IMG/VR virus record: IMGVR_UViG_3300028833_000075
Span: 1 to 64,000 of that record
Origin: a virus
Taxonomy: Duplodnaviria > Caudoviricetes
Length of the DNA: 64,000 nucleotides
Direction: 5' to 3' (one strand)
The notes under the pieces were generated by a model. The model was given only the letters and a program-made list of their open reading frames with translations. It was not told the origin of the DNA and ran no database searches. Position 1 is the stretch's first letter. Every line of letters starts with the position of its first letter. This document shows positions 1-64,000 of this stretch, in pieces. The translations under genes were made by a program, and so were the position numbers.

Positions 1-465
1 ATGCGATTTAATAAAACTCCCGACGATAATATTCTAAATATTATTACAGACTGTTTTGAAAATCATGACTATGATGCAGACGGCCTGGGTGTAAGTGTGT
101 ATGGCGACGATAAGTATTATGAAGATTATATTCTGGAAAAACTTCACCAGCTTGAACCAATGCTTGCGAGCGGAAAAATTACATACCACGGAGAAGATGA
201 AACATACTGGAGATTTATTCTGAACAACGGAGAATGGAAAGAAGAATACGGGAAAATCTATTATGAATCTGACACACCGTCTAAAGTAGAAAAGAAAGAC
301 ATTCCGGAGTTTCTTGGTCAGATAGTTGATATCTTTGAAGATGTACTGGAAAAACATAATATTTCACAAAACAATGAAGATCCAATTATCTACGGAGATA
401 TCTACGATATGATAACAGATGAGCTGAATCTGATGATGAAACGGTGGTCTATTTATGAAGCTTAA
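1..465 (+). CDS. hypothetical phage protein (may be 5'-truncated by the window)
   Basis: 154-aa acidic ORF overlapping the next gene; no recognisable motif. Confidence 0.6.
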   Translation: MRFNKTPDDNILNIITDCFENHDYDADGLGVSVYGDDKYYEDYILEKLHQLEPMLASGKITYHGEDETYWRFILNNGEWKEEYGKIYYESDTPSKVEKKDIPEFLGQIVDIFEDVLEKHNISQNNEDPIIYGDIYDMITDELNLMMKRWSIYEA

Positions 466-688
466 AGAATTGTTATCAGATAACAGACTTGCTATCGAAT
501 ACAGGACAATACATCCAGAATACGGAGATATTCTCACGGGAAGCTGCCACTGGAACGGAACTGAATTAATTCCGGACGACGGCGACATCTATTCCATTGA
601 GGATGAAATCGAAAAATATGTATTTATCCAGCGTTACGATGGCCTCCCAGATGATCTGACTATCTGGTATAAGAGTGACTGGGTATAA
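455..688 (+). CDS. hypothetical protein
   Basis: 77-aa ORF overlapping the upstream stop. Confidence 0.6.
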   Translation: MKLKELLSDNRLAIEYRTIHPEYGDILTGSCHWNGTELIPDDGDIYSIEDEIEKYVFIQRYDGLPDDLTIWYKSDWV

Positions 689-758
689 GTTGAAGCTCCT
701 TTTAAACACATTGTTAACAATGAGAAAATTAGGAATCATATAAAAAAGGAGAAGCTGA

Positions 759-971
759 ATGAAGTTATATACATTACCGTTTTGTCCTAAATGCGAACTT
801 GCTAAATCCAAACTGGATGAAGCTGGTTTTTCTTATGAGATTGTCTGCGATGAAGAACAGGCAAGAACTATCGGTTTGAAGGTTGCGCCGTGTTTGGTTA
901 CTGACTCCGGTAAACAATACGGCTTGAAGGAAATCATTTCAATTTGTAAAGGGGAAGGTTATTTTGAATGA
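759..971 (+). CDS. nrdH: glutaredoxin/NrdH-like redoxin
   Basis: LYTLPFCPKC CxxC motif, APCL cis-Pro motif, AAGGAG RBS, directly upstream of nrdD. Confidence 0.8.
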   Translation: MKLYTLPFCPKCELAKSKLDEAGFSYEIVCDEEQARTIGLKVAPCLVTDSGKQYGLKEIISICKGEGYFE

Positions 972-3900
972 TTTCAAATATGCTGACAAGCAAAAATATT
1001 TAGATTTCATAGAAGACTATTCTAACGCATCAAATGCTGCGACTGGCAGTAAGGTAGATGCAAATGCAAACGTAGAAAAGAAAACCGTTGCAACGCTGGC
1101 CGGAGAAATCTATAAAAAAGAAGGTATAGGAATGAATCGGCTGGCTATGCAGCAGAGACTGACTGAATTATATGGAAAAGAACTGGCAGATCAATATATC
1201 GAAGATCTCGATAAACATAGAATCTACAGACACGATGAGACATGCGTAGTTGGAACCCCTTATTGCGCTTCGATCACAATGTATCCGTTCTTATTGCATG
1301 GTCTCAAGAAACTTGGCGGATCGTCAACCGCACCGCATAATCTAAGATCTTTCTTAGGTTCTTTCATTAATCTGGCTTATGCGGCAGCAACAGAATTGGC
1401 GGGCGCAATAGCAACGCCTGAGTTCCTTCCCTATATGGATTATTTCATCCGTAAGGAATACGGTGACGATTATTACACGCATGCTGATGATATCGTAGAC
1501 CTCTCTAAAAACAAGAGGACTATTGATAAAGTAATAACAGACGGCTTTGAACAAGTTGTATACTGTCTTAATCAGCCTGCAGGGGCTCGGAACTCGATGG
1601 GTTCCCTTTTACGGTAACGTAATTGCAAAAAACGTGGTGAACTTACAAATGTAAGGTGTCGCATTATGCGGCTAACGGTAGAAGCTAAGTATTATGTAAG
1701 AGTATTGTATAATAAATAAAGAAAGGAGGACACTTATGCCAGCTCCATTGATTGATATTACTGGTTTAAGATACAGTAAGTTGTTCGTAAAGAAACGAGT
1801 TGAAGATTATATATCTCCAAGTGGAATAAGGTTTTCACAATGGTTATGTCAATGTGACTGTGGTAATGAAACAATTGCAAGAAAAACACATCTAACAGAT
1901 GGTACAAAAACAAGTTGCGGTTGTGAAGCTAGAAGACTAACGTCTGAAAGATCTATGAAAGACCTAACAGGACAACGTTTTCATATGTTGGTTGCAAAAG
2001 AAATTACCGACCCAATGAAAAAAGAATATTGTAAACTACATAATATTCCTTTATTCGAAATAAGATATGATGAAAATATAGAAGAATCAATCAATACAAT
2101 ACTTAATGAAATATATGCTAATACCGTGCCAAGTTCTGAATAATCAGAAAAGGTGTAACGACTAGGTGTAAACCGTACACGACCGGTGAAATTCCGGCGT
2201 GGAAGTGCCACGCCCCTAGAAATAGGGTGAAGAGATAGTCTAAGCCGCTAATAAATATCGGGAAACCGACGGTAGTAACTGATCAATCAATTTTCTGGAA
2301 CATTGCTTATTTTGATAAGTATTATTTCAACGGTATGTTTGAAGATTTCGTGTTCCCCGATGGAGACACAATGAAATGGGAATCTGTATCATGGCTGCAA
2401 AAACGCTTTATGACATGGTTCAACGAAGAACGCCGTCGTGCAGTCATAACGTTCCCGGTAGAAACTATGAACCTTCTTGATGACGGAGAAAAGTATCTCG
2501 ATCAGGAATGGGCTGATTTTGCAGCTGAGATGTGGAGTAAAGGTCATTCATTCTTTATGTACCGTTCGGACAATGTTGACAGTCTTGCTTCGTGTTGCCG
2601 TCTCAGAAATGAAATTGAAGATAACCAATTCTCTTACACGCTTGGAGCTGGTGGTGTGTCTACTGGCTCTAAATGTGTAATTACAATGAATCTGAATCGT
2701 ATTGTTCAAGACAAATATAACGAATTGAATGAAGCTCATTTAATTTCTGATTTCGATTCTTTAATTATGAAAATCAATGAAGCAGTTGACGAACAGGTAA
2801 CAAGAATCCATAAATACTTAACTGCTTTTAATACGATTCTCGAAGACAGAAGAAAAGCTGGATTAATTCCGCTTTATGATGCTGGATTCGTATCTCCAGA
2901 ACGCCAGTATTTAACAGTTGGCATCAACGGCGGAGTAGAAGCAGCAGAGTTTCTCGGCTGCGATATTAAACCAACGGATGAACGCTACGAGAAATTTATG
3001 AATAACGTTCTGAAAACAATCTACGAAGCTAACAAGCGAGACAGGACTCATAAGCTGATGTTTAACACGGAGTTTGTGCCTAGCCTTTTTAGTGGGCACG
3101 TTAAATCTTCTCTAATTGACTTGGAACTCCCAATGGGACAACAAGGGGCAAGCGTAATGGTAGCCTGAACGACTAAATGAGAAGACGCAGAAATGCGAAG
3201 CGATAGTCTGAACTGCATGGTAACATGCAGAGAAGCGGTCGAGTGTAAAGACACTCTCGGAAGTACCGTTTCCGCCAATTGTAATGAGACATTCGAGAAA
3301 ATACGTAATGGAGAAATGCTACAGAAAGGAAGTGTAATTATGATCTGTAACATTTGCGGACGCTCAGACTCTGAATGTCATATTAGAAAAATAAAGAATA
3401 TGTATCTTTGTCCACGGCACACTACACAATACTATAGAAATGGATCTTTCAACGACAACACAATTTATCAACCTAACGAATATATAATATATGATGATTA
3501 TGCTGAAATAATCTTAAAAAATAAAGATTGCAAAGAAGTTGGAAGAGCTATTATTGATATTGACGATGTTGACAAGTGCAAAGAATATAAATGGCATATA
3601 AGAAAAAGTAATAACGCTCAATACGTTATCGCGTCAATCAAAGGTTCTCAAAATAAAAAGATTCATTTACATAGATTGATCATGAATTATGATGGCAAAT
3701 TAGATATAGATCACATCAACATGAACGGTCTAGATAATAGAAAAAAGAATTTAAGAATTGTAACTCACTCTGAAAATAAAGCAAATAATAAATTTATTGG
3801 AGTGAAACTTGTTCCATCTGGAAGATGGCAAGCATCTATTTGTCGAAACTATAAAACAATTTATATTGGAACTTTTGATTCAAAAGAAGATGCAATAAAA

Positions 3901-4436
3901 GCCCGTGAAGAATTTATAAAATCATTACAATTGGTCAGTTAAGTAACAGAATGGCAGAAAATCTTGGTGTCAAGCATGCCAAGTGGGATTCAGAAGATGG
4001 TTACAGAGTCCCACGCAAGTGTTACAACAGCTACTTCTATCTCGTAGAAGACCCAACTACAACTATTATCGACAAGTTTATTTTACACGGAAAGAAATTC
4101 ACACAGTACCTCGACGGCGGTTCTGCGCTGCATTGTAACCTTGATGAACATCTTACAAAAGCACAGTATCGCAAGCTGATGGATATCGCTATCCAAACTG
4201 GCTGCCCGTATTTTACTTTTAATGTGCCGAATACAGTCTGTAAGGACTGCGGACATATTTCAAAGATGCGGCTCAAAGCTTGTCCAAAATGCGGATCAGA
4301 AAATCTCGACTACGCAACTCGTGTGATTGGGTATCTGAAACTCGTCTCATCTTTCTCTGAACCGCGTCAGCAAGAAGAACACGAAAGATATTATGCAAAC
4401 CTTCCGGAAAACAACACAGGTGAACAAGATGCTTAA
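964..4436 (+). CDS. nrdD: anaerobic (class III) ribonucleoside-triphosphate reductase, three exons: 964-1594, 2282-3081, 3954-4436 (637 aa spliced)
   Basis: Splicing restores NQPAGARN-Y-QSIFWN and FNTEFVP-AENLG; finger-loop SCCRL, C-terminal CxxC/CxxC Zn site and glycyl-radical RVIGYL motif; no N-terminal ATP cone seen. Confidence 0.93.
1595..2281 (+). mobile_element. group I intron 1 in nrdD (687 nt)
   Basis: Exon ends in U with P1 pairing GGAACU/GGUUCC; core elements GUAACGACUA (~2155) and AGAUAGUCUA (~2233); terminal G at 2281; removal restores the frame. Confidence 0.9.
1736..2143 (+). pseudogene. intron-encoded homing endonuclease remnant, probably internally deleted
   Basis: DLTGQRF / WLCQCDCG / SCGC repeat units joined directly to a KKEYCKLHNIPLFEIRY C-terminus; no central nuclease core seen; own RBS and TATAAT. 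Confidence 0.6.
3082..3953 (+). mobile_element. group I intron 2 in nrdD (872 nt)
   Basis: P1 GUGCCU/GGGCAC; core UGAACGACUA (~3166) and GAUAGUCUG (~3202); terminal G at 3953; removal gives VP-AENLG. Confidence 0.9.
3340..3942 (+). CDS. intron-encoded HNH homing endonuclease with C-terminal AP2 DNA-binding domain
   Basis: LHRLIM...IDHINMNGLDNRKKNLR HNH motif; GRWQASI...IGTFDSKEDAIKAR AP2 motif; ATG at 3340 after AAAGGA. Confidence 0.88.
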   Translation: MICNICGRSDSECHIRKIKNMYLCPRHTTQYYRNGSFNDNTIYQPNEYIIYDDYAEIILKNKDCKEVGRAIIDIDDVDKCKEYKWHIRKSNNAQYVIASIKGSQNKKIHLHRLIMNYDGKLDIDHINMNGLDNRKKNLRIVTHSENKANNKFIGVKLVPSGRWQASICRNYKTIYIGTFDSKEDAIKAREEFIKSLQLVS

Positions 4437-4923
4437 ATATTTAAAAGGTACAATCGTTATGCAGGAGGTTCCAGATGAAATATCTCTTGCTATTGTAATA
4501 GCCGGGTGCCAACATAAATGTCCTGATTGTCATTCAAAATACTCTTGGGACGAAAACCAGGGGCAACCTCTTTTGCAGAATCTCCCAATTATCTTAAAGG
4601 AATATGCAAAATATGTTTCTTGCTTTTGTTTAATGGGCGGAGATCAGGATCAATTCGAATTAACAGAAGCATTTAAACAGGCGCATAAAGCAGGTTTGAA
4701 AACTTGTTTGTACACCGGGTTAGACGATATGTCTCAACTAAATCTGAATCTGCTAAAAGAACTTGATTATGTAAAACTTGGAAAGTTTGATAAATCTCGC
4801 GGCCCGTTAAGTAATCCTAATACTAATCAGAAAATGATGAAGAAAGATTACTCACCGTTTGGAGATATTGAAGACTGGATAGATGTCACTTATAAGTTCT
4901 GGGTAAAAGAAGATTTAATTTAA
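4429..4923 (+). CDS. nrdG: anaerobic RNR activating protein (radical SAM)
   Basis: EVPDEISLA...GCQHKCPDCHS CxxxCxxC motif, MGGD, LYTG, TNQ; follows nrdD. Confidence 0.92.
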   Translation: MLKYLKGTIVMQEVPDEISLAIVIAGCQHKCPDCHSKYSWDENQGQPLLQNLPIILKEYAKYVSCFCLMGGDQDQFELTEAFKQAHKAGLKTCLYTGLDDMSQLNLNLLKELDYVKLGKFDKSRGPLSNPNTNQKMMKKDYSPFGDIEDWIDVTYKFWVKEDLI

Positions 4924-4945
4924 AAACATGTCATATCTGGTGGGA

Positions 4946-4972
4946 ACATTCGAAAAAATGCGTAATGGAGAA
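4946..4972 (+). promoter_or_regulatory. candidate phage-specific promoter; second copy at 3289-3315 inside intron 2
   Basis: ACATTCGA(A/G)AAAAT(G/A)CGTAATGGAGAA, 25/27 identical between copies, each just upstream of a gene start. Confidence 0.55.
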
Positions 4973-5004
4973 TAAAGGAATATTACAGAAAGCAAGGTGA
5001 AATT

Positions 5005-5547
5005 ATGTCTGATAAGACTAATTTAAAAACTGTTTTTGCAATAGATCCGGGAAATACTTATAGCGCTTATGCTGTCATGGCAGAACAAGAAGGAAAAGAT
5101 TACAAGCTGTTAGAGTTTGGAAAATACATCAACAAAGAATGTATGCAGAAAATGATCGACTGGATAGACAGACAGTATCCTCCCGACGTTTTAGTGATCG
5201 AACGAGTTGCCAGTTATGGCTTAGCGGTTGGCAAGGAAGTTTTCGAAACCTGCGAGTGGATTGGTCGATTTTCTCAGGAATCAGAAAAATATATTCCTGT
5301 TGAATATATTTACAGGAAAGATGAAAAAATAACAATTTGCGGCAGCATGAAAGCGAAAGATACCAATATAAGACAGGCTTTAATAGACCGCTTCGCAACA
5401 AAAGATTTTAAAAACGGAAAAGGAACAAAACGTGATCCGGATTTTTTTTACGGAGTATCTAAAGATTGCTGGGCGGCAATTGCAATTGCCTGTACGTATT
5501 TGGATATGAAAAATGAAAACCAGAAAATCACACAATTGATACATTAA
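5005..5547 (+). CDS. RuvC-like Holliday junction resolvase
   Basis: FAIDPG, LVIE and late DCWAAIAIA acidic motifs of the RNase H fold. Confidence 0.8.
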   Translation: MSDKTNLKTVFAIDPGNTYSAYAVMAEQEGKDYKLLEFGKYINKECMQKMIDWIDRQYPPDVLVIERVASYGLAVGKEVFETCEWIGRFSQESEKYIPVEYIYRKDEKITICGSMKAKDTNIRQALIDRFATKDFKNGKGTKRDPDFFYGVSKDCWAAIAIACTYLDMKNENQKITQLIH

Positions 5548-5680
5548 TTGATCTATTAGAGCGCCACAGCTTGGAACGAGAAACGACTCGTCGACCAGCG
5601 TACTCGGGAGCGATGGAGAGTCTGATCAACTCATCCACAAGAGGGGGTAGGGCTTGTGGGTTTAAAAGAAAGGATTCAAT

Positions 5681-5998
5681 ATGGCACGAAAGAAAACTTA
5701 CATTTACAGAATGCTTATTGGAAATAACGAAGAAATTGAGGTTAACATATATGTATATGCAAGAAACGCCAATACCGCGTGCGATTTTTGCAGAAGGATA
5801 TATAGTGATAAAAAATACAATACATACAAGGCAATTAAAGTTGGCCTTTCTCATATAATCAGAGAAACACAGGTTGTTTCTGAATATGAGACTCAGAAAC
5901 TTAATAACTCAATTGCTTCTAAAGGTGATAAATACAGTGAAAGAGAAGTGAAAGTGCCTGAATTCATCACAAAAGAAGAAATGAGTGAACATATATGA
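5681..5998 (+). CDS. hypothetical protein
   Basis: 105-aa ORF with RBS, in operon. Confidence 0.6.
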   Translation: MARKKTYIYRMLIGNNEEIEVNIYVYARNANTACDFCRRIYSDKKYNTYKAIKVGLSHIIRETQVVSEYETQKLNNSIASKGDKYSEREVKVPEFITKEEMSEHI

Positions 5999-6327
5999 CA
6001 ATATTGTTTTTTAGAGTAGAAGATGTTCTTAATTTCCCTGAAACAGAAGCAAGATCGCCAACCGGACGGATTGGGATTGTTGATAGACTTGTAAAGGAAT
6101 TAAAAAAGAAACTCGACGAAACACCTGTTGGAACACAACTTGTGCTATACGGTAACTGGACAAGCGACTGGAATTTCAATGAGGAGAAATGCACAGAGGA
6201 TGGTAAGTATTTAGTTAAAAAACTTGAACGTAGAGGCCTTCATATTATGGATAAAGCTACGGGGGATGATCCTATAACAAACTATATATCCAGAAAGCAT
6301 GTTGAAAAACATTGGGTGCTTGCGTAA
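5995..6327 (+). CDS. degenerate HAD-domain (Swiss-Army-Knife type) protein
   Basis: ILFFRVEDVLN...GI...VKELKK...LVLYGNW resembles IFLDIDGVLN...GI...VKRLK...IVLSSSW, but the first catalytic Asp is missing. Confidence 0.5.
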   Translation: MTILFFRVEDVLNFPETEARSPTGRIGIVDRLVKELKKKLDETPVGTQLVLYGNWTSDWNFNEEKCTEDGKYLVKKLERRGLHIMDKATGDDPITNYISRKHVEKHWVLA

Positions 6328-6548
6328 TGGAAACAAATAAATCAGTTGTTTTTCTTCTTTTTGGTATTATTGTGTCTCAGCTTATATTAATCATCCTGAA
6401 GTTAACAAATGTTATTAACTGGAGCTGGGGATGGGTTTTCTCGCCTTTGTGGGTTCCTTACTTACTCTCTATGTTAGCTGGGATTATTTTAGTTATATAT
6501 TTATTCGCACACAACTTAAAAGAAAGGATCTTCCGAAAACATGGATAA
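6327..6548 (+). CDS. small two-TM membrane protein
   Basis: LKLTNVINWSWGWVFSPLW motif typical of small phage membrane proteins. Confidence 0.65.
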   Translation: METNKSVVFLLFGIIVSQLILIILKLTNVINWSWGWVFSPLWVPYLLSMLAGIILVIYLFAHNLKERIFRKHG

Positions 6549-6753
6549 AGATTATCTAATTGTGAAAAATCCAGATAAAGAATTCAGAGAAGAAGTAATT
6601 CGCCGCATTAAAGCAAATAACGGATATTGTCCGTGCAGATTTGAACGAACGCCTGATACAAAATGCCACTGCAAAGAATTAAGAGAAAACGGAGATTGTA
6701 TTTGCGGCTTGTTCATAAAAGTTCCTTGTAAAGAAGTAACAGAGGAGGAGTAA
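6541..6753 (+). CDS. ferredoxin:thioredoxin reductase catalytic-subunit-like protein
   Basis: GYCPCR...KCHC...CICGLF matches the CPC/CPC/CHC cysteine pattern. Confidence 0.75.
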   Translation: MDKDYLIVKNPDKEFREEVIRRIKANNGYCPCRFERTPDTKCHCKELRENGDCICGLFIKVPCKEVTEEE

Positions 6754-6754
6754 T

Positions 6755-7267
6755 ATGCAAGGTGTTGCAGAATTTCATAAGGTGTCTTTCAATCAATTTT
6801 TACAGGATTCTAAGAAAACTGGTTTCGTTGATGATACAACGGATTCTGAAATTGTAAAAGCAATCTGGGAAAGTATTAAGCTGCCACAAAGAGCTACCGG
6901 CGGATCTGCCGGATATGATTTTTATCTGCCATTTAATTTTTCGTTGGAGTCTGGCAGAACTGTAACGATTCCAACCGGAATCAGGATTGATATGCAGCCC
7001 GGATGGTTTCTTGGGCTTGTTCCGCGTTCTGGGCTTGGTTTTAAACACGGTATGTGGCTGTTGAATACGTTTGGAGTAATAGACAGCGATTACTATTATG
7101 CAGATAACGAAGGTCATATTATGGCTAAAATCGCCGCAAGAAGCAATATGTGTTTACAAAGCGGAGATCGGTTTATACAAGGCTTATTGATTCCGCATGG
7201 CATTACCAGATCTGATTCTACTCTTGGATTTAACAGGACTGGCGGGTTTGGATCCACAGGAGAATAA
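6755..7267 (+). CDS. dut: trimeric dUTPase
   Basis: SAGYD, PRSGLG, GVIDSDY and RTGGFGSTG motifs. Confidence 0.95.
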   Translation: MQGVAEFHKVSFNQFLQDSKKTGFVDDTTDSEIVKAIWESIKLPQRATGGSAGYDFYLPFNFSLESGRTVTIPTGIRIDMQPGWFLGLVPRSGLGFKHGMWLLNTFGVIDSDYYYADNEGHIMAKIAARSNMCLQSGDRFIQGLLIPHGITRSDSTLGFNRTGGFGSTGE

Positions 7268-7269
7268 AC

Positions 7270-7635
7270 ATGAACAAGTTAACAATAAACAATCTCATAT
7301 TTAAATGCATGTTGTCTGATCGACTTTCAGACCGAATGAGATATGGAGCAGAAGCAAAACAGAAAGTTAATGAGTTGGAAGAAACTTTTAATGAGTTAAT
7401 CGAAAAATTAACTCAAGCAAGTGAAAAATTACTCGAAGCAAGCAAAATAATTTCAGATCAAACAGAATTGCTTGAATGCTGCTATTCTGCACTTGGCGAC
7501 AGAGCATCCGACATCGTAAACACTTGGCAAATATTAAAACAAAGATTAAAAAAGAAAGGATTAAATAATGAGCATCGAGAGTTACCCGATTTCAAACAAA
7601 ACAAACAACGAGTTGATTCCAACAACTATGAATGA
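7270..7635 (+). CDS. hypothetical coiled-coil protein
   Basis: 121-aa ORF in operon. Confidence 0.5.
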   Translation: MNKLTINNLIFKCMLSDRLSDRMRYGAEAKQKVNELEETFNELIEKLTQASEKLLEASKIISDQTELLECCYSALGDRASDIVNTWQILKQRLKKKGLNNEHRELPDFKQNKQRVDSNNYE

Positions 7636-8296
7636 AATCAAGCCTATGCTTTGCAAAGATAGCCACGGTGACGCTTATGTTTGTATTGACTGTACGTCTT
7701 CATGCGACTTTGGAAAAAGAGCTGTCGAACTTTTAGAAAAAGAAACTAAAGGACTTGTAGGAAAAATGAGCAAGAAACAAATTTGTGATGCTTCCAGAAG
7801 AGTTGAAGCAATGGAGAATTATCTTGAAGCAATGTCTGCGCCAGATCCTGTAGGATTCGTAATTCAGAAGTACGGCTGTGAAAACATCCGGATTGCAAAA
7901 AATAAAATCTATCAATGGCAGCATAACTATGGCACAAACCTTGGTATGATCTCTAATAGAATTAGAGAGATTAAAGACGAAATAGCTGCCTCTCAAACAA
8001 ATGTGAATAAAGATCCAGTCATAAAAAAGGACGCCTCAGTGAAAGAAAATTTACAGTCAAACACTATAGAAGACAAGAAGCTTACAAAACGACAGGAAGA
8101 TAAGATTTCACAAAGCCATCTCGAACAAATGAGACTAGATTATGAAGATGAATATTTAAAATTAGCAAAACAAATTGAAGATTATAAGAAAGAGATCGAA
8201 GAGTGCGAAAACAAGATGGAAAATATTGTTGATCGCATTAAATCCATCAGAGCCGTACTTGATATTTTCAAGGAAAAGGATGCCAAGTACGTTTAA
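7568..8296 (+). CDS. hypothetical protein with Cys cluster and C-terminal coiled coil
   Basis: 242-aa ORF; CKD...CIDCTSSCDFG; heptad-rich C-terminus. Confidence 0.55.
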   Translation: MSIESYPISNKTNNELIPTTMNEIKPMLCKDSHGDAYVCIDCTSSCDFGKRAVELLEKETKGLVGKMSKKQICDASRRVEAMENYLEAMSAPDPVGFVIQKYGCENIRIAKNKIYQWQHNYGTNLGMISNRIREIKDEIAASQTNVNKDPVIKKDASVKENLQSNTIEDKKLTKRQEDKISQSHLEQMRLDYEDEYLKLAKQIEDYKKEIEECENKMENIVDRIKSIRAVLDIFKEKDAKYV

Positions 8297-8312
8297 AAGG
8301 AGGTGATTCAAA

Positions 8313-8565
8313 ATGACCCCACATGAATTAATTCTCAAACTTTCTTCATACCAGGGGCCTTGTTAGTATGCGCTTCTGTGCATACTGCCCGGAAGATCAT
8401 AACACCGCAGAAGTAAAAGAATGCGTAGAAAAAATGTACAAAGAAATATATGCGTTACAAGCGGACAAAGATAAGCTGCTCGAAGCCATTATAAAGCTTC
8501 GGGCAGCATATCGTTCTGCTACAGGAAAGGACTATAAAGATGAAGATTATTCTACCGAAGACTGA
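8313..8565 (+). pseudogene. small hypothetical gene with apparent 1-bp frameshift
   Basis: Strong AGGAGGTGA RBS before ATG 8313; that frame stops after GPC, and ORF 8368-8565 is offset by one base. Confidence 0.45.
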
Positions 8566-9193
8566 AATACTTAGACCAACTCCCACACGGGAAGCGGTAG
8601 AAGCAATTTATAAAAACATCGAAATCGCAGGACGAACCTGCTATAAAAGCGAAGATAAAATCACACCGGAAAGCGCAAAAAAATTTGTGAGCGGACTTAT
8701 TAAACGCGGCCATGAAGCAATGATTGAACATGCTTCGATGACAGTACGGTTTACTGTAGATCGCGGAGTTTCTCATGAAATTGTTCGGCACAGGATAGCA
8801 TCATTCGCACAGGAATCAACTCGTTACTGTAATTATTCTCAAGATAAATTCAGTAATGAGATTACGGTAATCAAACCTTTTTATCTTCAGGAAGGAACTA
8901 CTGCTTATAATGCATGGTACGCAGCATGTAAGCAAGCAGAAGAATCATATTTTGCAATGCTTAACGCCGGATGTACGCCGCAGGAGGCGAGAGCTGTACT
9001 GCCTAATAGTTTAAAAACTGAACTTATCGTTACAATGAATATGCGTGAATGGAGGCACTTCTTTAAGTTAAGAGCTGCTGGTACAACAGGCAAACCTCAT
9101 CCGCAAATGGAAGAAGTTGCAATTCCACTTTTAAAAGAATGTCAGAAACTTATGCCTGAACTATTTAACGACGTTATAATTGAAGGTAAGTAA
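8540..9193 (+). CDS. thyX: FAD-dependent thymidylate synthase
   Basis: GHEAMIEH, RGVSHEIVRHR, SFAQESTRY and EARAVLP motifs. Confidence 0.96.
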   Translation: MKIILPKTEILRPTPTREAVEAIYKNIEIAGRTCYKSEDKITPESAKKFVSGLIKRGHEAMIEHASMTVRFTVDRGVSHEIVRHRIASFAQESTRYCNYSQDKFSNEITVIKPFYLQEGTTAYNAWYAACKQAEESYFAMLNAGCTPQEARAVLPNSLKTELIVTMNMREWRHFFKLRAAGTTGKPHPQMEEVAIPLLKECQKLMPELFNDVIIEGK

Positions 9194-9194
9194 A

Positions 9195-9404
9195 ATGCAT
9201 TTAATTCGAATTAAAACAGAAAATCTCGGTTTAGTTTATATTAACTTAGAAGATATCTCATTATTCTATTTCGATCCGAGCATCAATAAAACCAATATTG
9301 AAACAAAAAATAAAAAAGTTTTTGCCATTTCAGGTGACTGTACGATTAAGTTGTCTAAAATAATTACAGTTTCAACAAATGGAAACACAACCACTTTGGA
9401 GTAA
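9195..9404 (+). CDS. hypothetical protein
   Basis: short ORF in operon. Confidence 0.5.
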   Translation: MHLIRIKTENLGLVYINLEDISLFYFDPSINKTNIETKNKKVFAISGDCTIKLSKIITVSTNGNTTTLE

Positions 9405-9406
9405 AT

Positions 9407-9724
9407 ATGGAAAGATTAAATATGAATAGAATAATTGATTACAAAGATTTTCAATTTGACGAGCATGTACAAGTAGGCGACATAATAATCATAAATAATG
9501 AGTACTATACTATTACACGAATAACTTACGAGGGCGATGACAACTGTGTTCCTATAATAAAATATGAATGTGATAGATTAGGAACGTTTCCTGATACAAG
9601 AGATATGCCTCCCTTTACTGATCATGTTGTGATTAACAAACTAATGCACACTGAACCATTTTTTCAAACAGAAAAAGAAATATCTGAAGATGTAAGAAAA
9701 GAATTTATGAAATTATTGGAGTAA
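9407..9724 (+). CDS. hypothetical protein
   Basis: 105-aa ORF in operon. Confidence 0.5.
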   Translation: MERLNMNRIIDYKDFQFDEHVQVGDIIIINNEYYTITRITYEGDDNCVPIIKYECDRLGTFPDTRDMPPFTDHVVINKLMHTEPFFQTEKEISEDVRKEFMKLLE

Positions 9725-9727
9725 AAA

Positions 9728-10300
9728 ATGACAACAGAAGAAAGAATTGAAACATTCATTTTAATGTGCGAAAAGATGAACTTTAACCTTACAGATAATT
9801 TCTCAACATGGTTGAGTGAAAACGGTTTCTTTACAGCTCCGGCATCAACTAAGTATCATGGAGCTTATGAAGGCGGTCTTTTTGATCACAGTGTCGCTGT
9901 CACAAAACGACTGATTCAACTGACTGTAGATAATAAACTTTCTTGGCAAAGAAAAGAAAGTCCATTTATCATTGGTATGTTCCATGACCTTTGTAAATGC
10001 GACCAATATGTTGTTGTTGCAAACCCTGAACCCGTGATCAAAGAAAGCGTAGCAATATGGGAAAATCATTACGAGTATAACGAAAATACCATCCTGAAAG
10101 GACATGGAGCAAAATCTGTTATCCTGCTTTCTCAGTTTATCACTCTTACAGAAGAAGAAATGTTATGTATAAGATATCATATGGGGCCATACGAAAAAGA
10201 AGAATGGCGAGAATATGATTTAGCTATCCGTAAAACAAACGGATTATGCCTGTGGAGTCATACAGCAGATATGTTGGCCAGTAAAGTTGACGACATATAA
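9728..10300 (+). CDS. HD-domain phosphohydrolase
   Basis: APASTKYHG...HS...FHDLCK...GHG...RYHMG...HTAD. Confidence 0.9.
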   Translation: MTTEERIETFILMCEKMNFNLTDNFSTWLSENGFFTAPASTKYHGAYEGGLFDHSVAVTKRLIQLTVDNKLSWQRKESPFIIGMFHDLCKCDQYVVVANPEPVIKESVAIWENHYEYNENTILKGHGAKSVILLSQFITLTEEEMLCIRYHMGPYEKEEWREYDLAIRKTNGLCLWSHTADMLASKVDDI

Positions 10301-10311
10301 AAAGGAGATAT

Positions 10312-10605
10312 ATGATGACATATACCGCATCACCAATTACACCAGTTTATATTGGAGACGCCGCAATAAACTCTGATGTAATTAACAATAATTTTAGGAT
10401 GTTTAGCACGGCTATAAATACTACAACCGCAAACGTAAAACAATTGTCAGACTATGGTGAATACTATATTGACGATAAAATAAAACAATCCGAAGAACGC
10501 ATGGCTAATAAAATATATAACATCATCTCTGAAATAATTGAAATTAATATGACAAAAGATGAATTTGTTAAAATGTTATTATCTGACGAAACGAGTGATG
10601 CTTAA
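10312..10605 (+). CDS. hypothetical protein
   Basis: AAGGAG RBS, 97 aa. Confidence 0.55.
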   Translation: MMTYTASPITPVYIGDAAINSDVINNNFRMFSTAINTTTANVKQLSDYGEYYIDDKIKQSEERMANKIYNIISEIIEINMTKDEFVKMLLSDETSDA

Positions 10606-11066
10606 TGGTTAAGTGCGGCGATCAATGTACTCCATGCTGCGACTTTTGCGTATTTGCTGTGCATGAAACATGGGAAGATAAGGAATTAGGCGGAACAGTA
10701 TACGGCGGCCCCATACATTGCGAAAAACATCCAGATAAAAAACACGATTTGATTTGTGAAAACTGTGGCTATTGTGAAGATTTTTATTGTTTCAAGGCAG
10801 AATCGGAGAAAACAAGAGCTGAAAGACGACATAAAGACTTCCAAAAAGCGATAAGAAAAAAGAAAATCACAAACACTTGGAATGACGGAAATGACTATTA
10901 TAAAGGACTTCATCAGTTCAGTAAAAATAAAATACATTGTTCTTGTCCTCTGTGTGCAACAAAAACAAGAGGGAAAACTGCAAAGAAACAAGGTTCTGCT
11001 GAAAACTGGTCAATAAAAGATAAAAAAAGAATTGAAGATATGAAAGAACAGGAAGAGGAAGAATGA
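10605..11066 (+). CDS. Cys-rich hypothetical protein
   Basis: CTPCCDFC...CENCGYC...HCSCPLC. Confidence 0.6.
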   Translation: MVKCGDQCTPCCDFCVFAVHETWEDKELGGTVYGGPIHCEKHPDKKHDLICENCGYCEDFYCFKAESEKTRAERRHKDFQKAIRKKKITNTWNDGNDYYKGLHQFSKNKIHCSCPLCATKTRGKTAKKQGSAENWSIKDKKRIEDMKEQEEEE

Positions 11067-11614
11067 TCGGAAAACTTTCGGGACTCACATTCAACCGTGA
11101 CGGAACCCAAAATATTACAGTAACAGTCAATGCTGACTTTTCAACTGAATACGATGAATTAAAAGAAAAAGATATCAACATCGAGATTAAGAAGTATTCA
11201 AAAAGAAGATCATTAGATGCTAATGCCTATTGCTGGGTTTTAATTGACAAAATAGCTGAAAAGACAGGAGAAAAGAAAAGCGATGTCTATCGGCATGCAA
11301 TTAAAGAAATCGGTGGCGTCTCTACAATAATCGTTGTAAAAGATGAAGCAGCCGATTCACTTTGTGCCGGATGGGAAACACACGGGACTGGATGGATGAC
11401 TGAAAAAACAGTTAACAGAAAATATCCTAACTGTACAAACGTCACGCTCTGGTATGGTTCTTCTGTTTATGACACGAAACAAATGCATGATCTGATTGAA
11501 AGCTTGATTCAGGAAGCTGAAGGCCTCGGTATTCCTACTATTACAGAAAAGGAAAAAGAACAGCTTCTTGGAAAATGGACGGTTAAACAAGAAGGAAAAC
11601 AAAAGAATGAGTAA
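11063..11614 (+). CDS. NinB/YbcN-like recombination protein
   Basis: KRRSLDANAYCWVL...GSSVYDTKQM...LGIPT motifs. Confidence 0.7.
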   Translation: MIGKLSGLTFNRDGTQNITVTVNADFSTEYDELKEKDINIEIKKYSKRRSLDANAYCWVLIDKIAEKTGEKKSDVYRHAIKEIGGVSTIIVVKDEAADSLCAGWETHGTGWMTEKTVNRKYPNCTNVTLWYGSSVYDTKQMHDLIESLIQEAEGLGIPTITEKEKEQLLGKWTVKQEGKQKNE

Positions 11615-11987
11615 AACAAATTGTATTAATTGTGGCGCGGCAAAAGATACCGACGAGATTAAATGCCCATTCTGTGGCACAACATATCTTGATTTGACAT
11701 CTATCGACTTCGCTTCCGGTGATCCTGTTGTATGTCAGTTTGTCTTGCCTGACAACATAACAATCGGCGATTCAAAAGCAAGAGCTGTTATGTCGATGTT
11801 AGCAATACCGCGCCTGGAAAACATGTCCATAGAAGCAAACAACACAAGTATATATGGTGACTGGGACCATCCGATGACTACGTTTACAACTGGTTATGAC
11901 ATGAATATCGGTGTATCTTTTAAACCAATAGAAAGGAAAGACAGATCTTTATTCACACTTACGACGTTAGAAACAGGTGGTGATTGA
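11607..11987 (+). CDS. zinc-ribbon protein
   Basis: NCINCGA...KCPFCGT. Confidence 0.6.
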   Translation: MSKTNCINCGAAKDTDEIKCPFCGTTYLDLTSIDFASGDPVVCQFVLPDNITIGDSKARAVMSMLAIPRLENMSIEANNTSIYGDWDHPMTTFTTGYDMNIGVSFKPIERKDRSLFTLTTLETGGD

Positions 11988-11988
11988 T

Positions 11989-12263
11989 ATGGCAAAAAGT
12001 ATTATGCAGGCTGAAAAGAAATGTTACATATCCGGCGCTGAGTATAATTTAGATTGCCATCACATATTATGACCGGAACAGCAAACAGAAAAATCTCCGA
12101 TAAATGGGGAATATGGTGTTGGCTCCGGCATGATATACATATGGATCTGCACGACAGAAATAAAGAACTGGAAATCCAATTAAAAAAAGAAGCTCAGAAA
12201 GTATTTGAAAAGCTCTATTCACATGAAAAGTGGATGGAGCTTTTTAAAAAATCTTATTTGTAA
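11989..12263 (+). pseudogene. frameshifted small HNH/NinG-like protein
   Basis: MAKSIMQAEKKCYISG...DCHH in one frame continues as IMTGTANRKISDKWG...FKKSYL in another; apparent extra AT near 12065. Confidence 0.6.
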
Positions 12264-12278
12264 AAAATAGAGGTAAAT

Positions 12279-12527
12279 ATGCTGTTTATTAGTATTTTAT
12301 TGTCTGTGTGGTTTGTACTTTGGATTGCATATGCCGTATTTATTAAAGACATTGGAAAGCTTTTTGGTTTATGGATGGAGATTCAGGACGAAGAAGAACA
12401 TCCTGAATTGTTGTTAGAAAAATCAAGTGAAATCTACCATTTAAACTGTAGCCATTGCAACTATACGTGGTGGTCAATCGAACCACATACAAACTATTGT
12501 CCAAACTGTGGAGAAAAGTTAAAATGA
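12279..12527 (+). CDS. membrane-anchored zinc-ribbon protein
   Basis: N-terminal TM segment; CSHC...YCPNCG. Confidence 0.55.
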   Translation: MLFISILLSVWFVLWIAYAVFIKDIGKLFGLWMEIQDEEEHPELLLEKSSEIYHLNCSHCNYTWWSIEPHTNYCPNCGEKLK

Positions 12528-12742
12528 ACAAAGAATGGCCTGAACGGACGAACGTTTTCGAGAATTATTTTGAAAATTATGCGAACATTTTCGAGAATAA
12601 TTTTGAAGATTATTTCAATGGAATAGTTTTATATGAATCTATAATAAAAAATATTAAAAATAGAAATCAAACAATAGGTATGTCTACACAGAAAACAGAA
12701 GAACAAACTGATATTTCTTCGTGGCTGGATTTATTAAACTAG
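12524..12742 (+). CDS. hypothetical protein with a 33-bp tandem duplication
   Basis: NVFENYFENY/NIFENNFEDY; DNA repeats at 12549-12580 and 12582-12613. Confidence 0.5.
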   Translation: MNKEWPERTNVFENYFENYANIFENNFEDYFNGIVLYESIIKNIKNRNQTIGMSTQKTEEQTDISSWLDLLN

Positions 12743-12751
12743 AGGTGCAAC

Positions 12752-12958
12752 ATGACAATTGAAGACATAAAGAAAATGGATAAGGAAGTTCTTACCCCTG
12801 GCGACGTTGCGTCCATTTTAGGATGCGATCCTAACGTGATTCGCTTTCAGGCCAAAGAAAACATTAAACAATTAGGATTTCCAGCTGCTAAAATCGGCAG
12901 CCGAGTTAAAATTCCTAAGCAGGCATTTATTGCATGGTTTGAGGGAAAAACAACTTAA
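12752..12958 (+). CDS. excisionase-like HTH protein (recombination directionality factor)
   Basis: LTPGDVASILG...GFPAAKIGSRVKIPK winged HTH, next to attP and integrase. Confidence 0.8.
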   Translation: MTIEDIKKMDKEVLTPGDVASILGCDPNVIRFQAKENIKQLGFPAAKIGSRVKIPKQAFIAWFEGKTT

Positions 12959-12960
12959 AT

Positions 12961-12989
12961 TTGATTTAGCCGATACTATATGATATAAT
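12961..12989 (+). promoter_or_regulatory. sigma-A type promoter reading into the tRNA half of attP
   Basis: TTGATT-17 bp-TATAAT with extended TG. Confidence 0.7.
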
Positions 12990-13096
12990 GCAACTCGACA
13001 GCAGGACACGCAAGATTAAAGCTGTTAGGTAGTACGGTCGGTAGTAACACAATTTTTTATAAGTTGCAACAAACCAGAAACCTTGAAAAACAATAC

Positions 13097-13139
13097 GGAG
13101 CGGTATCGAAGCGGTCATAACGGGGCTGACTCGAAATCA
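13097..13139 (+). other. 5' half of tRNA-Ser(CGA), the att core; not a complete tRNA
   Basis: GGAGCGGTATCGAAGCGGTCATAACGGGGCTGACTCGAAATCA: acceptor 5' strand, D arm and anticodon loop CTCGAAA, then similarity ends. Confidence 0.82.
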
Positions 13140-13154
13140 TACATTACAAACAAC

Positions 13155-13185
13155 AGAAACCGTTGAAAATCAACGGTTTCTTTCA
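13155..13185. terminator. hairpin between the attP transcript and the integrase 3' end
   Basis: AGAAACCGTTGA-AAA-TCAACGGTTTCT, perfect 12-bp stem. Confidence 0.65.
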
Positions 13186-13228
13186 TTTTAAGCTGCATTT
13201 GGTCGGTAATAGTTAGGTAGTAGAGCAA

Positions 13229-14344
13229 TCATTTGATTGTGTCCGTGACTGCTTTCAGATCTTCAAGCGGACTGCTTTGATACTGACTGCGAGTAAAATT
13301 GTAATCAGTATGTCCAATCAGCGCAGCTTTATCTCTATCGTCGCCTTGTGCATGCTTGAGTTTATCCGCATAAGTATGCCGGGCAGAATAAGGAACTTTA
13401 CCCCAGATTCCCAATGATTGAGTGATTGGCTTAAAAACAGATTCATTATAATAGTTTGTTGTCATTTTTCGAAATCCAACAAACTCTTTTGTGTGAATCC
13501 GATAACAGTACATTGGAAATAAGTAATCCGTTCCTTCTATATTAATACGCTCTAAAATATAATCAATTATCTGTTTTGGAATAACAACATTTCTGTCGAT
13601 CCCGGCTTCAGTTTTTATGCCTTCTGTAATATAGTAGACTGTTTCGTTGTCAATGACTGTTGATTTAACCTGATCTTTCTTAATTTCAAGAAATTCACCA
13701 GGCCGAAACCCAAGATAGCATTGGCAATATATATACTCAGCATAACGTGTTTTTCCAATTAAACCTTTTATTGCTTCAACTTCAGGCGGAGTCAGCGGGT
13801 GACGTTTTGTTGTTGTGTGTCTCCCTATATATAAGTTATCAGTAACATCCTTCTGAATGATGTTTGCATCTACAGCATATCCCCAGATAAGACCGGCTGT
13901 AACTTTCATTAATTGGTGCGTTCTCTTACCAGCTGGACATTTATCCATGCAAGCTTGCAATTCTGCAGCTGTAATAGTTTCAATTCGTCTGTATTTTAAA
14001 TCTGCAAAATGATTGTATGCTTGTTCGTAACCTAATAATGTTTTAGGTTTGACTCTGTTTTTATAGAATTCTTTCCATTTTTTAAAAACTTCATCTAACA
14101 TGGTAGTATTGACTTTAGGAGATTCACCGTTTAGCAATTTATTAAGTGCAGCTAATGCATCCTTTTTTGTCTTAAAGCCGCTAATTGTTTTCTTGATAGG
14201 AGATACATGTTTTCCTTCTTCTTTAGGCGGCTTCCATCCAACAACGATTTGAGCAATCCAGCATTTTCTGTCTGAGCGATAAAAGACAGATCCTTGTTTA
14301 TTTCCTCTTGACTTCGGTTTGCCCATTATTTGTGCTCCTCTCAT
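13229..14344 (-). CDS. int: tyrosine integrase
   Basis: N-terminal arm-binding region; GFRPGE, IKTEAG, YSARHTY, IGHTD...QY catalytic motifs. Confidence 0.95.
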   Translation of the reverse strand: MRGAQIMGKPKSRGNKQGSVFYRSDRKCWIAQIVVGWKPPKEEGKHVSPIKKTISGFKTKKDALAALNKLLNGESPKVNTTMLDEVFKKWKEFYKNRVKPKTLLGYEQAYNHFADLKYRRIETITAAELQACMDKCPAGKRTHQLMKVTAGLIWGYAVDANIIQKDVTDNLYIGRHTTTKRHPLTPPEVEAIKGLIGKTRYAEYIYCQCYLGFRPGEFLEIKKDQVKSTVIDNETVYYITEGIKTEAGIDRNVVIPKQIIDYILERINIEGTDYLFPMYCYRIHTKEFVGFRKMTTNYYNESVFKPITQSLGIWGKVPYSARHTYADKLKHAQGDDRDKAALIGHTDYNFTRSQYQSSPLEDLKAVTDTIK

Positions 14345-14400
14345 ACAATAACGCTATTATAATAGGAAGAAAAGGATCATGTCAAACGTAGGAGGTAAGA

Positions 14401-14721
14401 ATGAAAATAGATTTAGAAGCATACATTTATCAATTAGAAAAAGATGCAACCAACGCGATTTACGAGGGTCGCAATAAAGCTTACGCAAAAGGAATACGAG
14501 ATGCCATTAAAGAAGCTAAACTTTTTGCGGAACCTGGACATAAAATAAAACCAGCAATACAAAAAATAACTTCATCTAAAACTGGAGATCTTGTAGAATA
14601 TACTGTCTGCGGTAACTGTAAAACATGGGTTCTCGAAAAAGAAGCTCTTTATTGCGGACATTGTGGTCAAGAAATCGACTGGTCAGACTATAAAGATGAT
14701 GTTAAAAATGAAGCAATCTGA
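14401..14721 (+). CDS. zinc-ribbon hypothetical protein
   Basis: CGNC...YCGHCGQEIDW; strong RBS. Confidence 0.6.
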   Translation: MKIDLEAYIYQLEKDATNAIYEGRNKAYAKGIRDAIKEAKLFAEPGHKIKPAIQKITSSKTGDLVEYTVCGNCKTWVLEKEALYCGHCGQEIDWSDYKDDVKNEAI

Positions 14722-14803
14722 TTAACTATGTAGGAAAATCGAAAAACATATAAAAACAAATAATCATTTGATACTAAACCGACAATAAAAAAGGAGATTT
14801 ATT

Positions 14804-15085
14804 ATGAACAAGGTAGAACTGATTGAAAAACTGCAGTACAAAACTAAAACCCCTATTGCCAAAGCCGAAGTAGAACGTATTGTTAATGGATTTATGGACG
14901 AAGTAAAGAATGCTGTTGCCAACGGAGACTCTGTTCAGCTGACTGGATTCGGAACGTTTGAAAATCGTAGGCGTGCTGCTCGTGAAGCACGCAATCCTCA
15001 GACTGGGGAAGCAATTCTGATTCCGGAAAAGAGAGTTCCTGCTTTCAAACCCGGCAAGGCGTTTAAAGATGCTGTAAACAAGTAA
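14804..15085 (+). CDS. hup: HU histone-like DNA-binding protein
   Basis: MNKVELI...GFGTF...RNPQTGE...PAFKPGKAFKDAV. Confidence 0.95.
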   Translation: MNKVELIEKLQYKTKTPIAKAEVERIVNGFMDEVKNAVANGDSVQLTGFGTFENRRRAAREARNPQTGEAILIPEKRVPAFKPGKAFKDAVNK

Positions 15086-15137
15086 TTATTTAGAAATTAT
15101 ATTTAATAAAAGATAATATTGTCGGTTTAATATATAC

Positions 15138-15165
15138 GGCCCCGTCAAAAGGCGGGGCCTTTCTT
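15138..15165 (+). terminator. intrinsic terminator after HU
   Basis: GGCCCCGTC-AAAA-GGCGGGGCC followed by TTTCTT. Confidence 0.7.
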
Positions 15166-15414
15166 ATGGAGGAAAATAAAATGCATGTAATTACCGCAAG
15201 ATGGAGTAGTAAATCTAGCACTTCTTATATAGCCGGTTTAGAAAAACTATACCAATCTGGAAAAATAACAAAAATTGATTATATTTCTATGAAAGGTGCG
15301 GCGCTAGTAATGCTATTTGGATATCCAGAAAATGAAATCTTAAAATGGATGGAAAAAGAACTATCGCAAATAAAAGAAGGTGAAAAGAATGGCGAATATA
15401 GAGGAAGTAATTAA
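15166..15414 (+). CDS. hypothetical protein
   Basis: 82-aa ORF. Confidence 0.5.
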   Translation: MEENKMHVITARWSSKSSTSYIAGLEKLYQSGKITKIDYISMKGAALVMLFGYPENEILKWMEKELSQIKEGEKNGEYRGSN

Positions 15415-15691
15415 AGGATTAGAATTTTGTGCAAGGCCTGGACTAAAAGGGTGTTTATACGAAACAGATGAATGTCCATATATAAATAACGGATGTAGAC
15501 TACAAATGGAAGCGGATGCTCTTGTATTGCTAAAGGATCAACAAGAAATTGTTAAGTGTAAAGATTGTAAACATCGTGATCCGGAAGACAAAAAATGTGA
15601 TTGTGGACATGCTATCCAATGGCAGTTACCAAGACTTGACAATTGGTACTGTGCAGATGGGGAAAGAAAGGATTTAACAAATGACAACTGA
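15389..15691 (+). CDS. array protein (EVIKGLE-LLKDQ-KCKDC-WYCADG modules)
   Basis: shared modules. Confidence 0.7.
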   Translation: MANIEEVIKGLEFCARPGLKGCLYETDECPYINNGCRLQMEADALVLLKDQQEIVKCKDCKHRDPEDKKCDCGHAIQWQLPRLDNWYCADGERKDLTNDN

Positions 15692-16088
15692 ACGAATGAT
15701 TGAACTGCTGGAGATTGAGCACGAGTGTATGAAACGCGGCGCACACGACGAATGCGACCGGGATTGCGCGAGGTGTGAGCTGGTCCAGGACGATCACGAC
15801 CTGGATGAAATGTACACAGGTGTTATTACCCTGCTGAAAGAGCATGGGGAGCAAATAAAAAACCGTGATGAATCACTCAAAAAAGCACGGGAAGAAATCG
15901 AATGGCTTCGGGGAATACTGAAAGAGCAGGAGCCGATAGAGCCTGTTGATGATGGGCACGGAAGCCTCATTTGTGGTAATCAAGGATACGAGTGTGGATG
16001 TGTTGGAAGGTATAATCTTACAACTAAAGTAGTTGAGAAATACTGCAATTTCTGCCCGGAGTGTGGAAGAAAGGTGAAGTGGGAATGA
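15681..16088 (+). CDS. array protein ending in Zn ribbon CPECGRKVKW
   Basis: two LKE boxes and a C-terminal Zn ribbon. Confidence 0.7.
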   Translation: MTTERMIELLEIEHECMKRGAHDECDRDCARCELVQDDHDLDEMYTGVITLLKEHGEQIKNRDESLKKAREEIEWLRGILKEQEPIEPVDDGHGSLICGNQGYECGCVGRYNLTTKVVEKYCNFCPECGRKVKWE

Positions 16089-16282
16089 AGGAACGTGTTC
16101 CACATATGTGCATTACCTGCCAGCACTATGAACCGTACCATTGCACATTAAATGATGGATACATTGGTTATCTGTACTGTGAGGAACCAACAAAATGCAA
16201 AGCATGGCGTTTGCATGAAAACTATAAAAAAGGTGGAAAGTGGTACGACAGCCGACCGGAAAAAGTGGTGAAGCAAGGATGA
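16085..16282 (+). CDS. small Cys-rich protein
   Basis: starts at junction box GGTGAAGTGGGAATG. Confidence 0.6.
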   Translation: MKERVPHMCITCQHYEPYHCTLNDGYIGYLYCEEPTKCKAWRLHENYKKGGKWYDSRPEKVVKQG

Positions 16283-16416
16283 CTAACAGTGCATTAACAT
16301 GGATGATGAATGACCCGTATTGCATTGTTGCTATAAATGTTGTTGTGATAGGTGGATGCATAGCACTCGCCGTTGATTGTTGGAGAAAATGGCATTAGAA
16401 ATGGTAGTGAAGTGTG

Positions 16417-16575
16417 ATGACATATTGGGATGAATTAACGGAAGAGCAGAAACGGAATTGCTATGAATCATATGTCGGTGATTGTATCTATGAGAACGGA
16501 GATAATGCAACATATTGGTCATATGATGAATGGTGTTCTGAATGCGAAAAATCTGGTGAAGCGTTATTTTTGTAA
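16417..16575 (+). CDS. small acidic protein, 52 aa, absent from the ORF track
   Basis: MTYWDELTEEQKRNCYESY...; preceded by GTGAAGTGTGATG. Confidence 0.5.
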   Translation: MTYWDELTEEQKRNCYESYVGDCIYENGDNATYWSYDEWCSECEKSGEALFL

Positions 16576-16618
16576 AATTGCTGTATAGAATCAATTAACA
16601 TACGAAAAGGGGGCTATA

Positions 16619-16828
16619 ATGTCGTTTAGTGACGCTGTGTTGGCAATGAAACAAGGGAGAAGAGTACGTCTGCCATGGTGGAAAGGATATTGGTACATTG
16701 CCAACGGCACACTCAGAATACATTGCGCTGACGATAGAGACTTCAACGCATTCAGCGCAGAAAACACGGAACCGCTTTATACATTGTCGTTTATGGCGGC
16801 TAATTGCTGGGAAATAGTGCTGGATTAA
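16619..16828 (+). CDS. DUF2829/Tad2-like (Thoeris anti-defence sponge family) protein
   Basis: MSFSDAVLAMKQGRRVRLPWW...AANCWEIV follows the family pattern F..A...K.G..V.R..W...A.DW.IV. Confidence 0.6.
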   Translation: MSFSDAVLAMKQGRRVRLPWWKGYWYIANGTLRIHCADDRDFNAFSAENTEPLYTLSFMAANCWEIVLD

Positions 16829-16969
16829 GTAGCTAAAATTGCTGTTTAATGGCAATACGGAAGCCAAAATCCGGCACCCATCCGGGATAGAAGCGGGGAG
16901 AAGTCGAGAAGCTAACTTGCACTAAGCCGAGCTGGTGAAAGGCCAGCATTTTAAATCTTAAATTGCTGA

Positions 16970-17194
16970 ATGGAGAAGAAAATGACAGGATGGATTAATG
17001 TAAACGATGCATTGCCGAAAAGATGCGAAAATGTTCTTGTTTTTATAGAACACGACGCATGGAAAGACAATAAAAAATATCGAAAAACCGACGTTGGAAT
17101 CGGTTATCAGACAGACGGTTATTGGCATGTTTATGGATTCGCCATGCCTGTCGAGGGACTATATTGGATGAATTTGCCAGAACCGCCAATTTAA
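16970..17194 (+). CDS. DUF551-like protein
   Basis: WINVNDALP...VLV...YWMNLPEPP. Confidence 0.75.
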   Translation: MEKKMTGWINVNDALPKRCENVLVFIEHDAWKDNKKYRKTDVGIGYQTDGYWHVYGFAMPVEGLYWMNLPEPPI

Positions 17195-17393
17195 AGAACT
17201 TAACTTCGCAAAAGGAGCATATTCGGAATCGCAATCTTGCTGTATTACGAAGCGAAAAAAGGGGGTGGCGCTATGCAGAAAGCAGTTGATGAATTTAATA
17301 GCAAATATACTGTTCCTCAGTAGCATTGCCCGGAAATACGGGCATTAACAGATGTAAAGTTGATGTATAGCGAAGCAGTATAAAAAGAGGTAG

Positions 17394-17603
17394 ATTGATA
17401 CGACAACAAAAATAGATGATTTTATCAAAAGAGTTGAATCGACTGCAGAAGAAGATTTCTTTACTCCAAGAACGTTTTATCATCTTTCGTCTTCAATGTT
17501 TCATGAGATGTGCGATCTGCTGAAAGAGCAGGAAAAACAAATCAAAAAATTTGAGTTGGAAAGAAGTTTGGATGAGAGTCCAGACATGATGGGAAAATGG
17601 TGA
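17394..17603 (+). CDS. array protein with LLKEQE box and non-canonical (ATT) or mutated start
   Basis: 70-codon open frame after GAGG, ending at a GGTGAAG box. Confidence 0.4.
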   Translation: MDTTTKIDDFIKRVESTAEEDFFTPRTFYHLSSSMFHEMCDLLKEQEKQIKKFELERSLDESPDMMGKW

Positions 17604-17654
17604 AGTTTGATGAATAAGACAATACAAGGTATGGAAGGAAGGTCGGTGAAGTTA

Positions 17655-17864
17655 ATGACTAAAACGTTTTGCGACAGGTGCGGTAAAGAGATAACGAAAG
17701 AATATGGATGGATCACACATAGGACGTTATATGCAAGTATAAGACTTTTTCCCGGGAAGAAGCATGCCGAATGGTCTGAGCCATTTGATCGATACATATG
17801 CCCGGAATGCGAAGATAGTTATATTCACTGGTTTATGAATCCAGAAACGAAAGACGGGCGGTGA
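17655..17864 (+). CDS. zinc-finger protein (CDRCG...ICPEC)
   Basis: starts at junction box; paralogous to 19711-19923 and 22450-22671. Confidence 0.65.
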   Translation: MTKTFCDRCGKEITKEYGWITHRTLYASIRLFPGKKHAEWSEPFDRYICPECEDSYIHWFMNPETKDGR

Positions 17865-17870
17865 AGTGGG

Positions 17871-18236
17871 ATGCCTGACAGGGAGAAGGTTATTAGAGAT
17901 TTGGAGACATATCGGGACAGGGATTTTATCCGTGAAGGAAAAACTGTTTTTGATAGTGATCCTCGATACAGGAAAATGATAATCAATAATGCAATTGCCA
18001 TTCTGAAAGCGCAGGAATGGATAAGCGTTAAGGACAGACTGCCGAATTGCAACGGATGCTACATTGTATGGAGACCGCATTTTTACCATGATAAAGGTAT
18101 GCCATCTATTTGCTATTTTGACGGGAGCAACACATGGCATGATTCATACGGTGTAGATTTCTCAAGACTACTTGCACCAGAGGACGTGTCGCATTGGAAA
18201 CCATTGCCGGAACAACCTTACAAAGTGGTGAAGTGA
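17871..18236 (+). CDS. array protein: DREKVI module fused to DUF551
   Basis: MPDREKVI...LKAQE-WISVKDRLP...HWKPLPE. Confidence 0.75.
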   Translation: MPDREKVIRDLETYRDRDFIREGKTVFDSDPRYRKMIINNAIAILKAQEWISVKDRLPNCNGCYIVWRPHFYHDKGMPSICYFDGSNTWHDSYGVDFSRLLAPEDVSHWKPLPEQPYKVVK

Positions 18237-18446
18237 ATGGACAGGGAAACTATAATCAAAGCAATTGACATTTGCCTTGGACACGGAAAGTGCAACGATT
18301 GTCCGTATTATTTAGGCGAAAAAGGATGCACAACAATGGATTGTCAAGACTATATGTTACAGGATACTCTTGCCCTGCTGAAAGAGCAACAGAAACTCAT
18401 TGACGACATTACGCGGAGGAGGGTAAACAATGGGGAGTTCGATTGA
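18237..18446 (+). CDS. array protein (DRE-CPY-LLKEQ)
   Basis: shared modules. Confidence 0.7.
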   Translation: MDRETIIKAIDICLGHGKCNDCPYYLGEKGCTTMDCQDYMLQDTLALLKEQQKLIDDITRRRVNNGEFD

Positions 18447-18672
18447 CCGAGAGAAAGTTATTAAAGGACTTGAGCATTGTGAGTTTGGTGGTTCTGGTCC
18501 TTGTTACGAAAATGATTGTCCGTACTATCAAAGTCACGACTGCACAGATGAATTGAGAAATGACATTCTTTCCCTGTTGAAAGAGCAGGAAGCGGTTGAG
18601 CCAAAATACAAAGAACATATGGATGGATTTGTTGCCGGATTTAAAACTGTTTACCGGGAAACCAACTTTTGA
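18430..18672 (+). CDS. array protein (DREKVIKGLE-CPY-LLKEQEAVEP)
   Basis: shared modules. Confidence 0.7.
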   Translation: MGSSIDREKVIKGLEHCEFGGSGPCYENDCPYYQSHDCTDELRNDILSLLKEQEAVEPKYKEHMDGFVAGFKTVYRETNF

Positions 18673-18696
18673 ACAGTGCAAGGAGATGAAGTGTGA

Positions 18697-19002
18697 ATGA
18701 TTGACCGAAAAAAACTAATTAACGAGTTGGAAATACTAAAAAAATGTAACACAAGAAACTGTATTGATTGTGAATTCTGTATTAAAAAACCCGGAAAATT
18801 ATCAATGTGTATGCTTCGGGAATCAATAGACATATATGATGATATAATTATATTTCTGAAAGAACAGCCAGAAATTGTCCCATGTAAGGATTGCAAATTG
18901 AATATTGGGACACCGCACAATCCTATGTGCAAGAAAGATTGCAATAGTCATGAATCGAATTGGTTCTGCGCTGACGGGGAAAGGAAGAGTGATGATGCTT
19001 GA
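18697..19002 (+). CDS. array protein (LKEQ-PCKDC-WFCADG)
   Basis: shared modules. Confidence 0.7.
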   Translation: MIDRKKLINELEILKKCNTRNCIDCEFCIKKPGKLSMCMLRESIDIYDDIIIFLKEQPEIVPCKDCKLNIGTPHNPMCKKDCNSHESNWFCADGERKSDDA

Positions 19003-19201
19003 CAAGGAGAAGGTTATCAAAGACCTTGAGTTTTGTGTGAATGGTCATTTCAAAGTGGAATTATCATTGGCAACAAAAATTCTTGCCCTGCTGAAAGAGC
19101 AGGAAAACGAATATGAAAATGGGTTTAATGACGCTATGCTTGGCAAACAAGAATTGATGTATGAGGGTATAGATGGAAAATGGCACAAGAAGGACTGGTA
19201 A
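18992..19201 (+). CDS. array protein (DKEKVIKDLE-LLKEQE)
   Basis: shared modules. Confidence 0.65.
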   Translation: MMLDKEKVIKDLEFCVNGHFKVELSLATKILALLKEQENEYENGFNDAMLGKQELMYEGIDGKWHKKDW

Positions 19202-19208
19202 AGTGGGA

Positions 19209-19403
19209 ATGAGCGAGTTTATTATGAAAGCAAGCACAGATGAACAGGCAGAGTTTTGCAGACGATACAGTAATATGCAGGAACTTGTCAGGTGCAAGGA
19301 TTGCACTTTGCGGAACGAGATAAACTGTCCGCAGTATTACAGACGGACAGAGATTTCGGACGATTATTTCTGCGCTGACGGGAAACGCAAGGAAGGTCGG
19401 TGA
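19209..19403 (+). CDS. array protein (VRCKDC-YFCADG)
   Basis: shared modules; junction box GGTAAAGTGGGAATG. Confidence 0.65.
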   Translation: MSEFIMKASTDEQAEFCRRYSNMQELVRCKDCTLRNEINCPQYYRRTEISDDYFCADGKRKEGR

Positions 19404-19409
19404 AGTGAA

Positions 19410-19736
19410 ATGAGCCTTGACAGGGAGAAGGTTATCAAAGGGTTAGAATGTTGCACAAACATAAACATGAAGTGCGAAGAAGAAAAATGTCCGTATTGGA
19501 AAAATGATGATTGTAGCGATGACCTTATGCGTGATGCCCTTTCTCTGCTGAAAGAGCATGAAGCTGTTGAGCCAAGACGGGATGCAAATTGCGTGAGGAT
19601 GTTCCGTTGCGGTGCTTGTGGTAAATATGTCGGATTTATTGATTCAGACCCAGGTGATCCTAATGAGCAGGACAATTATTGCAGGAATTGCGGACGGAAG
19701 GTGAAGTGGGATGGCAATTATAAAGCAATGCGATAA
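19410..19736 (+). CDS. array protein (DREKVIKGLE-CPY-LLKEH-Zn ribbon CGRKVKW)
   Basis: shared modules. Confidence 0.7.
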   Translation: MSLDREKVIKGLECCTNINMKCEEEKCPYWKNDDCSDDLMRDALSLLKEHEAVEPRRDANCVRMFRCGACGKYVGFIDSDPGDPNEQDNYCRNCGRKVKWDGNYKAMR

Positions 19737-19923
19737 ATGTAAAACAATCGTTGGTGTCGATGCTTTGATAACGATTAACAGAAAAAGAAAATGCATAAAC
19801 CAACATGATGGCGAGTACATTACAAGCATACAGACAGATTATGACCTTTGTGAAAAATGTGCAAGGGAGATTGAATTACTCTTTATCAGCGTAGAAAAAG
19901 CAGATGAAGTGATTATGACTTAA
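19711..19923 (+). CDS. zinc-finger protein (CDKC...DLCEKC)
   Basis: junction box start. Confidence 0.6.
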   Translation: MAIIKQCDKCKTIVGVDALITINRKRKCINQHDGEYITSIQTDYDLCEKCAREIELLFISVEKADEVIMT

Positions 19924-19947
19924 ATGCTGGAAAGTCGGTAAAATGGA

Positions 19948-20184
19948 ATGGTTGAAGAGCTGAAACCGTACCCGTTCTGCGGAGGGAAAGCGAAAGTAGC
20001 AAAAGTGCATCCTTCTTTCATGCTCAAGAAATTACATGACTTATACTTTGCTGCAGGTTGTCCTCAATGTGGAGCGTCTACAACAATGTTCAGAACAAAG
20101 AAAACTGGATCACCGACGATGAATGAATGGTATGACGGTGAAGCAAAACAAAAAGCAATCAAAACATGGAATAAAAGAGTTTAA
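19948..20184 (+). CDS. Lar-family restriction alleviation-like protein
   Basis: ELKPYPFCGGKA...CPQCGA...AIKTWNKR; first Cys replaced by Tyr. Confidence 0.7.
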   Translation: MVEELKPYPFCGGKAKVAKVHPSFMLKKLHDLYFAAGCPQCGASTTMFRTKKTGSPTMNEWYDGEAKQKAIKTWNKRV

Positions 20185-20199
20185 AGGCGGTGAAATAGG

Positions 20200-20367
20200 A
20201 TGACTGAAACCATTATTATCCTTTGCGCATTGGGAGCAGCAGCAGTTACGTGCATAATTGGGCTTATCGTTGTTACCTTTAGGGAAAAGAAAATAGAAAA
20301 GAAAACAGGAGAAAAGCCTACATATTACAGTGCCGTCGGTAACTGGTTGAGTGGAAGAAGAAGGTAA
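20200..20367 (+). CDS. small membrane protein, 55 aa, absent from the ORF track
   Basis: MTETIIILCALGAAAVTCIIGLIVV TM segment; preceded by GGCGGTGAAATAGGATG. Confidence 0.5.
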   Translation: MTETIIILCALGAAAVTCIIGLIVVTFREKKIEKKTGEKPTYYSAVGNWLSGRRR

Positions 20368-20373
20368 AGTGGA

Positions 20374-20643
20374 ATGACTGAACGGGAGAAAATTATTAGT
20401 GAACTCCAATCTGCTTTGGAATGGTGTCAACCGGAAGACAATCCAAACGGGAGCATTGCAGTGAAAATATGGGCAGCACGTAATGCTATTATCATGCTAA
20501 AAGAGCTGGAGCCAAAGCCTGTAAAAGTATATGACGAATCGTTCTACTTTTGTCCTAAATGCAATCATCAATTTTATGGGTACTATAAAAGGCCAAACTA
20601 TTGTGACAGATGCGGGCAGGCGGTGAAGTGGAATGAGCCTTAA
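20374..20643 (+). CDS. array protein (EREKII-LKE-Zn ribbon CGQAVKW)
   Basis: shared modules. Confidence 0.7.
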   Translation: MTEREKIISELQSALEWCQPEDNPNGSIAVKIWAARNAIIMLKELEPKPVKVYDESFYFCPKCNHQFYGYYKRPNYCDRCGQAVKWNEP

Positions 20644-20962
20644 ATTTGTAAATAGGATTTGCCCGAACTGCAAAAACCCAAACTATATGGTTTTGCTTGG
20701 AGATTTTTCAAAATTATACAAATACAAATGTGTGAATTGCCACAGATACTTTAACGACATTGATTTTGAGAAAGAACCACTTCGGCCTACTTGGAAAATG
20801 GAGTGTATGAATACAAAAGTAGATATGGTTGAAGTGGTTCGGTGCAAAGACTGTATTTTACGTTTTACAGAAAAATGTATATTGCACGATAAGGCATTCC
20901 CAATAAATAAAGGAAACAAATGGTTTTGCGCTGATGGAGAAAGGTCGGCGAATGGAGAATGA
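20633..20962 (+). CDS. array protein (Zn ribbon plus VRCKDC-WFCADG)
   Basis: shared modules. Confidence 0.7.
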   Translation: MSLKFVNRICPNCKNPNYMVLLGDFSKLYKYKCVNCHRYFNDIDFEKEPLRPTWKMECMNTKVDMVEVVRCKDCILRFTEKCILHDKAFPINKGNKWFCADGERSANGE

Positions 20963-21222
20963 TAGTAATAACTACAATGAATTCACTCCCGGAGCATTGT
21001 TATGAATGTCCATGTTATAATAGTGGGAGCTGTTATTGTCAAGCTGATGAAGAACATAAATGTTCTGATTATAGACCTTTCTGGTGTCCGCTGGAAAAAC
21101 AGGACGTTATCGTACATTGCGAAAACTGCTTTTATTATGATCCAGAAACTGGACGATGCGCAAATAAAACTGTACATGGTAATGCAAAAACATGGTTCTG
21201 TGCAGATGGACGAATGCGGTAA
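20959..21222 (+). CDS. array protein (CYECP...CPL plus VHCENC-WFCADG)
   Basis: shared modules. Confidence 0.7.
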   Translation: MIVITTMNSLPEHCYECPCYNSGSCYCQADEEHKCSDYRPFWCPLEKQDVIVHCENCFYYDPETGRCANKTVHGNAKTWFCADGRMR

Positions 21223-21239
21223 TAAGGAGGATTTTAATT

Positions 21240-21698
21240 ATGAAGTTAACTAATATTTTCAAAAGATTCGGTGAATGGGTTAAGGAACTATTTTCAAAGA
21301 AATTTAAATCAACAGAACAGATATATTGGGTTAACCACATCCATGACGAATATGTGAATGCTTCACAAAAATCCGTCGGAATGTATGCCAATGTTCACGG
21401 ATTTGAAGGGCTAAACGATGATGGCAGCTGGACTTACTGGGTCGGTATTGATACACGGTTTATTGGTATTCGCGTTGCAGATATCGTAATCCGGTGTAAG
21501 AATAAGAGTACCTATGATCGTTGGATTTACCAAGCAACTCACGATCTAAACTCCATGCCAAGTGCTGTGCGAAACGATCCTAATCTTTACTGCCGTCTTG
21601 GAGACGATGTTGAAATTGATTTCAAGTTCCGCTGGGGCGACGAAGAGAAACATTTCAACGTAAGGTTCAGTGGCGATAGATATGCCGAAGAAAGGTAA
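21240..21698 (+). CDS. hypothetical protein
   Basis: AAGGAGG RBS before ATG 21240; 152 aa. Confidence 0.65.
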   Translation: MKLTNIFKRFGEWVKELFSKKFKSTEQIYWVNHIHDEYVNASQKSVGMYANVHGFEGLNDDGSWTYWVGIDTRFIGIRVADIVIRCKNKSTYDRWIYQATHDLNSMPSAVRNDPNLYCRLGDDVEIDFKFRWGDEEKHFNVRFSGDRYAEER

Positions 21699-21729
21699 CT
21701 CGCTGTATTACACACCATTTAATGAGTAC

Positions 21730-21885
21730 AAAAAAAAGAAGCCTTTCGGCTTCAATCCTGTCTGGGTAGTGGCCTTCCGGTCGGCTCGGTGTTGCACTGC
21801 TCCATCAGGGGCGCACCCCATAATCTTGCTTCGACAATCATGTTAGGTCTGAAGAGGGATGTTCCATCTGACCTTCACTCCGACA
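21730..21885 (-). ncRNA. stand-alone structured small RNA, ~155 nt, possibly 6S-like
   Basis: TTGCTT-17 bp-(TG)TATCAT promoter at 21919-21891; GC-rich self-complementary body; GAAGCC-GAAA-GGCTTC-U8 terminator; no credible ORF. Confidence 0.6.
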
Positions 21886-22084
21886 CAAAGATGATACCAC
21901 AAAACAAACAAGCAAGCAACTGAAAGTTGCTGCTTTATAAAGTAATGCCGGGCGATAGCAACCAAGAGTTTATTTTTAATACTAACATGATGATACCAAA
22001 AGATAAAGATGTTGAAGATTTTCTAAAAGATCTTGCAGAAAAAGAAAACATCAAATTGGACAAAGCCTCTTAAAGGAGTTATAC

Positions 22085-22453
22085 ATGACGAAAGACTTAG
22101 AACTACTTCAAGAATGGAAACAACGGTTAGGACTTCAGAACTGGCAGATAACATTAACCGACAATGTTGATCCTGAAGATATGACAGTCAAAGACGCAAT
22201 GGGCTGCACAAGCTATCAGGAAGTCATGAGAACAGCTTCTATTCAGATTATTAATCCTGAAAAGATCGAAGAAACACTCAGACCATTTGATTATGAAGAG
22301 ACACTTGTACATGAATTGCTTCATTTAAAACTTGGTCTTCTTGAACGAGGTACTGACTGGGACAACAAACTTCAATTGAGAGTTCTTCATATGATTATTG
22401 ACGATCTTGCTCGTGCATTAGTCGACGCAAAAAGAAATGGAGGATCCAAATGA
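22085..22453 (+). CDS. HExxH zinc-metallopeptidase-like protein
   Basis: ETLVHELLHL motif. Confidence 0.65.
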   Translation: MTKDLELLQEWKQRLGLQNWQITLTDNVDPEDMTVKDAMGCTSYQEVMRTASIQIINPEKIEETLRPFDYEETLVHELLHLKLGLLERGTDWDNKLQLRVLHMIIDDLARALVDAKRNGGSK

Positions 22454-22671
22454 GGAGAACCATAAGTGTTATCAGATGTGACCGCTGCGGAAAAAGAATA
22501 TATGAAGGAAAATATCATATCATTGAAACCAAATACAATCTTGGTAACCATGTTTATTCGTATGAAGTATGTGATGACTGCATTAAAACTTTTTTTAAAG
22601 CATTGGAATATAAAAATAAAATGCAAAGCATATGGGATAACATATCTGAAGAAAGATTAATTGAGGAATAA
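22450..22671 (+). CDS. zinc-finger protein (CDRCG...VCDDC)
   Basis: paralog of 17655-17864. Confidence 0.6.
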   Translation: MRRTISVIRCDRCGKRIYEGKYHIIETKYNLGNHVYSYEVCDDCIKTFFKALEYKNKMQSIWDNISEERLIEE

Positions 22672-22683
22672 AAGGAGAACAAA

Positions 22684-23265
22684 ATGAAAAATAAATATAA
22701 AATAATTGCATTGATGGCAATCTTGGTTTTATGCATATTTGTATTCTCTGGCTGCGAAAGTAATGGAAATTCAATAGAATACGGGAAAGCTTCCGGCACT
22801 ATCGAAGACACAACAGCTCAAGCGCAAGTTGCCGGAAAGTTAGCTAACAATCAGCCTACCCCAACCGATATTAATTATTCGCTTGAGCGCTACAATCTAA
22901 TCCGCAGAACATATTGGGTAAACGGGCAAAGAGAAAAAGCCAATATGCTTATATGTCCAGTTGAAAAACCTTTAGGATATATTGTAATCTTTGCCGGAAA
23001 TACTGTAGCCGGACGGTTTGTAGTCGATGGCAAAGTCAGCAGCTTAAACAGTTTTCTCACGCCGTCGAACATCGATACATACTACGCCAACGGTGGCGTG
23101 ATCACAACAGAAATGGCCGACGTGGACGGGAGTTACGGAGAGAACGATAACGGTATATTCTTCTTCACTCCAAACGGAAACTATATCGAATGGACAGGAG
23201 AATATCTGTACTCTGATATTCCGTTTGAAATCGATAACCCGATTGTAAAGGTGGTGTCAGAATGA
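22684..23265 (+). CDS. putative lipoprotein
   Basis: signal peptide with FSGC lipobox. Confidence 0.7.
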   Translation: MKNKYKIIALMAILVLCIFVFSGCESNGNSIEYGKASGTIEDTTAQAQVAGKLANNQPTPTDINYSLERYNLIRRTYWVNGQREKANMLICPVEKPLGYIVIFAGNTVAGRFVVDGKVSSLNSFLTPSNIDTYYANGGVITTEMADVDGSYGENDNGIFFFTPNGNYIEWTGEYLYSDIPFEIDNPIVKVVSE

Positions 23266-23660
23266 CAGACAGTGAAAAGAAAACTACGATAATTATCGTA
23301 GGAATAGTAACGGTCATTGTTGCTGTTATACTATTCTTTGTATTGACTCCTACCGGCCGCAAAGAATGGAATAATACAATGTACGAACTGCATAAAGTGG
23401 ACGATGCTACGTTATATTCAACACGTAAACAAGTTGAAGATACATGCAGGTCTATGATGTCCAGCTATACAAGTGATTTGATGACATATAATCAATATAA
23501 AGACAGTGACAATAAAGAGAAGCAAGGCTGGGCCGAGCAAGCAAAGATGCGAGCAAACAAAACAGCCGCAAACTATAACGAATATGTTCTGAAGAACTCT
23601 TTTGTTTGGCAAGGAAACATTCCGGCCGACATAAAGAATAGCTTAGATTACATAAAATAG
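23262..23660 (+). CDS. membrane-anchored protein coupled to the lipoprotein gene
   Basis: N-terminal TM segment; ATGA overlap. Confidence 0.65.
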   Translation: MTDSEKKTTIIIVGIVTVIVAVILFFVLTPTGRKEWNNTMYELHKVDDATLYSTRKQVEDTCRSMMSSYTSDLMTYNQYKDSDNKEKQGWAEQAKMRANKTAANYNEYVLKNSFVWQGNIPADIKNSLDYIK

Positions 23661-23682
23661 AGAATAAAGTGGAGTAAATGAA

Positions 23683-24873
23683 ATGGATCTTAAAATTTTT
23701 ACGGATAATATTGAGGATGCTGCACTATTTCAAATACACAATCTTCTTGCTCAGCCTGTATTCTCTGAATGCAAAGTACGTATTATGCCAGATGTCCACG
23801 CAGGAGCTGGATGTGTAATAGGGTTTACTGCAGACCTTGGAGATAAAGTAATTCCCAACGTAGTCGGAGTAGATATTGGTTGCGGAATGTTGACAGTATC
23901 GCTTGGAGATAGAGATATTGACTTTAATAAATTAGATTCTGTTATTAGAAATAAAGTTCCTTCTGGATTGAACGTACATGAAAGAGATCTTCTACCGTTT
24001 CACGAAATGTATGATTTGATTTGTTATGATAAACTGAAGAATCTTGATTGGCTTGAAAGAAGTCTTGGAACTTTGGGCGGCGGAAATCACTTCATCGAAA
24101 TAGATCAAGGAGACGACGGTTGTAAGTATCTCGTAATCCATACCGGAAGCAGAAACCTGGGAAAACAGGTTGCGGACTATTATCAGTCTATCGCAATTAA
24201 ACGAATTAATAATAATAAGGAAGAACTGAAAAATAAAATTAATCAAATAATCCGAGACTACAAAGAGCAGGGCCGAGAAAAAGAAATTGAACAGGCAATC
24301 AAAGAAATCCGAAAATCATTTTCTAATGTAGAAAAGATGCCAAATGAACTATGCTATCTGGAAGGTCAGGACAGGCTGAACTATCTTCATGACATGGAAA
24401 TATGCCAGAAATTTGCAATTCGAAATAGAGCGACAATCGCTACAATTATCTGCAAATTGATGGCATGGCCAAGCTCTGATCATTTTGAAACAATTCATAA
24501 TTATATTGACATTGAGTCAAATATTATTCGCAAAGGAGCTATCTCTGCAGAAAAAGGCAAGAAGGTTATCATCCCGATTAATATGCGGGACGGCTGTATT
24601 ATCGGGATCGGCAAAGGCAACGAAGACTGGAATTTTTCTGCTCCGCACGGAGCTGGTCGGATTATGTCACGAATAGAAGCTAAAAAGAAAATTCCGTTGG
24701 AAGAATACAGGAATTCAATGACTGGAATCTTTACAACTTCTGTTTCTGAAGACACGTTGGATGAATGCCCTATGGCTTACAAACCAATGGATGAAATAAT
24801 CAATAACATAGAACCAACAATCGAAATACAGGAAATTATAAAACCTGTTTATAATTTTAAAGCAGGAAAATGA
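23683..24873 (+). CDS. rtcB: RtcB RNA ligase
   Basis: MPDVHAG, GVDIGCG, GTLGGGNHF, HTGSR, HGAGR and AYK motifs. Confidence 0.95.
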   Translation: MDLKIFTDNIEDAALFQIHNLLAQPVFSECKVRIMPDVHAGAGCVIGFTADLGDKVIPNVVGVDIGCGMLTVSLGDRDIDFNKLDSVIRNKVPSGLNVHERDLLPFHEMYDLICYDKLKNLDWLERSLGTLGGGNHFIEIDQGDDGCKYLVIHTGSRNLGKQVADYYQSIAIKRINNNKEELKNKINQIIRDYKEQGREKEIEQAIKEIRKSFSNVEKMPNELCYLEGQDRLNYLHDMEICQKFAIRNRATIATIICKLMAWPSSDHFETIHNYIDIESNIIRKGAISAEKGKKVIIPINMRDGCIIGIGKGNEDWNFSAPHGAGRIMSRIEAKKKIPLEEYRNSMTGIFTTSVSEDTLDECPMAYKPMDEIINNIEPTIEIQEIIKPVYNFKAGK

Positions 24874-24874
24874 A

Positions 24875-25066
24875 ATGAACGAACTGTATAAATGGCTCCA
24901 CGATGATATAACTTGGTGTGGAAACGAATGTTCTAATTTGGAATGCGAAAGAAATCTGGCAAATAAATTGTCTAAAGAAGGTTTATTTTCTATGAGTTTA
25001 TTCAGAGAAACAGAAACATGCCCGCTATATAGGAAAGAACACAAAAAGGACGGCAAGCAAAATTGA
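24875..25066 (+). CDS. small Cys-rich protein
   Basis: DITWC...C...CER. Confidence 0.55.
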   Translation: MNELYKWLHDDITWCGNECSNLECERNLANKLSKEGLFSMSLFRETETCPLYRKEHKKDGKQN

Positions 25067-25575
25067 AAGATAATTTAAATGTTTGGACATGGAGTTATCC
25101 AGTAAAATTTTATTTAAAGAAACCATGGAGATGGTTTCGTGAACTAAAATGGAATATACAGAACGCATGGCAGAGAACGACGAAAGGATATTGCTATATT
25201 GATTGGGCTAACTTTGATATGTGGTTTAAGGAAATAGCTCCGAAAATGTTGAGAGATATGGCAATGCATGGACGCGGATATCCGGGAACACATCCTTTTG
25301 AAGATCCTGAAAACTGGAATAGTTGGCTTCATCGTATGGCAGATCAAATCACAACTTGTCAGGATGAAAATGAAGGTAACGAGTATTACGAACTTTACAT
25401 GAACTGTTTAATGAAAGAACCTCAGACAATTCTTGCAAAAGAAGAAACAGACGAAGAAAAGGAACTAAGAGAAAAATACTACAAACGATGGCTCGAATTA
25501 ACTGATGAGCATAAAGAATTATTTAAGAAAACGATGTACGAAATGCTCGAACATTGGGATTGCTTATGGGATTAA
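25063..25575 (+). CDS. hypothetical protein
   Basis: 170 aa, Trp-rich, ends in LWD. Confidence 0.6.
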   Translation: MKDNLNVWTWSYPVKFYLKKPWRWFRELKWNIQNAWQRTTKGYCYIDWANFDMWFKEIAPKMLRDMAMHGRGYPGTHPFEDPENWNSWLHRMADQITTCQDENEGNEYYELYMNCLMKEPQTILAKEETDEEKELREKYYKRWLELTDEHKELFKKTMYEMLEHWDCLWD

Positions 25576-25586
25576 GGAGAAATTAG

Positions 25587-26084
25587 ATGGCACAGATAAT
25601 TACGGCCCCAAATATAGAAACACCTGTATTTCCGTCTGTATTTCTTGCTGGTGGAATTACAAACTGCGATGACTGGCAACAAAAAGTCATTGAAGAATTA
25701 AAATATAAAGATATAACTATTTTTAATCCAAGACAAAATCAATTCGATGTAACAGACAAGTCTGCTTCATATAGACAAATAGTATGGGAATATGAACGTC
25801 TTGAAAAAATGGATATCTTTGCTATGTATTTCTGCAATAGTGATTCAGACCAACCAATTTGTATGTATGAACTTGGAAGAAACATTCTTCGCATGCAAAA
25901 CAGATTTCCAAGTAGCTGGCAGAAAAGAATTATAATAAGTGTCGAAGATGGATACAAACGACAAGAAGATGTAATCATTCAAACATCTCTTTGCGCTCCG
26001 GATTTACTCGTACATACAGGAGTTACTCCGGAACTACATGCGTATCGCATAAAGAATTCACTTCGAACAATTAACAATTTATAA
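25587..26084 (+). CDS. nucleoside 2-deoxyribosyltransferase-like protein
   Basis: SVFLAGGI...WQ...FNPR...QIVWE...ELG. Confidence 0.8.
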   Translation: MAQIITAPNIETPVFPSVFLAGGITNCDDWQQKVIEELKYKDITIFNPRQNQFDVTDKSASYRQIVWEYERLEKMDIFAMYFCNSDSDQPICMYELGRNILRMQNRFPSSWQKRIIISVEDGYKRQEDVIIQTSLCAPDLLVHTGVTPELHAYRIKNSLRTINNL

Positions 26085-26092
26085 AAGCATAT

Positions 26093-26125
26093 AAAAAAGG
26101 CGACACTTTCGAGTGTCGCCTAATT
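26093..26125. terminator. terminator at the junction of the two converging arms
   Basis: AGGCGACACT-TTCG-AGTGTCGCCT, 10-bp stem with A6 on the left. Confidence 0.85.
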
Positions 26126-26844
26126 TATTGGACTTTAGAATACTCACCGCTTACCCATACAACTTTACCTGGGATTTTAATAGCATGCCATCCGTTTTCT
26201 GCTGTTGCAACCCATTCATACATAGCGTTTTTATTTACTTGTGAAACTCTAGAGAAATTCAGTCCATTTCCGGCTCGGAGGTTTACACGATCTGTTGTTA
26301 TAATAACCCTCTTGACCAGGGTGTTTGATTCTTTTTTCACAGTGTTTGACTTGAGCTCAGATGAAACAAACATGTTATAAAACTTCTGGCCGTAATCTGC
26401 TCGTTTTTGCTTCATCGCTTCGCTCGTATTGGCAGGCTTTTCATACTTTGTCATAATAATATCAGATGGCTCTTTAATATTCGTTGCATTTATAATGGAT
26501 TCGTAAACTGGTTTATAGCTGTCTTTCAATTCTTTCCACATATAATTCAATTGAATGTTTATATCTCCAACGGAAGAATTTAAAGATTTAGCATAAGCCA
26601 GTAGTCCTTCTTTACGTGTATAAAAACACCACTGGACTAATCCGAATGCATGTCCGTCTCTTGCGAAATTAATTGTTCCGCTATCAGCTTTTTGAATATA
26701 GTCTGGATCTTTGCTTCCTGTAACATTTTTAGGATTCAGAGAGCTTTCAGCCATTAAATTTCCCATTAAAGCAGCCGTCCCGTAAGCGTTGTGAGATTTT
26801 TCATAAATGAATTTCCAGATTTTTTCTTCGTTCACAATGATCAC
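26125..26844 (-). CDS. lysozyme-family (phage tail lysozyme type) cell-wall hydrolase with SH3b domain
   Basis: MGNLMAESSLNP...GLVQW...QL...YEKPA; C-terminal VNLRAG...GWH...WVSG. Confidence 0.85.
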   Translation of the reverse strand: MIIVNEEKIWKFIYEKSHNAYGTAALMGNLMAESSLNPKNVTGSKDPDYIQKADSGTINFARDGHAFGLVQWCFYTRKEGLLAYAKSLNSSVGDINIQLNYMWKELKDSYKPVYESIINATNIKEPSDIIMTKYEKPANTSEAMKQKRADYGQKFYNMFVSSELKSNTVKKESNTLVKRVIITTDRVNLRAGNGLNFSRVSQVNKNAMYEWVATAENGWHAIKIPGKVVWVSGEYSKVQ

Positions 26845-27215
26845 ACTACTTCTTTATGTTCAACGTTAGTGTTTGAATCAACATAAAGCTTAACTGCTTT
26901 GTTTGTTTTAAACAGTTCTTTAAATTTGGCTAAAACATCATCTACAAGCTGACTAAAATATTCAAATGAAATAAACTTTACAAGATAAGGAAACTTTGCA
27001 ACAAACATATCATACACATAACGAAGTTTTAATTGTCCGGTGCCGCTGCCAAGCTCCCTTTCAGCTTCGGTGACGGCGAATAAAAGCCATTCTTTAATTT
27101 TAGCAATTTGCTCTGCACGAGGAAACTTTAAAAACTTAACAACCAAGTAGATTAAAACAACGACAGCTGCAATTGCAGCAAGAACGATATACCAATTATT
27201 AGCTAAAAACTCCAT
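26841..27215 (-). CDS. holin-like membrane protein
   Basis: N-terminal TM; AVTEAERELGSGTGQLK; lies between the two lysin genes. Confidence 0.7.
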   Translation of the reverse strand: MEFLANNWYIVLAAIAAVVVLIYLVVKFLKFPRAEQIAKIKEWLLFAVTEAERELGSGTGQLKLRYVYDMFVAKFPYLVKFISFEYFSQLVDDVLAKFKELFKTNKAVKLYVDSNTNVEHKEVV

Positions 27216-27227
27216 ATAATCATCTCC

Positions 27228-27959
27228 TTAATATTTTCCTTTTCCGTCACCAACGACATCCAAGAATTTTGCCATCATATACCAGCCTTTACGACTGAAA
27301 GCATTTATTTGCGCCCACTGTTCTCCGGGTGAAATAATTTCAACGCGTGTTCCTACGGGAAGTTTTACCCACGTTGCGCAAGATGTAGACGGATACTGCC
27401 GCATCTTTACAGGAAAACCGTTATCTGCAACAACAACCGCAATAGATCCTGTTGAAGGAACAGGAGTTGGTTCTGGTTCTGGAGCAACGTTGTTTAGAAT
27501 TTTAGATATTCCATAATAAGACCATTTACCTAAATTCGTATCAACCTTTACAGTTGGACTTGTCATGTGAGTAATACGTAAAGGATTAACCTGAGTAACA
27601 ACACCGACATGATAATAATCTTTTAAATCGCCGTTATAATATTGTCCGCCTTTTTTGTATCTTGCAGGTAATTTGTTTCTGGGATCTCCAGGTTCGTAAG
27701 CTTTAAAAACAATATCTCCAAGCTGGAGATCGTTAGCGTTTGAAATCTTTTTAAGTTCTACAATTTCTTTACGCGCAGCCCAGTTTGAACCATGAATACC
27801 GGTCCATTTGAGACCCATTCGACGAATGGCTCCAATAATTAATCCGATACAATCGCATGTACCGTCGCTTCCATCTCCAGGTTGCTTATAGGCAGGTTTA
27901 CTGTTGGCAATAGTTTTAATTTTTTTTAGGAAACTTTCTACTACTTCGTTGTATGTCAT
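27228..27959 (-). CDS. NlpC/P60-like endolysin with SH3 domain
   Basis: DCIGL...HVGV catalytic Cys/His; PEPEPTP linker; SH3-like C-terminus. Confidence 0.8.
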   Translation of the reverse strand: MTYNEVVESFLKKIKTIANSKPAYKQPGDGSDGTCDCIGLIIGAIRRMGLKWTGIHGSNWAARKEIVELKKISNANDLQLGDIVFKAYEPGDPRNKLPARYKKGGQYYNGDLKDYYHVGVVTQVNPLRITHMTSPTVKVDTNLGKWSYYGISKILNNVAPEPEPTPVPSTGSIAVVVADNGFPVKMRQYPSTSCATWVKLPVGTRVEIISPGEQWAQINAFSRKGWYMMAKFLDVVGDGKGKY

Positions 27960-28294
27960 CCGTTACTCTCTCCTTCCTCTTCTGTAGACTCGTCGTCTTC
28001 TGAAGATTCATCATTTGTATTGGTTCCGCTCTTCAATGAAATACTTAATTTAGATTTATCGAGAATTGTTAGCAGCATCTTTTCAGTAAGACTGTTTTTT
28101 GTATAAAATCCGGCATCAAATATCCGAATAACAGAAACGATAATAGCTAAATACACACAAGCAACTGCTGTATCAGGCCGCAAGTAAATTAAAACAAGCA
28201 GAGCAATAAGATAAAAGATAAGAAACCATGCACTACTTCTGGCAAGCCATTTGCTGAATTGGCGTCGTGGATCCATTTTGTTTTTTGCGCCCAT
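27956..28294 (-). CDS. two-TM membrane protein in the lysis cassette
   Basis: QFSK-TM-TM-YTKNS pattern. Confidence 0.6.
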   Translation of the reverse strand: MGAKNKMDPRRQFSKWLARSSAWFLIFYLIALLVLIYLRPDTAVACVYLAIIVSVIRIFDAGFYTKNSLTEKMLLTILDKSKLSISLKSGTNTNDESSEDDESTEEEGESNG

Positions 28295-28304
28295 GATAAA
28301 CACC

Positions 28305-28907
28305 TCATTCCAAAAACCCGCCGTTGTCATTAGTCGCATCATATACTCGTTTTATATACTCGAAGTCGTGTTTGTAGACATCGTTCTCCCAGCCGTATTT
28401 TTCAACTAACCTTTCATATATTTTGTTTTCCTTAAAAAGGTTTGCAAAATCCTCATGTGAATGTGATTCATCTTTACGGCATTGACGGGCAAAATTAAGA
28501 ACGTGATTCTTGATTCTTGCCGCTGCAAGCTCGTCAAGACGTTCGTCTGTTTGATCCTGTCGGATATCTAAAGAATCAAATCTGCCGTCAAGTTCATTTA
28601 AACGACTTTCAAAAGAATCGAACCTGTCTTTTAGAAGTTCGTAGTTTTTATTTGTTTCTGATTGTATTTCTGTCAATTTATCATCAAGGTCAGATTTCAT
28701 ACTTGCAACAATACTTTTAAAAGAATGGGTTCGTTGTTCGTCTATTTTTCGAAACGGCCATGAAATACATTTCCATAGCCATCTCAAAGGATAGATTTTT
28801 ATTTTTGAAACCTCAAAAAATATCAGAAAAATAAATACACCAATAGCAATTGAAATAGGAACATTATTTTCTATCCAATCTGTTATTGGCTTCGTAAAAC
28901 TTTCCAT
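28305..28907 (-). CDS. membrane-anchored coiled-coil protein in the lysis cassette
   Basis: TM, KIKIYPLRWL, coiled coil, RIKNHVLNFA. Confidence 0.6.
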   Translation of the reverse strand: MESFTKPITDWIENNVPISIAIGVFIFLIFFEVSKIKIYPLRWLWKCISWPFRKIDEQRTHSFKSIVASMKSDLDDKLTEIQSETNKNYELLKDRFDSFESRLNELDGRFDSLDIRQDQTDERLDELAAARIKNHVLNFARQCRKDESHSHEDFANLFKENKIYERLVEKYGWENDVYKHDFEYIKRVYDATNDNGGFLE

Positions 28908-28989
28908 AAAAAACACCTCGCTCAAAAAGAAAAGAGCGAGACTGTAAAATCGAAACAATTATCTCTAATAGTTTCGCTCTTTTTATTAG

Positions 28990-30096
28990 TTATTCAAATA
29001 AAGAATCGATTTGCGCGTTTGTAATTGCGCTGTAAGTGGTATCCTGACCAGGAATACCGAGATCGGTAATATCTTCTTTTGTTGCTAATAACGCATTTGT
29101 GATATGCCCTTCGGCATTGGTTGTAATTTTGTATAAACCTTGGTTATAAGCCGTACCTTTTGCTAACGCATGAGAATATGCTATATCTCCGTAATCGCCG
29201 CGAAAAGCCGTATGCTCTGTTGTGCCGAGAGCTAAAGACTGACTTATTTCAACATAGATCGATCCGCTCCAACGGTATGTTTTATTGTCTGCCAAATTGA
29301 CATAGATTTTATCTGTTTCGCCCGTAAGCGGAAAGCCGTCTCTTGTAGAAAATTCAAGCACATCATCAACATAAGAAGGAAGCTGGGAAGAAGGAACTTT
29401 TCCGTTTTCGTCAAGCTCTGCAAGACCGTTATTAGCACCTTTTAAATTTGTATTAAGTTTCCCGCTGATATCCTGATGCTGAGTAATAACAGTACCAAGA
29501 TTAACAATACCGGAAGTTCCAACAGTTTGGTCATTCATAATAATGCCGGTTATTGTACCAGTATTGTTAGTGGCTCCTTCAGCAATTCCATCGAGTTTTA
29601 TTTTATCTGCTGCGCTCATCAACCCTGTTGCAGACTCCGTTGCTTCTAAAGGAAAATCAGATACTTGAGATTTGGTAATGCGAATGTCATTAAAAACCGC
29701 AGTAACATTTGCCCCGGACTGGGAAAAGGATGTTAATGTTTTTCCAACGCCTGGGGTTCCTGTAATATCTCCGTTCTTTGACGAAAATGCATTAGCAATG
29801 GATTGCATCGTAGCAATTTTATTTGTTGGTGGATTATAATTACTATCAAACTCGTAAGTTGTTTCTGGCGGAAGCTGTGAAGACGGCACTTTCCCGGTTG
29901 AATCAAGTGACGCAACTCCATTTGCCGTTCCAACAGAAGTGTTATCCACTTTTTCATCTAGAGCATCCTGAACGCCTTCGATAACAGCTTCTATAACATC
30001 GTTTGTAGGATAGTTATTCAGCTTTCTGGAGAAATAAGTCAGCCCTTCGGCATCCAGAAATTTCTTTTGATTCGTTGCCGCGTATGTATTCGGCAT
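28990..30096 (-). CDS. fibre/decoration protein
   Basis: FLDAEGLTYF N-motif; two GKVPSSQLP repeats; GLMSAADKIKLDGI; ITNAQID C-motif. Confidence 0.7.
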   Translation of the reverse strand: MPNTYAATNQKKFLDAEGLTYFSRKLNNYPTNDVIEAVIEGVQDALDEKVDNTSVGTANGVASLDSTGKVPSSQLPPETTYEFDSNYNPPTNKIATMQSIANAFSSKNGDITGTPGVGKTLTSFSQSGANVTAVFNDIRITKSQVSDFPLEATESATGLMSAADKIKLDGIAEGATNNTGTITGIIMNDQTVGTSGIVNLGTVITQHQDISGKLNTNLKGANNGLAELDENGKVPSSQLPSYVDDVLEFSTRDGFPLTGETDKIYVNLADNKTYRWSGSIYVEISQSLALGTTEHTAFRGDYGDIAYSHALAKGTAYNQGLYKITTNAEGHITNALLATKEDITDLGIPGQDTTYSAITNAQIDSLFE

Positions 30097-30157
30097 TCTA
30101 CATTTCTCCTTTCTTTAAGGATGCGCGAGCTGTTAACTCGCTACCTATTGTAGTGCT

Positions 30158-31090
30158 TTATACGTTTGCGGCTGCAATAGCAGCGTCAATTTCACTGTTT
30201 GTCAGACCGATGATTGCGGCGTATGCGTCAGAAGCATATTGTTTCACTCCGTGAACAGTTACCATAGACGCAGTATCTGTATTTGTACCGAGAACAGCAT
30301 CTGCAGATCCGGCAGCATCAAATGCAGTTGAAGCTAAATAAGCAGCAGATCCAAGTCCGTGAACAGATACTTCTGTTCCATCTACGTCGATAGTCCCGTT
30401 GGTTGCGCCTTCAGAAATGGATTGAACAGCAGTTGAACCAGCGGCAAGCTGAGCGCGAATAGCCGGAGCAAGCTTAGCGGCCGTGATTGTATCGTCCGTA
30501 ATAGTTGCAGTTACACGATGCTGGCCGTCGATATTGATAACCACCATATCTCCAGATTCTGATCCGGAGGTTACGTATTCAATCAAACCGGCGACATCAA
30601 TATAGAGCTTGTCTTCTGAGTCGTTTGCCAGTGTGAGTTCAATGAAAGTTCCAGCATAAGGCCATGGATCATCAGGACCAGGAGCTTGTTTTGTTACAAC
30701 AGCACCGGATTCAACTACCATATCCTTTGGGATATTAATAGCCGCTCCAACGTTTTGCGGGGTTCCGGAGCCGTTTGGAGTAACCTGGAGATGATAGACA
30801 GCAGCATAATCTCCAGATGCTGCATCTTTTACAATACTGTATGTATCTTGATTTGCAACTGGAGATACATACAAACCTTTGTTAGATCCGGTTGTAATCA
30901 ACTGAAGTCTGTTGTCAGCTTCTGCGCTGATGTTAACACTGATTTCACGATTATTACTTACAGAAATAGAATCGTTTGCGTTGGTTACACTGTCAAGCTT
31001 GGAGTCATAGCGTTCAATGATTTTTTCCCATAAGTGTCCAACGCCCGTGGAATTAAGAAATTTTTTAGTTGCAATGGGTTCGTATGCCAC
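30158..31090 (-). CDS. fibre/decoration protein
   Basis: FLNSTGVGHLW N-motif; INIPKDMVV; LTNSEID C-motif; GTG start after AGGAG. Confidence 0.7.
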   Translation of the reverse strand: MAYEPIATKKFLNSTGVGHLWEKIIERYDSKLDSVTNANDSISVSNNREISVNISAEADNRLQLITTGSNKGLYVSPVANQDTYSIVKDAASGDYAAVYHLQVTPNGSGTPQNVGAAINIPKDMVVESGAVVTKQAPGPDDPWPYAGTFIELTLANDSEDKLYIDVAGLIEYVTSGSESGDMVVINIDGQHRVTATITDDTITAAKLAPAIRAQLAAGSTAVQSISEGATNGTIDVDGTEVSVHGLGSAAYLASTAFDAAGSADAVLGTNTDTASMVTVHGVKQYASDAYAAIIGLTNSEIDAAIAAANV

Positions 31091-31151
31091 AATGAACACT
31101 CCTTTATACATTTATTTAAGGAGGCGGAGATGTTCTCCCCGCCTCCTTCTT

Positions 31152-31568
31152 TTACATATTGAGCCTTTGGTTAAGAAGTTCGATTTGCATTTGTTGTTCT
31201 GCGATAATTTTGCGCATATCCGCAATTGACATAGGTTTATCTTCGTGTTCTTCGGCTTCGTGAACTTCGAATATTTCGTTAGGAGCTTCCTCTATTGTGA
31301 TTTCTTCTCCTTCCGAAAGCAGTTCACGAAGATCGTCGAATTCGCTCTCTGTGATTGCTGATATGTCGGCAAAACTATATCCAGACGCCTCTTTAGGATA
31401 CGATTTCATCCATGTGTCACGATAAATATGTTGTTCATCAAGCGACTGTAAGAATTGTCCTTCGTCTACTGAACATACATTGTATTTATGTCTCTTTGTA
31501 TTCCATTTGAGAAATACGCAGCCAACATCAATTACCTTATCGTTTTTAATTACTTTAAAATAAGTCAT
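31152..31568 (-). CDS. hypothetical protein downstream of the large fibre gene
   Basis: 138 aa with RBS. Confidence 0.6.
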   Translation of the reverse strand: MTYFKVIKNDKVIDVGCVFLKWNTKRHKYNVCSVDEGQFLQSLDEQHIYRDTWMKSYPKEASGYSFADISAITESEFDDLRELLSEGEEITIEEAPNEIFEVHEAEEHEDKPMSIADMRKIIAEQQMQIELLNQRLNM

Positions 31569-31583
31569 GTTGTTTCACGCTCC

Positions 31584-34500
31584 TTAAAGTGAGAACATAA
31601 GCACAATGCCGCGTCTCTGGAATTCTTGGTAATAGATATAAGTAGACCTTGGTTCGCCTGTCGGCCAAACAGAATACTGGTAAGAAACAGAACTCTGCGT
31701 AGCGTTGTTTGATCTGGTCCAATATGTAACAGACCTAATCCAAACACCACCTTGAGATCCTGCTGCAGCAATATTGTTTGCCGTATCTTCAATGTCGCGG
31801 CCGCCAATATATCCATGTTTTGAAGCAGTGTCTGCGCTGATGTAGACATATGACTTACCGCCGCCATTAAGCGGAATCCATACGTCACCTTCTTTGATTG
31901 TGTATGTTTCAGTATACAGCGTTGGATCATGTTCAACATCCGTAATGACTTGTGCATTTTCAGGAATTGTAATACCCATAAATTTAACACGATCTTTGTT
32001 GCTGACAAACCAACTTATCTGAGAGCTTTCTGAACTGATAAGACTTTGTGTTGATGCAGTCATATCGGCATAAGAAGGAACATAAATTTTATCCGTAGTA
32101 TATTCAAGGTTGTTATAATTTCCTGCACCGCCTTTTGTGACAATGCTTACAGGTTTAATAATAGATTGCCAGCTGTAGGGGAGAGCGTTAAAGCATCGAG
32201 TGGAAACAAATGAACGCAGCACCGAATTGCGCCATCCGCCGGTTGTATCGTTCTGGGAGCTCGGATACATCTCGTAGAATTGAGAAAGCGGAGCGTTCGC
32301 AATAAAGGAAGCGCTGTCCATTAAGCCCGTTCCATCGTCTTTGTTATAAAGATGGTTTCCGCGATAGTGCATTCTCCATACCTCATGCGGCCAACTCGCA
32401 AGCTCATTTGCGGCTTTAGGGCCAAGATCGTCATACCAAATCTTACACCAATGAATCCATCCTTTTGCAGGGAACCGATATCCTTGAGTGCCATAAGCCA
32501 TAGCACCAAACGAAAGAACGGAATCTGTAGTTGTCTCTTGAGCTCTGACCATTTCAACTGTAAGCCCTGAAGCGTTATATCCATCGTATTTATTAAGAGA
32601 ATACGTTTGGTCAGGGAAATCATCTCCGCCGTAAGAATTAGAGTGACTGATATACCGTCCACCGTTATCGGAGGCTACAAGCAGGTTTTTCGATCCTTTT
32701 CTGTGTCTTAACACAAGAATTCCCCTGTTTCTGCCATGTCCAACAATAGCTGTCCTGTCGCCCCATAACACCTGAATACTATGGTTTTCTGTTGTGTTAT
32801 TAGACTGATAGAAGTAAACTCTGAATCCTTCGGCGCTTCCTGTTGCATCGCAGCAGCTGATCATAGTTGCGTTTGAAGTTACATCTGTGTATTCATAATC
32901 TACAGCAAGAGTAAAGCTTGGAGCATCAGCATCAAACAGTTTTACGTTTTCCATTCGAAGTATCTCGTTACCGTTAAAATACCGATTTTCAACAAGTGTT
33001 TCTGAAACCACGTTATTGAAATTGAAATCTCTGCCGACTGTGATATCTATATAGTCTTCATCTTCAAAGAATTCAGATGCTCGGTTGGTTTTTGTAATAC
33101 CATGAATCTGTGCAACATTCATATCTTTTAGCTCAACTAAGCCAGGTGTAGGAAGACTTCCTTCTTCCCAAAGGGCATATACGTCAATGTTACCGCGTAC
33201 ATATCCGGTGGATTTATCCCAACCTTTGAATACGTTATACACGCCTGCAATTTCTTTGTCTTCCATGACAGGAAAACCAATTGTGCCATCTTGATCGTAA
33301 ACAGCTTCGCCGCCAAATGGAATTCCTTCACGAATATCGTAAAGATTGCCATTCGGTTTATCGTACCATTTGACAGTATATGTATTAATTGCTTGAGAAT
33401 ACATTGCCGTAACGTCTTTAGCAGCATTAACAGCGCCTTCAATATTCTGCCACCCTGTAAATGTATAAGAATATTGCCCTGTTGTATCGATGTATATCGG
33501 TGTATCCACTTCGCCAGCATCGATAGGATCGTATGCTGTGCCGCCAAGATCAATATATTGAATATAATCTCGTCCTTGGCGATCCTTAATCGCAGATCCG
33601 TCCATGTTTTTAAACGTAACGTTGAAGTAAGGAATCGAAGCATCGAAAGTGATGGTTAAATTTGGAGAAGTCCAGATGCGGTTTTCTTCATCAAGACTAT
33701 CTTCCATTGATCCGACGCCCCACATCGCATGAATGGTTTCAAGCTTCTTCTTAGACATCGAAGCTACATGAACAGTTCCCGTAACAACAGGAGCGTCTTG
33801 CTCTTCACCAAGTGCATTGTATCCTTTCCATGTTCCGGCAATCTTATATAACACGTCCAGATTGGCAAACTCCCAATTGACTCCGATGGCTCGGATTCTG
33901 CGGGTTTGAGATTGCTGAACATTCATAGCTTGTGTCATATATGTCGCAATCGCATTGTCAACAACACTATTGCAGTTTTCAATGCGCACAGAGATCAGAT
34001 TGTTTCCGCTTTCCATGGAGAGAGTCTGAACTTTATTAAGGTTGTAGGCCACAATTCCGGTAACGGAATTTAGTTGCACGGTTCTTAACGGAGCAAACGA
34101 AGGCAACGTAATCAAACCTGCCTTTGTTCCTCTTGTATCAAGAGTTTCCAACTCAACATTTGCGGCCATATTTAAAGCCCCTGTGAAGTTAGTCATATTT
34201 CGGATCGAAAGATCACGAAGCAAAACAGAAGGAATGCTAACACCTGTACCTGACGGCCAAGACGTATTAACAGTTTCTCCACCTAAGATTGCTTCTGTAA
34301 GCTTTGTTGCACCGGAAGCTGTAAATGTACTGTTTGCAGTTTCGTTTAACGGACGAATATATTGAACCAGTCTGTCGGGAGTAATATAAAGAGTTGTGTT
34401 GGAACCAACAGAAATATTGTTAAATACAGTTTCCTGCCCAGCGTCTACTTTCTGACTTCCAACACGGTTGTCATCAACGAGTAATGTAATATAGGTTTTC

Positions 34501-37500
34501 GCATAAGACTTAATTGCAAACGACCGTCGTCCGCTTTCACAGTTAGTCCGGAATTGAGTGGAGTTTGTCTTGGAGTAATAACCATACTTGCCATCCATAT
34601 AAGCAGTTTGGTAAGTTAAAAATTGTTTACGCCAATACGTTTTAGATCCCTGAAGTCTTGGAAGATAAGAATCGTCATATGACTTAACTTCGCCGTCGAT
34701 AATCATCCCGGAAGTTTTATAAGGAAGGATGTATTTATTGTAAGCGTCTACCATCATAGCTGCATGAGGTCTAATCGCTTGATAATTATCCCATTTTGCA
34801 AGGATGTCGTTCACATTCCATGCTCCTGCAGTACGAAGGGAGATGTACATATTAGATAGTTCAGTCTGGAACGCTTCTTTGATATTAACCCAAATCGGAT
34901 TATCTACGGCATTAAAGTAACTTCTGCCATTATCGGTATCTCCGTAGTCAAGACCGTAATCACCAAATGGTTTACCGTCATTGTCGGCAGCAAGAATTGT
35001 ATCCATGTCATATGCGGCTTTGATGTTCCACAGATATTTTCCTGCATCTTCATCCCAGTCATAAGAATAAAAGGTATTCTTACTAATGTTATCGTATGCG
35101 GAAAAATACTCAATGAACAGGAAATGATATAACATTGAAGGAATCGCAAAATAATTACCGACTTCACGTTTGAATTTCGCGCTGTCTCCAATCGTAGAAA
35201 CAACCCAGGCTACAGTATTATCCCATGAAGATACAACATCATTCAAGTCGCCATCGTCAGGATTCATTCGCCATTCAAAGTGTTTAATTTTTTTCGTCTG
35301 ACCTTCTTCAATTGTAGTAGTTTGCCATTCTTCATCTTCAGGGTTATAGACAGCAGCAGTACTGCGAAAGCGTTGCGGCTCGGTATCGTTTCCGGATACT
35401 TCAATACACGCTTTTGTTGGATGCTCGCCTTCGCCATCCTGACCAAAAACAGCTTTGTTCTTTTTGCTGTTACAAATATCTCCCATTGCATATAGAATAG
35501 TTTCTCCTGCTTTTACAAGTTGAGAACTGAACCATACGTCTGTTGAATTTGTGTTATGGATAAATACGGCACAAGGCTTACCTTCTACCGTATCACGTAC
35601 GCCGGGACGCTGTCTTGATTCTGTAAGATACGGCTGGAATGTATTATACCAGTCTACCGCGTTAATATTGTTTGCACTTTCAGAGGATGCAACATTTACT
35701 TTTATGTTTAGGTAATTTACGCCAATTGCGTTTTCAGAGATTTTGTATTTTTTACCGCTCCCTTTAAAATCGATATCGAGATTATAAGAAGACCGGCCGT
35801 ATGCAGCAGACGAAGTTCCCTGCACCTTAAATACAGTACCGGAGGATTCCGGAAGTTCCAAAACCGTAGCCCCATCCGTGATCGTGATTGTAGCAGGAAC
35901 GCTATCGCTTTTGCTGATTGTCATTCTCGGCGCATTGATCTGAACAATTGTTAGATTCGGTGCGGCTGTATGAAGAGCTGCAGGCGTAATACGATCTCTG
36001 TCGTCCAGAATTGTGTTAATCTGATATCTGGATACCTTATCTTCTGTTGTGCTTCCTGAAGATACATAATTCTGCATCATTTGTTTCTTGGATAAGTTTG
36101 CGTTATACACGCGAATGGCATAAACCCATACGTCGCAGTGATCCGATCCGATAACGAGCGGATTTTCATTATGAACAAGCATATTTGCATCATATGGATT
36201 TACCTTGGATGGAACACCGTCCAGCCACAATGTCATAATACGCTGTTCAACAATGTTTTCTACGAGAATAGAAAGGTCAATTCGACTTTCTTCGCTGTAT
36301 CTGAAGTCCTGTCCGGCAACATTATTAAGCATAATATCGCCGTTGTTAGCCCTCAGAACAATCCCTTTTGTAGCACCGTTGTTTGTATCTTGCATAGCAA
36401 CAGCTTGATACTCATCACTGTTTGTAACACGAAAAGAAATATCGATTGTTTTTCCGTTAATGTCGCTGTCGGCAAATAGCGACCTTGGGAGCGTTACATG
36501 ATTCCCTTTCTTAACAACAAATGCGGCAGCTCCAGATGGGTCTGTTTTAAACCCACCGTTTTCCCAATCGAATTCTTCGCTGAAGATAAGCTGTGCAAAC
36601 TGTTCACGATCTGCATCTGTATTACTGTGTCCAATCGGATCAAGAACGTACTGAAGACTGTCATCTGTATAATAATCCAACTTATAATCGCTGCGGTTTG
36701 CAACTAAAGTCATAGTTGCTTGAACATTTTTACATGAAAGCGTAACCGTTACTGTTTCTTCTTGCATTGGAGAATACTGGTAATATTGGATTCTGCGGCT
36801 TGCAGTTTGACTTCTGGCATCACCGGATCCAATTTGAATTGTACAGTTTACAACTTCATTATCCGGATCGAAAACGAAATAGGGAATATTAACGAGGTCG
36901 TATTGTGTGCATTCAATAGAAGAAGAGGGGAACGCAACGATTGGTGAGATTGCGCCATATCCCCATATTGCAACAAATTGGATAGTGTTGGCGACGTCTT
37001 CCGGATTGTCAGCAGAAACCATAGTGGCAGTAACGGTATTTAATCCGGTCTCAAAATATTCTTTATTTATTTCTACAGTAATTGTCAGGCTTCCAGTAAC
37101 TGTTCTTGTAATTACATGTTGGCCGATATTGACAGTTACTATATTGTTTGTATTGGCTTCCGCGGATACGTTAATAGGAACATAAATATTACTGTTCGTT
37201 GTATACAGCATAATAGGATTAATAGAAGATCCCCAGTTAATCGCAAAAGCAACGGAACGAACAGTCCAACGTCTTGTTAACGAACTTCCACCTGCAGATT
37301 CAATAGTAGCTTTAACAACACTGTCGTCGGATGGAACAAGACCAGCTTTCGCATTGAAAGAAAATCTTGCTCCGCTTTCTTTGTTTTCTGTGAGATATAA
37401 AGTGTCGTCAACATACCATTTTACAGTAACATCTGTATCGTCTGAGGTAGTTACCACAAAGCTGAATATAGCATCGGCACCATTTCTGACAGTGTTTACC

Positions 37501-38369
37501 TTTACAACCTCTGACAAAGAAATGGCTGATCCACCGCCGCCACCGCCGCCGGCAGGAAGCTGAAATGGAGTAAATACATCATTGGAAAGAGTTTCGTCGC
37601 CTTTCTTCAGATAAAGATAATTGTTTTCATCAACAAAACCGCCGTCAAATACAAGCCCGGTTTCAATTTCTTCAATTTGGTTGTTATCGTATCGGACTTC
37701 AATTCCGCCTTCAGAAGGAGTTACTTCTCTGACGAAGTTGCCGAAATTATTCAGACGATCACTTAAATCGTTTACAGTGTTTGAAATCCCGCTGACTTCC
37801 GTTGCTGAAGCGGCGTTAATATTGCTTCTCGCTTGAGCTTTTTGCTCGTTTGTCAATTCCTGTTGGGAATACGTTAAAACGTTTTCCGGGAGCTCATCAG
37901 CTGCAAGTGCGTTGATGTTCTGTCGAGCCTGTGCTTGCTGTTCTGGTGTAAGAACCTGTGGAACATAGCGTACATTGTTGCCTTCCGGCACGTCTTCCGC
38001 TGCGATAGCACCAATATTTGCGCGTGCCTGTTCTTTTTGTTGTTCGGTAAGTTGTTGTGGTGTATATTTAACACCATTTGGTGATGAAGCGTTAATATAA
38101 GAAGACGTATTAGAGTCCCATCGATAAAGATAGTCGGTAGATTTATCTACATACAGTTTTTCAATTTCTCCTTCAACAGGAAAACTGTCGAACGAATCAT
38201 ACTCCTTAATATTGAAAGCACTTGAATTTATTTGTGAAACAGGAATTTCACCGTCTTCGTTAAGTTGTGCGACGCCACCTGGCTTACCGTATGTGTTTTC
38301 AAGGTTTGATTTAAACCTTTCCAGATTTTCCAGTGTAATTAAAGGGTTATCCGGAGTAATAAACGGCAT
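31584..38369 (-). CDS. 2261-aa multidomain virion protein (LTxEQxxQARxNI repeats, CotH-kinase-like region, LRR-like and InlB-B-like repeats, C-terminal DUF6273-like lectin domain)
   Basis: QGTSS..Y, KVNVASSE.ANN and YDMDT...DNDG motifs; C-terminal GGWRNSVLR...DKIYVPS...YWTRS. Confidence 0.7.
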   Translation of the reverse strand: MPFITPDNPLITLENLERFKSNLENTYGKPGGVAQLNEDGEIPVSQINSSAFNIKEYDSFDSFPVEGEIEKLYVDKSTDYLYRWDSNTSSYINASSPNGVKYTPQQLTEQQKEQARANIGAIAAEDVPEGNNVRYVPQVLTPEQQAQARQNINALAADELPENVLTYSQQELTNEQKAQARSNINAASATEVSGISNTVNDLSDRLNNFGNFVREVTPSEGGIEVRYDNNQIEEIETGLVFDGGFVDENNYLYLKKGDETLSNDVFTPFQLPAGGGGGGGSAISLSEVVKVNTVRNGADAIFSFVVTTSDDTDVTVKWYVDDTLYLTENKESGARFSFNAKAGLVPSDDSVVKATIESAGGSSLTRRWTVRSVAFAINWGSSINPIMLYTTNSNIYVPINVSAEANTNNIVTVNIGQHVITRTVTGSLTITVEINKEYFETGLNTVTATMVSADNPEDVANTIQFVAIWGYGAISPIVAFPSSSIECTQYDLVNIPYFVFDPDNEVVNCTIQIGSGDARSQTASRRIQYYQYSPMQEETVTVTLSCKNVQATMTLVANRSDYKLDYYTDDSLQYVLDPIGHSNTDADREQFAQLIFSEEFDWENGGFKTDPSGAAAFVVKKGNHVTLPRSLFADSDINGKTIDISFRVTNSDEYQAVAMQDTNNGATKGIVLRANNGDIMLNNVAGQDFRYSEESRIDLSILVENIVEQRIMTLWLDGVPSKVNPYDANMLVHNENPLVIGSDHCDVWVYAIRVYNANLSKKQMMQNYVSSGSTTEDKVSRYQINTILDDRDRITPAALHTAAPNLTIVQINAPRMTISKSDSVPATITITDGATVLELPESSGTVFKVQGTSSAAYGRSSYNLDIDFKGSGKKYKISENAIGVNYLNIKVNVASSESANNINAVDWYNTFQPYLTESRQRPGVRDTVEGKPCAVFIHNTNSTDVWFSSQLVKAGETILYAMGDICNSKKNKAVFGQDGEGEHPTKACIEVSGNDTEPQRFRSTAAVYNPEDEEWQTTTIEEGQTKKIKHFEWRMNPDDGDLNDVVSSWDNTVAWVVSTIGDSAKFKREVGNYFAIPSMLYHFLFIEYFSAYDNISKNTFYSYDWDEDAGKYLWNIKAAYDMDTILAADNDGKPFGDYGLDYGDTDNGRSYFNAVDNPIWVNIKEAFQTELSNMYISLRTAGAWNVNDILAKWDNYQAIRPHAAMMVDAYNKYILPYKTSGMIIDGEVKSYDDSYLPRLQGSKTYWRKQFLTYQTAYMDGKYGYYSKTNSTQFRTNCESGRRSFAIKSYAKTYITLLVDDNRVGSQKVDAGQETVFNNISVGSNTTLYITPDRLVQYIRPLNETANSTFTASGATKLTEAILGGETVNTSWPSGTGVSIPSVLLRDLSIRNMTNFTGALNMAANVELETLDTRGTKAGLITLPSFAPLRTVQLNSVTGIVAYNLNKVQTLSMESGNNLISVRIENCNSVVDNAIATYMTQAMNVQQSQTRRIRAIGVNWEFANLDVLYKIAGTWKGYNALGEEQDAPVVTGTVHVASMSKKKLETIHAMWGVGSMEDSLDEENRIWTSPNLTITFDASIPYFNVTFKNMDGSAIKDRQGRDYIQYIDLGGTAYDPIDAGEVDTPIYIDTTGQYSYTFTGWQNIEGAVNAAKDVTAMYSQAINTYTVKWYDKPNGNLYDIREGIPFGGEAVYDQDGTIGFPVMEDKEIAGVYNVFKGWDKSTGYVRGNIDVYALWEEGSLPTPGLVELKDMNVAQIHGITKTNRASEFFEDEDYIDITVGRDFNFNNVVSETLVENRYFNGNEILRMENVKLFDADAPSFTLAVDYEYTDVTSNATMISCCDATGSAEGFRVYFYQSNNTTENHSIQVLWGDRTAIVGHGRNRGILVLRHRKGSKNLLVASDNGGRYISHSNSYGGDDFPDQTYSLNKYDGYNASGLTVEMVRAQETTTDSVLSFGAMAYGTQGYRFPAKGWIHWCKIWYDDLGPKAANELASWPHEVWRMHYRGNHLYNKDDGTGLMDSASFIANAPLSQFYEMYPSSQNDTTGGWRNSVLRSFVSTRCFNALPYSWQSIIKPVSIVTKGGAGNYNNLEYTTDKIYVPSYADMTASTQSLISSESSQISWFVSNKDRVKFMGITIPENAQVITDVEHDPTLYTETYTIKEGDVWIPLNGGGKSYVYISADTASKHGYIGGRDIEDTANNIAAAGSQGGVWIRSVTYWTRSNNATQSSVSYQYSVWPTGEPRSTYIYYQEFQRRGIVLMFSL

Positions 38370-38395
38370 CAGGTTTCATCTCCTTTCGTAGGATA

Positions 38396-38422
38396 AGAGG
38401 TGGGACACGAGGTCCCACCTCT
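38396..38422. terminator. intergenic hairpin
   Basis: AGAGGTGGGAC-ACGAG-GTCCCACCTCT. Confidence 0.55.
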
Positions 38423-38439
38423 GTAATAAACTTTTGTTA

Positions 38440-41400
38440 TCATGTTTGTTCAATGTATCTGTTTACAAAGTTAACAGTAGATACAGAATCTTTTACAACA
38501 GCCAGACAAGATTTAATTTTGACAACAGATGGATCAAGATCGTATCCGGCAACAGTTTCTCCACTTTCGGTGAATGTAATAACAGTTTCAGCCGGGACGT
38601 CTGTGATTGACCATTCGAACGGTGTAGTGATCCCGTCTGCAGTGTTATCTGCATTGTTTAATGTAAATACAGCCCCGTTGTAGTTGTTTGTAATTTGGAA
38701 AGTTTCTGGTAAGGATTCTATGTTTTCGAATAATTTTGTAACCTTTACTGTTCCAACGTCCATCTCATAATGATTCGTAACATAAACTTCAGCAGGGTTG
38801 GATGAAGTGTTCGTACGGGATACAGCAACAGTTCCGGTTGAAGGATTGTATGTTGTTGTTAACGTATAATTTGCAACTGCTTTACCAGACGCAATTGTTT
38901 CAACAACGGAATAATTTCCAACAGGCAAATTATCAATTTGCTTATATCCGTTAGACTCAATATCCGCATACGTAAATGTATCAACAACATTATTGTTCCA
39001 ATCTGATACGGTAAATACAATGCCAGACTTTTGATTGGAAGTCAGATCACTATCAGATAAGTCGCTTGTTGAATCAAACTGTTTAACAATTTGTAAACTT
39101 CCAACATGTTGTGTATAAGTGTTTGTAACTGTAGCAACTTTATTTGAACCATCTGTAATAATAGCATAATTTGTCTCGCTTCCATCAATAGAATAAGATG
39201 TTGTAACATCAAAATCTTGTACACTTGTATTTGTTTCAAACACAGAGTATGTTCCAAGTGTTAGATGTTCGAGAACCATCTGATTGTTTGTCATGTCTGC
39301 ATATGTAAATGTTCTGCTGAACACATCTGCATCGGAAGAGCTTTGCTTCGGTCCGGTAACAGTAAAACTTATTGCATTGCGCTGAGTCGGAGTGAGTTTG
39401 TTATAATCTCCGGCCCACGCTTTTACAATGGTCAAAGTTCCTTCCAGAATATTAACGTTGTTTGTTACAATGATCGTTTTCGATTCGCCGTCGCCAATTG
39501 TAGTTCTGTTGGTTGCATTTCCATTTACAGAATAAGTAGTAGTAATCTGATAATTTTCAATCGTATTATTACTCACTACAACTATATATTCACCAAGTGT
39601 TAACTGTTCAAATGTAACAGCATCGTTAATCATGTCTGCATACGTAAACACCTGATTAAACGAAGATGAATCCGAAGAAGATTGTTTTGGTCCGCTTACG
39701 GTATAAGTAAAAGCATTCTTTTGAGCAGATGTAAGAAGACTATGATCACCGGTCCAGACGTTGCTAATGGTTAACCTGCCTTCAAGTTTATTAACGCTGT
39801 TTGTAACAGCAATCGTCGCAGAATCTCCATCGTTAAGAGCGACGTTATTGCTTGCGTTGGCTCCAACTGAATATGAAGTTGTTACAATGAAATTTTCGAA
39901 TTCAGCGTTTGATTCTGTAACCGTATAAATGCCGAGCGTTAATCCTTCAAATGTCTTTGAACCATTTACCATGTCTTCGTACGTAAATGTTTCTAAGAAT
40001 GTTGTTGCATCTGAAGACTTTTGTTTCGGACCTGTAACTGTAAATGTTACGTCATTTTTCTGTTCGGAGGTAAGCCTTGCATGGTCTCCTGTCCATGTTT
40101 TCGTTATCGTTAATGAAGCTTCGAGCTTATTAACATTATTGGTGACAGTAATTGTTTTTGTTGTTCCGTCAACAAGAGTTACTGAGTTGGTTGCAGTACT
40201 GCCAACTTTATACGTTGTCGTAATCTCAAAATTTTCAAATGAGTTATTTGATTCCGTAACTGTGTATTCGCCAAGAGTAAGATGCTCAAGAGTCTTGCTT
40301 CCGTTTGTCATGTCAGCATACGTAAACGATGAACTATAACCGGCAGGACCAACAACGGAAAAGACGACTGAGTTCTTTTGCGCTGCAGTAAGTTTTGCGT
40401 CGTCTCCGTTCCATACTTTAGAAATAGTCAGGTCGCAAAGTTGTTCGTTTGTAAATGTCGCATCGATGTTTCCAGATGCTGCCGGAGTTTTGGTTACAAT
40501 CAAATTGCCGTTAGTGTCGTCTGAAACACTCACGTTAATCCATTTTTTAATAACGTCATACTTAATATTACCGTTGATATAATTTTGGTCAACAGTTGGG
40601 ACAATTTCTTCCAACATAAACCAATATGACGTCTGAGTGTCGTCGCGGCTGGAATTCTTAACAAACGTTACAACGTCTAAAAAATCAACATCCTGCGTAC
40701 TGCCAATGTCTGCAATTCGAGTAACAGGAGTTGCGAGAACTACATTCGACACAGCTTGGGTCGTACTATTGTTTCCGTCAACCTGTGTAAGTTTTATTGT
40801 AAATGGGTGAGCCGACATATTTCCGTTTGTAAAAACAACACGAGAATTAAAGCTAAGATTACCTGTCGCAGAATAAACGTTTGTAAACAAAACTTTATTA
40901 TTCTGCTGATATGTTGGCGTAACGCTAAGCGTTCCGTCAAACAAATCATGGACTTCAACGGATACGCTATCTGTTGAACTGTCAGGAGTTGTTCCTGTCA
41001 TATTAGCGGTTTCCGTTATAATATAATTAAAAGTTTTTGCTCCGTTTGCTCCAAGGTCTGTGATCTTATATATGATCTGTCCAAACTCAAAGTTTGCAGT
41101 ATTCTCTCCGGTCATAAGAGGTACGGAAATATTTGCAGGAGATGGGAGTTTATCTGTATTTCCGGATATTGCAACGCTTAATGAATCAGCATTTTTAAAT
41201 TTACGATTCAGAAGTGTTTTCATTCCTGGGATGACTAAATATCCGGTAGCATCATAAATACTTTCAAATACAATTCGATTACCGTCGCTGTATGTTGGTG
41301 TAATTTCAAGTATACCGTTATATAAATCAGTAACCTGAATATCTACAGTATGAATTCTTGTATCGTTTGTTGCTCCGGCAATAATTGTCGATTCTGTTAC

Positions 41401-43362
41401 GATGTAGCTGAATGTACGTGTTTGCTGTTCTTCCGTTTCGTTAAGAGTATATGTTAACTCCATGAAATGAAAGTCTGCCGTTTTTTGCCCAACCGGAAGA
41501 GGAACGGCAAACGTTGTAAGATAAGGAAGCTTTCCGCCATTTGTAGCATTTATAGTAACTGACATTGTATCCGATGCAACAAAATTACGATTCTCAAGCG
41601 TTTTAATACCATTGATAATAATCGATCCGGATGCGCTGTATACACCTCCGAAGTTAAGTTTATCGCCGTCTGCATATGTTGCTTCTGGAATAAGATGACC
41701 CTTCTTATCATCAGTAATTCGCACGGCGATGCTATGAACTTTTCCATCACCTGCAACGCCGGGTAAATTTGCTGTTTCCGTTACAAGATAAGAAATGGTT
41801 TTTACGTCGTCATACTGATCCAGTTGATTTTTCATATCAGTTAAAGTATAAGAAATAGTAGCAAAACTAAAATCTGCAGAATATTCTCCTATAGTAATAG
41901 GCACCGATATCGTTGCCGGAGAAGGAAGTTTCCCATTTCCGGTAATAGACATAGAAACAGTATCTCCATTTACATATTTGCGGCGGGAAATAGTTTTCGT
42001 TCCAATAAACGTGATCGATCCGGTCGCCTCATAAGTGTGGATAAAATTAAGATTTTTTTCTGTATCGTTTGTTTCAATTTCGAGAACGCCGTCTCTGATT
42101 TCATCTTTAACAAGAACCGTAACGGTATAGACAACCTTCGAGATCGTAACTCCGTTTTTATCGACGTCAGTTGCTTTAACCGTATAAATATGAGTTCCGA
42201 TATCATCCAGTGTATAATTGATCGGAGGGAATGAAATTGCCGTAGCTTCATCTGAAGCTGCTCCGACAAGAGTTGAAATGTTGTCCGCAATTATTTCGTT
42301 TCCTTCTTTTATTTGAACCATGAACTCTCTTGCGGCCATAGCGCGTCCATTTAATTGCATATTCCCCTGGAAGACAACACGCCCCATAGCTGAATATGTA
42401 TGGACAAAATAAACTGAATTGAAATTATCGCTTTTAGTTATTTTTAACGTACCGTTTCCTTTATCTTCAATTGTAACGGAAACGGTATACACGGTGTCGT
42501 CAAAAGACGCTCCGTTTATAGTGTGCCTTATTTCTCGAATGTGATACTCAAATGTTTTTATTGTTTGACCTGTTGGTAAATCTCCCGTGTCAAAGAAAAT
42601 ATCACCGAATGTAAATTTACTGCTATTGCCTCTCGATGGATAAATCGTAACTTCCGTGTTGTCCGGCATTGGAGCACCTGATGTTACAGCTTCGATACCA
42701 AGAGTTACAGAATCTCCGGTTTCAAATCTTCGGCCGGAAAGAAAAACCGCACCTGAAAAGAATACCATTGAAAACATTGCATCTATTTCATCGTCAGTTG
42801 CAGTATCCAGATCATCATTTTCGTCAATATATTCTTTGATTGTCTGATCTGATGTACTGGTAATAGGTAGCATAGATCCGTGCAGGATTACATCTCCGGT
42901 TTCACCATTGACGCTTTCCACTTGTCCGTTTTGACCTTGATATGCAGGAAAATATAACGGTGTATGTGTTCCGTCAATCCATTTCAAATCAAGTTTTGTC
43001 CATGTAAACTTTCCGCGTTCAAACACTGGGATAAGAGACCATTCGGAATCTTCTGCCGGATGATTTACGCCATCGTCTGACACTTGATAGGAAGCTGTAA
43101 CTTCCGATCCTGAAACAAGATCAGAAACACTCATAATCATTTGAAGCCATTGAGCTTCTGTGCCAGTATAACCGTTTTCAACAGCTGTTCTATATAAAGA
43201 AACAGAACCGAGTTCTGTATAATGTCCGTCTCTATATTCGGCATACAGCATACCTGCGGTTCCGGTGTCAATGCCGTTTCCGATCCAAACACGGGTAACA
43301 TCTTTATAAGCAGGGAGGAGCTCCTGGAACTGTGCAGAAAATGTAAAAATACCATCAGCCAT
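38440..43362 (-). CDS. 1640-aa adhesin-like virion protein with tandem pilin-type (FctA/Spy0128-like and CnaB-like) Ig domains
   Basis: repeated G.KT...R.F...F.F..I.Y...Y.V.E...V.D...G.L units, then repeated LTI.K.W...FTV.GP...FTY.DM.NG...LG.Y.V.E units. Confidence 0.72.
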   Translation of the reverse strand: MADGIFTFSAQFQELLPAYKDVTRVWIGNGIDTGTAGMLYAEYRDGHYTELGSVSLYRTAVENGYTGTEAQWLQMIMSVSDLVSGSEVTASYQVSDDGVNHPAEDSEWSLIPVFERGKFTWTKLDLKWIDGTHTPLYFPAYQGQNGQVESVNGETGDVILHGSMLPITSTSDQTIKEYIDENDDLDTATDDEIDAMFSMVFFSGAVFLSGRRFETGDSVTLGIEAVTSGAPMPDNTEVTIYPSRGNSSKFTFGDIFFDTGDLPTGQTIKTFEYHIREIRHTINGASFDDTVYTVSVTIEDKGNGTLKITKSDNFNSVYFVHTYSAMGRVVFQGNMQLNGRAMAAREFMVQIKEGNEIIADNISTLVGAASDEATAISFPPINYTLDDIGTHIYTVKATDVDKNGVTISKVVYTVTVLVKDEIRDGVLEIETNDTEKNLNFIHTYEATGSITFIGTKTISRRKYVNGDTVSMSITGNGKLPSPATISVPITIGEYSADFSFATISYTLTDMKNQLDQYDDVKTISYLVTETANLPGVAGDGKVHSIAVRITDDKKGHLIPEATYADGDKLNFGGVYSASGSIIINGIKTLENRNFVASDTMSVTINATNGGKLPYLTTFAVPLPVGQKTADFHFMELTYTLNETEEQQTRTFSYIVTESTIIAGATNDTRIHTVDIQVTDLYNGILEITPTYSDGNRIVFESIYDATGYLVIPGMKTLLNRKFKNADSLSVAISGNTDKLPSPANISVPLMTGENTANFEFGQIIYKITDLGANGAKTFNYIITETANMTGTTPDSSTDSVSVEVHDLFDGTLSVTPTYQQNNKVLFTNVYSATGNLSFNSRVVFTNGNMSAHPFTIKLTQVDGNNSTTQAVSNVVLATPVTRIADIGSTQDVDFLDVVTFVKNSSRDDTQTSYWFMLEEIVPTVDQNYINGNIKYDVIKKWINVSVSDDTNGNLIVTKTPAASGNIDATFTNEQLCDLTISKVWNGDDAKLTAAQKNSVVFSVVGPAGYSSSFTYADMTNGSKTLEHLTLGEYTVTESNNSFENFEITTTYKVGSTATNSVTLVDGTTKTITVTNNVNKLEASLTITKTWTGDHARLTSEQKNDVTFTVTGPKQKSSDATTFLETFTYEDMVNGSKTFEGLTLGIYTVTESNAEFENFIVTTSYSVGANASNNVALNDGDSATIAVTNSVNKLEGRLTISNVWTGDHSLLTSAQKNAFTYTVSGPKQSSSDSSSFNQVFTYADMINDAVTFEQLTLGEYIVVVSNNTIENYQITTTYSVNGNATNRTTIGDGESKTIIVTNNVNILEGTLTIVKAWAGDYNKLTPTQRNAISFTVTGPKQSSSDADVFSRTFTYADMTNNQMVLEHLTLGTYSVFETNTSVQDFDVTTSYSIDGSETNYAIITDGSNKVATVTNTYTQHVGSLQIVKQFDSTSDLSDSDLTSNQKSGIVFTVSDWNNNVVDTFTYADIESNGYKQIDNLPVGNYSVVETIASGKAVANYTLTTTYNPSTGTVAVSRTNTSSNPAEVYVTNHYEMDVGTVKVTKLFENIESLPETFQITNNYNGAVFTLNNADNTADGITTPFEWSITDVPAETVITFTESGETVAGYDLDPSVVKIKSCLAVVKDSVSTVNFVNRYIEQT

Positions 43363-43684
43363 TTGTATTCACCACCTCGTTAATATGCTGTAATCCGACA
43401 TAACCTTTCATTTCTTTACAAACTCCGCGTACGTTGCCTGTAAGAATGACGTTTAATTGTGTGTAATACCATGCATTATTCTGGAATAGTAACGACTCTT
43501 CCTGAGAAAGAATTACGTTAAACTTACTGCTTAATCCGGCTGTGTTCTGTATTTGACCGGGATACACAATTCTTTCCAGTATAATATCGTCATTCTGCCT
43601 ATACGAAACAATGACTTTAACAATGTCTTCCCGTTGAAATGGCATTGTAAATGAATGCAAAACGGTTTCGCCTGGAATAAACAT
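43355..43684 (-). CDS. small baseplate/fibre adaptor-like protein
   Basis: 109 aa, beta-rich, LSQEESLLF; overlaps the adhesin start. Confidence 0.55.
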   Translation of the reverse strand: MFIPGETVLHSFTMPFQREDIVKVIVSYRQNDDIILERIVYPGQIQNTAGLSSKFNVILSQEESLLFQNNAWYYTQLNVILTGNVRGVCKEMKGYVGLQHINEVVNTNG

Positions 43685-43749
43685 AGCTTCTCACTTCCTT
43701 TCTCAAAAAGTAGGGGAGCAGGTCCTGTCAATAACAGGACCCGTCTCCG

Positions 43750-45192
43750 TTAAATTGCGGGATTAAAATCTCCGCCTTCAATGTGAACATTTGGTGTTGT
43801 CTCGTTCGAAAGAATTTCAACAGAATGATCTGTTCCGGTAAATAAACCGTCCGTAATAGTTAAACTCATATTTGCCTTTCCGGGGAAATTTGCAGACTCA
43901 TGATAGATTACAGCAGAGGCTGACATTTGCGTTGCATCATCTCCGATTTTTCCGGGAGAATTATCTCCACGTATCGCAGTAATGCTGCCATTGTTTATAG
44001 TAACTGTTCCGGCCCTCATCAGAATGCCGCATCCATCAGAAGAAGTAAGCGTTCCGTTGTTCATAACGAAAGTATCATTATTGGCAATATACACGCAGCA
44101 TGATTCGTATCCTGTTGTAGTTACATTGCCAAACAAATTCCCGTTATTTATAACAATAGAATTGCCGCCATGACCTGATGTTTTGTCTGTAAAAATGGCG
44201 GCAAAATCGTGAGCAACGACATCTCCGCCGTTAATTTCGATGGAACCTTGATTAAATGCACCAATACCGCCGTTGCTTGAATTGATTTCGCCAGCATTAA
44301 GCGTGAACTTGGAACCTATTCCTTCTACAACGAATCCAACAGCATTGGATCTGTAAGATCCTCCGTTAACAATAATCTCTCCTCCGTTTGTTGCTTGTGC
44401 AACACGAGCGTTTGTTTGAATAGTGCCATTTTTAAACGTAATTGTTGCCCCGTTAACAACAAACGCATAATCCGATCCGGAGTATGAAAGAGTATTTCCG
44501 CCAAGGTCTAAAACAACATTTTGCGCGACTGTGATTGGCTCAGAAAAGGTTAAGTTTGCAGCCATGTCTACATTCCCGCCGCGAGCAATAAGTTCTTTTA
44601 ACGCAAGCACCGAAGAAGCAGAGCCTGTAATAATATCCAGTTCATAATTTGAAAGCGCTTCAACTCCTACAAGGCCGCCGAGATTATCCCAGCGTTCTTC
44701 GTTAGCGTTCCATGCGTAGTTCGCACCGTTTTCTTCAACGTCGTACACATCTCCGTTTTCCGGATTTGCAATGTTGTCTAAATCGGCTACAGTCGGAACA
44801 GAGCCTTTATACCTGTATACTTCTGATACCGCTGCTCGAACATCTTCGAGTTCTGTTTTTGTTGCAGCGTCTGTAATTCCATATCCAGCAAGCGTAGTTG
44901 GCAAATCTTGAATATCGTCCCAGTCGATAGGCATTTCAGGATTATATACAGTGTGGACAACGCCATTTTCATCTATTCTTAAACCGTCTCCAATTTTTAT
45001 ACCTCCGAGGACGTTTGTGGTTGCAAATGGAAGTGTGTAATTTCTGAGAATTGCCAGCTTTTCTTTTTCAGCTGCCGAATAGTTTTCGTCAGATAAAACC
45101 TTACCTGCTTCTTTCTGGACGTAAATAGAGGCGGCTTTATCCCATAGGTGTTTCACACCAGTAGAATCGAGATACTTATTTTCGTATGCCAT
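43750..45192 (-). CDS. fibre protein with C-terminal beta-helix-like domain
   Basis: YLDSTGVKHLW N-motif; LGGIKIG; PTTLAGYGITDA; Gly/Asn-rich I.GG repeats. Confidence 0.7.
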   Translation of the reverse strand: MAYENKYLDSTGVKHLWDKAASIYVQKEAGKVLSDENYSAAEKEKLAILRNYTLPFATTNVLGGIKIGDGLRIDENGVVHTVYNPEMPIDWDDIQDLPTTLAGYGITDAATKTELEDVRAAVSEVYRYKGSVPTVADLDNIANPENGDVYDVEENGANYAWNANEERWDNLGGLVGVEALSNYELDIITGSASSVLALKELIARGGNVDMAANLTFSEPITVAQNVVLDLGGNTLSYSGSDYAFVVNGATITFKNGTIQTNARVAQATNGGEIIVNGGSYRSNAVGFVVEGIGSKFTLNAGEINSSNGGIGAFNQGSIEINGGDVVAHDFAAIFTDKTSGHGGNSIVINNGNLFGNVTTTGYESCCVYIANNDTFVMNNGTLTSSDGCGILMRAGTVTINNGSITAIRGDNSPGKIGDDATQMSASAVIYHESANFPGKANMSLTITDGLFTGTDHSVEILSNETTPNVHIEGGDFNPAI

Positions 45193-45210
45193 ATTCGTGT
45201 CCTCGTTTCA

Positions 45211-45450
45211 TTATGAATTTACAATTGAGTCAAGTTCCTCGTTGGATAAAGCCTCCATTGGAACATTAGAAAGGTCCGGGATCCCAATCGCTTCCAGTGT
45301 TTTGTTTCCAATAAGTTCAACTCCGTTGATTCTTGGCTTATTTCTTAACACGTTGTAATCCTCTGATCCCGAACCGATTGCCACAGGCGTGGTAAGCATA
45401 AGTTTATAATAGTTATCACTCTGCATTGGATGAATCTCAAGATCGTACAT
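45211..45450 (-). CDS. small fibre-associated protein
   Basis: DYNVLRNKPRINGVELIGNKT; LSNEELD C-motif. Confidence 0.65.
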   Translation of the reverse strand: MYDLEIHPMQSDNYYKLMLTTPVAIGSGSEDYNVLRNKPRINGVELIGNKTLEAIGIPDLSNVPMEALSNEELDSIVNS

Positions 45451-45465
45451 ATGCTCACCTCCCTG

Positions 45466-45807
45466 TCATTCATTTTCATTAAACGTTATTTCTTCTGTCA
45501 GAATAAAATCACCGACAAACGTTTCTTTTAATTGGTCTTCATATGCGATCTGAATATCAAATTTATAATGACCATATTTCATTTTACTTGTATCGTCAGG
45601 TTCGATCTTTACCTCGTAGTCGCCAAGACCAAGTTTGACAATGCCGCCAGCGCTGAGCTTTTTTTGGAAATGATAAACTTTATCTTTAGACGTACTTTTC
45701 ACTGTAAAATAAATTTCTGTGAAATCAATATCTGCGGCAGATCCTTCTGGATCTTTCACTAAAAACCGAACCAGCCGAATATCGCCTCGCGGCATTCGAA
45801 TTGTCAT
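45466..45807 (-). CDS. BppU-N-like adaptor protein
   Basis: MTIRMPRGD...FTVK...IEPDDT...YKFDIQ. Confidence 0.6.
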   Translation of the reverse strand: MTIRMPRGDIRLVRFLVKDPEGSAADIDFTEIYFTVKSTSKDKVYHFQKKLSAGGIVKLGLGDYEVKIEPDDTSKMKYGHYKFDIQIAYEDQLKETFVGDFILTEEITFNENE

Positions 45808-45826
45808 TGAACTTGGCCCCCTTTTA

Positions 45827-46177
45827 TCACCAGCGACGCTCTTCCGGATAATATGGATAATGACCTGACATATCCGGTCCGGATTCACGGCTGCGCATTC
45901 CTCTCATATTCATATTATTACTATATGCTCCATATGAATTACCTAATGGGCCATCATAAGAACTGGCGGGAAAATTATTATACGAAGAGTTCTGCGTACT
46001 GTTATTTTCGGCTTGTTTCATAGCTGTGTATGTTGCAAGACTTTTCATAGAATGAACAAGCAAGTCAATTCGACGAAGATCTCCTTCGCTCATTTCAGCG
46101 CCTGTGCGATACTTTTCTTCTAATAATTCCAGTTCTTTGCAAAGCTTATTTTCAAGCATCATGTATCTCTTTTCCAT
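45827..46177 (-). CDS. hypothetical protein of the six-gene module
   Basis: LCKELE...DLRRIDLLVHSMKSL plus a low-complexity S/Y/N/M tail. Confidence 0.65.
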   Translation of the reverse strand: MEKRYMMLENKLCKELELLEEKYRTGAEMSEGDLRRIDLLVHSMKSLATYTAMKQAENNSTQNSSYNNFPASSYDGPLGNSYGAYSNNMNMRGMRSRESGPDMSGHYPYYPEERRW

Positions 46178-46191
46178 ATGCCAACACTCCT

Positions 46192-46647
46192 TTACGCCAA
46201 TCTTGTAACTTCAACCCTCAGGTTACGAAGGTTGAGGGCGGGAGGGACAGCAGCAGGAGTAGCTCCTTCAGACGCGTTTTCAACGGCAACCGTATAACAA
46301 CATCCGACAGGTACGTCTACTATAGAGAATCCTGACACATTCCAGTATGCATCTACAACGGTTGGCGTTGCAGCGCTGATGCTGGCTTGATCAATTTCTC
46401 CGCCGATGGCGATCGCGAGCTGTATTTCTCCGGCGGTGCCTTCGGTTGGAACCGCAATATTACCGCTGTAAGCAACCCTATAACGTGCGAACCTGCCGCA
46501 TGGGTTATTTACAATTCCGCGAAGAGTTAAGATCCCGGAGCCGGGGCGATGAATAACATACCCACGAGAACATCCTATCTCATCGTCCAGAAGGGCAGAA
46601 GCGCCCGGCTGAACAAGCTGAGTAAGAACATAATTATATTGAGCCAT
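46192..46647 (-). CDS. beta-sandwich protein of the six-gene module
   Basis: HRPGSGILTLRG...GNIAVP...VPVGCC. Confidence 0.65.
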   Translation of the reverse strand: MAQYNYVLTQLVQPGASALLDDEIGCSRGYVIHRPGSGILTLRGIVNNPCGRFARYRVAYSGNIAVPTEGTAGEIQLAIAIGGEIDQASISAATPTVVDAYWNVSGFSIVDVPVGCCYTVAVENASEGATPAAVPPALNLRNLRVEVTRLA

Positions 46648-46682
46648 AAAGCATTTCTCCTTTGTCAAAATTAGATAGAACT

Positions 46683-46710
46683 AAAAACAGGAGGTCGTAA
46701 AGACCTCCTG
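46683..46710 (-). terminator. intrinsic terminator
   Basis: CAGGAGGTC/GACCTCCTG stem followed by U5 on the - strand. Confidence 0.65.
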
Positions 46711-46723
46711 AGATGACAATTAA

Positions 46724-47422
46724 TTAAACATTCCCGCAACCGCAACCAAAGTTCTGATTCTGGCAGCAGTTAGGATTCTGAACAATATAAGCCGGGCGAG
46801 CGGTCGGCGCAAGATATTGCTCCAGAGCATTCGTCTGATTGTCCTGACTGGCCTGGAACCGATCTCCAAGAGCGTTAAACGACGCGGCTGTACGATAGTT
46901 CTGATTAGCGTCACGCAGCGCATCAATTGTATTCTGCATGCCCGCAATGCGGTTTTCATAATTCTGCTTAATACCATCCATCTCAAGCTGACAAAGTTTA
47001 TCGATAATCTTCTGATTGTTCGCGTCACAGTTGGCGCGAGTAGCAGCACCCTCCTGAGCAATGGCGGTCTGTACTCCTGCCGTCGCAAGGCGATTTTCAC
47101 AACAACAATTCTGGAAGGAATTCTGCATCTGGAAATATTGATTCATATCTGACATCTGACGGGCATTTGCAGAAATCTCTGCCTGGGCGAATCCGTTTGA
47201 CACGGCGTTTGTCAGCCCGTTAATTCCATTCATGATGGCATTCTGATCAAATCCACGCTGGACGTTTGAGTAAGAATTGTTTCCACCGAAACCATTTCCG
47301 CCCCATCCAAACATAGCCATCCAGATCAGTAAAAACCACAGTCCGTTTCCACCAAACATGTCGTTTCCATAACCTGCGGGTGCAACCGGCATATACATGC
47401 CACCATTGTTGTTTTCCATCAT
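46724..47422 (-). CDS. Gly/Asn/Gln-rich protein with hydrophobic segment, CCC motif and coiled coil (six-gene module)
   Basis: MPVAPA...WFLLIWMAMFGWGGNGFGG...NCCCENR...GCGC; AGGAG RBS before ATG 47422. Confidence 0.7.
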   Translation of the reverse strand: MMENNNGGMYMPVAPAGYGNDMFGGNGLWFLLIWMAMFGWGGNGFGGNNSYSNVQRGFDQNAIMNGINGLTNAVSNGFAQAEISANARQMSDMNQYFQMQNSFQNCCCENRLATAGVQTAIAQEGAATRANCDANNQKIIDKLCQLEMDGIKQNYENRIAGMQNTIDALRDANQNYRTAASFNALGDRFQASQDNQTNALEQYLAPTARPAYIVQNPNCCQNQNFGCGCGNV

Positions 47423-47888
47423 AAGGATCACTCCTTTCAGCAATTTGGGTTTAAACCCATGACGATGGAAATAAGTCAACACGAGAACGCGAATTCGCTA
47501 TAGAGTTGTTGACGATCTCTTGGTGTTATGAAATTGTAAACTGCCCTGCGATCAATTAAGGTCGCAGGGCGAAATATTGCAATTAGATTCTCCTATATTC
47601 CATATAGCTTAACGTTTCACTATATATCACTGTCTGTTTCGAGACATGCGAAAGAATCTAATGAACAATTGATTTTAATTAATAAAAGATCTTATTACTT
47701 CGTAGCATAATTTTGTCCGAGGTTGGGCATAAGCCAATTCTCATGCCCGTATCCTCTATCGTACAGATCACTTTAAGGTCTTGATATACTTTCACCCTTT
47801 GCCACAAGTCTTGTGACCTGCTACTTCGTGATACATACTCACTGCACTTTTTGAGTTTGAACAGCACAAGGACGATCGGTTGTGATTA

Positions 47889-48095
47889 TTACAGAGTGAT
47901 ATCACATTTATTTAACGGAATCGCATTGCTAGCCGTTGTCGTATAAGTCCAGCTCGGATAGGTTATCGTGTCATACTTCTTGTTTCCATCCGCATATCCT
48001 TGACTGTAAGCATCGTCAAGCATCTTCTGGAGTTCATCCTTTGTGAGTTCAATTTTTCCATCTTTGTTCTTTTCGATAATAACAATTCGACTCAT
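47889..48095 (-). CDS. hypothetical protein
   Basis: MSRIVIIEK... after AAAGGA RBS. Confidence 0.55.
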   Translation of the reverse strand: MSRIVIIEKNKDGKIELTKDELQKMLDDAYSQGYADGNKKYDTITYPSWTYTTTASNAIPLNKCDITL

Positions 48096-48132
48096 AATTA
48101 TTCCTTTCTGTAGCATTGTGACTGCTACCAAC

Positions 48133-48618
48133 TACTTCGTAATACAGCAATATTGCGACCGTTGCCAGGAAGATCGGTGCATTGAATATCCCGGTTACCG
48201 GAGACACAGGAACGGATATAACAAACATTAGAATCACTTGGACAAGTCAACTTGGTTATCATTTACAAGTCACAACATCAAATGGAACGATTAGGATTAT
48301 AAAATGTGATGCATAATTTTCCTTTTGCGATTTTGTGCTTATGTCGGCAGTTTCATGTACTCGGTACGGATAAAGTAAATCGTTAGAGTTACGGTAGTGC
48401 TTGCAAGCGGATTTCCATTTGAATCATAAACACGGAATGTCCAGTTTCCACTACCTCCGACATAGTGTTCCGACCAACAGTTGTTTGTTATCTTTGTGTC
48501 AATAATAATTCGTGTCGGAGATATAGTGGTTGTGATGTATCCGCTTGCAGTTGTTGTTGCCGTTATTTCTATTACGCCAAACAACTCCTCATTAAACAAT
48601 TTGCTGTTTAACGAAGTA
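48133..48618. mobile_element. putative invertible (shufflon-like) segment with two alternative fibre C-termini
   Basis: inverted repeats TACTTCGTAATACAGCAA (48133-48150) and TTGCTGTTTAACGAAGTA (48601-48618), 16/18 identical, around back-to-back reading frames. Confidence 0.7.
48143..48316 (+). other. silent, start-less alternative fibre-tip cassette (57 codons)
   Basis: frame YSNIATVARKIGALNIPVTGDTGTDITNIRITWTSQLGYHLQVTTSNGTIRIIKCDA* begins inside the repeat, in the same register as LNSK of 48339-48752. Confidence 0.65.
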
Positions 48619-48752
48619 ATCTGACCTTCTACTGTTTTTCCGGATGGGACAGTTCCAATTTTATTATTTATTGTAGTTATGCTATCGTTTAGTGCATCAA
48701 TCTGCCCCTCAATTCCACCTACGTGGAAAACGCTGTTCGCCATTGCTGTCAC
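48339..48752 (-). CDS. short fibre/receptor-binding protein with switchable C-terminus
   Basis: EGQI..LN repeats, then an LNSK junction and a beta-rich tip. Confidence 0.7.
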   Translation of the reverse strand: MTAMANSVFHVGGIEGQIDALNDSITTINNKIGTVPSGKTVEGQITSLNSKLFNEELFGVIEITATTTASGYITTTISPTRIIIDTKITNNCWSEHYVGGSGNWTFRVYDSNGNPLASTTVTLTIYFIRTEYMKLPT

Positions 48753-49057
48753 TCCTCTTCTTCAGACTCAGGTTCCGGTTCCGGTTCAGGCAGATCAGCA
48801 ATCGTGCCAAACCGCCTTACCTCAATCTGTATACCGTCTGAACTGCGAATGATATACGCATATCCTACCTGATTGTCACGGGTGGCGAGATAGGATTCTG
48901 CCGCTCCCAGATAGCCGTACGCCGCTCTGCGAGTCTGCTCCAGATCATTGTTGTGTGTACGGCTGTCAACAATCTTCGGATATCCCTCCGGATCGTTGGC
49001 ATGATAACCGTCAGCATTTACATACCCCATGTGTACCTCGTAGATTTCCCGCTTCAT
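48749..49057 (-). CDS. hypothetical fibre-associated protein
   Basis: ORF with PEPEPE acidic tail between fibre genes. Confidence 0.55.
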   Translation of the reverse strand: MKREIYEVHMGYVNADGYHANDPEGYPKIVDSRTHNNDLEQTRRAAYGYLGAAESYLATRDNQVGYAYIIRSSDGIQIEVRRFGTIADLPEPEPEPESEEEE

Positions 49058-49137
49058 TTGAATCATCCACCTTTCCATTTTATAACTAATCATATTTAAC
49101 TTTTGGGATGTTTGTTAAACAGCAATTTTGCAGAATA

Positions 49138-50505
49138 TTATGCAACAAGTTCAAACAAATGCACCGATGTCCATTGCGTAGATACTTCAACAGTTATGGT
49201 ATAGCCACTATATGAAACATTAGCTCCGGTAGCCTCCTTTATCGGCGTGATACTACCGCCAGAGGTATTGGCACGCACCATATACATACCAGAGTATTCT
49301 GCGTGTCCATTCCATGATTGGATAAGCAAAATTCCACCTACGCTTCTCCCGATATTAATAACGTGCGTTTTTATGGCTTCTGAGTAATTGGCATAAACTT
49401 GTCTAATTCCCATGTTGAGTATCTTGCTGTTTAAATTGTTAAAACCCCATGCATTATTGAATGAACCAATTACATCGTTAGGATTATTGTTATCATTATA
49501 TGAGTTGACATACAACGAACCATGATTTACATCAATTGCTCTGGATAACATTCCTTGATAGTGTTCTGCTTTGAAACTTGTTGTTGCGGAACTCATAACG
49601 AAATATATTGCTTCTTGCGTATAATTCGACATATTTGCTATTTCAGCAGATAATGCAGTCGCTAAAGAAGATTCTGAAGAAAAAGTGCCAAGATTTTTAT
49701 ATGTAAATTTGCTATTTATGGTATCAAGATCATTCCCTATGTCTGCAACATCCTGTGCATTCTCGTTAATTGCCGCGACCAGACTTGTTTTTGCTGTGGT
49801 ATTCAAATCACCAAGCGTCCCAATCCGTCCGGCGAGAACATCAAACTCATTAGATGTAATCGAACTTGCCCCCGCAACGAACAGTAACCCCACCTTAACG
49901 GTGGAAGTTCCCTTAACACTGGAACAACTCAGCGTGATTGAACCGTCCGCAGGAGTGATTGTGATGTCTGCAAGGAAAGCGGAAGGATCACCCAACTCAA
50001 TCATCACGGCTTTCATGTCTGCCGTAACATCTGCAATCGTTGTGGTGTGAGTATACGCTCCGCTCGTGTTGGTTACAGTATCCAGTGTTTTCTCAATCAG
50101 CTTTGTTCCGGGTGGAACATCCCATGTGCCGTCACCCTTCAGGAAATATTTCTGCGTTCCGGCTCCCGGAGCAGGAACAAGACCGCTCGTTCCTGTTGAG
50201 GATGTGGTTGCTCCGGTGAATACATCTGGTTCAGCGATCTCTTTCCATGTACCATCCCCAAACAACACCTTGTTTTGATCGCCAGCGCTAGGAGCAGGAA
50301 CCAATCCGTGTGTGCCTACGGTAGAAGATGTTGCTCCTGACATGTCTGATGGATCGGCTACATTTTTCCAAGTGCCATCGCCAAATAAAGCTTTTCCTTG
50401 ATCCCCTGCCGCAGGAGCTGGAACGAGACCTGAAGTTCCTGCGGTTGTTGAAGTTGAACCAGTCATTTGAGAAGAGACAGGTACGTCAAAAATTGCTGTA
50501 GGCAA
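49138..50505 (-). CDS. tail-fibre protein with three GLVPAP repeats and two (L/I)NSK-bounded C-terminal modules
   Basis: GLVPAP.AG.Q...L.GDGTW x3; TAKTSLVAAINE; INSK and LNSK junctions. Confidence 0.75.
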   Translation of the reverse strand: MPTAIFDVPVSSQMTGSTSTTAGTSGLVPAPAAGDQGKALFGDGTWKNVADPSDMSGATSSTVGTHGLVPAPSAGDQNKVLFGDGTWKEIAEPDVFTGATTSSTGTSGLVPAPGAGTQKYFLKGDGTWDVPPGTKLIEKTLDTVTNTSGAYTHTTTIADVTADMKAVMIELGDPSAFLADITITPADGSITLSCSSVKGTSTVKVGLLFVAGASSITSNEFDVLAGRIGTLGDLNTTAKTSLVAAINENAQDVADIGNDLDTINSKFTYKNLGTFSSESSLATALSAEIANMSNYTQEAIYFVMSSATTSFKAEHYQGMLSRAIDVNHGSLYVNSYNDNNNPNDVIGSFNNAWGFNNLNSKILNMGIRQVYANYSEAIKTHVINIGRSVGGILLIQSWNGHAEYSGMYMVRANTSGGSITPIKEATGANVSYSGYTITVEVSTQWTSVHLFELVA

Positions 50506-50527
50506 TTACATCAGCTCCTTTCATGCG

Positions 50528-53500
50528 TTATAATGTATGAACTACTTTCTTTTTTCTTTGCAGTGTTTTAGGTAAATCTCTTACTATGGTAATTGTTTCT
50601 TCTTCGTATGTCATTTCAAAAATAATTTGATGATTATCCTCTGTGGAAAAGATCTTTCTGTCATTTGGAAAAATATTTCCATGTGTAGGAGGAGAAGAAA
50701 TGAATTCAGATCCGCTTCTTATAGAATAAGTATTGATGCTTTCCGGTTTGGTATAAGAATATGAACCATATAAACCAAAATTATCGTTGTTGCCACTCTC
50801 ATCGCATCTTGTTACCTGAAACGTTGGGATTACATTATCAAGCGCAGAATATGTTATTCCGGTTATTGTGTCTGTTCCAAGCAAATTTGCTCCGTTGTAT
50901 GTTTCTAATGACAGCGTTCCAGTTCCATATTTAGACATGTAAAAACACCATGCAACTGGAATATAAATAGATACGCTTGATACGCCTGCTGCAACTGAAA
51001 CCCATTCGGTTTCCATATCCGGACCGAAACTGAGATTATACCTGTGCGTAAAATCCATTGAAGCAATATTAATTGTTAATAAGGCAGTATCTCCACCCGT
51101 ATATGCCGTTTTATCAAGTGAGCATGTACTTTTTGTGATATGATAGTGACCAACGACGCTAACATTGCTTGCAGGCATCGTGAATTGATTGTTCGTAATT
51201 GTAACTTCAGGCGTTGTTTCGTATCCATCAAACGCATAACTCATTGATGGAGTTTGGCTTAAAGTGATTGTGTCTCCATAATTAGCGGTATCCGACGAGG
51301 CCGTAACAGTTCCGCCGACAGCAGGATCTGCGCTTGTGGTTATATTATAATCTATTTTTTCGAAAGAAGCAGTAACAGTAGTGTTGGCAGCTGGCATTGT
51401 TATTGTAGTAGATGCAGTTGATGCGCTGCCAATTGTGCCTCCCGTTGTCGTCCATCCGGTAAAACGATAGCCTGTTCCAGCGTTTGCAGTAATAGTTATC
51501 ACATCGTCATAATACCCGGATGTTGAATCAAGTGTAACACTACCGCTTCCATTAGGAGAAACCTCTCCGGTTAATGTATAGGAAACATGAGTAAAGTTAG
51601 CAGTAACCGTTGCGTTTCCTGCGCCCATTGTAAACGTTGTTGGGTTGGTTGTTGTGCTGGATAAAGTACCTGATGTATTCGTCCAGTTTGCAAATGCATA
51701 TCCGGTTGCTGGAGTCGCTGTTAATTCTTTGGTAGATGTATATTGTATTGTGTCGCCTGCCGTAACAGTACCGCCGCCTGTTGGGGAAACGGTTGTTGTT
51801 AATGTATAGTTGTTTTTTGTGAAGTTCGCAGTAACTGTTGCATTTCCGGCACCTATTGTAAACGTTGTTGGATTTGCGGTCGTGCTGGATAATGTTCCTG
51901 CGGTTTTGGACCAACTGCTAAATGAATAACCACTGCTTGCTGTTGCCGTTAATTGTTTCTGGCTGTTGTAGTTCATAGAACCGCCAGCAGTTACGGTGCC
52001 TCCTCCGGTCGGAGAAACAGCAGTAGTTAAAGTATAACTGTTGATTGTAAAATTAGCAGTAACAGTTGCATTGCCGTTTGGCATCGTATATGTCGTTGAC
52101 GCGGCATTGGCATTAGCAAGTGTACCGCCACTTGATGTTGTCCAGTTTTTAAATGTATAACCAGTTGATGCGGTTGCAGAAATACTACACTTATCGTTAT
52201 AGTATTTCGTACCTCCGCCGGAAACAGTACCTCCTCCGGAAGGGCTGACCGATAGCGTTAATGTTCTCTGAATATGTGTGAAGTTTGCTGTAACGGTCGC
52301 ATTGGCATTCGGCATCGTATAAGTAGTTGATGCAGAATTAGCGTTAGCAATCGTACCTCCACTGGAAGTAGTCCAGTTTTTAAATGAATATCCGGTCGCG
52401 GCAGTTGCTGAAATAGTAACTTTATCATTATAATACTTCGTACCGCCTCCGGAAGTTGTACCGCCTCCGGAAGGACTAACTGCCAGCGTAAGTGTTCGTT
52501 GGACGTGTGTGAAATTAGCAGTAACAGTCGCATTGCCAGCACCCATTGTAAATGTCGTGGGATTCGTTGTTGTGCTGGATAGAGTACCGGCATTTTTACT
52601 CCAACTACTAAACGCGTATCCTGTGGAAGCCGTGGCTGTTAAGCTTTTTGTTGAACCGTAGTTCATAGATCCGCCAGCGGTAACGCTTCCTCCTCCGGAA
52701 GGGGAAACTGCAGTCGTCAAAGTATAGCTATTAATTTTAGCATTAGCTGTAACTGTAACGTTTCCAGCCGGCATCGTAAAGGTGGTGCTTGCTGAATTCG
52801 CGTTTCCAAACGTGCCACCGTTATTGGATGTCCAATTCTTAAATGTGTAGCCGGTCGATGCTGTTGCTGAAATATTGTTGGAAGAACCGTAAGATTTGCT
52901 GCCTCCGCCGCTTACGCTGGAAATGCCCGTTCCTTTTGCTACAGTAAGGGTATAACTGTTTGTTCCAAAATTTGCCGTAACGGTGGCCGCGCTGGTCCCC
53001 ATCGTGAATGTGGTAGGGTTTGAGGTTGTACTTGACAGCGTACCAGCGGTTTTACTCCAACTACTAAAGTGACGTCCTGTGCTCGGGGTAGCGGTTAAAC
53101 TCTTGGTCGAATTATAGCTCATTGCTCCACCAGCGGTCACGCTGCCATAACCGCTGGGGGAAACCGTGGTTGTTAAAGTCCATGTTTGGTTTGCGGTTTG
53201 CATTGTGACCGTTGAAGCATTCTGGTGAGCAAAGCCATTGCTTATAATGGCCCCGTCTCTTGCTACTGTGAGATAGATTTGCTTTCCAGCAAGAGCCGTC
53301 CCTCCGGAGCCAATGGTAAAATCGGTTGTGTACACACGACTGGAACCGTAAATATACAACGTCGGTGACAACGCCACCCTGTTGTTGCCTGACGAATCAC
53401 AAAGGTATAATGTAAACGTTCCGGTTTTACCATTGTTTTCTTTCCAGGATGGCTTATCTTTGAATGTAATTGTACCACTCGGGTATTCACCTGTTCCTAA

Positions 53501-53563
53501 CGAGATGCCTAATGAAGCAGGCCATTGGTATACGCCAGAAATGGAACCAGTCTTTGTTCCCAT
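50528..53563 (-). CDS. 1011-aa virion protein with ~10 InlB B-repeat (Listeria-Bacteroides/Flg_new-like) domains
   Basis: tandem LT..VSP.GGG.V.GGG...L.AT...GY.F..W...TTF.M...ATVTANF units. Confidence 0.8.
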   Translation of the reverse strand: MGTKTGSISGVYQWPASLGISLGTGEYPSGTITFKDKPSWKENNGKTGTFTLYLCDSSGNNRVALSPTLYIYGSSRVYTTDFTIGSGGTALAGKQIYLTVARDGAIISNGFAHQNASTVTMQTANQTWTLTTTVSPSGYGSVTAGGAMSYNSTKSLTATPSTGRHFSSWSKTAGTLSSTTSNPTTFTMGTSAATVTANFGTNSYTLTVAKGTGISSVSGGGSKSYGSSNNISATASTGYTFKNWTSNNGGTFGNANSASTTFTMPAGNVTVTANAKINSYTLTTAVSPSGGGSVTAGGSMNYGSTKSLTATASTGYAFSSWSKNAGTLSSTTTNPTTFTMGAGNATVTANFTHVQRTLTLAVSPSGGGTTSGGGTKYYNDKVTISATAATGYSFKNWTTSSGGTIANANSASTTYTMPNANATVTANFTHIQRTLTLSVSPSGGGTVSGGGTKYYNDKCSISATASTGYTFKNWTTSSGGTLANANAASTTYTMPNGNATVTANFTINSYTLTTAVSPTGGGTVTAGGSMNYNSQKQLTATASSGYSFSSWSKTAGTLSSTTANPTTFTIGAGNATVTANFTKNNYTLTTTVSPTGGGTVTAGDTIQYTSTKELTATPATGYAFANWTNTSGTLSSTTTNPTTFTMGAGNATVTANFTHVSYTLTGEVSPNGSGSVTLDSTSGYYDDVITITANAGTGYRFTGWTTTGGTIGSASTASTTITMPAANTTVTASFEKIDYNITTSADPAVGGTVTASSDTANYGDTITLSQTPSMSYAFDGYETTPEVTITNNQFTMPASNVSVVGHYHITKSTCSLDKTAYTGGDTALLTINIASMDFTHRYNLSFGPDMETEWVSVAAGVSSVSIYIPVAWCFYMSKYGTGTLSLETYNGANLLGTDTITGITYSALDNVIPTFQVTRCDESGNNDNFGLYGSYSYTKPESINTYSIRSGSEFISSPPTHGNIFPNDRKIFSTEDNHQIIFEMTYEEETITIVRDLPKTLQRKKKVVHTL

Positions 53564-53574
53564 AACACCACCTC

Positions 53575-54912
53575 TTATAATTCAATTACTGCCATAGGAA
53601 CAGCGGCTGAATTTGTTACTGTTAATGTTGTGCTCTGTGCTGATACAGTTATATTGGATCCTTTATGTATGATTGCGTATCTTCCGTTGGAAGCGATAAT
53701 AAGACATCCATCGGCAGAATCCATTATTCCACCTGAAGAACCTGGAGTTGACGCGCTACTCCAAATTAAATATGTTTTGCCGTTTGCTGAAAACGGAACG
53801 GAAACAGTTGTGGTTGTGTTCCAATAACTATGGTAAAAACTGTCCAATGCATCCTCGGCAAAATCACTCGCAGGGATACCAGACGCAGGCTTTGTATACT
53901 TTGATGAAATATTTGTTTTAAGTTGGTTTAGAACGCCTTCTCGAGGATGTGGCATCAAATTATTCATCCCAAGTGTATCACCGTAGGAGATGCTGGTTGT
54001 AGCAACATAATACGCTTCTCGCCAATACACATACGAACCTGCGTTTATATTGTTTCTTGCGGTATCTCCGTCTTCTACGTAAAGCATACCGGAAACATTA
54101 AGTTTGCCTGAAACATCCGGAGCCTGCGTAATATAATCCGAATGCTGATGGCCGGAATCAATTAAATTCCCGTTAGCGTCAATAGCCGCAAAATGTCCGT
54201 TTATCGCGCCTGCAACTTTATCTGCTTTTGCTTCGTTAAGCAAGTCAAATTCAGCAGAGGTCATCGTTCCAGTATTCCCGGCCGACTTAATTGTCGAAAT
54301 AGAAATACTGGATGTACCGACTACAGATTGACAGGAAACTGTAATATAGCCAGTGTTGCATGTTACATAGATTCTGTCGTGAAACACCGACGGTGTACCA
54401 AGTTCAATTCGAATTGCAACCATATCACCTGAAACATCAGGATTCTGAAATGTTCCCGTGTACGCTCCGCTTACGTTTTCAACAGTTCCAGTTGTTGTAA
54501 TAACTCTTGCGCCGGGTACAGCTTTCCACGTTCCGTCACCCATAAGAACTTTTGTATTGTCTCCTGCGGCTGGAGCCGGAGCAAGACCTGCAACTCCGGC
54601 GGATATCATTGTAGCGCCAACCAAAACATCCGTATTGGATACGCTGACATATGCAGAACCGTCCCAATGATATACTTTGTTGTCGTCGAGAGTAATATAT
54701 ATTTTACCGGCCGCCCCAGAAGAAGGAAGACTCTCGAAATCAGGAGCCTCGATGACATCTTTTATGCTTGCTGGTAATTGTGCGCTTGGAATTTTTCCTG
54801 TTGAATCTAAAGAAGCTACACCGCTTGCGGCTCCTTTTTCGGTTTTTGAAATAAAAATTGTCTTGATTTTATTTAAAAAATAGCCAAGACCTGTAAAATC
54901 AAGAAAAGCCAT
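53575..54912 (-). CDS. fibre protein
   Basis: FLDFTGLGYF N-motif; GVASLDSTGKIPSAQLP; GLAPAP..GDGTW; KADKV...GNL.DSG. Confidence 0.72.
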   Translation of the reverse strand: MAFLDFTGLGYFLNKIKTIFISKTEKGAASGVASLDSTGKIPSAQLPASIKDVIEAPDFESLPSSGAAGKIYITLDDNKVYHWDGSAYVSVSNTDVLVGATMISAGVAGLAPAPAAGDNTKVLMGDGTWKAVPGARVITTTGTVENVSGAYTGTFQNPDVSGDMVAIRIELGTPSVFHDRIYVTCNTGYITVSCQSVVGTSSISISTIKSAGNTGTMTSAEFDLLNEAKADKVAGAINGHFAAIDANGNLIDSGHQHSDYITQAPDVSGKLNVSGMLYVEDGDTARNNINAGSYVYWREAYYVATTSISYGDTLGMNNLMPHPREGVLNQLKTNISSKYTKPASGIPASDFAEDALDSFYHSYWNTTTTVSVPFSANGKTYLIWSSASTPGSSGGIMDSADGCLIIASNGRYAIIHKGSNITVSAQSTTLTVTNSAAVPMAVIEL

Positions 54913-55108
54913 CGTAACACTCCTTTCTTATTAATTCGTCGATTTGTTCGTTTGATATGATTGAAATGTTTTGTACTTTTTCTTTGTCTTCAGCCGTATA
55001 GTCATTAGAAGATAAGCCCATCCAACGGGCCTTATCAACCTTATAGCTCATAGCAGACTTAACTTTACCCCATATTTTTCCAAGATCGCGATTCGTATCG
55101 GCTTTCAC
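54899..55108 (-). CDS. small fibre-associated protein
   Basis: KVDK...GLSSNDYT.E.K.K; ISNEQID C-motif. Confidence 0.6.
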   Translation of the reverse strand: MKADTNRDLGKIWGKVKSAMSYKVDKARWMGLSSNDYTAEDKEKVQNISIISNEQIDELIRKECYDGFS

Positions 55109-55132
55109 TTTTGCATAGCCCGCATAACGACG

Positions 55133-55390
55133 TTAGAAATTCATAGAGTTATATTGATTGATAATATCTTGGATTTGTTCGCTTGTTATGCCACGGGTTT
55201 GCTGAAGATATTGAAGAATTTGATTAGGATCGTTTTGCATATAAGCAGGAATGTCCGGGAAAGACTGCCGCACAAAAGCGGCCGGGTTACGCATTGCCTG
55301 CATAACCCGACTCACTTTTTGTATGGGATTCATCGGTTGATCCGGCCTGCTAGCCGGATTGCTCATATATTGAGTATATAATGGGTTCAC
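55133..55390 (-). CDS. Gln/Met/Pro-rich small protein (six-gene module)
   Basis: MNPLY...MNPIQ...DPNQILQYL...ITSEQ. Confidence 0.65.
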   Translation of the reverse strand: MNPLYTQYMSNPASRPDQPMNPIQKVSRVMQAMRNPAAFVRQSFPDIPAYMQNDPNQILQYLQQTRGITSEQIQDIINQYNSMNF

Positions 55391-55806
55391 TTGCTGGCAC
55401 CTCTATTCTGAAGTCCACGAGACAGATTCGCGATCTGTTCCTTTATTTCTGCAAATTCTCTTTTAAGTTCTTCGATGTCTTCTTTTGATGCTTCGCCCTT
55501 CATTTCACCGGAAATATTTGCAGGAAACAGGACAGGATTTGCACGTTCTTTAATGGTATACTCAAGTTCCTGAATGGGGTTGGGAGCTCCCATTTGATTC
55601 CAGCTCTTCAAGTAAATTTTCTTTTCGCTATTATCCCATAAAACAATAGGCGTTTCAGACGGCCACCCCTGAGGCATTTGAAATGCCTGAGCGCCAACTT
55701 TACCGTCAACCCATTCCATTGATTTTACGTTTTGAGAATAAGATTGATTTGGCTGGTACATTCCATTCATGTTGTTATAAGGATTATAATAATTATAATA
55801 CGCCAT
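55387..55806 (-). CDS. Tyr/Asn-rich N-terminus protein with C-terminal coiled coil (six-gene module)
   Basis: YYNPY...WVDGKVGAQAF...LWD...IYLKS. Confidence 0.65.
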   Translation of the reverse strand: MAYYNYYNPYNNMNGMYQPNQSYSQNVKSMEWVDGKVGAQAFQMPQGWPSETPIVLWDNSEKKIYLKSWNQMGAPNPIQELEYTIKERANPVLFPANISGEMKGEASKEDIEELKREFAEIKEQIANLSRGLQNRGASK

Positions 55807-55819
55807 ATATAACACCTCT

Positions 55820-56206
55820 TTAATTGGTTATTCTCCAGAAAAACGAACAGACTTCGGAACCGGAATCCCAAGAGTCGTAGTAATTTCCAGAAATAACTGC
55901 GACTGCATGGGATCCCGTCCCGATAATATAGATGCCAATAGGAAACTCTTCCGCAAATTGTTGAATTGTAATACACTTAGGACAAACAGAAGGAAGAATA
56001 AAAGGCTCAAACCCTTTAAGGTAAAGATAATGGCCCCACACAGCGTCTGCAGATGGCATATTAAAGTCACTTCTGGCGACGGCATAAAGCTCATCAAACG
56101 TTTGAACCCAAGGTTGATTTAACGCAATAGATATTGCACGGACTACACAATCCGGCACTTCTTTGTTTAATGGATTTGGATTTGCTTTAATCCACATATA
56201 ACCCAT
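55820..56206 (-). CDS. papain-like cysteine peptidase-type protein (six-gene module)
   Basis: NPNP...DCVVRAI...SHAVAV...YYDSWDS, a Cys-His-Asp arrangement. Confidence 0.6.
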   Translation of the reverse strand: MGYMWIKANPNPLNKEVPDCVVRAISIALNQPWVQTFDELYAVARSDFNMPSADAVWGHYLYLKGFEPFILPSVCPKCITIQQFAEEFPIGIYIIGTGSHAVAVISGNYYDSWDSGSEVCSFFWRITN

Positions 56207-56212
56207 CTCCGA

Positions 56213-56572
56213 TCATTCGGTCGGTTCAAAATTTACAAAGTCTTCAAGCGCTTCAATCTGTTTGAAGTTAATACCTTTAACAAGAGGAAGCACGGGAACA
56301 TCAAATGGTTCTACCTCAACATCCAGATTGTTAATTTCTTCAAGCTCATTTTGATAGTGAATAAAGTCTTCGCCTTTAATAATACCGTTTTCATCTGTTA
56401 CGTTTGCATATTTGTTGTTGAGCATTGAGACTCTTTCATTATAAAAATCAACATTTGATCTGATTGCTTTGCGTACTTTATATATTTGCCAGTGCATATT
56501 CTCATCGATATCTGGATTAGAGACTAACTCTTCGGTAGTACGGTACGCATTAATAATTTTTATCTGTTTCAT
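56213..56572 (-). CDS. small helical protein after the tail protein (chaperone-like)
   Basis: MKQIKIINAY..., AAGGAG RBS. Confidence 0.55.
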   Translation of the reverse strand: MKQIKIINAYRTTEELVSNPDIDENMHWQIYKVRKAIRSNVDFYNERVSMLNNKYANVTDENGIIKGEDFIHYQNELEEINNLDVEVEPFDVPVLPLVKGINFKQIEALEDFVNFEPTE

Positions 56573-56591
56573 AACAATAATCTCCTTATAG

Positions 56592-59500
56592 TTAAGTATA
56601 ATAAGTATGTAAACTTTGAGCTGAACTTCTATAGTACCAATATCTGTTACCTGCAGATACATATCGGCCGCTGCTGTCTGTATAATAAAGAGCAATTTGA
56701 TTGCCGTTGTTATAACGTGTAAGTCCGGATGCACAGTTAGTATGCGATTCTAACGTTAGCGTTCCGGTGTTGCCGTTGCTTAGTGTCGCTGTGATAGTAT
56801 CGCCGCTTCTTGCTATTGAAGATACAGTTACGTCAGCTACGGCAGGCGGGCCGCTAAACACAATTGTTCTTGTTGAGTTAACTAACGTGGATCCGTCGTA
56901 TCCGCGCACAGGAACAGTAAGACGATAAGTTTCGTCGTAATCTATACTGTATGCATTTGTTTTCAAACTTACTCGGCCGGATGCATCTCCGTATCCGTCG
57001 TTATAACCTTCTGTATGGCCTGCGTTGTATGTTGCAGCTGTTGAGATAGATCCTTTAACAAAAGTGTTTGAAGAAAGCGTAACGGTTTTACTTGAAACGT
57101 TTTCTTTTAATGTCATTTCAGTAGTGTTGATCAGGTTTTCCGAAGAAGGAGAATCGTGATATATATTCGCATATATAGTTTTGCTTGGGTTCGGAGTTCC
57201 TACAATATCTTGATATATTGATGTTGTTGGAATCGTACCTTTAATCGTTCCGGTGATTGCGGATATAGAATAGGTCGTGCCGTCCCATGCTCCGCTTAAT
57301 GAAACGGCCGAATCAAAAGACACGCCCCTCGTTCCGCCGCCTGAAGTTGTTAAATTAATCGTTACTTTACCTGTTACAGAATCGACTTTAATAGATTTTA
57401 CGGTTTGGAACTTCAGTTTACCCATAGCAACAGTCACATCAAAGTCTTCAGGATCATCAGACGAAAACCACTTATTCATATCGACAACCTGATAATTCGG
57501 TGACACTGCTGTTCCGATGTTTACGCGAAGCTGGGATATTGTAACAACACCGTCTTTCGTAACGGAAAATGGCGCGCTGTTAGGAGCATTAGCGCCGCAC
57601 CAGAAAGCATACATTGTATCGACTGGAGTCGTAGTTCCGCTCTTTGGATAAAGTGTAGTGCTGCTGTCCAGTGCGACATATGTCGTTCCGCTGCTGGAAT
57701 CGAGTTTTCCCGTACGGATATTCCAGTCTCCAATTGTGCCTTCTTCTGCCGTGATTTTACCGGAGAACTCTCCGCTTGTTGCTTTCAGGACGCCTGTTGG
57801 TGATACAGAGAAGTTTGATCCAATTGTAATTGAACCTTTATTAATTGTTGCCGATCCGTCTGAAGCTACAATAAAATTATTGTTTACGTTAATTGTGCCG
57901 CCAGAAACATTCAGGTTGGACATTTTAACATAGCCGTCTTGACGTACATAGAATGGAGTGTTTGTCGCGTCTGGGTCTGTTGTTCCTGCCCATATAGCAA
58001 TTGCTGTATCGCTATTTGTTTTTGCCAAACCTGTTTTATTGCCTTTCAAAGTCGCAGAAGAGATGGCCCATCCGGCAATATCGCCATCTCCAGTATGAAT
58101 AGTACCGGTAATATCAACTGTTCCGTCAGCTGTGGCCTTAACGTAATTGCCTCCAACTTTACCGACAATCAATCCATCTGTGCCGTAATACGCCCCGTTG
58201 TGAGTTGTATCTGATAAGGTTGTTTTCCCGTTATAGATATATGCAACCGTGCCGTTTGAACCAATTGTAAAAGGACTGCCTGAATTACCGATCAATACAT
58301 TGCCTCCGCTAAGCAAAGTAAGTGTTTTGCCAGCTCCGATATTAATTGTATTATTGGCAAGAAGATCTACATTGCCGTTGATTGAATCAACTTTTAACGC
58401 AGCTCCGGACAGAACCGACTCGATAGGGTAGTTGTACGTCTGCCCGTTATTGATATACGTTAAATCGCCAAAAAATATTGATTGCGACTTTGCGATAACG
58501 GCAGAACTGTTTCCGGAAAACACTACTTTAAATTTCCCGCCGCCGAAATTAACGCCGTCTGATCCCATGTAAAGACCGTCTGCCGTAGAATTAATATTGT
58601 CGGCACCGTTTGATCTTAAATGGAATTCTCCGCTGGATTGGAGGTCAAGCTTACCTTGACTGGAAATATTAATATCTCCGCCAGTCATATTAAGCTCACC
58701 GCCTGAAATAACATTCACCTGAGCTTTGTCTGTTTCGTTTCCTGCTTTAATTTCAATAATGGCGTCGGTTGTTTTAACGGTTCCCGCTGGCCGCGAACCA
58801 TTAACGGTAGCGTACAGCAATAAAGCTTTATTACTGCTTATTTCAAGTTCCTGCCCAACGTTGCTGGATAGTTTGTCTGTCGTAATTGATCCCGCTTCAA
58901 TTCTGTCTGCACTCATATATCCGGTTGTAATAACATCAGCAGTTAAACCAGTCCCGGTAAGAGCAGATCTATATAGCCAGTCGCCGTCTTCTGTTTTTTG
59001 ATTGCTTATACCTAACCCTCTGCCGCCAAGAATCATTGCAGACAATCCATCTGCAGATTCAAAAATGATATTTCCGTTTGGATCGGTATAATAATTAGAC
59101 GCTCCGCCTTTTAATACTGTCTGGTTAAGCTGAATTGTTCCTTCCAGTTTGTCACTTGGAATCGATCCGGAATTCAGCATTGCGGCCCTGTCGTAAATGT
59201 TCTGTTTTCCTTTGATGTCTTTTGCAACCTCTGCGATTCTCGTCAGAACGTCTGTAAATTCATGCTGCCCGACTAACGAAAGCTTGGTGTTAATATCGAG
59301 AGTTGTCCTCCATTCCTGATCGTAACACTTGTTTATTCGGTCGATGTAAGCCCAGACGCTTTCTTTCAGTTCGGGATCAACTAAATGGGCCGCGTCTGTA
59401 ATCTTGATGTCTGGCCACTCCACGTCGTTGTTTTCGTAATAATGAATGTCGTGATTAGAACCGTACAAGTCAAGGAAATCGAACGTATAAGTAATTTCAG

Positions 59501-62405
59501 GCTTCGCAAGCTCTTCAAGGTTCTCCATCGACTTTGTATAGAGCCGCTGTTCGTCTCCCTGGACGAAGCTTGAATCCTGCCATTTATTTTCTTTGAGAAT
59601 TTCTCCAAGAGTGTCTGTTAGCAAAGCATCTTCCTCTTTAATTCTGGCTTGTGCTTCTTTTAAAGCCGGAAGACATTCACCGTATACTTTATCAGATAAT
59701 TCTGCAAACTTTCTTGTCAGTTCGTTGATGCCATTAAGATCGCTTTCTGTATCAGGAATAAAACTATTTAATACTTGATACATCTTATCGTTTAAATATA
59801 TTTTTGAAGCATATCCCTGAACACGAAAGTAATGTGAAGATAACGGTTCGTTTTGACATACAATACGTACGTGGCGTGTTTTTGCAGGCGTCTGAACTAC
59901 TCCTGCGCCGCCAACAGCTTGAGAAGAAATAAATCTGGAGTTAATGTCATAAAATACACACAAACTGTTATTTGGTAAAGAATACTCATATGGAGTTGAT
60001 TCATACACAATAAGATTGCTGCTGCGGACCATAGAAGACGAATCGATTTCGACGCCATTAAACGGATCGACTGAACCGTTTGTAAAACCTCGGAGTTCAT
60101 TCTCGGCTGGATATGTTACAGCATCGAATGGATATACGGAAGCCGTGACGATGTTTGCCACGTTATCTCCGTTTTGATATACGTATCCTGTTGTGCTTTC
60201 GAGTTTCAATGTATTGGTTGCACGATCTGTTGTAAACGTCCAGTAAAACGCAAACTCATTCGGTATTGCGTAGTTGCCTGCATTTAAGTTCGCAGAACTT
60301 ACATAATGTTCATAAAGCCCTTTGTATAGCATATCCCGTCTGCGGCAATAATAGAAAACTTTTGTAAACATGGCCGCAAGCCGTTGTTCAACAACAGATT
60401 CATATTTTACCCATTTTCCAGACTCTCTGTGATGAAGTGTTCTGTATTTTGTATTGTAAAAATACTGACCATTGGAAGCATTGTTCGGAGCCTCGTTAGC
60501 AACATATGCAATTTGCCATGTTCTGTCTCCTCTGGCACCCCAACAGAAATATAATGTGCCGGGTTCGTAAAGCGTTTCCGAATACTTGTAATACCATCCA
60601 TAACTGGAATGGATCGCAGTTGTATCGGGCTGGAGTTCTGTTGTGGAACCGAAATAAACAGGATGCTTTTCAGTCACCTCTGTTGTTTGTGTTTCAAGGT
60701 TTTCGAGAACTGCTTCATCTTCAACCTGTTTAGCACCAAGCATACCGGACATACTGTTTGTACAGAAAAGATACACCCTGTCTGTATTGGTGTATCCCCA
60801 TCCTTCAGCGTTTATACGAATTGCAGAAGGATAGTCATCTTGTATATTGTAAGAATAATACGTTGGCTCTCCATCCAGTCCGACATACAATGTGTTGTTT
60901 GAGTCGTATATTCCCGTTACGTATGCTTTATCCCATGTTCCGTCCTGATGGACTACGTAAATAACACTTCCGATTCCATCGAAAGGATCTCCATTTGTTT
61001 TAAACTTTTTTGCTACATGCCATTGAAAATAATCCTTCTCAGCCGAATCGTAATCAGATCTGTATATAATACCGTCTGGTGTCTCTGGCGTATTGTTCAG
61101 GTATATCTTAGTGTATCCATTATCTGTACCGTATCGAAGTACGTTAAGTTTGGCGAACCCGGTATTGGATTCTCCGACTTGGCTTAATTCCCATTCGTAT
61201 GCCGCAAGATCACTTGCTGCCTTTTCGCTGATGTCGTAATACACGGACATAGATCGCTGGAATTTAGCGACTTCTTGAAACATATCGTCGGTTAACAAGC
61301 CTACTTCATTGTAATAATTGAAGTCCATCAAATAAGGGAATTTATTGACAACAGATTTCTTTGTCCCGCTGATATGAGAGAACGAACCATCTGGTTCTTT
61401 AACAACTTTATAAGCCTTTTGAGTGTTGTCATTCCAAACATAACTCCGACTTGCAAAATCAAGTTTAGACCATATTAATTTCTGACCTGCTATAAGAGTT
61501 TCTGTAGGAGAAAAATAGTAATAAGCGCCTGTATCATCCTGAAATTCCAGCCATGATCCGGCAGGGGAGGCAGGAGCGGTAAATTCGTACTCGTCATGCT
61601 CGCACGTTTGGATACTGCAATAACCTGTGACTTCGCTTCCGTAAGCACCGTAGCAGTATAAACGGGTAATCATATTCTCCGTGTTGACTGTTTTCTCGAA
61701 GTTCTTGATATTCCTGTCGTAATGAAGTTCTATAACATTGCGGCCGTCCATAACTTCCTGAGGAACTGTACCCGCATCTGTCTTTGAGAACGGATTCATG
61801 CTGACGATGTCAATGGTTCTGTTCCCGCCGTGATATACAGGCGATGCTTCAAATAATTCACAAAGCTGCTGAATCAGACTGAGAGCTCCGGCCCCGGCAG
61901 ATGAAGACATGCTTCGCTTCTTAATGCTTCCATCTTCTTCAGTGAAAACCTCTACATATCCTCGTGTCCATCCGGTTCCTTCCAGAATAGTGTCGAGTAA
62001 AGCGTCTGCTGTTCCAACGTTGTTTCCTTCTTCATCGGAGAATTCAAGATCGATAGCTTTGTTTTTTAAGTTAGATGAAATATGGGGGGCACGAACATCA
62101 ACATCTTCCGAGAAATGATTGTGGACAATCCTCGGCTCGGATATGATGAAATAATCCACCTCGTCATCATCGATTGTCCGCAGGCGGTATTCCGCCTTTA
62201 AGAACGAAAGCCTGTAGTTTTTTTCGATGCCTTCCCCCGTATTGTAAACAGAAGGTACGCTAAAAGTGAGCTCCTTATTTCCGTTCCGTTCTGTAATAAC
62301 AAATACATCGTGCGCACATCCGGATACTTTATTATGATTGTCGTACAGATTGCATAATACGGTATTTGAATAGTCGCATATGTCTAACCGTAAAATTCGC
62401 TTCAC
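56592..62405 (-). CDS. large baseplate hub/tail (Tal-like) protein
   Basis: follows Dit; N-terminal prophage-tail-like region (ILEGTGW, ITRLY); fibre-like C-terminus. Confidence 0.8.
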   Translation of the reverse strand: MKRILRLDICDYSNTVLCNLYDNHNKVSGCAHDVFVITERNGNKELTFSVPSVYNTGEGIEKNYRLSFLKAEYRLRTIDDDEVDYFIISEPRIVHNHFSEDVDVRAPHISSNLKNKAIDLEFSDEEGNNVGTADALLDTILEGTGWTRGYVEVFTEEDGSIKKRSMSSSAGAGALSLIQQLCELFEASPVYHGGNRTIDIVSMNPFSKTDAGTVPQEVMDGRNVIELHYDRNIKNFEKTVNTENMITRLYCYGAYGSEVTGYCSIQTCEHDEYEFTAPASPAGSWLEFQDDTGAYYYFSPTETLIAGQKLIWSKLDFASRSYVWNDNTQKAYKVVKEPDGSFSHISGTKKSVVNKFPYLMDFNYYNEVGLLTDDMFQEVAKFQRSMSVYYDISEKAASDLAAYEWELSQVGESNTGFAKLNVLRYGTDNGYTKIYLNNTPETPDGIIYRSDYDSAEKDYFQWHVAKKFKTNGDPFDGIGSVIYVVHQDGTWDKAYVTGIYDSNNTLYVGLDGEPTYYSYNIQDDYPSAIRINAEGWGYTNTDRVYLFCTNSMSGMLGAKQVEDEAVLENLETQTTEVTEKHPVYFGSTTELQPDTTAIHSSYGWYYKYSETLYEPGTLYFCWGARGDRTWQIAYVANEAPNNASNGQYFYNTKYRTLHHRESGKWVKYESVVEQRLAAMFTKVFYYCRRRDMLYKGLYEHYVSSANLNAGNYAIPNEFAFYWTFTTDRATNTLKLESTTGYVYQNGDNVANIVTASVYPFDAVTYPAENELRGFTNGSVDPFNGVEIDSSSMVRSSNLIVYESTPYEYSLPNNSLCVFYDINSRFISSQAVGGAGVVQTPAKTRHVRIVCQNEPLSSHYFRVQGYASKIYLNDKMYQVLNSFIPDTESDLNGINELTRKFAELSDKVYGECLPALKEAQARIKEEDALLTDTLGEILKENKWQDSSFVQGDEQRLYTKSMENLEELAKPEITYTFDFLDLYGSNHDIHYYENNDVEWPDIKITDAAHLVDPELKESVWAYIDRINKCYDQEWRTTLDINTKLSLVGQHEFTDVLTRIAEVAKDIKGKQNIYDRAAMLNSGSIPSDKLEGTIQLNQTVLKGGASNYYTDPNGNIIFESADGLSAMILGGRGLGISNQKTEDGDWLYRSALTGTGLTADVITTGYMSADRIEAGSITTDKLSSNVGQELEISSNKALLLYATVNGSRPAGTVKTTDAIIEIKAGNETDKAQVNVISGGELNMTGGDINISSQGKLDLQSSGEFHLRSNGADNINSTADGLYMGSDGVNFGGGKFKVVFSGNSSAVIAKSQSIFFGDLTYINNGQTYNYPIESVLSGAALKVDSINGNVDLLANNTINIGAGKTLTLLSGGNVLIGNSGSPFTIGSNGTVAYIYNGKTTLSDTTHNGAYYGTDGLIVGKVGGNYVKATADGTVDITGTIHTGDGDIAGWAISSATLKGNKTGLAKTNSDTAIAIWAGTTDPDATNTPFYVRQDGYVKMSNLNVSGGTINVNNNFIVASDGSATINKGSITIGSNFSVSPTGVLKATSGEFSGKITAEEGTIGDWNIRTGKLDSSSGTTYVALDSSTTLYPKSGTTTPVDTMYAFWCGANAPNSAPFSVTKDGVVTISQLRVNIGTAVSPNYQVVDMNKWFSSDDPEDFDVTVAMGKLKFQTVKSIKVDSVTGKVTINLTTSGGGTRGVSFDSAVSLSGAWDGTTYSISAITGTIKGTIPTTSIYQDIVGTPNPSKTIYANIYHDSPSSENLINTTEMTLKENVSSKTVTLSSNTFVKGSISTAATYNAGHTEGYNDGYGDASGRVSLKTNAYSIDYDETYRLTVPVRGYDGSTLVNSTRTIVFSGPPAVADVTVSSIARSGDTITATLSNGNTGTLTLESHTNCASGLTRYNNGNQIALYYTDSSGRYVSAGNRYWYYRSSAQSLHTYYT

Positions 62406-62420
62406 CTTTAGTCACCACCT

Positions 62421-63503
62421 TTATGCGAATGTCGGTTTGAAATAGAATGACAGTTTATCTAAACTGATAGATGTAACGGGAACCACTTCGAGTTGATTCA
62501 TACTCATAATTGTGGTTCTGAAAGGTTTCGTAATTGCGCTGATGCCGTCTACTGTTAACGTATGAATATCCGGCTGATCCGTGATTTTACGCCAGCCGTT
62601 AACATAAATATATTTGTCGATATAATCTTCTTCCAGTTTATTTGATACGGTAATATTGTTTCCGCTGTTACCTGTGACATAGATTTTTCTATTGGCAGGA
62701 TAGTCAGGAGCAAGTTCAATAAAACCATAATCGTGATAAAGGAACGCAAGAGAAGCATCACTGCCGTCTTCAAGGGATAATATTGTTTTGCCGCTGATGC
62801 CATCCACGGTAACGACTTTATTTACGTTTGTCGTTTTTGCTTTCGACATAGCAACAAGTTTCATTTCTTGATCGGTTGTTTTGTTTCTGATGATAACACC
62901 TGCTCCGACATCTCCGGCAGCGATAACAGTTAAAGCTGCCCTTTCCGTTCCAGGGTTGCCAAGCGTAAACGAAAATGTATTAGGTTTAGTAAGATTGATA
63001 TTCGTGAACGCTTGATCAGGAGCCATGCCGTCAGTGTCGTACAGGGCTGAGTTTTCCATTATGTTTTCGTGATTCGGTGTTAACCGAAGGCTATACAAAT
63101 CATCACATCTTGCAAAAGGGTAATATGCTTTCATTGTTATTTTGATAATTCCGTTCAGATAGTTGGATAATTCGTGATCATCGTATTCGGTTACGGTTGC
63201 ATAATAATAACACCATGGCCGCCGCTTAAATATCAGTTTTCCGGATTTTCCAACTTTAAACAGATGTTGAATTTTTGTAAATAAGCCTTTGTCAATTACA
63301 GTTTCTTCGAAAAAACACCGCAAGATAAACTGTTTAGGATCTCTGGATGCTCCGTAAAAATATCCACCGTTATGTCCGTCGAACGTCTCTTCGTAAACTT
63401 TTGTAGTTGCAGAACCGTATACATATGTATCTTCCAGTTCAGGAGCATACTCAAGGCCGACGTCCTGAATGTCTACGCCGCAAAAAGAAAACCCACCTTT
63501 CAC
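62421..63503 (-). CDS. distal tail protein (Dit-like)
   Basis: GFSFCG...G.DG..F...GKLIF...YY...ITMKAYYPFA; lies between TMP and Tal. Confidence 0.75.
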   Translation of the reverse strand: MKGGFSFCGVDIQDVGLEYAPELEDTYVYGSATTKVYEETFDGHNGGYFYGASRDPKQFILRCFFEETVIDKGLFTKIQHLFKVGKSGKLIFKRRPWCYYYATVTEYDDHELSNYLNGIIKITMKAYYPFARCDDLYSLRLTPNHENIMENSALYDTDGMAPDQAFTNINLTKPNTFSFTLGNPGTERAALTVIAAGDVGAGVIIRNKTTDQEMKLVAMSKAKTTNVNKVVTVDGISGKTILSLEDGSDASLAFLYHDYGFIELAPDYPANRKIYVTGNSGNNITVSNKLEEDYIDKYIYVNGWRKITDQPDIHTLTVDGISAITKPFRTTIMSMNQLEVVPVTSISLDKLSFYFKPTFA

Positions 63504-63530
63504 GTTAACACCTCCTTTTCTTTTAAAAAT

Positions 63531-63563
63531 AAGGGAGAAGAGGCGTTAAACCTCTTCTCCCTT
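63531..63563 (-). terminator. hairpin after the tape-measure gene
   Basis: AAGGGAGAAGAGG/CCTCTTCTCCCTT 13-bp stem. Confidence 0.6.
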
Positions 63564-63633
63564 CCCCTTATATGCGTTTTCGAATGGTTCCATTTTAAAC
63601 AGAATTAAAAGGAATGATAACCATTTAAAAACC

Positions 63634-64000
63634 TTACATCGTATAAGCGGCAAGGTTAAAGCCGTTCTTTGAAAGCTGCTTAGTAAATGCTTTTCCGACC
63701 TTTTGTGCAATAACATCGTAATCGGCGTCATTTTCCAATTTGGCTTCATAAAGATTGACATTAACATCGCCGATTGAAATCATAGGCTCATTACTGCCAA
63801 GAGGAATCTGATCAAACGTGGTTAAAGGCATCGTCCGAATATAATTAAAGGAGTCAAGCATTAACCGAAGAGATTCCGTATCGTAGGAATTAAGGAATGC
63901 TTCCGGTTTTTGCTTTGTGCCGTCGACCCACGCAGGACCAGTGTAATCAACATAGCCACCTTCTTTGAAGATTTTTGTAGCCCAAGTAGGCTTTGTGCTA
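63634..64000 (-). CDS. tape measure protein C-terminus (partial)
   Basis: frame reads FKEGGYVDYTGPAWVDGTKQKPEAFLN..., typical of TMP C-termini, upstream of Dit. Confidence 0.75.
   Translation of the reverse strand, partial: STKPTWATKIFKEGGYVDYTGPAWVDGTKQKPEAFLNSYDTESLRLMLDSFNYIRTMPLTTFDQIPLGSNEPMISIGDVNVNLYEAKLENDADYDVIAQKVGKAFTKQLSKNGFNLAAYTM

Follow-up and report, generated by a model that had tools for sequence, protein, structure and literature searches.

The window, a stretch of 64,000 nucleotides (positions 1 to 64,000 of IMG/VR record IMGVR_UViG_3300028833_000075), belongs to the complete 150,578-bp genome of a temperate rumen phage infecting rumen Clostridia. At 15.4–21.2 kb it carries an array of about 22 tiny Cys-rich genes, and a second, smaller array lies at 111–114 kb of the same genome; the two together make up 6% of it. 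The array represents a hyperplastic region of accessory genes, and its products (60–135 aa, Cys-rich) are non-structural proteins, probably early ones. No terminator-like site was found on the + strand between 16947 and 22200, indicating one long operon. The genes share the same short boxes, as the initial annotation had proposed; these lie mostly on the + strand of the array, far above chance frequency, and their counts exceed those obtained in shuffled sequences. The proposed architecture, in which an N-module is followed by a Zn ribbon, a CKDC..FCADG module, a DUF551 domain or a short tail, was likewise borne out by alignment and Pfam. The features are as follows.

15389–15691, + strand: gene with an N-module (EEVIKGLE..CPY..LLKDQ) and a CKDC..YCADG module
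15681–16088, + strand: gene with LLKEQ boxes at 15831 and 15915 flanking a coiled-coil insert, and a Zn ribbon (..CGRKVKWE) at its end
16073, + strand: junction box within the KVKW codons of gene 15681–16088
16085–16828, + strand: four small genes (16085, 16240, 16414, 16619) without box-type modules
16619–16828, + strand: gene with a sub-threshold Tad2-like N-terminus
16970–17194, + strand: DUF551 gene (Pfam, 35.6 bits, cut-off 22)
17496–17603, + strand: short gene with a truncated N-module; the LLKEQ box (17517) and tail remain
17599–17657, + strand: tandem pair of junction boxes, spacing 45 nt
17610–17864, + strand: Cys-rich gene, its DNA 90% identical to relative L209, the similarity stopping in junction box 17860
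17860–17873, + strand: junction box GGTGAAGTGGGATG, containing the stop codon of the upstream gene
17871–18236, + strand: gene with DREKVI N-box, ILKAQ box and DUF551 (40.9 bits)
18237–18446, + strand: gene with an N-module and short tail; junction box 18227 lies just 5'
18430–18672, + strand: gene with an N-module and the frameshifted remnant of a longer C-module
18697–19002, + strand: gene with an N-module and CKDC..WFCADGERK
18995–19201, + strand: gene with an N-module without Cys and a short tail
19197–19403, + strand: junction box, then a stand-alone CKDC..FCADG gene (19209–19403)
19399–19736, + strand: junction box, then gene 19410–19736 with an N-module (helix, Cys loop, helix), LLKEH joint and Zn ribbon ..CGRKVKW
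19700, + strand: junction box within the KVKW codons of gene 19410–19736
19711–19923, + strand: small Cys-rich gene starting at junction box 19700
19937–20184, + strand: non-coding junction box, then a Lar restriction-alleviation gene, 19948–20184 (34.2 bits, cut-off 28.6)
20200–20367, + strand: small membrane-type gene, 73% identical to an array gene of relatives G001 and G002
20363–20643, + strand: junction box, then gene 20374–20643 with EREKII N-box, MLKEL box and a Zn ribbon (..CGQAVKW) that holds junction box 20622
20633–20962, + strand: gene with a Zn-ribbon N-part and VRCKDC..WFCADGER
20959–21222, + strand: gene with a second N-module type (MP..C..CP..WCPL) and HCENC..WFCADG

Pfam, PHROGs, Foldseek, VIA-align and the ESM Atlas returned nothing useful on the function of the array proteins. 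Regarding the Lar-like and Tad2-like genes named in the initial annotation, two Lar genes pass the Pfam cut-off, whereas the Tad2-like match falls below it (17.7 bits, cut-off 25) and spans 28 residues only. As a guess, the array proteins might act early as accessory binders, for instance in anti-defence or host takeover.

The junction box follows the consensus (A/C)GGTGAAGTGG(G/A)ATG(A), with a GGTGA Shine-Dalgarno 5–7 nt before the ATG and overlapping stop and start codons. Its core GGTRAARTG occurs 10 times in the window compared to 2.17 ± 1.35 in shuffles (maximum 6, 100 shuffles). On the + strand of the array there are nine copies (16073, 17860, 18227, 19197, 19399, 19700, 19937, 20363 and 20622), which include eight of the nine positions first listed; the ninth, 17645, is a GGTGAAGTT variant. 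Across the whole genome (150 kb), the + strand carries 13 of the 15 copies: nine in this array, two in the second array (~112.5 kb) and two at 129.7 kb. The box is more than a plain Shine-Dalgarno, since the spacer, too, is conserved, both across two reading frames and outside coding DNA; depending on context the box is read as KVKW, carries the stop codon of a gene in another frame, or lies in non-coding DNA. Additionally, it is a type of ribosome site specific to the arrays and hardly used in the rest of the genome: 13 of 21 GGTGA-type ribosome sites lie in the two arrays, whereas AGGAG/GGAGG sites number 64–67 outside the arrays and 2–3 within. The VKW codons are GTG in 82/89 and AAG in 72/89, and the control motif CPY shows only weak codon bias.

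The LLKEQ box, CTGCTGAAAGAGCA, is found eight times with at most two mismatches (0.50 expected), seven of these on the + strand of the array, and LLKEQ-like copies number 11 at the amino-acid level, in agreement with the roughly ten near-identically encoded copies reported initially. Repeats of GACAGGGAGAAGGTTAT (two exact copies and one more with a single mismatch) and TTCTGCGCTGACGG (two exact copies in the window, a third at 112141) were also recovered. Codon usage was scored in 62 homologues from set B, which comprises 79 loci found via a Zn-ribbon peptide, independently of LLKEQ. The LLKEQ 15-mer is fully identical in 31 of the 62 (50%), where codon usage predicts about 2%, with CTG at 77% and 87% of the two Leu positions (background 39%), AAA at 92% (48%), GAG at 90% (43%) and CAG at 76% (64%); the adjoining Glu codons of the box favour opposite synonyms, GAG and then GAA. 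In an AF2 model (pLDDT 87.7) the boxes are predicted to encode both helices of a hairpin, with LLKEQ at a domain boundary. When the 22 proteins were held fixed and every codon was resampled from the array's own usage (300 trials), the real genes shared 41 12-mers with one another (resampled mean 13.7, maximum 31) and 28 14-mers (resampled mean 4.0, maximum 26). By these measures both the junction box and the LLKEQ box are evidently conserved as nucleotides, beyond their amino acids. The VRCKDC and FCADG boxes, also put forward as DNA boxes, vary at synonymous sites within this genome and thus are mostly amino-acid motifs there; a moderate codon-level conservation appears in the wider pool.

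Comparison was made against a pool of about 200 IMG/VR loci. Because locus pairs share phylogeny and are not independent, the pair counts given here are descriptive and not formal tests. In about 85–90% of informative pairs, one side of the LLKEQ box is 85–100% identical and the other side is unrelated. Set A was scored on gapped flanks of 150 nt: of 73 pairs with similarity on one side, 66 had none detectable on the other. The same discordance was seen in 47 of 56 pairs of set B; relatives do show module swaps. Of 23 pairs, 21 have alignments ending 0–9 nt past the box, in 42 of 43 the alignment begins between -12 and +7 nt of it, and a sliding-anchor profile of discordance peaks at the box and falls to near zero 40–60 nt into the N-module. 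Clusters of DNA with multiple partners account for 15 of 20 on the N-side and 20 of 25 on the C-side; 181 unique box-bearing proteins resolve into 53 N-part families, 36 C-part families and 81 combinations. At junction boxes 26 of 28 pairs (93%) are discordant versus 10 of 27 (37%) at generic GGAGG sites, and of the ends of blocks with at least 90% identity, 34% in set B and 51% in set A coincide with boxes, versus about 6% for random positions.

Individual cases illustrate the pattern. Loci L004 and L008 share a 433-nt block, 100% identical, with an LLKEQ box at each end, of which L010 shares the N-module alone (97%). The match of positions 18995–19105 to L026 (93% identity) breaks off directly 3' of the LLKEQ box, where L026 goes on into a Zn ribbon and the gene here into its short tail; 19189–19305 is 94% identical to L003, spanning the junction box to the CKDC box. 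Public proteins carry the N-module of gene 18430–18672 (74–90% identity) joined to over 10 different C-parts, orthologues of gene 15681–16088 are known without the coiled-coil insert, and those of gene 20959–21222 in L209 and G001 have no C-module. Within this genome no paralogue pair has similarity beyond the boxes, and therefore recent shuffling here is not demonstrated.

Gene order and content vary among collinear relatives, and so does the length of the array, in line with the anticipated expansion and contraction. In the close relative L209, homologues of genes 15681, 17607, 20959 and 21192 adjoin one another; the phage studied here has an extra 1.5 kb (from 16085 up to 17607) and 3.1 kb of genes, with end points in junction boxes. 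The 3.1-kb segment comprises 12 genes, its left end point at junction box 17860–17873 and its right at a degenerate junction box (~20945) at the end of gene 20633–20962. The distance between the same flanks is 9.8 kb here and 14.6 kb in the complete, collinear relative G001. The tandem junction boxes at 17599–17657 are possibly the scar of a lost cassette.

As judged from these alignments, similarity between phages breaks at the boxes and array length differs among relatives. This supports a model, to which we give a probability of about 0.72, in which recombination guided by homology at short nucleotide boxes creates new combinations of modules; the recombination first suggested is thus supported by comparison of metagenome-assembled genomes. 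As all of the evidence is comparative, the mechanism is one that we infer. The small proteins would be built from a module pool common to many phages. The junction box unites ribosome-binding site, spacer and start codon, and often the upstream stop or last KVKW codons too, so that crossovers there could move, insert or delete whole genes while keeping translational coupling. The in-frame boxes are the EKVIKGLE codons at the N-module start and chiefly CTG CTG AAA GAG CAG (GAA), the LLKEQ(E) codons with which its second helix ends; here crossovers could join any N-module to any C-module with frame and fold intact. The mobile unit would be the segment between two boxes, which may cross gene boundaries. 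Breaking and joining would probably occur by homologous recombination, by phage or host recombinases, on 14–25 nt of identity. Phage recombinases can recombine short, diverged sequences (PMC3945230). A search of the genome for a clear phage recombinase found no RecT, ERF, RecA or AAA_24, and one ORF has sub-threshold matches to Rad52_Rad22 and Mgm101p only. An identity of 14–25 nt is short for RecA-type recombination.

A different and unlikely reading holds that the boxes are kept for expression or folding, the junction box as an efficient coupled ribosome site and the LLKEQ codons as an RNA or translation feature, while illegitimate joints occur anywhere and are selected at gene ends and linkers, box homology being non-causal. 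The Shine-Dalgarno placement and stop/start overlap of the junction box fit this reading, as do the mosaicism of generic gene boundaries (10 of 27 pairs) and the predicted domain boundary at LLKEQ. The position of break points alone is no proof that homology caused them, because selection also favours random joints at gene ends and linkers. However, 63 of 66 joints are in register and a few bases from the 14-nt box, without scatter or indels along the linker, and discordance is 93% at junction boxes versus 37% at generic ribosome sites. There is no known translational reason for five fixed successive codons with opposite synonyms in adjacent Glu; the 5-bp palindrome formed by the LLKEQ 15-mer might in principle be recognised in RNA form or by a protein, but its variants break pairs without compensation. 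That same palindrome, together with the striking uniformity of the boxes across many phages and HNH-type endonuclease genes elsewhere in the phage, could point to a dedicated box-recognising enzyme (nuclease, recombinase or copy-choice) driving programmed exchange like integrons or shufflons. This appears improbable: the arrays have no associated recombinase or nuclease gene, the integrase adjoining the array is only 24% identical in G001 despite an identical box grammar, and every box is a direct repeat on a single strand, therefore not an inversion switch.

It is very doubtful that the genes are ordinary paralogues produced by tandem duplication and divergence, with boxes that are merely the slowest amino-acid motifs plus codon bias. 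The modules do form genuine families that share conserved Cys and helix motifs, and the synonymous variation of CKDC and FCADG is as expected of such a family, but codon identity lies well above codon bias, identity of 97–100% on one side of a box meets a different fold on the other, and collinear relatives differ in gene order and content; the LLKEQ discordance and near-fixed codons already contradict it. Equally remote is the explanation that short-read assemblers crossed between phages at repeated boxes. Every relative is a metagenome assembly, the boxes are repeats common to co-occurring phages, and a misjoin at an in-frame box would leave the frame open. Nevertheless, the boxes (~14–25 nt) are shorter than the usual final assembler k-mers, which counts against such chimeras, and for 9 of 10 array proteins looked up, exact copies recur in 2–5 contigs (NCBI, JGI, Logan and ENA), among them an independent contig of 150,566 bp. 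The genomes G000 and G001 are complete, with terminal repeats, and their flanks are collinear; shared sides are often 85–97% and not 100% identical, for which a one-sample misjoin does not account.

The proposed homology-guided exchange at the boxes has its closest precedents in PeSL cassettes and in the motif swaps of T4-type tail fibres. PeSL (promoter-early stem-loop) cassettes occupy hyperplastic regions of T4-type phages (Arbiol et al., 2010, PMC2839356; Comeau et al., 2014, PMC4122927). In both systems a short conserved expression motif is repeated between small non-essential genes of a plastic region, and the end points of indels or replacements between related phages fall in the motif. 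PeSLs, however, are intergenic promoter-plus-terminator units of Gram-negative lytic myoviruses, whereas the intergenic motif of the present array combines ribosome site and start codon and lies in one long operon, and a second class of boxes within reading frames swaps protein domains. In T-even tail fibres, as here, in-frame conserved motifs part variable segments and ease the exchange of specificity segments between phages. The His boxes of T-even gp37, described by Tetart and colleagues in 1998, reportedly serve conserved-motif recombination. The glycine-rich motifs of the gp38 adhesin act in the same way (Trojet et al., 2011, PMC3157838). Those proteins are virion adhesins that set host range, while here Cys-rich, non-structural and probably early proteins of 60–135 aa exchange whole domains of different folds, in cassettes that may cross gene boundaries. 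The modular theory of lambdoid phages, with its boundary sequences, offers a further parallel. Otherwise unrelated phage DNA is exchanged there at short patches of similarity to give mosaic genomes, but the lambdoid patches are occasional and heterogeneous, unlike a small box vocabulary with near-fixed codons, used dozens of times per genome and in hundreds of contigs. Phage mosaicism of this kind has been attributed to relaxed homologous recombination at short or diverged homologies (De Paepe et al., 2014, PMC3945230). Finally, integron cassettes also comprise a variable number of small promoter-less genes on one strand with a recurring site at each junction; the present arrays differ in lacking an integron integrase and attC-type imperfect palindromes at the junctions, in having boxes of 14–17 nt that are partly coding, and in exchanging segments inside genes too.

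The record of this rumen phage (150,578 bp) carries direct terminal repeats and its completeness is rated 100%; the window covers its first 64 kb. About 22 small Cys-rich genes of 35–135 codons each, packed tightly or overlapping, form the array in the window, and the same boxes and module families were found again in a second, smaller array of the complete genome (G000, of which L001 is a stretch):

13229-14344, - strand: tyrosine-type integrase gene, upstream of the array
14804-15085: HU-like gene, between the integrase gene and the array
15.4-21.2 kb, + strand: array of small Cys-rich genes
G000:C1:110283-113722 (L001:1283-4722), outside the window: second, smaller array, lying at about 111.4-113.7 kb
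112000 and 112603: LLKEQ boxes of the second array
111824, 112141 and 112768: FCADG boxes of the second array
112463 and 112790: junction boxes of the second array

Besides an N-module gene, the second array has three CKDC..FCADG genes and another Lar gene. Four tRNA genes (Ser-TGA, two Thr-TGT and Gln-TTG) followed by a run of small Cys-rich genes were also observed at G000:C1:128250-130700 (stretch L002), where GGTRAARTG-type junctions at 129657 and 129827 are used by two of the Cys-rich genes downstream of the tRNAs. A scan of the first array region detected terminator-like sites on the + strand at 15138 and 16931 only, and none from 16947 to 22200, indicating that most of the array is one operon; promoter-like sites (29 compared with 21.3 ± 4.9 in shuffles) showed no clear excess. 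A gap without a convincing + strand gene was noted at 17195-17495; DNA at 17398-17534 is 78–80% identical to G001 and G002, two collinear relatives, and overlaps a 62-codon - strand ORF (17295-17483) with protein matches of about 40% in the corresponding region of both. The gap may have a regulatory function or contain a small antisense gene.

The repetition of the boxes described in the initial annotation is real. GGTRAARTG, the junction box pattern, has 10 copies in the window where 2.2 would be expected, nine of them in the array on the + strand within 4.6 kb, and the LLKEQ 14-mer (the in-frame box ending the N-module) occurs eight times with at most two mismatches against 0.5 expected, seven of them inside the array; the DREKVI and FCADG boxes recur as had been described. 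The boxes are direct repeats: 2 of the 15 junction boxes in the whole genome, and none of the exact LLKEQ boxes, lie on the - strand. A shufflon or invertase-type switch was rejected since it would involve inverted repeats around invertible segments and a dedicated recombinase.

The junction box precedes at least 13 starts and is laid out as a GGTGA Shine-Dalgarno, a spacer of 5–7 nt and the ATG. The copies at 16073, 19700 and 20622 encode ..KVKW, the end of a Zn ribbon; at 17860 and 19399 the box contains the stop of the upstream gene (CGG TGA) in another frame, at 19197 and 20363 TAA serves as stop in that same alternative frame, and at 19937 and 20185 it is non-coding. The same box is thus kept in the KVKW frame, in a stop-codon frame and outside coding sequence, which shows that the nucleotides and not the peptide are conserved, and it proved to be more than a plain Shine-Dalgarno GGTGA. 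It also differs from the ordinary ribosome site of the phage: the two arrays occupy 6% of the genome and contain 13 of 21 GGTGA-type sites, compared with two or three AGGAG/GGAGG sites in the arrays and 64–67 elsewhere.

The conservation of the boxes as DNA was examined by keeping the proteins fixed and redrawing codons from the array's own usage in 300 trials, with overlapping gene ends trimmed. Different array genes have 41 12-mers in common (mean 13.7 and largest value 31 in the trials) and 28 14-mers (mean 4.0, largest 26), an excess showing that the repeats belong to the DNA and not to the proteins alone. Two sets of related IMG/VR sequences were used: set A comprises at least 119 contigs with the exact 17-mer CTGCTGAAAGAGCAGGA, often in two or three copies per locus, and, because a set found by the box itself would be circular, set B was collected by a peptide pattern of the Zn-ribbon end (79 loci, 62 unique LLKEQ proteins). 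In set B (n = 62) the first Leu of LLKEQ is CTG in 77% and the second in 87% (background 39% for both), Lys is AAA in 92% (48%), Glu is GAG in 90% (43%), Gln is CAG in 76% (64%) and the following Glu is GAA in 78% (57%); the full 15-mer is the same in 31 of the 62 proteins, where about 2% would be expected. Codon choice is likewise fixed for VKW in the junction box, but not for the control motif CPY. Conservation as DNA stands for the LLKEQ and junction boxes; the CKDC and FCADG boxes, for which it had also been claimed, vary at synonymous sites within this genome, and FCADGER and VRCKDC show moderate codon conservation in the wider pool. Five public proteins (P0121, P0126, P0132, P0133 and P0136) are database ORFs with an N-terminal extension ending ..SALTGKGKQIM, a peptide read in the +1 frame from the FCADGERK box that belongs to the preceding gene; this shows that DNA-level conservation extends to the FCADG-to-start junction and that starts in the arrays are misplaced by gene callers. 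The LLKEQ 15-mer CTGCT-GAAAG-AGCAG (window 15831-15845, 17517-17531, 19088-19102 and others) is perfectly palindromic over 5 bp around a 5-nt loop; because the pairs are broken without compensation in 90 natural variants, a role as a hairpin or dimer-binding site was not adopted.

Comparison of related phages locates the breaks in similarity at these boxes. All pairs of LLKEQ instances from different loci were compared by gapped local alignment of 150-nt flanks. Seven set A pairs are similar on both sides, 23 upstream only and 43 downstream only; the set B figures are 8 (plus one intermediate), 19 and 28. The alignment ends 0–9 nt past the box in 21 of the 23 upstream-similar pairs and starts between -12 and +7 nt of it in 42 of the 43 downstream-similar pairs. 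With a sliding anchor, discordance is about zero 40–60 nt inside the N-module, peaks at the LLKEQ box and rises a second time about 100 nt upstream of it, at the gene start. Fifteen of 20 N-side DNA clusters pair with two or more C-side clusters, and 20 of 25 C-side clusters with two or more N-side clusters. For the junction box (138 instances from 119 related loci and the phage's own genome), 26 of 28 informative pairs are discordant compared with 10 of 27 at generic GGAGG sites (Fisher p ~1e-5, a descriptive value because of non-independent pairs). Where blocks of 90% identity or more end internally, a box is present at 34% of the ends in set B and 51% in set A, compared with about 6% of random positions in the same loci, and the enrichment at junction boxes is 4.5-fold and 7.5-fold respectively.

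Individual loci illustrate the same behavior. The whole N-module at 18995-19105 matches locus L026 at 93% identity, from its start codon up to the final LLKEQ base; the sequence that follows is a short tail in the phage and a Zn ribbon in L026. DNA at 19189-19305 is 94% identical to locus L003 from the junction box to the CKDC box. Loci L004 and L008 have in common a 433-nt block (C-module, junction and N-module) that is 100% identical with an LLKEQ box at each end, a third locus (L010) shares its N-module alone (97%), and a different C-module comes next in each of the three. Among public protein sets, the N-module of gene 18430 (74–90% identity) is joined to more than ten different C-parts. 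Overall, 181 unique box-bearing proteins comprise 53 N-part and 36 C-part families in 81 combinations. This one-sided similarity, as read from sequence comparison, argues for the recombination at LLKEQ and junction boxes that had been proposed.

The proposed expansion and contraction of the array agrees with differences in length and gene content between the phage and its relatives. G001 (148 kb, complete) and G002 have flanking genes 67–79% identical and use the same box grammar with few orthologous array genes; the distance from the HU gene to a common downstream conserved gene measures 9.8 kb in the phage and 14.6 kb in the relative G001. A closer relative is L209, whose counterpart of gene 21192-21698 shares 93% protein identity. 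In L209, homologues of genes 15681, 17607, 20959 and 21192 lie side by side; in the phage they are separated by stretches of 1.5 kb (seven genes) and 3.1 kb (12 genes). The end points of the 3.1-kb difference are junction boxes at 17860 and ~20945, and those of the 1.5-kb difference are also junction boxes. Close variants of three array genes were additionally seen in a 12.7-kb ENA contig from a strain-level relative, which carries P0001, P0266 and P0268.

Three features of the array are probable scars. Tandem junction boxes 45 nt apart at 17599-17657 (GGTGAAGTTTGATG and GGTCGGTGAAGTTAATG) precede gene 17610/17655-17864 and may be the footprint of a lost cassette; this gene probably begins at the ATG of 17655, like its L209 orthologue. 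In gene 18430-18672 the tail resembles what is left of a C-module after deletion and frameshift, with a degenerate junction box behind it, since an ORF in another frame at 18596-18700 encodes the C-module end ..KLFTGKPTFEQCKEMKCE, and public homologues carry this C-module intact (e.g., P0123, ending ..KLFTGKPTFEQCKAVKWDD). In gene 15681-16088, two LLKEQ boxes (15831-15930) flank a 28-residue coiled-coil insert that neither G001 (13829-14146) nor L209 (9128-9460) has in its orthologue, a pattern that unequal exchange between boxes would produce.

The most economical reading is that co-infecting phages and prophages exchange DNA homologously at the boxes, through crossover or copy choice. It is consistent with experiments on Rad52-like phage recombinases, which recombine short, diverged sequences far better than RecA does (PMC3945230). 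Family searches of the phage genome found no RecT, ERF, RecA or AAA_24 gene; the sole recombinase lead is a 260-codon ORF (G000:C1:137932-138714, L201:1351-2133) with sub-threshold scores to two Rad52-clan families, Rad52_Rad22 (14.5–15.4 bits) and Mgm101p (15.4 bits), and a match to PHROG 7838 ‘exonuclease' (E 2.7e-32), which makes it a candidate single-strand annealing protein. If the boxes served expression or folding only, with selection sorting random joints, the in-register joints, the excess over generic ribosome sites and the fixed synonymous sites would be left unexplained, and this alternative is considered improbable. Chimeras of a single assembler were ruled out for the fusions in the phage's own genome: nine of ten array proteins looked up recur as exact sequences on two to five contigs (NCBI, JGI, Logan, ENA), including an independent 150,566-bp contig.

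At the protein level, the LLKEQ box is the end of the second helix of the N-module. An AF2 model of gene 19410-19736 (pLDDT 87.7) places EKVIKGLE in a helix (residues 5–16) followed by a Cys-rich loop, a second helix (35–49) ending LLKEH and then the Zn ribbon. Across 52 homologues both helices are conserved and the 20–40 residues between them are unrelated, some Cys-rich and some Cys-less; alignment A3 shows EKVIKGLE and DAL.LLKEQEAVEP conserved and the C-module conserved separately. Pfam and PHROGs searches gave no family for the N-module or the CKDC..FCADG module, the ESM Atlas returned only unnamed viral clusters, Foldseek searches of the PDB with AF2 models (pLDDT 87.7 and 89.0) gave nothing at E ≤ 0.001, and VIA-align wide gave generic helical hairpins only (Z ≤ 4.4). 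The assignment to the Lar restriction-alleviation family (PF14354, cut-off 28.6 bits) was upheld for 19948-20184 (34.2 bits, profile positions 1–57 of 58; PHROG 599), and the second copy (genome 113501-113722) scores 36.4 bits. DUF551 (PF04448, cut-off 22) was confirmed in 16970-17194 (35.6 bits) and in residues 49–116 of 17871-18236 (40.9 bits). The Tad2-like call (Thoeris anti-defense, PF11195) for 16619-16828 fell short, with 17.7 bits against a cut-off of 25 and residues 1–28 covering profile positions 1–30 of 73. The array proteins match no structural-protein family and might tentatively be early accessory binders with, for example, an anti-defense or host-takeover role, because they are integrase-adjacent and small and carry zinc-type motifs and variable inserts on a conserved stem, although the odds are somewhat against this.

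Regarding distribution, a composite DNA pattern matched six contigs of cellular genomes; three are rumen or uncultured Clostridia/Lachnospiraceae MAGs, the only cellular matches that look real, and three are proteobacterial and were taken as chance matches (about two expected by our own estimate). The array had no blastn match in 50,697 GenBank phages, a protein-pattern search of GTDB genomes with one array protein returned nothing and a literature search on the box motifs gave nothing relevant. A broader proposal, speculative and rather unlikely in our estimate, is that the boxes are a shared grammar by which the phage community of rumen Clostridia runs a combinatorial library of small binders against fast-evolving host targets such as defense systems. 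A conserved two-helix stem would then present a variable, often zinc-binding insert and be joined to interchangeable effector or anchor modules; modules with consensus boxes would spread by recombination, keeping the boxes identical, and exchangeability would be selected at synonymous sites.

The interest of the box system lies in its regularity and direct testability. The origin of phage mosaicism, by homology-guided exchange at short linkers or by selection among random joints, is a matter of decades-old debate, and a 15-base in-frame box and a 14-base junction box reused hundreds of times, with synonymous sites that can be recoded without protein change, provide an unusually clean natural test. 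The system is also a case of domain-level shuffling comparable to exon shuffling in bacterial viruses beyond tail fibers. Large unannotated modules common in rumen viromes are also defined (the EKVIKGLE..LLKEQ hairpin, CKDC..FCADG and the ..CGxxVKW ribbon), the boxes can be used as anchors to amplify and catalogue the module pool, and those annotating such arrays should be prepared for wrongly called starts and small ORFs that look chimeric.

Two known systems behave similarly. In PeSL-mediated modular shuffling of T4-type hyperplastic regions (PMC2839356, PMC4122927), a short conserved nucleotide motif is likewise repeated at the gene boundaries of a plastic region, and indels or replacements between related phages end in it, as they do here in junction boxes; however, the PeSL motif is a sigma-70 early promoter with a stem-loop terminator, in contrast to the GGTGA ribosome-site box. 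In the motif-guided swaps of gp38 (PMC3157838) and gp37 adhesins, conserved motifs (gp38 GRM, gp37 His-box) surround variable segments within one reading frame, as EKVIKGLE and LLKEQ do, and inter-phage exchange breaks at the motifs, as at the LLKEQ boxes; those proteins are tail-fiber adhesins, unlike the non-structural proteins of 60–135 aa encoded next to the integrase and HU genes. The box array thus behaves like both systems, yet it is a member of neither, because its junction motif is a ribosome site and its intragenic boxes lie in small non-structural proteins.

Follow-up and report, generated by a model that had tools for sequence, protein, structure and literature searches.

Genome modules are exchanged at a short site between three distant loci in very close relatives of the phage described here. 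The window, meaning the whole stretch of DNA that was analysed, covers the first 64 kb of a phage record that is complete at 150,578 bp, with 127-bp direct terminal repeats and a GC content of 0.40; sheep-gut metagenome runs of several studies contain near-identical DNA. Up to ~26 kb the genes of this genome are small early or accessory ones on the + strand, and between 26 and 81 kb they are structural, fibres included, and lie on the - strand. Copies of the site form three clusters at 16.5-17.3 kb (16575-17252, +), 47.4-49.1 kb (47446-49128, -) and 129.8-130.9 kb (129800-130918, +), and the features concerned within the window are collected in Table 1.

Table 1. Site copies and associated genes in the window (positions count from its first nucleotide).
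Feature	Position	Strand	Remarks
Tyrosine integrase, only recognisable recombinase in the genome	13229-14344	-	attP-like tRNA fragment at 13092-13139
Accessory-type motif	16573-16589	+	Encloses stop of upstream 53-aa ORF; 41 nt before Tad2-like gene 16619-16828; J3 in L060
Accessory-type motif	16834-16856	+	Near-perfect arms TAAAA-TTGCTG-TTTAA; followed by 124-nt stretch without ORF
Accessory-type motif	16957-16975	+	Touches ribosome-binding site of DUF551 gene 16982-17194
'Empty' silent-cassette unit	17204-17252	+	TCGCAAAAGGA at 17206-17216, 12-nt spacer, full extended site at 17229-17252
Degenerate extended-site copy, 3 mismatches in 16	17352-17375	+	In next gene gap
Degenerate motif copy	21696-21711	+	Directly after stop of gene 21192-21698
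Accessory-type motif	47430-47449	-	Touches ribosome-binding site of 232-aa gene (start 47422)
69-aa gene	47889-48098	-	Downstream of extended site
Extended site, start of silent inverted fibre tip	48135-48158	-	In-frame TAA where expressed copy has TTA
Silent tip frame, 57 codons, start-less	48143-48319	+	In register with expressed gene across site
TCGCAAAAGGA box	48320-48330	-	Far end of silent cassette
Expressed small fibre gene, 134-137 aa	48339-48752	-	Tip swapped exactly after ...SLNSK in P0003, P0002
Extended site inside expressed gene	48598-48620	+	Inverted relative to 48135-48158; J1 in L060
Accessory-type motif	49110-49131	-	7 nt after stop of 455-aa fibre gene; J0b in L060
Site copy coding LNSK inside 455-aa fibre gene	49421-49437	+	
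Site copy coding INSK inside 455-aa fibre gene	49705-49720	+	J0a in L060

The exchange was seen in L060, an ENA contig of 4,203 bp that encodes the database protein P0003 and is 99.4-99.5% identical to the window where the two align. This contig follows the window from 52348 down to 49709 and continues with 477 nt forming a different tip of the 455-aa fibre; it resumes at window position 49122 down to 48601, followed by a new tip for the small fibre, then by genome positions 130114-130290 with one 46-aa gene, and finally by window positions 16573-16730 with the Tad2-like gene. Base-level alignment placed all five synteny breaks at site copies. Three of them map to the left edge of the spacer at the centre of the site, J0a after the codons INS(K/N) at 49709, J1 at 48601 and J2 at 130115, while J0b, at 49122, is within the spacer of the copy that follows the fibre stop, a spacer that is deviant in L060, and J3 falls within the 14-nt motif common to the 130279 and 16575 copies. 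The preliminary description had proposed that gene boundaries in relatives be compared with the motif, and in this 99.5%-identical variant every one of the five breaks falls on it. The identity shared at the junctions amounts to just 6-14 nt, with flanking sequences otherwise unrelated. Moreover, the 46-aa gene (gene-130.1 cassette) moved as an exact motif-to-motif unit, and in both contexts the right-arm side at the 5' end and the left-arm side at the 3' end are its own.

Given that mosaic joints of phages usually lie at gene borders, and that L060 has a low metagenome coverage (4.9x) and is the one close variant found, the motif could be purely a regulatory or coding signal and the junctions ordinary gene-border mosaicism or an assembly artefact. 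We consider this very improbable. All five junctions lie within a few nucleotides of motif copies that together make up ~0.2% of the genome, and two of them sit inside fibre genes, away from gene borders. An assembly artefact is unlikely because no usual assembly k-mer is as short as these overlaps and because P0003 occurs together with the 46-aa gene on two recorded contigs. The junctions thus establish recombination at the motif, which could be catalysed by an invertase in trans or come about by short-homology recombination.

Alignment of the copies revealed a core in which an asymmetric 6-bp spacer, TTGCTG, separates 5-bp inverted arms, TTAAA and TTTAA. The arms are perfect in the 130700 copy and in two copies on L061, a contig encoding the database protein P0002. 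Fibre-locus copies are extended by ACGAAGT, and the accessory-type motif corresponds to the left 14 nt of the 20-nt fibre consensus, in agreement with the earlier suggestion that the fibre-switch site and the short intergenic motifs belong to one family. The reverse complement of the site encodes (S/A/T)-L-N-S-(K/N) at shaft/tip junctions of fibre proteins. Because phages of GC 0.33-0.57, including those of GC 0.53-0.57, retain the same AT-rich codons at the site, while the codon preceding Leu varies between TCG, GCG and ACG (Ser, Ala and Thr), it is the bases rather than the residues that are conserved, indicating a constraint on the DNA.

Genome-wide counts were compared with 60 order-2 Markov simulations. 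The AAATTGCTGT-type motif (pattern AATTGCTGT[AT]T) occurs 8 times versus 0.5 expected, TTGCTGT[AT]T[AT]A occurs 9 times versus 1.1 expected, and AAATTGCTG is present in 12 copies versus 3.6 +/- 2.0 in the simulations. A weight matrix built from 12 copies scored them at 18-26 and the rest of the genome at 17 or less, with no match of 18 or more in shuffled genomes. The AAATTGCTG copies reported before at 16575, 16836 and 16960 are all real. Ten of the 12 copies lie in gene gaps in the same orientation as the downstream gene, 19-54 nt before its start codon and often touching the ribosome-binding site. Two co-oriented arrays with site copies between genes (16573-17252 and 129800-130935) result, in which the genes between copies are of small accessory types (a weak Tad2-like match, DUF551 and zinc-ribbon proteins), and the claim that the motifs bound cassette-like units is supported.

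The co-orientation of the motif with genes and its frequent abutment on ribosome-binding sites would also be expected of a conserved gene-border box, for instance a phage-polymerase promoter, an operator or a translation or processing signal, that general recombination uses, in the manner of the PeSL elements of T4-type phages, simply for being all that unrelated cassettes have in common; the likeness to the fibre site would then arise as the same box, fixed in fibre genes, recombines with intergenic copies. We rate this short-homology explanation, the main rival, as possible, although less probable than the site-specific one developed below. A promoter-type box sits poorly with the absence of sigma-70-type hexamers at workable spacing and with four copies that abut the ribosome-binding site so closely that a transcript could hardly start in between. 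Nor would a regulatory role account for an asymmetric spacer set between inverted arms, for conservation independent of the codons in fibre genes of GC-rich phages, or for the adjacency to an Xer-like recombinase in other phages (see below).

A sigma-70 promoter reading of the motif was itself rejected on the missing hexamers, and the promoter scan lists no promoter at the copies. Other presumed resemblances (sigma-54 -24/-12 spacing, a MotA-box analogy, a RegA-operator-like element and, for the 49128 copy, rrn boxA) do not fit all copies. A terminator-like hairpin at 16931-16947 lies ahead of the 16957-16975 copy, the sole motif copy with a preceding hairpin; structure in the gap 16829-16985 was not significant, and the motif gave no match in Rfam scans of 12-26 kb and 127.5-133.5 kb, the second stretch yielding only tRNAs. 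Palindrome or hairpin character had been ascribed to these sites, and this was not upheld, the DNA folds of 17200-17256 (z = -1.2), 16830-16862 (z = -1.8) and 48128-48165 (z = -0.8) being no better than those of shuffles. RNA-contig cover over 16-17.3 kb is thin in the contigs of four runs and says nothing on expression.

The fibre locus of this phage has the layout of a shufflon, in that the inverted sites at 48135-48158 (-) and 48598-48620 (+) flank an expressed and a silent tip that are in register. The first 48 residues of P0003 are identical to the small fibre up to ...SLNSK and the remainder is wholly different, and P0002 carries the tip of P0003 behind another N-terminus with the break at ...LSSK. 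No hybrid with the silent tip as expressed C-terminus turned up in a collection of 5.8 billion proteins, and assemblies keep the major form only; no homolog of the silent tip frame of at least 99 aa was found, and a search of the same proteins did not recover the inverted form of the fibre segment either. With no database protein carrying the silent tip, inversion in this phage is putative.

The same extended site recurs at 17.2 kb. As had been claimed, 17229-17252 (+) matches the reverse complement of 48135-48158 at 23/24 nt, and the pair was also found as a repeat. With up to 2 mismatches the 16-nt core occurs in the whole 150,578-bp genome only at 17237+, 48150- and 48601+, and with up to 3 mismatches it occurs 4 times in the window versus 0.72 expected. 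The TCGCAAAAGGA box named for both places is exact at 17206 (+) and 48320 (-), and its 14-nt version is also present at 130958, before a gene. The proposal of an empty cassette unit holds, given that the box and the site are 12 nt apart at 17.2 kb (17217-17228) versus 161 nt (48159-48319) bracketing the silent tip frame at the fibre locus. In a gapped alignment of the two units, the upstream gene ends also align weakly.

A more distant relative, G001 (88.7 kb, 63% complete), has 66-93% nucleotide identity to the window in aligned segments and adds further joints. Its synteny breaks at 21702, 4 nt past the stop at 21698, where the previously noted CGCTGTATTAC is indeed present and where the window-specific part opens with the degenerate copy. 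This break spans 263 nt in the window versus 3.7 kb in G001, whose insertion holds three motif-like copies, each before genes. At the other accessory locus, homology of G001 to the genome begins at the motif-like copy 131367. The 69-aa gene behind the 48150 site has a homolog in G001 (84% identical) that lies in this other accessory locus and adjoins an RNA-like element of the 131.4-kb type. In the fibre gene of G001, a site coding ALNSN is accompanied by an inverted 15/16 copy just past the stop. The G001 ortholog of the 232-aa gene is without the motif upstream, indicating that this gene does not need it, and this also counts against a functional box.

On the other hand, many G001 breakpoints and metagenome-contig joints fall at other boxes of the neighbouring Cys-rich array, GGTGAAGT and a box coding LLKEQ. 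Short-homology recombination therefore clearly operates in this lineage and could explain the junctions at the motif too. Contigs of the four runs covering 10-28 kb likewise have joints at other boxes and at the attP-like tRNA piece; among the joints listed none is at a TTGCTG copy, which does not argue against recombination there. The Tad2-like cassette, 96% identical in L060 between flanks of 99.5%, fits an exchange with a different co-circulating phage, as short-homology shuffling would produce, and the lack of a cognate recombinase in the genome points the same way. What further speaks against this explanation is the 6-14 nt of shared identity, far below the length of a PeSL.

Searches for additional relatives covered several collections. 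Megablast of 43-63 kb gave no match among GenBank phages, and the exact 22-mer was absent from IMG/VR. The sole match to the integrase query was an unrelated 53-kb phage, and the fibre query led to two distant loci, both without the motif. The 193-aa protein query returned 44 loci, of which L007/G001 is the only true relative, and the metagenome contig scan gave at least two distant loci. Exact-protein look-ups found nothing on record for the 69-aa and 70-aa genes, and the others returned the window's own arrangement or contigs without DNA and nothing else.

A scan of IMG/VR with a 17-mer of the site yielded 15 loci. Inverted site pairs 330-870 bp apart are present in 5 of these (L066, L069, L071, L072 and L074), all on rumen phage contigs in records of 9.6-38 kb. 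The pairs of L069 and L071, which were checked, comprise an expressed tip and a start-less silent tip of 102-106 codons opening at the site, and the two share a common N-terminal part and differ after ...TSLNS. The same inverted layout, with two silent tips of 93-111 codons, is found on L061. In L066, L069 and L074 a tyrosine recombinase of 335-360 aa is encoded 300-800 bp from the pair. These enzymes match PF00589 (E = 1e-29 to 1e-32), have a SAM_4 domain and no arm domain, and are nearest to XerA/C/D in NCBIfam; the phages with such a site-linked Xer-like recombinase have a distinct integrase gene as well. Under a stricter 13-nt pattern, a single forward and a single reverse site are present in 4 of the five whole records, and the L069 record has no site matching this pattern. 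The arrangement of an inverted pair with a recombinase matches the published layout of the Rin shufflon (PMC6109161).

No homolog of the Xer-like invertase was detected in the complete genome of the present phage (tblastn E > 0.6), nor was a serine recombinase, an IS110-type DEDD enzyme or a Y1 HUH enzyme, and PF00589 matches the integrase (13229-14344) only. As the only recognisable site-specific recombinase of the genome, with catalytic-domain motifs that appear intact, this integrase could itself switch the tips and insert the accessory cassettes, as the preliminary description had considered. We find it a poor candidate and this explanation improbable. Weak arm-binding and SAM-like domain matches typical of integrases were obtained for it, it is unrelated to the site-linked Xer-like enzymes (E = 0.12), and the phages carrying those enzymes encode an integrase besides. 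The adjoining 47-nt piece of a tRNA-Ser-like gene (13092-13139) is a place where contigs of many other organisms end, and the whole looks like an ordinary integrase with its attP. It is located 2-3 kb from the nearest array in opposite orientation and has no NCBIfam integron-integrase match.

The Rin shufflon of Bifidobacterium prophages (Mavrich et al. 2018) resembles the system in its tail receptor-binding protein with a choice of C-terminal tips behind a constant N-terminal part, in a short asymmetric crossover repeat (11 bp in Rin) before each tip and, for the site-linked phages, in an Xer-like tyrosine recombinase without arm-binding domain that is apart from the phage integrase; the same study also described another inverted locus, which has an 8-bp site but no recombinase beside it and for which an invertase in trans was proposed (PMC6109161). 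However, the site sequence is different, the present phage encodes no invertase, and its site recurs in at least 12 copies away from the fibre switch, where it bounds unrelated accessory genes at two other loci. In the present phage the layout is one read from sequence, and inversion is putative.

The R64 shufflon (Rci, sfx) and the Gin (Mu), Cin (P1) and Min (p15B) systems are similar in that inverted sites flank convergent alternative C-terminal adhesin or fibre segments. We take sfx to be asymmetric, with a conserved spacer and one conserved arm, as is the site here. Gin, Cin and Min are serine recombinases that act on 26-bp palindromic sites with an enhancer, whereas this phage has no serine recombinase. 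We know of no report in which the site of any of these four systems bounds unrelated accessory gene cassettes.

With regard to the accessory genes, the closest precedent is PeSL-mediated shuffling in T4-type phages, where composite elements of a sigma-70 promoter and a stem-loop terminator, tens of nucleotides in length, act via homologous recombination, and mini-circles have been described (PMC2839356, PMC4122927). As with PeSLs, short intergenic elements that recur in plastic regions lie on either side of small non-essential ORFs, a unit enclosed by two elements is able to move, and the ends of indels or replacements between near-identical phages lie in the elements, here at the five L060 junctions and the G001 breaks at 21702 and 131367. 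By contrast, the element described here is 14-20 nt long, has neither promoter hexamers nor a consistent hairpin, and shows a recombinase-core anatomy in common with the fibre-tip switch.

The suggestion of an integron-like organization does not hold for the features that define integrons. Features in common are the co-oriented arrays of small genes with a site copy between each, the site-to-site mobility of a unit, gene-130.1 having been transplanted intact in L060, and the adaptive look of the cargo (anti-defence-type genes). Lacking are an IntI and attC-type folded palindromes: integron attC sites are imperfect palindromes of 57-141 nt that fold as single strands, in contrast to the 14-20-nt motif and its three insignificant site folds. 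Furthermore, no attI or Pc platform was identified here, and the site is also found inside coding sequence. The system is neither an integron by defining features nor PeSL by composition, and the most fitting description is a shufflon whose crossover site has spread to the borders of accessory gene cassettes, with PeSL-like module shuffling.

We consider conservative site-specific recombination at the spacer, by an Xer-like invertase in trans or an unrecognised enzyme, the most likely explanation, with a probability of roughly one half. The 17.2-kb sequence and the AAATTGCTGT-type motifs would then be copies, complete or truncated, of the site at which a tyrosine-recombinase fibre-tip switch present in several rumen phage contigs crosses over. 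This site extends beyond the fibre locus, with one-orientation copies separating small accessory genes in two arrays and following each fibre gene. Exchange of site-bounded modules, either fibre tips or single accessory genes, took place among the three loci and among co-circulating phages, the crossover lying in the spacer or at its edge. Because the genome has no cognate invertase, the enzyme would be provided in trans by a co-resident prophage or the host, or would be a phage protein that escaped recognition. The unit at 17204-17252 would be what such an exchange left of a silent-tip cassette, now decayed or emptied. Against site-specific recombination as the best explanation stand, besides the missing invertase and the joints at other short boxes, the failure to find the inverted fibre segment or an expressed silent tip among database proteins, the deviant J0b spacer in L060, the absence from most accessory-type copies of the ACGAAGT that invertase-linked sites conserve, and the tendency to deletion that direct-repeat arrays of an active site would have.

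A bolder version, which we put forward tentatively and hold to be doubtful, is that of a genome-wide cassette platform built on a minimal shufflon core, in which a trans Xer-like invertase from co-resident prophages excises, inverts and re-inserts site-to-site units. If this were true, a single enzyme-site pair would reassort receptor-binding tips and anti-defence-type genes, both inside one genome and among phages in the same cell; in function this would be a phage integron lacking IntI and attC.

Phage genomes are mosaic and the sites of exchange are rarely visible, whereas here the ends of modules exchanged in near-identical genomes are marked by a defined site of 14-20 nt. Through it, fibre tips, which determine host range, are brought into a single exchange system with accessory genes, probably of anti-defence function. 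Even if short homology were responsible, PeSL-type shuffling would be extended beyond T4-like phages and to an element of far smaller size. Should the exchange be driven by a trans-acting invertase, phages could pool cargo genes via a shared recombination 'currency', and the evolution of host range and counter-defence in the rumen virome would become directly testable.

Complete-looking fibre-tip switches are carried by three rumen phage contigs (L066, L069 and L074; GC 0.53-0.57) that hold the same site, of which three copies lie within the L074 switch. Near the right end of the genome, two spacer-plus-arm halves of this site together form a perfect palindrome.

Further features in the window, elsewhere in the genome and in other contigs
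Feature	Coordinates	Content or setting
Fibre-tip switch, complete-looking	L069 1196-3676	Xer-like invertase, silent tip, expressed tip
Fibre-tip switch, complete-looking	L074 300-3762	Xer-like invertase, silent tip, expressed tip
Fibre-tip switch, complete-looking	L066 2179-4214	Xer-like invertase, silent tip, expressed tip
14-bp perfect palindrome, CAGCAAT ATTGCTG	genome 149893-149906	beyond window; inside + strand coding region
Stretch without genes, 263 nt	window 21702-21965	
Split tRNA-like ends	genome 129213-129444 and 131500-131640 (L058)	beyond window
Element with T-arm-like end, without ORF	genome 131367-131450 (L058); L055 6345-6485	genome copy beyond window
tRNA-like piece, 47 nt	window 13092-13139	adjoins integrase (13229-14344); resembles 5' half of tRNA-Ser(CGA)-like gene

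Within window 15800-21000, paralogous small Cys-rich genes are joined in many alternative ways at shared boxes in contigs from two sheep-gut samples, and one of these joins, 17867 to 20960, is also present in the distant relative G001. Two overlapping 35-codon frames at 17416-17603 jointly resemble one member of the paralog family with the LLKEQ-coding box, and they may represent a frameshifted copy of such a gene. The gene-free stretch gave no match in Rfam; on its - strand it contains a hairpin resembling a terminator, at 21738-21753. A single metatranscriptome contig spans 21770-22144, and the counterpart of the stretch in G001 is 3.7 kb with other genes.

Beyond the window, the split tRNA-like ends comprise a 5' part with acceptor and D-arm and a 3' part with T-arm and acceptor, parted by an insert of roughly 100-150 nt. 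No tRNA was called there by Rfam, or by ARAGORN on the G001 counterpart, and five ordinary tRNAs lie nearby. The ORF-less element, with a motif-like copy standing ahead of it, is 94% conserved between this phage and G001 despite different upstream neighbours.

A perfect-consensus sigma-70 promoter (TTGACA, 18 nt, TATAAT; 14356-14385, - strand) is directed into the integrase gene. The tRNA-like piece beside this gene is matched, at a depth of about 280, by metagenome contigs from many other organisms, which continue from the match into a tRNA T-arm. This piece is probably the attP core, which would imply that the phage integrates into a host tRNA gene.

Follow-up and report, generated by a model that had tools for sequence, protein, structure and literature searches.

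A candidate RNA-only moron: a predicted gene for an RNA of about 155 nucleotides occurs as a promoter-to-terminator cassette in otherwise unrelated phages

What occupies the gap between two genes of a phage operon when the gap reads as a transcription unit on the opposite strand? The viral record analysed here is 150,578 bp long and has direct terminal repeats, and the window comprises its first 64 kb. The genes neighbouring the gap are all on the plus strand, and the gap is bounded by a 168-codon gene ending at position 21698 and a 122-codon gene beginning at 22085. A first-pass annotation had proposed that the minus strand of the gap contains an autonomous gene for a structured RNA, possibly related to 6S RNA, with an antitoxin or an anti-CRISPR RNA as the fallback identities. 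Phage-borne small RNAs are few, and most of those known are from phages of E. coli and Salmonella. Here we describe the anatomy of the candidate gene, its copies in other phages, its coding potential and its predicted fold, and we propose what the RNA may do.

The elements of a minus-strand transcription unit are in place at the locus (Table 1). Reading of the sequence upheld both the exact coordinates and the motifs of the proposed promoter, in which TTGCTT is separated by 17 bp from TATCAT with an extended TG. The terminator with a GAAA loop and eight uridines was listed by a consensus scan, and it is the cleanest of eight terminator-like sites within 6 kb and the best of those on the minus strand. 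The promoter of the window copy was not listed by the same scan because its −35 hexamer matches the consensus in only three of six positions. A three-way alignment (A1) with the copies from two other phage contigs, L008 and L078, showed that the −35 region is partly conserved and that both of these copies have a perfect TGgTATAAT at −10, compared to which the TATCAT of the window copy is weaker. In the window, the predicted RNA does not overlap any coding sequence and, as had been claimed, is antisense to every neighbouring gene. The claim that the body lacks an open reading frame led by a ribosome-binding site also held, since no such frame is conserved across the copies.

Table 1. Features of the RNA locus and its surroundings, in window coordinates
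Feature	Position	Strand	Basis or remark
Inserted segment relative to a close relative, replacing ~3.85 kb	21699..21955		Right junction placed only to ~21936-21962
3' remnant of a ~93-codon gene	21956..22073	+	Whole in the relative (L007:2709-2990); truncated here by the replacement
Terminator-like hairpin overlapping the −35 hexamer, just upstream	21914..21935	-	In inserted DNA; absent from L008 and L078
−35-like hexamer TTGCTT	21914..21919	-	3/6 relative to consensus; 17-nt spacer to −10; read from the sequence
Extended −10 box TGgTATCAT	21891..21899 (TG 21899-21898, TATCAT 21896-21891)	-	Sequence reading and alignment A1
Predicted transcript, ~152-157 nt	21730..21886	-	Start placed by inference at ~21884-21886, 5-7 nt past −10
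P1, pairing of the 5' end (21885-21876) with 21771-21759, closing the multi-branch junction	21759..21885	-	Probabilities 0.5-0.99, all three copies; RNAalifold
H1 hairpin, outer GGUC/GACC stem	21845..21874	-	Probability 0.75-0.99 in all copies; C/U difference between copies on a 1x1 mismatch
MEHPSSDLT 9-codon frame	21838-21867 (A2 columns 20-49)	-	GGAG 10 nt upstream of ATG
Central variable part, H2 and H3	21788..21842	-	Most differences between copies; fold varies by copy
H4, short hairpin (3 bp) immediately preceding the 3' strand of P1	21772..21785	-	Probability 0.83-0.95 in all copies
Intrinsic terminator GAAGCC-GAAA-GGCTTC + U8	21730..21753 (hairpin 21753-21738, T8 21737-21730)	-	Consensus scan, alignment A1, pair probability 1.00

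The copies of the locus in other phages delimit the gene. The viral contig collection was scanned with words of 17–20 nt taken from both ends and the middle of the RNA. The only true homologues were found in contigs IMGVR_UViG_3300032030_000433 (L008, 19.8 kb) and IMGVR_UViG_3300021255_001160 (L078, 8.1 kb), and the remaining matches were chance similarities in coding genes. All-against-all blastn identified a cassette of 173–196 nt, with 94–97% identity, as the sole DNA common to the 150-kb genome (G000), L008/L046 and L078, and the stop-to-stop frames within 4 kb on each side contained no other protein common to the three contexts. The conservation among the three copies starts in the promoter region, is solid from the −10 box onwards and stops at the T-run of the terminator. 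The mean column identity over the 157 columns of alignment A2 is 99%, and the RNA body stays 97% identical between contexts in which the neighbour genes are wholly different. A protein database search pointed to a fourth copy, located in yet another flank, through P0123, a JGI 'protein' of 63 residues that was called spuriously from the antisense strand of the RNA. Three copies were compared as DNA, and the fourth is known through this protein.

Searches of larger collections did not extend this set. A blastn comparison of the RNA locus with 50,697 phage records and 72,556 plasmids returned no match, nor did a BLAST search of 399 Clostridia genomes. Scans of genome contigs with an 18-mer and of metagenomes with a 20-mer yielded only chance matches and the L008 contig again; both words were drawn from the central hairpin, which is the most variable part of the RNA, so that variants of the L078 type would be missed. 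Covariance model R1 detected only this site in the 150-kb genome and nothing new there or in 65 further loci. The ribbon-helix-helix gene adjacent to the cassette in L008 was traced to 30 relatives by synteny, and the RNA follows it in none of them.

The cassette is an insertion relative to a closely related phage. Contig 3300032030_000045 encodes both flanking proteins, with 93% and 98% identity, but the cassette is absent anywhere in it, and ~3.85 kb of other genes are located between the two flanking genes where the window has the cassette. Homology to this relative extends to the stop codon at 21698 and is found again from ~21956–21965 onwards. Related phages are hyperplastic in this region. 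At the borders of the cassette, the shufflon site TTGCTGTTTAA is absent. The GC content of the RNA body is 55%, in agreement with the first-pass description of the body as GC-rich, compared to 37–40% in the flanks and 40% in the 150-kb genome, of which only 1.6% of 133-nt windows are equally GC-rich. The overall GC content is 56% in L008 and 52% in L078. Since the body resembles these carriers in composition and differs from its flanks, the composition points to an origin of the cassette in a higher-GC phage lineage, not to structure. The GC-rich island that hinted at a structured RNA is accounted for by foreign origin instead, which is a caution for annotation from sequence alone.

The inserted DNA can be compared with phage morons. 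Morons were defined on phages HK97 and HK022, and their hallmarks are extra DNA in comparison with related phages, a differing GC content, and a promoter and terminator of their own (PMC3594210). The cassette is located between two operon genes, is present here and absent at the same place in the close relative, and deviates from its surroundings in base composition. Its predicted extended −10 promoter and intrinsic terminator are conserved in three copies. By those hallmarks that can be read from DNA, these features make the cassette a moron, while its predicted product is RNA only. The cassette differs from classical morons, which carry a protein gene, in containing only a 155-nt RNA without a conserved frame, and it differs from a pure moron addition in having replaced ~3.85 kb.

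The differences between the copies also bear on whether the locus encodes a protein. The 29-codon frame starting with MIVEARL, which the first-pass annotation had named as the alternative product, is intact in the window and in L008, but it is interrupted by TAG at codon 8 in L078. A 1-nt deletion deduced for the fourth copy removes the ATG of this frame and exactly accounts for the end of P0123. The frame is broken in two copies and is therefore not the product. The 36-codon frame starting with MGCAPDG has lost its ATG in L078, and in the antisense frame all three L078 substitutions are non-synonymous. Among frames of more than 17 codons, none is preserved in every copy. The survivors in the three DNA copies are the nine-codon MEHPSSDLT frame and one frame of 17 codons that lacks a ribosome-binding site; neither has a convincing one.

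We consider it decidedly improbable that the locus is a micropeptide gene producing MEHPSSDLT or the peptide of another very short frame. The MEHPSSDLT frame is intact in all three copies and preceded by GGAG, and both substitutions that distinguish the window from L008 within it are synonymous (CCC/CCT and CTA/CTG). However, two synonymous changes are expected in about 1 in 16 cases by chance without selection, and both the ATG and the GGAG are enclosed by P1 and H1, the most stable of the predicted helices. A micropeptide would also leave 100 nt of perfectly conserved downstream sequence without explanation, and the longer frames are broken. The proposal of an autonomous RNA gene on the opposite strand is well supported, since the conserved block extends from promoter to terminator, occurs in unrelated phage contexts and contains no conserved frame. 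We conclude that the locus is a real, self-contained gene for a predicted RNA of ~155 bases without a conserved protein product.

The fold predicted for this RNA is branched. The minimum free energy of the window copy is −47.3 kcal/mol, with a z-score of −1.07 relative to dinucleotide shuffles (−0.96 for the opposite strand), so that neither strand of this copy is more stable than its shuffles, and the z-score of the L078 copy is −2.12. The minimum-energy, centroid and RNAalifold consensus folds are all multi-branched junctions closed by the paired ends of the molecule. The previously proposed pairing of the ends and the GGUC/GACC stem are retained in this model, as they are predicted with probabilities of 0.5–0.99 in all three copies. 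In contrast, the rod with an internal bubble into which these elements had been arranged is replaced by the junction, and the CUCUUCA/UGAUGGAG helix of the rod has a probability of about 0. The CAUGAU/AUUAUG hairpin, also part of the earlier model, has a probability of 0.9 in the window copy and is not predicted in those of L008 (0.15) and L078 (0.01).

The covariation analysis of homologues that the first-pass annotation had called for was performed using RNAalifold and identified no compensatory pairs among copies that are 95–99% identical, because the copies are too similar; the pairs of P1 are all invariant and show no covariation. The three L078 substitutions and the changes deduced for the fourth copy are located in the central part of the RNA, the latter in the H2 loop, the 5' strand of H2 and the H3 bulge. 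Five of the six variable columns are unpaired in the consensus fold although 62% of the columns are paired, a distribution with a chance probability of ~3% that is partly circular, as RNAalifold used the same sequences.

The branched fold is difficult to reconcile with the suggested relationship to 6S RNA. A 6S-like decoy would mimic an open promoter, sequester the sigma-A RNA polymerase and be released by the copying of a product RNA. The candidate is similar to 6S RNA (RF00013 and related models) in the order of its size, in the pairing of its 5' and 3' ends, and in standing alone with a sigma-A-type promoter, and a conserved host protein as the target would explain the same sequence in phages with 40% and 55% GC. 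However, a search of the whole window against Rfam 15, which had been recommended as a check, gave no hit at the gathering score, and over positions 21600–22100 at E up to 10 there were only two unrelated noise matches and no 6S RNA. Instead of a long, irregular rod interrupted by a central bubble, a four- or five-way junction is predicted, and the fold of the window copy is not significantly stable. We regard the 6S-like function as highly improbable. The identity as 6S RNA was rejected based on the lack of a covariance-model match and on the predicted shape. A limited literature search found no phage-borne 6S RNA.

Other known RNA classes were considered. Y RNA, including YrlA, was examined because an rtcB gene is located 1.8 kb from the RNA, and it was rejected: a TROVE (Ro) domain was not found in the 150-kb genome, while it was detected in control genomes, and there was no Rfam hit. 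The rtcB gene of the window (23683–24873, plus strand) encodes an RtcB tRNA-splicing ligase (PHROG 1075, E = 4e-129), has ~70% DNA identity to rtcB genes of large Bacillus phages, and does not travel with the cassette. ARAGORN identified no tRNA-like gene in the window. Neither the retron template RNAs nor the tRNA-shaped RNAs of this genome proved to be related to the cassette RNA. The fallback identity of an antitoxin RNA was abandoned because no toxin or other gene travels with the RNA; an antitoxin of type I or type III was rejected, as nothing but the cassette is shared between the carriers at the level of DNA or protein, and tandem repeats are lacking.

The other fallback identity, an anti-CRISPR RNA, belongs to a broader explanation in which the RNA counteracts host defence, either as a mimic of a CRISPR repeat or as a mimic of the RNA antitoxin of an abortive-infection system. 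Several unrelated phages carry the stand-alone promoter–RNA–terminator unit, as might be expected of such an RNA. RNA anti-CRISPRs, or solitary repeat units, which Camara-Wilpert et al. are said to have described in 2023, are likewise small stand-alone phage-borne RNAs with a promoter and terminator. Unlike in these, no CRISPR-repeat-like unit was detected in the cassette. The sole likeness is a 10-nt motif: the 3' part of the RNA, GGAUUGAAGC, resembles AUUGAAAC/G, the tag at the end of many type I and type III CRISPR repeats, in nine of ten positions of a post hoc match. However, half of this resemblance falls in the terminator stem. The CRISPR-DR families of Rfam gave no hit at the locus at E up to 10, and the RNA has no internal repeat. 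The anti-CRISPR proposal thus lacks support, and an anti-defence function of either kind is improbable.

The phages that carry the cassette differ in their gene content around it. The window phage encodes a tyrosine integrase with SAM-like and arm-DNA-binding domains (13229–14344, minus strand), which is only distantly related to that of L078 (21% identity). The genes of L078 include the tyrosine integrase, an HTH_3 (CI-type) repressor and a gene classed as holin-like from its sequence. The L078 integrase is 67% identical to that of an Acidaminococcaceae metagenome-assembled genome, and this is the sole hint of a host. In L008, a tail-fibre-like gene of 1,625 residues lies on one side of the cassette and an NlpC/P60 endolysin gene on the other. 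A tyrosine recombinase gene between these two (L008:3249-4195, plus strand) is frameshifted and lacks the catalytic C-terminus; a 57-codon ribbon-helix-helix frame (4003–4176) and then the RNA cassette take the place of the remainder of the recombinase. Judging from these genes, the carriers are temperate or integrase-bearing phages. Both neighbour genes oppose the RNA in the window and in L078, and in L008 the RNA is opposed by the tail and lysis genes. The holin-like membrane protein gene of L078 (L078:1435-1758, plus strand) starts ~55 nt from the RNA promoter, back to back with it. Since the holin-like gene runs in the opposite direction, late read-through transcripts of L078 would be fully complementary to the small RNA.

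Based on the conservation, composition and context of the cassette, a function of the RNA can be proposed. We favour, with somewhat more confidence than doubt, the interpretation that a small non-coding RNA is encoded by the cassette as a gene complete in itself, which spreads horizontally and amounts to an RNA-only phage 'moron'. The absence of compensatory pairs, the fold stability of the window copy, which does not exceed that of shuffles, the lack of a complementary target in the phage sequences and the weaker −10 box of the window copy speak against this reading. The host sigma-A RNA polymerase would transcribe the RNA independently of the surrounding phage operon and antisense to it, probably also in the lysogen. 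The RNA of ~155 nt would fold into a junction closed by its paired ends and may act in trans on an RNA or protein of the host or of a competing phage. Its working surface is likely to be within the 3' half that is invariant in all four copies (columns 78–128), which includes CUGAUGGAGCAGUGCAACACCGAG and the H4 loop. No complementary target above chance was found in the three phage sequences, where the longest matches were 10–16 nt. As neither a complementary site nor a partner gene came to light, the host or other phages should contain the target; it is likely to be something conserved, because the sequence is the same in carriers of 40% and 55% GC. We speculate that the RNA-only module may spread by binding and neutralising a broadly conserved host protein or defence component, acting as a decoy and not as a base-pairing regulator. 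This would explain why phages with ~40% and ~55% GC keep 155 nt almost unchanged, but we consider it unlikely.

Prophage small RNAs that act in trans are an established kind, and roles in exclusion or host control are known for some of them (PMC7067206; PMC12197685). Those with exclusion or host-control roles are the nearest established kind to the cassette RNA. STnc6030 of phage BTP1 is a functional prophage antisense RNA longer than 700 nt, which overlaps the genes it acts on (PMC7067206). Like STnc6030 and other phage and prophage small RNAs, the cassette RNA is a predicted non-coding transcript from its own promoter in a temperate phage, directed against late or accessory genes, and its expression in the lysogen is plausible. 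It has no sequence or Rfam relation to STnc6030 or to the RNAs reviewed in PMC12197685, and, unlike STnc6030, it overlaps no gene in the window and moves between unrelated phages.

The orientation of the cassette relative to its neighbours raises the alternative of a cis-acting antisense or transcription-interference element, one that damps or insulates read-through of the operon, for example into the holin gene of L078. The opposition of the unit to both neighbours in the window and in L078 and to the tail and lysis genes in L008, the back-to-back arrangement of the L078 promoter with the holin start, and the precedent of STnc6030 as a functional prophage antisense RNA (PMC7067206) are consistent with such a role. 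However, the neighbour genes differ completely across the three contexts, and therefore an antisense role specific to a gene cannot be the conserved feature. In the window, the RNA lies clear of coding sequences, and pure interference would not require a body that is 97% identical. We therefore consider a cis-acting role to have a low probability.

It is quite unlikely that the cassette is a non-functional passenger, that is, recently copied donor DNA that includes a promoter and a terminator by coincidence. The known copies number only four, and this small number also speaks against the mobile RNA gene that we favour, as the near-identity of the copies could reflect recent spread rather than selection. 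The copies are all very similar and apparently come from a few related metagenomes, neither the 399 Clostridia genomes nor the collections of phages and plasmids yielded a copy, and the plasticity of the region in related phages would accommodate a passenger. However, the sequence shared by three independent contexts is confined to the promoter-to-terminator unit, and random DNA would be unlikely to end there three times. Furthermore, the substitutions avoid the predicted helices.

As a mobile RNA gene, the cassette would be a clear-cut example of a moron made up of an RNA gene only, transferred between unrelated uncultured phages as a unit from promoter to terminator. The cassette represents a new family of predicted small RNAs. 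If expressed, the RNA would be a new family for Rfam and a candidate for lysogenic conversion, exclusion or counter-defence in a gut or rumen community.

Three further observations were made in the window and in the loci used for comparison. The virion-gene block of the window contains a gene (50528–53563, minus strand) whose 1,011-residue product has nine divergent InlB B-repeat (Flg_new_2) domains. A 277-codon frame at 2335–3168 (plus strand) matches only positions 182–415 of the 562 positions of the NrdD model (anaerobic ribonucleotide reductase), and the gene may be split or interrupted. Among the relatives of the L008 ribbon-helix-helix protein (L048–L074), many gut-phage loci have a conserved GTGTGTAACGATACGTAAC-like stretch just past the last codons of the gene, which may be an operator or a regulatory site that they have in common.

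Follow-up and report, generated by a model that had tools for sequence, protein, structure and literature searches.

Does this phage carry, at the end of a small tail-fibre gene, a segment that can be inverted so that a silent tip takes the place of the expressed one, and which kind of enzyme would turn it? The gene lies in the window (the whole stretch of DNA analysed, 64,000 nt), taken from the start of an IMG/VR phage genome of 150,578 bp. The genome is complete, with direct terminal repeats, has a G+C content of 40%, and comes from sheep-gut metagenomes. Every gene around the fibre and silent-tip locus is on the minus strand, where a 1011-aa protein is followed by a 455-aa fibre-like protein, a 114-aa protein, the fibre (134/137 aa) and, after a gap of 243 nt, a 68-aa protein (Table 1). 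This gap, which extends from the fibre stop to the ATG of the 68-aa gene, contains the silent frame. The 114-aa gene is kept as the upstream neighbour of the fibre slot in L002, L005, L007, and L008. No blastn match to positions 46500-50600 was found among cultured phages, close relatives of the 137-aa and the 114-aa protein were not found in IMG/VR, and no near-identical second genome was found.

Table 1. Positions of the fibre locus, its sites, and other features of the phage (window coordinates).
Feature	Position	Strand	Remarks
Lambda-type tyrosine integrase, 371 aa	13229..14344	-	sole recombinase gene in the genome; arm-binding, SAM-like, and catalytic domains
J'/M copy among early accessory genes	17229..17254	+	matches the reverse complement of 48135-48158 at 23/24
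Further J'/M copies	16571-16587; 16831-16858; 130.1-130.9 kb		the last outside the window
68-aa gene, no assigned function	47889..48095	-	next downstream; ATG at 48095; outside the invertible segment
Site J'	48133..48158	+	TACTTCG TAA TAC AGC AA plus TATTGCGA; in-frame TAA 48140-48142
Silent cassette	48146..48316	+	start-less 56-codon frame plus stop
Small tail-fibre gene	48339..48743	-	134 aa from ATG 48743; on record as P0002
Expressed tip cassette (LFNEELFG...MKLPT*)	48339..48600	-	
Site J	48601..48618	-	TACTTCG TTA AAC AGC AA; T-S-L-N-S-K at the stalk/tip boundary
114-aa gene	48749..49093	-	precedes the fibre gene and overlaps its start
J'-type site	49111..49131	+	just past the stop of the 455-aa gene; 16/18 inverted repeat with J
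455-aa fibre-like gene	49138..50505	-	phrog_4302; tail-fibre PHROG matches weak
J-type junctions within the 455-aa gene	about 49709-49721; 49424-49436		..TINSK.. and ..NLNSK.., respectively
1011-aa virion-region protein	50528-53563	-	nine Flg_new_2 (InlB B-repeat-like) domains, E = 9e-142

The fibre gene, the paired sites, and the silent frame

The initial annotation placed the fibre gene at 48339-48752. The gene is present, with the qualification that translation more likely starts at the ATG at 48743, as in P0002, and GTG 48752 is an in-frame codon upstream. Its N-terminal stalk or adaptor (MANSVF..INNKIGTVPSGKTVEGQITSLNSK) leads into a C-terminal tip of 86 aa. Seven fibre homologues have the sequence MA.SVF..IN.KIGTVPSG.TVEGQI..LNS[KN] in common and are unrelated immediately beyond it. 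Homologue P0008 has a weak XkdV_N match, P0016 (90 aa) a Phage_fiber_rpt domain, and genes related to the small fibre gene are placed after Baseplate_J and Tail_P2_I genes. The window's expressed tip recurs in L003 (93% nucleotide identity), where the N-terminus is different. For the 134-aa fibre and for P0009, AlphaFold gave models with mean pLDDT values of 55 and 60, insufficient for a fold search, which contain only N-terminal helices followed by beta strands. A search of species genomes with the stalk/adaptor returned only unrelated surface proteins of alphaproteobacterial MAGs (L017-L019). These are tandem signal-peptide proteins in which an 18-aa stretch is 78% identical to the phage stalk block INxKIGTVP / SG[KEQ]TVEGQI, and they carry no J site.

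Here, J denotes the site inside the fibre gene (..LNS[KN]) and J' its inverted partner just past the tip, usually with an in-frame TAA. The two arms of the reported inverted repeat, TACTTCGTAATACAGCAA (48133-48150, plus strand) and TACTTCGTTAAACAGCAA (48601-48618, minus strand), are present and match at 16 of 18 positions. The fibre gene was said to cross the site as S-L-N-S-K, and its minus-strand reading is indeed T-S-L-N-S-K; in the same register the plus arm reads T-S-stop-Y-S-N. The reverse complement of J' lies about 40 nt upstream of the ATG of the 68-aa gene. By itself the inverted repeat is no more than chance would give, since a shuffled window is expected to contain 0.83 repeats that match at 16/18 or better within 600 nt and the window has three. 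Two of these three use one arm (48598-48618), the second partner being 49111-49128. The third (14770-14787 / 15117-15134, GATACTAAACCGACAATA / TATATTAAACCGACAATA) encloses ~330 bp and is found ~430 bp from the integrase gene. Chance was rejected as the explanation of the locus, given a genome-wide excess of the motif TTGCTGT[AT]T[AT]A (9 in the genome against 0.6 expected) and a layout that recurs in many loci.

In a codon comparison of nine genes from seven lineages, AAC and AGC are each used in 9/9, with TT(A/G) before them, while the flanking codons of KIGTVPSG.TVEGQI have reached saturation in their synonymous positions. The constraint on the junction therefore acts on the DNA. A palindrome lies around 48587-48616, and a hix/gix-like 26-bp palindrome at J was considered as the site and rejected: it is not kept in other J sites, it is peculiar to the expressed tip of this fibre, and in the comparison of 37 sites conservation is confined to one arm and the core. 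Degenerate half-copies of the left arm of J' are also present downstream of the 68-aa gene (47816-47835, ACCTGCTACTTCGTGATACA; 47696-47703, TTACTTCGTAG), each followed by an in-register stop.

The convergent plus-strand frame (SNIATVARKIG...IKCDA*, ending at 48316) was described as start-less and as separated from the expressed tip by 22 bp. Both statements were borne out. The frame continues in the same register after the TAA, the first start codon comes no earlier than codon 13, and the converging stops are exactly 22 nt apart (48317-48338). An exhaustive profile-free search found the silent frame to be 73% identical to P0009 (68 aa) over residues 4-55, and also found P0016. P0009 is an expressed gene in L008 and directly follows a 114-aa-like gene there, i.e. 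it occupies the slot of the window's fibre. Compared with the P0009 gene, the silent frame has pS 0.66, pN 0.22, a dN/dS of 0.16, and one in-frame indel; the neutral share of the divergence is at most about 7%. Judged by this homology and substitution pattern, the silent frame is a genuine coding sequence, an alternative fibre module.

That the frame encodes a silent alternative C-terminus was thus correct as to a real fibre module (by the P0009 homology and the dN/dS), and too narrow as to its extent. The module is not just a tip but a 5'-truncated whole small fibre gene, which lacks roughly the first 14 codons and retains ..KIGALNIPVTGDTGTDITNI, the stalk repeat, and a tip of ~29 aa. Since it retains the stalk unit, fusion at J would duplicate one such unit, and this partial stalk-repeat duplication in the fused product is a counterpoint to a switch. 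Right after the fibre stop there is also what looks like a beheaded gene start on the minus strand (48298-48326, AAAAGGAAAATTATG), with a good RBS and an ATG followed by five codons only. It resembles the start region of the 68-aa gene (48084-48107) at 71% and adjoins the end of the silent cassette.

Cassette exchange, related loci, and the linked recombinase

Strains differ by whole cassettes, replaced exactly between J and J'. L002, a contig of 4.2 kb, matches the window at 99.5% identity in two blocks (52348-49709 and 49122-48601) and has a different tip from 48600 onward. In its 455-aa gene the last 190 codons are replaced exactly between ..TINS[KN].. (49709) and the 49111-49131 site. These 190 codons are also swapped en bloc in run X3, the mosaic breakpoint of L002 and X3 lying at 49122. 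Runs X3 and X4, which belong to another study, contain a relative with about 48158-48600 replaced and both flanks retained. The X4 variant diverges directly after 48158, and the mosaic breakpoint of L002, L003, and X3/X4 falls at site J.

More than 20 loci of metagenomic phages have an inverted J/J' pair. About 18 emerged when IMG/VR was scanned with the reverse-complemented site and the hits were screened, and further loci were reached through the protein homologues. Nine loci have a start-less second tip (the window, L003, the upstream gene of L005, L006, L037, L047, L053, L055, and L088). These silent frames are convergent, are 57-111 codons long (111 in L003 and 91 in L006), end 2-109 nt from the expressed stop, and encode beta-rich-looking domains that are unrelated to each other; all nine are intact. 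No homologue of the L006 silent frame was found. In about a dozen single-tip loci, J' is mostly 0-22 nt past the stop, with three outliers at -11, 64, and 66 nt. In two of the single-tip loci (L071:1889-1901 and L080:11225-11237) the frame from J' meets no stop for 80 and 123 codons and crosses the expressed tip in antisense, which may be chance or an antisense-coded alternative. Some close relatives (L002, L005, and L007) have no silent cassette, which counts against a switch.

The fibre genes that bear J have unrelated N-termini and range from 130 to more than 745 codons. Across the 37 sites compared, CGT.A.ACAGCAA is kept and the left flank (T)ACTT loosely so, while the other flank is free. 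The ACAGCAA that the initial annotation named as shared between the arms is the invariant core of the whole site family. In 12/18 J' sites TAA stands where J has TTA. The J and J' 17-mers of the window are identical to those of G001, a 34-kb record that includes L037, and the flanking genes are unrelated. G001 is complete by CheckV estimate, has no end repeats, and contains only two copies of the site, J and J'. Searches for relatives of its silent tip and for other carriers of its fibre-side flank returned only already-known loci.

In G001 a gene for a tyrosine recombinase of 360 aa ends 322 nt from J'. The protein has SAM_4 and catalytic domains and no arm-binding domain, and it matches XerA, XerC, XerD, and integron integrases best. 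Such an armless Xer-like recombinase is encoded 0.3-1.1 kb beyond J' in seven loci (L037/G001, L029, L055, L059, L073, L115, and L116). The homologues in L029, L055, L059, and L073 are 60-67% identical, and those beside J' in L115 and L116 are partial copies. G001 also encodes a separate large serine recombinase, presumably its integrase. More distant homologues, annotated as "integrase", lie between the last tail gene and the holin in L118 (PP197244.1, 17645-18640) and L119 (MW478291.1, 21639-22616). The cultured carriers are Terrisporobacter phage TPELB_ph1, which has a second integrase besides the Xer-like enzyme, and Clostridium phage phiCp-D (Clostridium perfringens). No convincing inverted repeat was found at the fibre 3' ends of these two phages.

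As noted at the outset, no invertase gene is adjacent to the locus in the window, and a homologue of the G001 type is absent from the complete 150-kb genome as well. A search of the whole genome for a second recombinase found no serine recombinase (PF00239, PF07508, and PF02796; controls matched) and no IS110-type enzyme. The phage's own integrase is encoded 34 kb from the locus, is 17% identical to the G001 enzyme, and has no NCBIfam match.

Readings of the locus

The coding silent frame, the recurring J/J' pairs, the linked recombinase, and the 17-mers identical to those of G001 together point to a module for the inversion of tail-fibre tips, with two cassettes and of the tyrosine-recombinase (Rin/shufflon-like) kind, closest to Rin and lacking a recombinase of its own. 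This reading is given a probability of about 0.6. That the locus belongs to the tyrosine-recombinase kind of tip switch is well supported. Its being a competent switch in this phage, served in trans, is rated as probable. Flipping is unproven here, as the cognate recombinase of the relatives is absent from this genome, and we infer it for this phage.

The constant stalk ends at J (..ITSLNSK), and the segment 48151-48600 consists of the expressed tip and the converging start-less module, closed by J'. One reciprocal exchange within the 7-bp ACAGCAA would flip this segment. The stalk would retain its TTA (Leu) and be joined in frame to ..NIATVARKIGALNIP...IKCDA*, while the former tip would fall silent, placed behind the TAA of J'. 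The recombinase would be needed in trans, the candidates being the phage's own distant integrase, a co-resident prophage, and the host. An enzyme acting at every copy of the element would also give large inversions or, through the 16/18 repeat formed by 49111-49128 and J, turn the 114-aa gene together with the 5' end of the fibre gene, which is a counterpoint to a switch.

No strand-changing joint was detected in the assembled contigs, which drop rare variants, of two source runs and two other-study runs, and the source-run contigs span the locus in the reference orientation only. Since contigs are blind to rare variants, the single orientation was not counted against inversion. The fused protein of the flipped state (at least 99 aa) is absent from the protein collection, which is weak evidence.

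Next in standing, though unlikely, is that the locus is a locked relic: the module would derive from a relative with the recombinase or from an inversion long ago, would no longer flip, and would hold the silent cassette as a recent, undecayed fossil. The missing cognate recombinase favours it, and so does L047, a close relative of G001 with two tips and intact sites in which the adjacent recombinase gene is absent, so loss of the enzyme does happen. Such a fossil is at odds with the state of the silent copy, which has an intact frame, a natural stop, and the low dN/dS and neutral share given above. The nine independent start-less frames, intact without exception, are also hard to explain unless they are expressed at times.

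Two further explanations start from the other copies of the element and are both considered improbable, more so than a relic. The J'/M element is present about 11 times, grouped into three clusters at 16.5-17.4 kb, 48.1-49.1 kb, and 129.8-130.9 kb. The majority of copies stand 0-45 nt before an RBS and are oriented with the gene that follows (about 8 genes, in both orientations relative to J), so the site is not private to the tip switch. A sigma-70-like match overlaps the copy at 49111-49131 and none is present at 48133-48158; intergenic copies within the scanned 47500-49300 have no terminator hairpin. A role of the site as a general promoter was rejected, the copies being only about 11 and confined to the three clusters. 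In L002:3882-4203 two small genes that are 114 kb apart in the genome (130114-130290 and 16573-16730) follow the fibre gene in tandem. Each junction lies at a J'/M copy (the coverage is 4.9x, and assembly chimerism is possible), and these units of element plus gene look as if they were moving cassettes.

According to the first of these explanations no dedicated enzyme exists. J and J' would be a conserved linker or regulatory box, comparable to the PeSL cassettes or His boxes of T4-type phages, general recombination would now and then swap the modules there, and the inverted cassette would be a by-product of one such swap. The placement of the element before RBSs, the sigma-70-like match, and the genes from 130.1 kb and 16.57 kb joined at element copies in L002 all agree with this, and shuffling mediated by PeSL is documented (PMC2839356). 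However, the shared 13-18 bp are short for homologous recombination, and the systematic TAA/TTA difference and the one-armed conservation resemble a recombinase site. The linkage of a tyrosine recombinase to the site pair in seven loci, and the presence in the 34 kb of G001 of just J and J', speak against it too.

The second explanation, of equally low probability, is that a cassette system may operate across the genome with J'/M as its attachment site, driven by a recombinase for which the phage has no gene. It draws support from the 16.5-17.4 kb and 130 kb clusters and from the relocation of small accessory genes behind the fibre gene in L002. If it is true, one site family both flips tips and moves small accessory genes, an integron-like economy in a large phage that would depend on a Xer-like enzyme from a co-resident prophage or the host.

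Very improbable is an independent small gene of 44 aa, transcribed on the plus strand from TTG 48182: an AGGAAG precedes this TTG (codon 13) by 10 nt and 48182-48316 was called in the ORF listing, but there is no promoter-like site upstream on the plus strand, the similarity to P0009 extends upstream of the TTG, the first 34 codons of the L003 equivalent and the first 44 of the L006 one include no start, and all surrounding genes are on the minus strand.

Switches that swap tips allow a phage to hedge between receptors, and they therefore matter for predicting host range and for the dynamics of phages and bacteria in gut and rumen. The main value lies in the site family: a 13-18-nt LNS[KN] site in unrelated fibre genes of more than 20 metagenomic phages, often beside a Xer-like recombinase that is recorded in databases as an "integrase". 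Some members carry the enzyme and others are orphans, and the orphans raise the question of whether host range can change through a recombinase supplied in trans.

Comparison with known systems

The initial annotation likened the locus to the Mu G segment, the P1 C segment, and the R64 shufflon. The anatomy of an inversion switch stands; the class of enzyme, as indicated by the recombinase linked in relatives, is tyrosine (Rin/Rci-like) and not the serine invertase of Mu G and P1 C. In the Gin/G system of Mu, Cin/C of P1, and Min of p15B, as here, inversion swaps fibre C-termini for host range, and the constant 5' part is not within the inverted segment. Their enzymes are serine invertases, which act on symmetric 26-bp sites and with an enhancer, and their segments include chaperone genes, whereas here there is no serine recombinase, no chaperone ORF lies in the segment, and the sites are one-armed.

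The PeSL elements of T4-type phages, which combine a strong promoter with a terminator hairpin and serve general recombination (Arbiol et al. 2010, PMC2839356), are similar in being short, conserved and intergenic, in flanking small accessory genes, and in lying at the breakpoints where modules have been gained, lost or replaced between close relatives. The element described here is 13-26 nt long, has no hairpin in the scanned stretch, and is linked elsewhere to a tyrosine recombinase.

The sfx sites of R64 have a 7-bp core, one conserved arm, and one variable arm, an asymmetry proposed to limit Rci to inversions (PMC11852207). The site layout in the window matches, and in both systems the cassettes are alternative adhesin C-termini, by analogy only. 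The R64 cassettes belong to the PilV pilus adhesin of a plasmid and not to a phage fibre, the present genome lacks an Rci homologue, and the site sequence is unrelated.

The closest counterpart is the Rin shufflon, known from prophages of Bifidobacterium breve and B. longum (Mavrich et al. 2018, PMC6109161) and of Eggerthella lenta (PMC8778435). Both have a constant N-terminal part of a receptor-binding protein and start-less C-terminal cassettes headed by short, asymmetric, in-frame sites in inverted orientation. The armless XerD-like tyrosine recombinase found at the Rin locus occurs here only in relatives (L037/G001, L029, L055, L059, and L073), being absent beside the locus and from the whole genome. 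The rix site is the 11-bp TTCCCTAACCC, while the present site is CGT[TA]A[AT]ACAGCAA, which encodes LNS[KN], so membership of Rin proper is not supported. Rin has five cassettes against two here, and its inversion was observed where that of the window is inferred. The fibre families differ and the hosts probably do too (rumen/gut phages here, with recombinase homologues in phages of Clostridia), and only the present site also stands in front of accessory genes elsewhere in the genome. The same study of Rin (PMC6109161) also reports, at a site of 8 bp, a simpler ~500-bp inversion that has no flanking recombinase, for which a trans-acting invertase was proposed, and this recombinase-less inverted locus is the situation found in the window.
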